From: Abditibacteriaceae bacterium
Lineage (GTDB): Bacteria > Armatimonadota > Abditibacteriia > Abditibacteriales > Abditibacteriaceae
Direction of reading: 5' to 3'
Assembly (NCBI GenBank): GCA_031372065.1
Contig: JANMKN010000287.1
Location: 1 to 14,072 of the forward strand
Length of the DNA stretch: 14,072 bases
Shown: one piece after another, positions 1-14,072 of the stretch
Position numbering within the stretch: the first letter of the stretch is position 1
How the letters are laid out: every line of letters starts with the position of its first letter
Notes under the pieces: generated by a model
What the model was told of the DNA's origin: nothing
Database searches by the model: none
Seen by the model: the letters and a program-made list of their open reading frames with translations, nothing else
Translations under genes and position numbers: made by a program

Positions 1-173
1 AAGAGCGAGTGCGGTTAGAGACACAATACGCTCAACTTGAAAAAGAACTTCGCGAACTCAAAACGCGACTCAACCTCATTGACTGGATTGAACACGAACT
101 GAAAGAACATCCTGATGCTTTGAAAGCCCTACTGGAGCAAATCGCTAAAGCCGACTCCCATCCCAATGCGTAA
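1..173 (+). CDS. 3' end of a hypothetical coiled-coil protein (partial)
   Basis: Frame from nt 3 is open: ERVRLETQYAQLEKELRELKTRLNLIDWIEHELKEHPDALKALLEQIAKADSHPNA, TAA at 171-173; heptad Leu pattern. Not in the ORF track because the start lies outside the window. Confidence 0.7.
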   Translation, partial: ERVRLETQYAQLEKELRELKTRLNLIDWIEHELKEHPDALKALLEQIAKADSHPNA

Positions 174-202
174 CAGGGCGACGGATTATTTGGCGACAAA
201 TA

Positions 203-232
203 ATATCAGGAGCATATCAGGATCATATCCGG
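203..232. repeat. 11-bp tandem repeat, about 2.7 copies
   Basis: ATATCAGGAGC (203-213), ATATCAGGATC (214-224), ATATCCGG (225-232). Confidence 0.85.
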
Positions 233-270
233 CGATTTTCGATGAGGATAGAAAGTGGTTTAAAGAATCT

Positions 271-696
271 ATGGCAGCAAAAGTATCAGCGAAAGCAGCA
301 CAAAAAGTGGAAGTAGAACCTGATTTAAGCCACATTACGGCGCGCTTACAGGCCTTAGCCGTTCCCATGGCTTCGCTGATTCTTGACCCCACCAATGCGC
401 GCAAGCACAGCCCGAAGAATCTGGATGCCATCGAACAGTTTCAAGGTTGGCGTCAGGAGTTGCCGCCGGTGTGGCTCCATCCCGAATGGAGCCAGCGCGA
501 GAATCCTGAACTTTTGCGCGCCATTGTGGAAACCGTAAAAACAACCCCCAATACGCGCGCTGGCTATCAATTACACAAAATGTTTGGCGCAGACTTTCAG
601 GATAAGGGCACGCGCCCCAATGTGCCTTTGGGCGGCGTGTCAAACGGTGTTTCAACGGAGGGGGTGCCACTGCACAGTGGCAGTCATGGCAATTAA
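271..696 (+). pseudogene. Probable chimeric remnant: ParB/Srx-like N-terminus fused in frame to a QueE-like C-terminus
   Basis: Likely start ATG 271 (MAAKVSAK). LAVPMASLILDPTNARKHSPKNLDAI resembles the opening of phage ParB-like domains but stops before the rest of the domain. PVWLHPEWSQRE...RAGYQLHK resembles the QueE C-terminal 'L(Q/H)PEW...Q(L/T)HK' segment. No radical-SAM CxxxCxxC. Stop overlaps the folE start. Family assignment is by eye. Confidence 0.65.
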
Positions 697-1279
697 AGAT
701 TCTCACGGCACGCAAAAACAAGACACGGCGCGGCAAGCAGAAAACGCCGTCCGACAACTTTTAATCCACGTCGGCGAAGACCCGGCACGCGATGGTTTGG
801 TGGATACGCCGGGCCGCGTGGTGCGCGCCTTCGAGGAATTAACCTATGGCTATCGTCTTGAGCCGGCGGCGATTTTGGGACGCGTTTTTGATGAGCGATG
901 TGAGGAGATGGTCATTTTGCGCGATATTTCGTTTCAAAGTTTGTGTGAGCATCACTTGCTGGGTTTTGGCGGCACGGTGGATATCGGTTATCTGCCGAAT
1001 CAAAACGTGGTCGGCCTTTCCAAGTTAGCACGCCTTGTCGAATGCTTCGCGCGGCGCTTGCAGATTCAAGAGCGCCTCACTCAAGAAATTGCTCATGCGC
1101 TCGAAACCCATTTAAAGGCGCGCGGCGTGGCAGTTGTGGTGCGCGCCCATCATTCCTGTATGGGTTGTCGTGGTGTGCGGCAGCCCGGCGCGCAAATGGT
1201 GACGCATTGCTTGCTTGGCGAACTGCGCGATAATACGCTTTTGCGCGGCGAATTTTTAGATTTGATTCGGATCAAATAG
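686..1279 (+). CDS. folE: GTP cyclohydrolase I
   Basis: Motifs GEDPARDGLVDTPGRV, SLCEHH, VGLSKLARLV, RRLQIQERLT, HSCMGCRGV (Zn ligands C, H, C). Start placed at ATG 686 (197 aa), which overlaps the upstream gene, rather than 584. Confidence 0.97.
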   Translation: MAIKDSHGTQKQDTARQAENAVRQLLIHVGEDPARDGLVDTPGRVVRAFEELTYGYRLEPAAILGRVFDERCEEMVILRDISFQSLCEHHLLGFGGTVDIGYLPNQNVVGLSKLARLVECFARRLQIQERLTQEIAHALETHLKARGVAVVVRAHHSCMGCRGVRQPGAQMVTHCLLGELRDNTLLRGEFLDLIRIK

Positions 1280-1324
1280 AAAAGCACATCCAAACGAACG
1301 ATCGAAGAAGATAAAGAAAGAACA

Positions 1325-1411
1325 GTCACTTTTGTCACTTTTTGGGTGCAAAAATGTGACACCATAGGGAGTGACAAGAGGCAGTGAAAAGGGCAGTGAA
1401 AAGGGCAGTGA
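1325..1411. repeat. Repeat cluster upstream of terS: 9-bp tandem, imperfect inverted repeat and 12-bp tandem
   Basis: GTCACTTTT x2 (1325-1342); TGTCACTTTTTG / CAAAAATGTGACA inverted pair with a 1-nt bulge (1333-1361); GGCAGTGAAAAG x2 plus GGCAGTGA (1380-1411). Confidence 0.85.
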
Positions 1412-1418
1412 GCAAAGC

Positions 1419-1928
1419 ATGGCACGTAAGGACGCAATGCCGGGAGCGAAAGAGAAAGCAGCGCAACGACGGCGCGCTGCCATCGAATACCGAAAGGCGG
1501 GGCTGACCTACCGTGCGATTGCGGATCGTTTGGGTATCAGCCCCCAACAAGCCTACCGCGACGTGCAAGCTACGCTGAAGCAAATTCATGTTGAATCGCT
1601 TGAAACGGCAGAAGAGATGGTTCAACTGGAACAGGAGCGGTTAGATAACTATTTAGTTGCATTGGCCGGGCGCCTATCCAAAGGAGAATTGCAGGCCATT
1701 GACCGGGCCATAAAAATCAGCGAAAGTCGCCGCAAACTGTTGGGATTGGATGCCCCGATGAAGATTGCGCCCACCAATCCCGAAGGTGATAAGTCTTATG
1801 CCCCGGCTTCTCTTGATGAACGACTTGCAGCCCTTGATGAACGACTTGGCCGCATTGGCGCCTTACTTGACCGAGGGCGAACTCGCCGAGATCGAAACGC
1901 AAATCGCAGCGATTCAGGGGGAGCTTGA
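1419..1928 (+). CDS. terS: Terminase small subunit (HTH-containing)
   Basis: N-terminal HTH (AIEYRKAGLTYRAIADRLGISPQQAYRDV), helical middle, AIDRAIKISESRRKLLGLDAP segment typical of phage TerS; overlaps terL. Start uncertain (GTG 1371, ATG 1419 or ATG 1437). Confidence 0.85.
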   Translation: MARKDAMPGAKEKAAQRRRAAIEYRKAGLTYRAIADRLGISPQQAYRDVQATLKQIHVESLETAEEMVQLEQERLDNYLVALAGRLSKGELQAIDRAIKISESRRKLLGLDAPMKIAPTNPEGDKSYAPASLDERLAALDERLGRIGALLDRGRTRRDRNANRSDSGGA

Positions 1929-3807
1929 AGAAGATGAAATTGAAGTCGAAGCCACTTTGTGCCGGGCCAAACTCAGTGAGTTCTTTCGCCGCAGTTGGCA
2001 CGTTTTGGAGCCGACCACACCTTTAGCCGATAACTGGCACCTTGATGCCATTTGTGACCATGTGCAAGCCGTTTTGGAAGATTGGATGGCACGCCAGCGC
2101 TGGCTAATGAGGCAGGAGAAGAGGAAGAGGGAATTAGACCCGCACGATTTGGGCAATTTGGGCAGTTCATTGGGCAACGCATCAACGACTGCCTTGTTCT
2201 CCCGTTTGTTTAATCAAGCGCCGACGGATAAACGCTTGGATAAACCGGCATCACTGGCACTCAATGATCCTAAGCCTGAACTGCGCATTCAAAATTTGCT
2301 TATCAATGTGCCGCCGGGCACAGCCAAGTCGCGTATTGTGGGCGTGTGCGCTCCGGCGTGGATGTGGCTGCATTGGCCGAGTTGGCGCGCTTTGTTTTTA
2401 TCGGCGAACCCGGATATCGCTTTGCGCGACAGCACCTTTTGCCGGGACTTGATTGAAAGTGATTGGTATCAGAGCCGCTTCAAACCAACATGGAAACTGC
2501 GCAATGATAAAAACGCTGTCAGCGACTACTGGAACACGGCAGGTGGGCAACGCCGCGCCAAAGGTTGGTTCGCTAAGATCACCGGCAGTAGAAATGATTG
2601 TTTGTGTGTGGATGATCCCCATGATGCCGACTCGCGCAATCTCTCCGACCAGAACATGGCGACGGTTAATGAGCGCTGGGACAGCACAATTCGCAACCGC
2701 GTTAGCGATCCGCAAAATTCAGTGCGCATCGGCATCATGCAGCGCCTTCGGCAAAACGACTGGTCGGGTCATGTGCTCTCCTCAGGCATCTGGCATCTGG
2801 TCTGTATTCCCCAAGAGTTTGAACCGCAGCGCCTCAAAGAAAACCCCGATTACAAAAAGGGCGAATATCCCCGTGTTACCAAAATCGGCTGGCGCGATCC
2901 TCGCTCGAAGCTGGGCGAACTGCTTTTTCCCCAGCGCTTTACGCCAGAGTTTTTGGAAGAAGAAAAAGCTGTCGGTTCGTTTTATTATGCGGGGCAACAG
3001 CAACAGCGGCCCGCTCCGGCCCAAGGCGGCATCTGGAAGCGCTATTGGTGGGGCTTCTGGGTGCCTTCTGGCCTTACCCTGCCACCGGTTACGATGCAAC
3101 TGGCCGATGGCACAATTTATGAGCACCAGCAGCGCACTTTGCCTGCCCGCTTTGAATTTCAATTGCAGTCGTGGGATATGGCGTTTGGCAAAAGTGAAAC
3201 CAGTTCGATGGTGGTCGGGCAGATATGGTCGCTCGCTGGCGTTGACCGTTTCCTGCTTGATCAATTGCGCAAACAAATGGATTTCACCGAAACGCAAAAT
3301 GCCTTTCGCCAACTTTCCCAAGATTGGCCGCAAGTCGAAACCAAACTGGTCGAAAACAAAGCCAACGGCCCAGCGATTATTTCCAGTCTCAAAGGCGAAT
3401 TCTCCGGCCTCATTGCAGTTGAACCCGAAGGCGACAAAGTGGCGCGTGTGATGGCCGAGCAGGGCACCTTGGAAAGCGGCCATGTCTGGCTGCCGCATCC
3501 GGGCCTCTTTGATGGGACGGTGTTGCAGCAACTGGAAACGCGGCACCCTCAGCTATTTCAAATTTTGCAGCGCAGCATTCGTCAACGGCTGGAACGGTTG
3601 GACAACAAAGCGCACTCAGGCAAGGTTTCCAATTGGGTCGAAGAATTTGTCGAAGAAGCGGCCGGCTTCCCCAATGGCGCTTTTAAAGATGTGGTGGACA
3701 CTGCTTCGCAAGGCTTGCTAAGGATCCGCAAATTCATCCAGCAGCGTGACCAAAGCAGCGAAATTCAGCCCTCGACATCAGGACGGCAGTTTTTTAATCG
3801 GAGATAG
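1816..3807 (+). CDS. terL: Terminase large subunit
   Basis: Walker A region LLINVPPGTAKS, Walker B CLCVDDPHD, coupling motif IMQRL, RNase H-like nuclease motifs QSWDMAF, LVENKANG, DKVAR, FPNGAFKDVVD. Start probably ATG 1816 or 1837. Confidence 0.96.
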   Translation: MNDLQPLMNDLAALAPYLTEGELAEIETQIAAIQGELEEDEIEVEATLCRAKLSEFFRRSWHVLEPTTPLADNWHLDAICDHVQAVLEDWMARQRWLMRQEKRKRELDPHDLGNLGSSLGNASTTALFSRLFNQAPTDKRLDKPASLALNDPKPELRIQNLLINVPPGTAKSRIVGVCAPAWMWLHWPSWRALFLSANPDIALRDSTFCRDLIESDWYQSRFKPTWKLRNDKNAVSDYWNTAGGQRRAKGWFAKITGSRNDCLCVDDPHDADSRNLSDQNMATVNERWDSTIRNRVSDPQNSVRIGIMQRLRQNDWSGHVLSSGIWHLVCIPQEFEPQRLKENPDYKKGEYPRVTKIGWRDPRSKLGELLFPQRFTPEFLEEEKAVGSFYYAGQQQQRPAPAQGGIWKRYWWGFWVPSGLTLPPVTMQLADGTIYEHQQRTLPARFEFQLQSWDMAFGKSETSSMVVGQIWSLAGVDRFLLDQLRKQMDFTETQNAFRQLSQDWPQVETKLVENKANGPAIISSLKGEFSGLIAVEPEGDKVARVMAEQGTLESGHVWLPHPGLFDGTVLQQLETRHPQLFQILQRSIRQRLERLDNKAHSGKVSNWVEEFVEEAAGFPNGAFKDVVDTASQGLLRIRKFIQQRDQSSEIQPSTSGRQFFNRR

Positions 3808-3840
3808 GGAAGCGGAGATAGGGAAGCGGAGATAGGGAAG
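3799..3840. repeat. Perfect 14-bp tandem repeat x3 at the terL-portal junction
   Basis: CGGAGATAGGGAAG at 3799, 3813 and 3827, plus a partial CGGAGATA at 3849-3856 that provides the portal RBS. Confidence 0.97.
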
Positions 3841-3859
3841 TTGCCAAACGGAGATAACC

Positions 3860-5608
3860 ATGAACTGGAAAGACCTTAACAAAGCGGATGAGGCCAAAGC
3901 TCTCGTGCCTGCTCTCACGCCTTTGCAACAAAAGACCTTGCAATTCGCGGGCGGCGATTATTGGGGCGTTTCGGGCATGGATTGGGCAGGCACACCGATT
4001 CCTGCCGATGCTGCCAACCGAGACGCCACCATCGCGGAATTGCAAAACAGCTTCACGCCCCAGCCGATCACCGAAGAAGTGATCGAAGGCTATGTCAATG
4101 GCATCGTCGGCGATGAACCCTCGTTTGAATTTACTCTTGATCGCTCGCTTGGCAAAAAAGGCGACAAACAGAGCGGGCAGGAACTTACCGAAGATGAACA
4201 AGCGACGCCGCAAGAGGAAAAGTTGCTTGGCGAAGTCAACGCGGCCACTGGCGCGTGGTGGGATAAGCGCAAGGCTCATGAAACGGTGCAGGAGTTCGCC
4301 GAAAATCTTGTTGCCGCCTCGCGTGCTTCACTGCGCTATTTTGTGCCTGCGGGATTGCTCAAGGACGATGGCAGTTTGGGGACCAAAGATTGGGAAGAAG
4401 CGCTGGACAGCATTTATTTGGAAGCGCCTGCACCGGGCAGTGCAGCGGTGGCTCTTGACCGCGCTACAATGAAGCCGATTAGTGTGTTTATTTACCAGCA
4501 CACCGAGAAGAATGCGGCGGGCAGAGAGGAAACCAAAGAGCGCGTCGAAATCAGTTTTGTGAATGAAGCAGGCATGACCGTCATTCGTATTTTGGAAGGC
4601 GATGTCATTTTCGAAGAAGGCGAAGCGGAGCAGGACACGGGCGGCGAATTGTATGTGGATGAAGTGGTTTTGCGCAAACCCATTATTAGCGACGCCACAC
4701 TGCGGCAGCAAAAGGCGCTTAATGTCATTAATACGATGATGTTGCATAACGGCAATCTGGCCGGATTCCGCGAGCGCAATTACATCAACTTGCAGCGCCC
4801 GCAAAGGAAAGTCGTTGATGATTCCACGCTTGGTTATCACTACGAACCCGATGTGCCTGAAATCGGCCCGGCCAGTGCTAACTTTCTGACCGGCATCACT
4901 TACAAAGACATTGACAACAATGAAAAAATCGCCAATGGGCAAATCGTCATCACCGATCCGGTGGATCCCAAGCCGCTCATCGAAGCCGCTGACCGTTTCG
5001 AGCGCAACATCTACCAAGCGGTGCGCCAGCTTCATGTGATGATTAGCGGCGATGCCGTTGCCTCTGCGGTATCAAGGGTGCAGGCCCGCGCTGACTTCAT
5101 TGAGCGCCTGAAAAAGATCAAACCAAAAATCGAAGGCGTCTTGCGCTCTCGTTTGCGCGGCGCGGTTCTGCTGGCGTGCCATTTGGCGGGTGATAGGGCG
5201 CGCCTTGAAGCCATAAAAACGCAGTTGCGCGTCAACGTCAATTGTCGCCTCAGTCCCGGCCCACTGACGCCCGAAGAACGTCAAGCCGTGATTGCACTTT
5301 ACGGTGCGGGCATTATCCCATTGGAAACAGCGCAGATTCTGATTGGCATCGAAGATGTGGATGCCGAAGCCCAAAAACTGCGTGCCGAACGCGATGAATC
5401 GTTGTCACTGATTTTGGATCGCGCGAAGATTGTGCGCGAACTGACACAGGGCGGTGCGGGCATCGAATCGGCGGCGCTGGTGGCTGGCTTTAGCAAAGAG
5501 GACGCGAAGAAGCTGGCCGAAGGTGATTTCGTGATGCCCGTAGGCAAAAAGCCAGTAGGCCAAGACAACAAAGGGGATGATGAACATGGCGGAACAGGAA
5601 CAGTTTAA
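3860..5608 (+). CDS. Portal protein
   Basis: 582 aa directly after terL, GGAG RBS upstream; helical C-terminal region (LYGAGIIPLETAQILIGIEDVDAEAQKL) resembles SPP1 gp6-like portals. Mainly synteny and size. Confidence 0.85.
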   Translation: MNWKDLNKADEAKALVPALTPLQQKTLQFAGGDYWGVSGMDWAGTPIPADAANRDATIAELQNSFTPQPITEEVIEGYVNGIVGDEPSFEFTLDRSLGKKGDKQSGQELTEDEQATPQEEKLLGEVNAATGAWWDKRKAHETVQEFAENLVAASRASLRYFVPAGLLKDDGSLGTKDWEEALDSIYLEAPAPGSAAVALDRATMKPISVFIYQHTEKNAAGREETKERVEISFVNEAGMTVIRILEGDVIFEEGEAEQDTGGELYVDEVVLRKPIISDATLRQQKALNVINTMMLHNGNLAGFRERNYINLQRPQRKVVDDSTLGYHYEPDVPEIGPASANFLTGITYKDIDNNEKIANGQIVITDPVDPKPLIEAADRFERNIYQAVRQLHVMISGDAVASAVSRVQARADFIERLKKIKPKIEGVLRSRLRGAVLLACHLAGDRARLEAIKTQLRVNVNCRLSPGPLTPEERQAVIALYGAGIIPLETAQILIGIEDVDAEAQKLRAERDESLSLILDRAKIVRELTQGGAGIESAALVAGFSKEDAKKLAEGDFVMPVGKKPVGQDNKGDDEHGGTGTV

Positions 5609-5783
5609 AGACGAACGCAAGCCAGTCGTGCCGCGCGGCAAGGCGATTGAGCGCACGGATGAGGAACTGGACGAGATGACCAGCGCTGAGGCAATGGAGG
5701 CGCTGATGAACGATGCCGCAGAGGATTTTCGCGAGAATGCGCCTAAAGGCTACGAGACGCTTTTAGATTCAAAGGAGAACTGA
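5586..5783 (+). CDS. Small acidic hypothetical protein, overlapping the portal 3' end
   Basis: 65-68 aa (starts 5577/5580/5586), AAGGGG upstream, protein-like helical composition. Confidence 0.75.
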   Translation: MAEQEQFKDERKPVVPRGKAIERTDEELDEMTSAEAMEALMNDAAEDFRENAPKGYETLLDSKEN

Positions 5784-5784
5784 C

Positions 5785-6069
5785 ATGGTCGGAGGAACTG
5801 TTGTTGATGTGAAGCACCTGACTGATAAAACGGTGCTGACCGTTGAAGACCGCACTGCTGAAAGCGGTCATGGTGCGCGTGTGACCGTAAATGCGGAACC
5901 CGGCCACGATTTCAAAATGGAAGATATTGTCTGGTGGCAGGGTGGCAATATTTACTGGACGCGCAAAGGCAGCAAGCACGAGAACATTTTTAGTGATGTT
6001 GCTGTGCCAAAGATTGGCTACAGCTATGGTTACACCCACCGCAGCGAATTGGAATTGGCGGCGCTGTGA
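5785..6069 (+). CDS. Hypothetical beta-rich phage protein
   Basis: AAGGAG RBS, ATG 1 nt after the upstream stop; 94 aa with alternating hydrophobic strands and a DIVWWQGG..YWT segment. Confidence 0.8.
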   Translation: MVGGTVVDVKHLTDKTVLTVEDRTAESGHGARVTVNAEPGHDFKMEDIVWWQGGNIYWTRKGSKHENIFSDVAVPKIGYSYGYTHRSELELAAL

Positions 6070-6320
6070 CGCCCATAGCACGACGTATTTTGATGCTGTT
6101 GTATGGTGATGGCGTGAATTATACATCAGAGCAAATCAAGGCCAGAATACGCGTCATGTTTGCTGCCTTGGAAGGTTTTGACCAGGCGGTTGATGAAGCT
6201 ATCATATGGTTGGAACTGCGCGATTATGTTTGGCTGAACGATGACCACTCCGATGAACCCGTTGTGCAACTGACTACGCAAGGCATCGCAGTAGCAGAAG
6301 CAGTAGGGGCGCGATGGTAG
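6066..6320 (+). CDS. Putative winged-helix protein
   Basis: GTGA start/stop overlap; 84 aa; ARRILMLLY...AIIWLELRDYV...VQLTTQGIAVA fits the wHTH pattern ending in 'LT..G'. Confidence 0.6.
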   Translation: MTPIARRILMLLYGDGVNYTSEQIKARIRVMFAALEGFDQAVDEAIIWLELRDYVWLNDDHSDEPVVQLTTQGIAVAEAVGARW

Positions 6321-6568
6321 CATTTGCTTTGCAGGTTAATGAGTGCCGCATTTTCGGTAGTAACCACGCCGCTCTTGAGTGGGTGAATTATCGGCTTATG
6401 GGGCCAGAGCATCGCTTTGAAGTGGTGAATTCCACTATTGGTGGTGAAGTGGTGAATGTGGTCTGTGACGATGAAGAACATGCGAAGCGGCTTATGTCAC
6501 ACATGATCGAAAAAGGCGTGCCCAAATGCGCCCTGAAAATTGTGCGCAAAAATATAGTGAAGCTATGA
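6314..6568 (+). CDS. Hypothetical protein
   Basis: 84 aa, AGGGG RBS, overlaps both neighbours (ATGGTAG and ATGA). Confidence 0.7.
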   Translation: MVAFALQVNECRIFGSNHAALEWVNYRLMGPEHRFEVVNSTIGGEVVNVVCDDEEHAKRLMSHMIEKGVPKCALKIVRKNIVKL

Positions 6569-6699
6569 AACATCGCATTCCGCTTCTATCCGCTGTTGTA
6601 GCTGCCTTCAATCGCGCACAGGAATCAAAAGCGCGTCGCAAATCATTCCGGGCCAAACGCAGTAAGCGGAAATACCCGACACACAAAAGAGAGAAATAG
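6565..6699 (+). CDS. Small, highly basic hypothetical protein (44 aa; below ORF-track cutoff)
   Basis: ATGA overlap with the upstream stop; MKHRIPLLSAVVAAFNRAQESKARRKSFRAKRSKRKYPTHKREK, TAG 6697-6699; ends 9 nt before the next start. Confidence 0.6.
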   Translation: MKHRIPLLSAVVAAFNRAQESKARRKSFRAKRSKRKYPTHKREK

Positions 6700-6708
6700 A
6701 GAGAAATC

Positions 6709-7263
6709 ATGACCCTGATCGTGGGGGTGGTGAAAAACAATGAGGTCTGGATTGGCGGCGATTCCTACATGGAAATCAACCAAATCTCGCAGACCACAGC
6801 GCGCCCCAAAGTCTTTCGCAAGTTTGAACCCCAGAGCGGGCGCCCCGTTCTTATTGGGCAGTGTGGTGATGCCATGCTTGGACAGATCGCTGAGTTTCAG
6901 TTTGATGTGTTAGAGCGTCCTGAAGGTGGGGATATATTTCGGCACGTGTGTGATGGCATCGCACAACCGCTTTTGAACGCCATTAATGCGCGGGCCGAAT
7001 CGCTCAAATTGAAGGGCAAGGACTGGCCCAGAGGTCGCTTTCTGATTGGTTATGAAGGCCGATTGTTTATCATCGACAGACAGTTCTATGTCTCCGAAAC
7101 AACCGGTGAATTTAACTCAATTGGCGCAGGTGAAGATGCGGCTTTAGGTTGTCTGTTTGCCACCAAGCGACTGGCTCCCACAGCCAGAGCGCAAAAGGCA
7201 TTAGAAGCTGCGGCAAAATACAGCAGCTTGGTCGCGCCTCCCTTCCACATCGAAAAGCTGTGA
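6709..7263 (+). CDS. HslV/proteasome-beta-like Ntn-hydrolase (Thr peptidase family)
   Basis: After Met removal: Thr1, Asp17-Ser18, Lys33 in proteasome-beta spacing (TLIVG...IGGDS...PKVF), then IGQCGD, FLIG, SIGAG...ALG and ALEAA...VAPPF. Confidence 0.88.
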   Translation: MTLIVGVVKNNEVWIGGDSYMEINQISQTTARPKVFRKFEPQSGRPVLIGQCGDAMLGQIAEFQFDVLERPEGGDIFRHVCDGIAQPLLNAINARAESLKLKGKDWPRGRFLIGYEGRLFIIDRQFYVSETTGEFNSIGAGEDAALGCLFATKRLAPTARAQKALEAAAKYSSLVAPPFHIEKL

Positions 7264-7293
7264 AAGTCCCATTTTGAACGTGAAATCGCCTTT

Positions 7294-7397
7294 CAAACTC
7301 GCAATGTTTGCGAATTTGCCGTCCCAGAAAGCCAAGCCAAATTTGGCGAATTCGCCAAATTTGAATCCTTGCCAAATGTTACATTTTGTAACATTTG
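7294..7397. repeat. Three tandem inverted repeats of 25, 26 and 25 bp
   Basis: CAAACTCGCAA-TGT-TTGCGAATTTG (7294-7318, 1 mismatch); CAAATTTGGCGAATTCGCCAAATTTG (7338-7363, perfect palindrome); CAAATGTTACA-TTT-TGTAACATTTG (7373-7397, perfect arms). Confidence 0.95.
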
Positions 7398-7408
7398 AAA
7401 CCCACTAA

Positions 7409-8041
7409 ATGCCTAAGCGCCGCAACTCTCTGACGCCTCAATTCGAGTTCGATGATGCCACCGGACAATTCCGTAATTTGCGCACAGGCCGCTTTGTGGC
7501 GCGTCTGGCCGTGCGCGCGGCGTTGGATGACTACATTGATGCCAAAGGCGCTGAAATGAAGGCGCTGGCCGAGCAGCTTCGCAACCGCGAAATTACCATC
7601 GGTCAATGGCAAAAGGCCATAGAAAATAACATCGCCAAAATCCACTTAGCAAATGCAGCAGCGGCCAAAGGCGGCACTCATGCGATGCAAAACGCCGATT
7701 TTGGGCGTGTTGGTGGATTGGTCAAATACGAGTATCAACAGCTCCGCGAATTTGCCAAACAGATTGAAAACGGCTTGCCTTTGGATGGACGCTTCATGAA
7801 CCGTATCGGTCAGTATGCAAGTGCCGGACGCCACACTTACCACGAAGTAGATCGTCTGGAGCAGCAGGCGCGCGGCATGGCAGAAGAACGTTCTATTTTG
7901 CACGCCAGAGATTCCTGCGCTGGTTGTTTGAGCGCGGCGGCGGCTGGCTGGCAGCCCGCTGGCACGCTGCCTTTACCGGGAGAGCGCCAATGCTTGCGTT
8001 CGTGCCGTTGTTCAATGGAATATCGAGTAGGTGAATCATGA
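7409..8041 (+). CDS. Head morphogenesis / minor capsid protein (short MuF/SPP1 gp7-like)
   Basis: 210 aa, basic and helical, with the C-terminal Cys cluster CAGC...LPLPGERQCLRSCRC typical of MuF-like proteins; lies between portal and scaffold. No clear SD. Confidence 0.75.
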   Translation: MPKRRNSLTPQFEFDDATGQFRNLRTGRFVARLAVRAALDDYIDAKGAEMKALAEQLRNREITIGQWQKAIENNIAKIHLANAAAAKGGTHAMQNADFGRVGGLVKYEYQQLREFAKQIENGLPLDGRFMNRIGQYASAGRHTYHEVDRLEQQARGMAEERSILHARDSCAGCLSAAAAGWQPAGTLPLPGERQCLRSCRCSMEYRVGES

Positions 8042-8256
8042 GCGTTATTTCTTCATCGTCGTATCGCACCCGTGACATTGCCCGCGCTGTGCACCAATCG
8101 CCGCGCACGGTGCAGCGTTATCTCGAACAAAAATATCCGAATCACGAGGGCTGGCACTCGTTCACAGACGAAGAATTTCAAGCACTTGTCAGCGAGATGA
8201 AAGCGATGATTCCGGTGCGGCAGCGACGGCGTTCATGCTGGCTAAAGTGGCGCTGA
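8038..8256 (+). CDS. Small HTH DNA-binding protein
   Basis: ATGA overlap; YRTRDIARAVHQSPRTVQRYL is an HTH pattern; 72 aa. Confidence 0.7.
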   Translation: MSVISSSSYRTRDIARAVHQSPRTVQRYLEQKYPNHEGWHSFTDEEFQALVSEMKAMIPVRQRRRSCWLKWR

Positions 8257-8258
8257 CC

Positions 8259-8288
8259 AGTTGCTGCCTATCAAGTTGCTGCCTGTCA
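8259..8288. repeat. 15-bp tandem repeat x2
   Basis: AGTTGCTGCCTATCA / AGTTGCTGCCTGTCA, one mismatch. Confidence 0.9.
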
Positions 8289-8323
8289 AGCATTTGAGTG
8301 CGGAATAGCACTCGCGTGAGTGC

Positions 8324-8352
8324 TTGAAATGGTCTGAGGATAAATATAGGAT
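8324..8352 (+). promoter_or_regulatory. Putative sigma70-type promoter for the membrane-protein gene
   Basis: TTGAAA (8324-8329), 17 nt, TAGGAT (8347-8352), in an AT-rich spacer about 50 nt before ATG 8403. Confidence 0.5.
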
Positions 8353-8402
8353 TTTGAATAACTTTGGTAGCGGTTATTGAAAGCCGTTAAGGGAGACAAC
8401 TC

Positions 8403-8705
8403 ATGGGAAAACCAATAGCGGTTTGGCTGGCGACATTCCTGAGCCCCACAGCTTATTTTCTGTTGCTGGTGTTCTGGGACAGATTGCGCGTGCCTGCCCC
8501 GCCAGAGGGCTTTGTCGTCTCCCTGTTTTGTCTCATCCCTATCGTGGCACTACTGGCCTGCGGGACTGTGGTCTGGCGGAAGAATCAGAGAGTGAACCGC
8601 AGAGCGGGTTGGCTGGCTTTGACCGTGCTGGCGATGGCGTTGCAGGTCGGCGTTTTGCTCGTCATCATCATCAGCGCGATTACGGTAGCAATTTCTCTCC
8701 CTTAG
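8403..8705 (+). CDS. Small integral membrane protein (about 3 TM helices), moron-like
   Basis: AAGGGAG RBS; three hydrophobic stretches separated by DRLRVPAPPE and RKNQRVNRR; tandem TAG TAG stop. Confidence 0.8.
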   Translation: MGKPIAVWLATFLSPTAYFLLLVFWDRLRVPAPPEGFVVSLFCLIPIVALLACGTVVWRKNQRVNRRAGWLALTVLAMALQVGVLLVIIISAITVAISLP

Positions 8706-8734
8706 TAGAAGGCTTTGTAGTAGATGACAAACCC

Positions 8735-8771
8735 AAGCGGCCCGAAAAACCAGAGTTTGCGGGCCGCTTTT
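8735..8771 (+). terminator. Putative intrinsic terminator
   Basis: AAGCGGCCCG (8735-8744) pairs with CGGGCCGCTT (8760-8769); inner AAAC/GTTT around a CAGA loop; short T run (8768-8771) then T-rich sequence. Confidence 0.65.
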
Positions 8772-8793
8772 GCTTGCTACTATTGTCGCGTTT

Positions 8794-8822
8794 TTGGTGT
8801 TTTTCGCGCTTTGTTTTAGAAT
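8794..8822 (+). promoter_or_regulatory. Putative sigma70-type promoter for the scaffold-capsid genes
   Basis: TTGGTG (8794-8799), 17 nt, TAGAAT (8817-8822), just after the terminator; GAGGA RBS at 8842-8846. Confidence 0.45.
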
Positions 8823-8852
8823 CAACTTTGTATTTTCTTCTGAGGATTCTTT

Positions 8853-9707
8853 ATGCGATTCGGGCGATTGCCGGGCGTTCCTTTGGGCGTGCAGTGGTGT
8901 TTGGAAGCCGATAACGGCGGCGGTGGCTCCGGTTCTGGCGGTGGCGGCAATAACAACAGTGACGACGACAAGGCGCGTCGCAATCTGGAAAATCTGCTGG
9001 CCCAAAAGAACGGCGATGCCATCGCTCTATCGGCCCAACTGCTCGCCGAAAACGCTGGGCTACGCGACGACAAAAGGGGCCTTAATAAACAGATCACCGA
9101 ACTCAAGGCCAAGGTGCCTGCTGAAGATGCGGTAGTTCTGTCTGGTGATGACCTCAAAGCGTATAACGACCTCAAAGCCTTGGGCAATCTCGATGAGTTG
9201 AAGCAACTCAAAACCGAGCGCGACGACTTCAAAACCAAATACGAAACCGAACAGAAAACCAATGCCAGAAACGCGCGTGAGATGCTTTTGCGCGATGTGG
9301 CGGATAATGTGGCACCCGGCGACAAATGGAAGTTTTCGGTTTTACGTGATCGCGATGCCCTTACCCCCGGCCTTTCCTACGAGATCAAGGATGTCGAAGA
9401 AAACGGCCAAAAAGCCAAACGCACCTTCGTCAAATACAAAGACGGCGAAGGCGACAGTGCGCCAGTCAAGGAATTGGCGCTGAGTGATTTCGCTTCGCAA
9501 AAATGGAGCGATTACTTGCCCGCCTTGCAACTGGGAGCCAGTGCAAACGGCGGACAAAATGGTGGGGCACGCCACGTCGCTCAAGGCAGTGGTGGCAGCA
9601 ACGGGAAAGGCAGTATTTTCGATTCGATCCGCAAGGAAGCCGAAGAAAAGAACAAAGCCGCGAAACCGGATGGCCCCAGCGTCGAAGAGCGCATGAATAT
9701 GCGTTAG
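8853..9707 (+). CDS. Capsid scaffolding protein
   Basis: 284 aa; Gly-rich flexible N-terminus, long charged coiled coil, Gly-rich linker and short C-terminal helix; lies upstream of decoration and capsid genes. Confidence 0.8.
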   Translation: MRFGRLPGVPLGVQWCLEADNGGGGSGSGGGGNNNSDDDKARRNLENLLAQKNGDAIALSAQLLAENAGLRDDKRGLNKQITELKAKVPAEDAVVLSGDDLKAYNDLKALGNLDELKQLKTERDDFKTKYETEQKTNARNAREMLLRDVADNVAPGDKWKFSVLRDRDALTPGLSYEIKDVEENGQKAKRTFVKYKDGEGDSAPVKELALSDFASQKWSDYLPALQLGASANGGQNGGARHVAQGSGGSNGKGSIFDSIRKEAEEKNKAAKPDGPSVEERMNMR

Positions 9708-9738
9708 TTGTGAAACTCGTCGTAAATTCTTCTCTTTT

Positions 9739-9795
9739 GTCGCAAAGCCAAGGGCTAATGCGACGCATTTCTGATCGTTGCAAGGCAGCAATCAG
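9739..9795 (+). promoter_or_regulatory. Twin stem-loops with identical C(AAG)G loops; putative cis-regulatory RNA element
   Basis: GTCGCA-A-AGCC-AAG-GGCT-AA-TGCGAC (9739-9764) and CTGAT-C-GTTGC-AAG-GCAGC-A-ATCAG (9771-9795), 15 nt before the AGGAG RBS. Function is inferred. Confidence 0.55.
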
Positions 9796-9821
9796 GCACT
9801 CTCATTTCATAGGAGATCACC

Positions 9822-10226
9822 ATGATAACGGTTGAAAAAACCGCTGGCGGTCAGGCACATACCAGCCCCTTTATCGGGCCAACAAATCACCCTGTCAGCG
9901 TGAAGGTGGATGTGTCGGATTTGACCACTTACGAAGTGGACACCTACGGCCATTTGAAGCCCGGCGTGCCACTCGACAAAAACGGCAACACCATTGGCAG
10001 TGGCGTTCCAGTTTATGGCTGCGTCATCGAGGCCACCAAAATTGTGGCGGCTAATCCCACCAATACCACACTGGGCGCCGATACCAGCGCCTTGCCCGTC
10101 GTTGTGGCTACGCATTGCGTGGTCAACCGCGACATTCTTGAAGATGTTCTGGGCCGTGCCCTCACCGCCGATGAAATCGCCGGTTTTGATTTGGCTGGCA
10201 GCCACTGCGTTTTGTCGCGCACATAA
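9822..10226 (+). CDS. Putative head decoration (cement) protein
   Basis: 134 aa, beta-rich with LKPGVPL segment; AGGAG RBS; between scaffold and capsid, as for lambda gpD-like genes. Confidence 0.65.
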   Translation: MITVEKTAGGQAHTSPFIGPTNHPVSVKVDVSDLTTYEVDTYGHLKPGVPLDKNGNTIGSGVPVYGCVIEATKIVAANPTNTTLGADTSALPVVVATHCVVNRDILEDVLGRALTADEIAGFDLAGSHCVLSRT

Positions 10227-10271
10227 AACAGCGCCTAAGTTTTCTTCAAAGGAAGAAAAGGAGAACAAACA

Positions 10272-11330
10272 ATGTCCACCTTTGGATGGATTCAAACCCT
10301 TGATAATTTATCGGCGGCGGCGCTGACTGTCTTAGCGCAGACGCGCAGCCCAAATGACAGCGGGCGCTTGTTGTGGGACGGCTTCATGATGCCCGCCGAT
10401 GTTGACAGCATTTCGCTGGAAGACATCACCACGTTGGATTTTCGCCCCGCGTCGGGCCGTCGTATGTGGAATCAGCGCGGACGCCGGATGCCGCTGCGCA
10501 CGCCGGATAGGCGCAAGATCGAGATTGAACCGATTGAATTCAACTTTCGTGTTGATGAAAAGGAAATGCAGAAGTTGATGGAGCGCTTTCTGGGCAACCA
10601 GCAGCTCATTCAACAGCAGATCGGCGCTTCGATTCCCACACGCGTCGAAAAGCTCGCCGATGCCAACTATCGCCAGTTGGAGTTGGATGTTTTTGAAGCG
10701 TGGGCCACCGGCCAAGTTACTGTGTCCAACCCGGAAAATGGCGAAACGTATGTAGTGCCCTACGATTTTGCCGCCGAGCGCAATGACACGGCGGGCACGG
10801 CGTGGGACGACCCCGGTGTCAACGCCTATAAGGAACTTATCGCTTGGCTAAATGACGCCACGGCGCTTGTCGGCCCACTGGCGGGCGTAGCGCTGCGTTT
10901 GGCGGCGCGTTCGGCGATTCTTGAGGATGCGCCTTCTTTGTCCGGCGGTGCAGAAATGTCGCTTGCTAATTTGGAAGACCGCATATCGCAGGACACTGGA
11001 CAGCCATTCCGCTTCTTTCTGATGGAAGGCACCGTAGAAGTGCCCACTGATGGCGGCGTGACGTATGCCTCGCAGAAGATTTGGTCGGATGCCGCTATTA
11101 TTGCGGCGGTGCCTTTCGACAAGCGTATCGGTAAAACCGCCTTTGCGCCGATTGGCCGCGCCATGTCTATTGCCCAGCAGGTGCCTGAAGCCAAGATTGA
11201 TGTGCGTCGCAACTCGGTTTTCATGTTCGAGGAAAATGGCGGGCGCGAATTGGATGTCGAGTGCCAGTTGAACGCCTTCCCCATTCCCGACGAAAACCGC
11301 ATTGCCACCATGGACACTGGCATCAGCTAA
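10272..11330 (+). CDS. Major capsid protein (HK97 fold, probably lambda gpE-like)
   Basis: 352 aa, AAGGAG RBS, position after scaffold and decoration genes; ELDVFEAWATGQV and WDDPGVNAYKEL segments resemble gpE-family capsids. Confidence 0.85.
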   Translation: MSTFGWIQTLDNLSAAALTVLAQTRSPNDSGRLLWDGFMMPADVDSISLEDITTLDFRPASGRRMWNQRGRRMPLRTPDRRKIEIEPIEFNFRVDEKEMQKLMERFLGNQQLIQQQIGASIPTRVEKLADANYRQLELDVFEAWATGQVTVSNPENGETYVVPYDFAAERNDTAGTAWDDPGVNAYKELIAWLNDATALVGPLAGVALRLAARSAILEDAPSLSGGAEMSLANLEDRISQDTGQPFRFFLMEGTVEVPTDGGVTYASQKIWSDAAIIAAVPFDKRIGKTAFAPIGRAMSIAQQVPEAKIDVRRNSVFMFEENGGRELDVECQLNAFPIPDENRIATMDTGIS

Positions 11331-11345
11331 AGGAGCAACGAGATC

Positions 11346-11792
11346 ATGGCACGAAAATTATTGGCCTCTTTTGATTTGGCTGGCTCTGTTCAAAATGTTC
11401 AGAAAAGCATGGCAACGGCGTTAGCCACCTTAGCATCAGGTAAAAACCCGGACGCCACTGCGTTTTATTTGCCGGTTGCCAATGAAGCGCCGCTTACAGC
11501 AACACCCAAGGCAGCGGCTACAGCCGCCGAACTCGGCGTTGCTGCTACTGCCGGTTTGCGTTTGATGGGTTATTCCATCATGGAAAGTGCAGGTTCCCCA
11601 GCGGCGGCCTCAGTGAACCTGCTGCACAGTGCCGACAACACCGGTGCCATCGTCGCGCCGATCAAATTGGCTGCCAGCGGCGTGCAAACCGTGATGTTTC
11701 CTGAAGGTGGCATTGCCGTTGCCAATGGCATCTATATCAACCGGCTGACCGGTAACACAACGGTTGTGCTGTATACCAAGGTGGTGGCTTAA
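11346..11792 (+). CDS. Putative virion structural protein (Ala-rich N-terminus, beta-sandwich-like C-terminus)
   Basis: 148 aa, AAGGAG RBS, directly after the capsid gene; rich in A/G/T/V with strand pattern VMFPEGGIAVANGIYI. Confidence 0.55.
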   Translation: MARKLLASFDLAGSVQNVQKSMATALATLASGKNPDATAFYLPVANEAPLTATPKAAATAAELGVAATAGLRLMGYSIMESAGSPAAASVNLLHSADNTGAIVAPIKLAASGVQTVMFPEGGIAVANGIYINRLTGNTTVVLYTKVVA

Positions 11793-11794
11793 CT

Positions 11795-12322
11795 ATGGCA
11801 AAACGTGTAATTTTACGCGCCATTCGGCATAGCACCAGGCGATTCTCGCCCGGTCAAGAAAAAGAACTGGCTGCCGCGTCCACGCCCGAACAGTTGAAAG
11901 AGTGGCAAAAGCGCGGTTTGATCGAAGGTGATTGGGGTGTCGAAGTCGAAGAGGAGGGCGTTCAATCGCCTCTTATGGGCTATCCTGCCGATGCGCTCGA
12001 ACCTATCGCCGCGCGCATCGGCGGTTCACTTGGCTTTGAGCGCGAAGAAGGCGAACCGCCCTTGCAGTTTTTAGAGCGCTTCGCCAGTGACTGCGAACGT
12101 ATCACCTCCCGGCTGGGTGAGCATTTCGGCGCACTCGAAAGTGAGCGCGATACCGCGATTCTGGCCCGCGATGAGGCCCTTGCGCATTGGGAACAGGCAG
12201 TGGCTGAAAACGACAAGCTGAAAGCTGATTTGGACGAGTTAAAAGTGTTCGTGGAAGGCACAAAAGCCGACGCTGAAAAGCCAGACGCTAAAGCCGACGC
12301 CAAAAGCAAAGCTAAAAGCTAA
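11795..12322 (+). CDS. Hypothetical protein with coiled coil and K/A/D-rich tail
   Basis: 175 aa, 2 nt after upstream stop; tail KADAEKPDAKADAKSKAKS. Confidence 0.75.
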   Translation: MAKRVILRAIRHSTRRFSPGQEKELAAASTPEQLKEWQKRGLIEGDWGVEVEEEGVQSPLMGYPADALEPIAARIGGSLGFEREEGEPPLQFLERFASDCERITSRLGEHFGALESERDTAILARDEALAHWEQAVAENDKLKADLDELKVFVEGTKADAEKPDAKADAKSKAKS

Positions 12323-12332
12323 TCGCTAAATC

Positions 12333-12836
12333 ATGGCCCTTGACGCTAACTCAATCTACAAAGCGGCTTCGCTTGACCCGGCGCAATTTGGCGCTGAGAT
12401 TGTCGATCCAGAATCTGAAGCTGATGAACAAAGGCAGCAGGTTCTGGATTACATCGACAGTGATGTTTTGCCCGGTGCCAAGTCCGAAGTCAGCGTGCCT
12501 TTTCGTGAAGTGACGGGTTATGGCACGATTGCTGATTTCGCCGCCGCGCGCTTTGCTGACTTGGGTGATTCTGCCCGCAATGCACTGATTGCTGAGGGTG
12601 AAGCGCTTTATGATACGGCGGTCAAGAGTTATGCGCGCAGCGAGCTAAATAAGACCATTGATACCGATGCCGAAGCCTATGACAAAGACAGTGATCAAGA
12701 TCGAATTCAGGGCAACCAGAGGCTTGAAAAACTGCTTGTGTGGGCGCGCACGGTGATGAAATCCGATTCGTCAACGGGCGAAGAAGAATCAAGGATTCCA
12801 CGCTCTGTATCGGTGAGAGTGCGTCGCACTTGGTAA
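12333..12836 (+). CDS. Putative head-tail adaptor
   Basis: 167 aa, acidic and helical with a terminal beta-strand (PRSVSVRVRRTW); synteny. Confidence 0.55.
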   Translation: MALDANSIYKAASLDPAQFGAEIVDPESEADEQRQQVLDYIDSDVLPGAKSEVSVPFREVTGYGTIADFAAARFADLGDSARNALIAEGEALYDTAVKSYARSELNKTIDTDAEAYDKDSDQDRIQGNQRLEKLLVWARTVMKSDSSTGEEESRIPRSVSVRVRRTW

Positions 12837-12854
12837 GTGTTTTGGTGATTCCTG

Positions 12855-13253
12855 ATGGCAAACCGAGGCAGGCCGGTCTCACGCAAATATGAACGTCGCA
12901 TTGCCGCTATTCCCGGCCAGACGGCGATTTTGCGCGAGGAAGTTCGTTTTATTTTACGCGAGGAACTGGAAAACGCCACACAAGCCGAGCTTTACGACCG
13001 TGTCAGAAAAGGCCGCTTGACTCATCGTATGATGCGTTCTGTAAAAGCCAGCATTCGTGGTGACCGGGTGCTTGCCTTCTACGATGCGCGCATTGCTAAA
13101 CACGCGCGGTATCGTTTGCAGATGACCGGTAGTGCGAAAAGTGATGGGCACTTGCTCACGATGCGTCCGGGTTTGTATTTACGCAAGCACGCCAACCCGC
13201 GTATTCGTCGCCGTGCTGTGATGGCGATGCGTCGCGTGATGCAGGCAAAATAA
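12855..13253 (+). CDS. Putative neck/tail-completion protein (HK97 gp10-like)
   Basis: 132 aa, very Arg-rich; LTHRMMRSVKASI...AKHARY resembles the 'TG.L..SI...YA.Y' pattern; synteny. Confidence 0.55.
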   Translation: MANRGRPVSRKYERRIAAIPGQTAILREEVRFILREELENATQAELYDRVRKGRLTHRMMRSVKASIRGDRVLAFYDARIAKHARYRLQMTGSAKSDGHLLTMRPGLYLRKHANPRIRRRAVMAMRRVMQAK

Positions 13254-13265
13254 GCGATTCAATTC

Positions 13266-13769
13266 ATGACATGGGAGCAAGGCACTGATGCCGCTGATGC
13301 GCTGCGCAGGGCCATTAAAACCTTTATTGAAACGTGGTTGGCTGACGATGCTTACAAAGCAAATTTACCGCGCGTGAATCGCAAGGTATTTCTGCCCGGT
13401 GAGCGTCAGGATGCGCAACTCAAAATCGTCATTGCAACTGCCAATGATCAGCAGGCGCCACACGTTTATGAAGAGGGCGCCCATGAAGTCAGCGAAGAGT
13501 TTCACCGTGTGGCCGTCATCGTAAAAAGCGATAAAAAAGGCGGCGGAGCAGATGCAGTGAGTAAGATGCACACGGCTTTGAAATCACTGTTTACCGCCGC
13601 TTCCAAAGAAGGCACGGTCGAATGCACCGCGCGCATCGCAGCCGGTTTTTATAACTTACGATCTACTTCGGATAGCTTCGACATCGCGCCGGGCGATTTA
13701 TCCGATGAAGGCACAGCCTTCCGGCAAGACATTTATTTGACGTGTTCAACGGACACGTTTTTAAATTGA
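13266..13769 (+). CDS. Putative tail terminator protein
   Basis: 167 aa alpha/beta pattern, follows the gp10-like gene; synteny only. Confidence 0.5.
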   Translation: MTWEQGTDAADALRRAIKTFIETWLADDAYKANLPRVNRKVFLPGERQDAQLKIVIATANDQQAPHVYEEGAHEVSEEFHRVAVIVKSDKKGGGADAVSKMHTALKSLFTAASKEGTVECTARIAAGFYNLRSTSDSFDIAPGDLSDEGTAFRQDIYLTCSTDTFLN

Positions 13770-13786
13770 AGGAGCGACGAAAAATC

Positions 13787-14011
13787 ATGGCACGCTACAA
13801 TTTGCCCCGTGTATTCACGGTAACCGATGACAAGAAAAACACGCAGGGCTTTGGCCCCGGCGAGTGCGATGTGCCCGAATGGGCCGTAAAGCAATTGAAA
13901 GAGCGCGGACGCGATATTGAACCACACCGCATTAAAGGCGGCGCTCAGGTGCAGTCCGCACCAGTGAACACACCAGCAGCCACACCAGCAGCCACACCGG
14001 AGAAGCCGTAA
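13787..14011 (+). CDS. Small hypothetical protein with TPAA-repeat tail
   Basis: AAGGAG upstream of ATG 13787; 74 aa; CACACCAGCAGC x2.5 at 13969-13998. Confidence 0.7.
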   Translation: MARYNLPRVFTVTDDKKNTQGFGPGECDVPEWAVKQLKERGRDIEPHRIKGGAQVQSAPVNTPAATPAATPEKP

Positions 14012-14054
14012 AAACGAGCCGCAAGAGATCTTGATTTTTGAGGAGTGAACGAGC

Positions 14055-14072
14055 ATGACTGACAGCCTAAAA
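14055..14072 (+). CDS. 5' end of the next gene (partial; possibly major tail protein by position)
   Basis: GAGGAG RBS then ATG 14055, MTDSLK, open to the window end. Confidence 0.5.

Follow-up and report, generated by a model that had tools for sequence, protein, structure and literature searches.

A ParB-QueE chimeric reading frame upstream of folE in a phage late region, a probable deletion scar of a 7-deazaguanine DNA-modification cassette

According to PMC6884629, FolE, QueD, QueE and QueC make preQ0, and DpdA inserts preQ0 into DNA. The corresponding genes of phage CRB2 are laid out in PMC6392294 as ORF1 (ParB-family), ORF2 (DpdA-like) and ORFs 3-5 (queC/D/E), with ORFs 7-8 encoding the terminase subunits. 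DpdA-independent cases have also been described, and those phages retain QueD and QueE (PMC6884629, PMC10516641). Phages with a lone folE are set aside in PMC6884629 as hard to assign to either folate or preQ0 synthesis. Additionally, PMC12783734 reports ParBc domains adjoining phage modification genes and assigns them no role. The locus analyzed here has the order parB'-'queE-folE-terS-terL, that is, it occupies the place of such a cassette, with a ParB-like first gene before terS and terL, and its first two genes are present only as fragments fused in one reading frame. The reading that we prefer, at a probability of roughly 0.77, is that this ORF is the non-functional scar of a neutral deletion, in frame and about 3 kb long, within a 7-deazaguanine DNA-modification cassette. 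No title or abstract opening in the literature covered, which leaves out most subscription journals, describes such a ParB-QueE chimera.

The window, i.e. the whole 14,072-nt stretch of DNA that was analyzed, makes up the entire contig C191 of the assembled genome G000 (6.14 Mb, 94% complete), and the coordinates of the features given below refer to its + strand. It encodes a phage late region with folE, an HTH protein gene (terS), terL and genes for portal-like, head morphogenesis and major head proteins. The predicted terminase small subunit gene, terS (1419..1928), encodes a helix-turn-helix protein (HTH_23) and was assigned by its position directly 5' of terL; its homologues come after ParB-like genes in L017, L022, L024 and L073-L080. 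The terminase large subunit gene, terL (1765..3807; phrog_38, E 1e-67), forms the right border of the cassette slot. Judging from the binning and the assembly-graph links, the phage is a probable prophage; no attachment site was found for it, and ARAGORN detected no tRNA in six contigs. Additional genes, including one for an HslV-family peptidase (phrog_1040), are located between the portal-like and head morphogenesis genes (5785-7363); behind them, a perfect palindrome of 26 nt occupies 7338-7363. A 100-aa hydrophobic ORF at 8403-8705, located in a T-rich stretch whose AT skew is opposite to that of the neighbours, is possibly an inserted membrane-protein gene. Short tandem repeats with units of 11 nt and 12 nt can be observed at 203-224, in the spacer 5' of the chimeric ORF, and at 1380-1407, in the spacer 5' of terS.

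The chimeric ORF (271..696) encodes 141 aa, in which a ParB-like N-terminal fragment is joined in frame to a QueE C-terminal fragment, as identified by profiles, BLASTP and a representative-wide search. It is a single open frame with 0 cysteines, it contains both motifs quoted in the original prediction, and its start codon at 271 is backed by the matching start of protein P0049. The original prediction had taken the first part, up to about nt 432, for the start of a ParB-like domain, and the second part for a QueE C-terminus devoid of CxxxCxxC, and both assignments were borne out. The first 54 codons (271..432) match the beginning of a phage ParB-like gene: a profile made from 57 ParB-like proteins aligned with aa 23-56 at profile positions 4-37 of 131 with a score of 23.6 bits (best of 200 shuffles, 2.3 bits), and the homology stops at nt 432-435, short of the conserved G-N-G core. 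Over aa 18-55 the ORF is 87% identical (33/38) to P0049, a ParB-like protein (phrog_620, E 7e-31) that was the one match among 14 candidates when aa 15-60 were searched against longer proteins. The remaining codons (433..696) represent the last third of queE with its native tail: a profile of 46 QueE proteins aligned with aa 55-125 at positions 153-224 of 227 with 89.4 bits (best of 200 shuffles, 4.2 bits). A top QueE match, P0050, is 68% identical over aa 66-130, and another QueE protein, P0051, is 62% identical over aa 49-131 including the tail. A search among proteins of similar length gave 47 matches from 83 candidates, namely the ORF itself and 46 QueE-type proteins, with firm alignment only from about aa 62-66. 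The C-terminal QueE motifs WLHPEWSQ, RAGxQxH and PLGG, which form invariant columns in an alignment of 27 sequences, are kept, and the GGE motif is missing, as is the CxxxCxxC (or Cx14CxxC) Fe-S motif, which P0050 possesses.

The two halves were also separated by BLASTP (E<1e-3), where aa 1-54 matched 31 of the 57 ParB-like proteins and none of the 46 QueE proteins, and aa 55-141 matched all 46 QueE proteins and none of the 57 ParB-like ones. QueE profile and BLAST alignments may extend weakly across the N-terminal part, with a gain of about 1 bit (90.5 vs 89.4). The possibility that the whole ORF is only a degraded QueE was ruled out, as none of the QueE proteins is matched by aa 1-54 and the long alignments given by BLAST are run-ons of low identity. 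A complete ParB-like domain (about 125-130 aa, with the G-N-G core) is not present in the ORF, which stops at profile position 37 of 131, nor is an intact QueE, since positions 1-152 of 227 are missing. Neither fragment thus retains its core, and, to judge from the missing motifs, neither ParB nor QueE activity would be expected. The separate HMM analysis of the halves, proposed with the original prediction, gave a divided result: our own profiles matched each half, but Pfam, PHROGs and NCBIfam yielded no significant match to the ORF or to either half. As tblastn of the ORF against 50,697 phage records returned nothing as well, the assignment of the halves rests on metagenome homologues. The ESM Atlas provided no usable match and no cluster for the ORF, which indicates neither absence nor novelty.

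An unindexed search of 1.84 billion representatives returned 109 matches: the ORF itself, 57 proteins matching only the ParB part, 50 matching only the QueE part, and one, with another breakpoint, matching both. No homologue spanning the whole ORF without a break was therefore found among these representatives, and the window protein is a singleton. Moreover, 195 of 198 QueE ORFs from 275 loci begin at a QueE profile position below 20, the three exceptions being the window's ORF (twice) and that of L206, which is cut by its contig end. The protein matching both parts, P0061 (344 aa), has a complete ParB domain joined in frame to a QueE that starts just after the Fe-S motif and thus has no CxxxCxxC; its join also lies where the ParB-like and QueE families resemble each other. 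P0061 is a singleton from a Logan contig of 4,486 nt whose DNA context was not found.

This second fusion, together with the open frame with native start and stop and the preserved C-terminal QueE motifs of the window's ORF, could suggest a functional fusion protein, in which the ParB-like N-terminus would carry, for instance, a module that binds pterin or CDG or that interferes with QueE. We consider this highly improbable, because the ORF retains just one quarter of the ParB domain and one third of QueE, the breakpoint of P0061 differs and each of its halves is only 43-54% identical to the window's ORF, both proteins are singletons, and neither a whole-length homologue nor an Atlas cluster was found. 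A broader version, in which ParB-QueE chimeras without the Fe-S motif arise repeatedly and are kept as functional proteins, so that temperate phages would collapse the cassette into a fusion that drives folE or binds and blocks the host QueE pathway, appears highly doubtful to us. A further apparent, independent loss of the 7-deazaguanine cassette was noticed at L262:153-1262, where an intact parB is directly followed by a folE without about 70 N-terminal residues, and then by terS and terL. P0061 and L262 are each known from a single contig. As the breakpoints differ and there is no conserved family, repeated loss fits these cases better than a functional fusion; P0061 and L262 are still compatible with cassette loss being favoured in temperate phages.

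Other fused or interrupted pathway proteins were also observed. P0052, a singleton from a 64-kb contig whose DNA was not found, has about 105 C-terminal QueE residues fused to a complete FolE. P0053, a QueE of the window's subtype, has an intein-like insertion within the region of the Fe-S motif (Pfam matches below the cut-off). In L098:11983-13299, QueC is fused to a C-terminal T-fold domain (phrog_1550 and phrog_5949), and from a sequence motif we take the phrog_5949 domain to be QueF.

The junction could be placed within a zone at 415..465: the ParB match stops at aa 55, the alignment with P0051 starts at aa 49, and firm QueE identity begins at aa 62-66. An in-frame deletion join at 424-432 had been proposed; the in-frame join was retained, but its site is placeable only between about nt 415 and 465. 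Residues 49-54 align with both parent families, which at the protein level points to a possible microhomology at the join. Nothing above chance was found when direct and inverted repeats at the junction, sigma-70 promoters and tRNAs were searched. The contigs of all three runs of one study (X1, X2 and X3) bridge the junction, including the region of nt 420-440 where spanning sequence had been asked for, with 0 differences (spans 1-893, 283-611 and 329-529) and with no joint or loose end. This evidence consists of contigs, in which rare alleles can be hidden, and the window may itself derive from one of the runs; it therefore speaks for the presence of the junction and not for its fixation. No intact allele was seen in the X1-X3 contigs, a weak negative, since rare variants are lost from contigs and coverage of X1 and X2 was about 85%.

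It might be argued that the junction is an assembly mis-join, given that the assembly graph is tangled and has shared blocks, that the three runs come from a single study and one may be the source, and that only contigs are available. The unchanged crossing of the junction in contigs of three separate samples, with no loose end, makes a mis-join unlikely; in addition, no repeat family reaches across the junction among the largest 20 of 28, and no other piece of either parB or queE was found in G000. Taken together, these points make a mis-join scarcely credible.

The intact parB...queE-folE block that was expected in related phages was found 5' of their terminase genes, in the order parB-dpdA-(queC)-queD-queE-folE, and is intact in L036, L040 and L081. 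P0049-like genes were found at 68 loci, and in 8 rows of these (7 distinct loci) queE lies a few kb downstream. A DpdA-like gene (phrog_887) comes after parB in all 7 distinct loci, QueD was confirmed in 5 and QueC in 4 of them, and folE follows in the 6 that reach far enough. From the opposite side, upstream sequence of 4 kb or more is available for 45 of 71 distinct viral folE loci; queE was found in 41 of these 45, queD in 39, dpdA in 34, queC in 26 and parB in 14. The distance from parB to folE in these phages is 2.4-6.5 kb (median 3.5 kb, n=18, measured from ORF or hit starts) as compared with 415 nt in the window, and about 3 kb is therefore missing from the latter. P0049 and P0050, the best relatives of the two halves, are each encoded on a Logan contig of 84,276 nt from the same source; equal size is not proof of one contig, and the two probably belong to one intact cassette in a close relative. 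At the protein level only, they point to a possible collinearity with an intact parent on either side of the join.

DNA of a close parent was not found in viral, metagenome or genome contigs, in 41 relatives, or in 401 genomes of the phylum, where the window's QueE subtype occurs in G009 only. The best candidate for a near parent is the locus of P0060 (ENA contig, 11,004 nt), a FolE that is 93% identical to that of the window and has in common with it Gly93, where 18 other sequences have Pro. The host's family also includes an Abditibacterium genome with a prophage whose cassette, containing a QueE of the window's subtype, is intact and lies between the lysis genes and terS, with dpdA after folE. 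The parent gene order is not certain for this reason, and many other loci with the window's QueE subtype also have dpdA after folE, with parB undetected.

The first 146 nt of the window (1..146; 99.3% identity to C145:6230-6375) are the end of a 6.4-kb replication/lysis-side block common to a sibling phage on contig C145, and the two phages diverge at nt 146. One X1 contig of 7,122 nt consists of C145:1-6375 followed by window positions 147-893. The late genes of the sibling phage are only about 30% alike to those of the window, and contig depth is roughly double on the shared block as compared with the branches (14.8 vs 7.3 in X1; 7.2-7.8 vs about 3-6 in X2), which fits two related prophages or two strains. 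In the G000 assembly graph, C203 leads to C185 or C186, both of which lead to C145:1-6375 and then to C145 or the window, an arrangement that would fit two prophages in one cell or two strains. Short patches at window 8791-8924 and 12167-12245 match C145 at 83-86% identity, where the surrounding late genes are otherwise distant, and suggest past exchange between the two phages. In C145 the slot (L089:6410-9081) contains a ParB-like gene, an ABC-ATPase/acetyltransferase gene (phrog_11143) and a formyltransferase gene (phrog_9240) 5' of terS, which we take to be a predicted DNA-modification system. The same slot holds a single ParB-like gene in G023 and nothing in G012. The slot between the lysis genes and terS is, by this comparison of sequences, variable in the family and apparently dispensable.

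In a phage as mosaic as this one, which has 6.4 kb upstream in common with a sibling whose late genes are so distant, the chimera might instead have arisen by illegitimate recombination between two phages or modules, one giving the start of parB and the other the end of queE with folE. ParB-like genes also head DNA-methylase genes 5' of terS (L016, L017), and the best matches of the two halves are not equally close (87% vs 68-73% identity). We regard this as very unlikely: the best relatives of both halves are on contigs of identical size and source, and parB...queE-folE is common as the order of a single cassette; the functional outcome would be identical. On the preferred reading, a single parent with the order parB...queE-folE would have undergone one deletion, with one end at codon 49-55 of parB and the other at the helix that precedes the queE WLHPEW motif. 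Lost in this event would be dpdA, queD, the catalytic portion of queE and probably queC. A short DNA match at aa 49-54, suggested by the proteins only, may have set the junction, and since such a match would also give the frame, an in-frame join could arise without selection.

The last gene of the former cassette, folE (686..1279), encodes an intact GTP cyclohydrolase I (PF01227, 231.8 bits, positions 2-179 of 179; NCBIfam above cut-off). It has 1 deviation in 42 conserved columns, which equals the median of 19 sequences, and this deviation is shared with P0060. The chimeric ORF runs 11 nt into folE, which starts at 686. As the original prediction stated, translational coupling to folE may thus have been preserved by the join; however, among 77 intact loci there are 37 whose queE stop is no more than 100 nt away from the folE core, so the overlap is ancestral, and its survival, being inherited, is no evidence of selection for folE translation. 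In our interpretation, folE is likely to be a stranded passenger, redundant with the host folE, that may still be translated via the inherited overlap.

It is important to mention the observations that weigh against a neutral deletion, namely the preserved frame, a folE without decay and the existence of a second in-frame ParB-QueE chimera (P0061). The deletion could have been selected, either because loss of DpdA and QueE helps the lysogen, or because the in-frame join feeds ribosomes to folE for pterin or folate supply. The intact folE has no obvious Shine-Dalgarno sequence just upstream of 686, the scar is present in 3/3 samples, and the cassette has suffered three separate internal losses (window, P0061 and L262), all of which would agree with selection. 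It must be weighed against this that the folE of L262 has itself lost about 70 N-terminal residues, and a broken folE argues against selection to keep this gene; that the host already has folE, queD, queE and queC; that the tight queE-folE join is ancestral; and that one third of junctions are in frame by chance, with a single haplotype permitting no selection test. A selected deletion is accordingly regarded as unlikely, and a neutral one is retained as the preferred reading.

The genome was also searched for the remaining pathway genes. No DpdA was detected in the 94%-complete G000 by tblastn with four DpdA-like queries or with phrog_887, whereas the control, G009, was detected with E 2e-30; as G000 is incomplete and the 3' part of the phage is not linked in the assembly, a distant dpdA might be missed. 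The folE, queD, queE and queC genes of G000 are found on other contigs and were taken as host genes; its QueD and QueC matches are only on C234 and C20 and were taken as host copies. Neither the window nor the 6.4-kb upstream block revealed a QueD or QueC of a phage cassette, and no other cassette gene was seen among the scanned ORFs of the upstream block either. With no DpdA transglycosylase, the phage would no longer insert preQ0-type bases, and its DNA is predicted to be probably unmodified in this respect.

In its central claim, that a multi-kb deletion within the cassette made the chimera, the original prediction is supported by the two halves, by the intact cassettes of the relatives and by the bridged junction. 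The locus would document how an anti-restriction DNA-modification cassette was lost from a phage in nature. A folE standing alone next to terminase genes is readily classed as a folate auxiliary gene, but, as this locus indicates, it can be what remains of such a cassette. The window's ORF, P0061 and L262 together suggest recurrent loss, and the price that temperate phages pay for 7-deazaguanine modification thereby becomes testable. The chimera reveals no new enzyme or mechanism.

Compared with the described systems, the locus is a broken variant and not a member, because DpdA, QueD, QueC and a working QueE were not found. The cassettes of Rosebush and CRB2 (B2 and B9 mycobacteriophages) and of the CAjan type have the same gene set in the same place, but in the window only folE is whole, dpdA, queC and queD are absent, the fragments of parB and queE are fused, and no modification is predicted. 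The DpdA-independent phages differ from the window phage in retaining QueD and QueE, both of which it lacks. With respect to QueE itself (7-carboxy-7-deazaguanine synthase, a radical SAM enzyme; PF04055, phrog_2076), the C-terminal third of the ORF is 62-73% identical to intact phage-type proteins, but no cysteine, CxxxCxxC or GGE motif is left; P0003 is an intact QueE relative (PDB 6NHL, 4NJG). Phage ParB-like proteins (ParBc/ParB_N; phrog_620) head DNA-modification cassettes or are fused to methylases, and the N-terminal 54 aa of the ORF match their start, at profile positions 4-37 of 131 only and without the conserved core. Finally, as in the lone-folE phages, folE is the sole intact pathway gene of the window; in contrast to those phages, its origin from a cassette can be read from the adjoining fused fragments.
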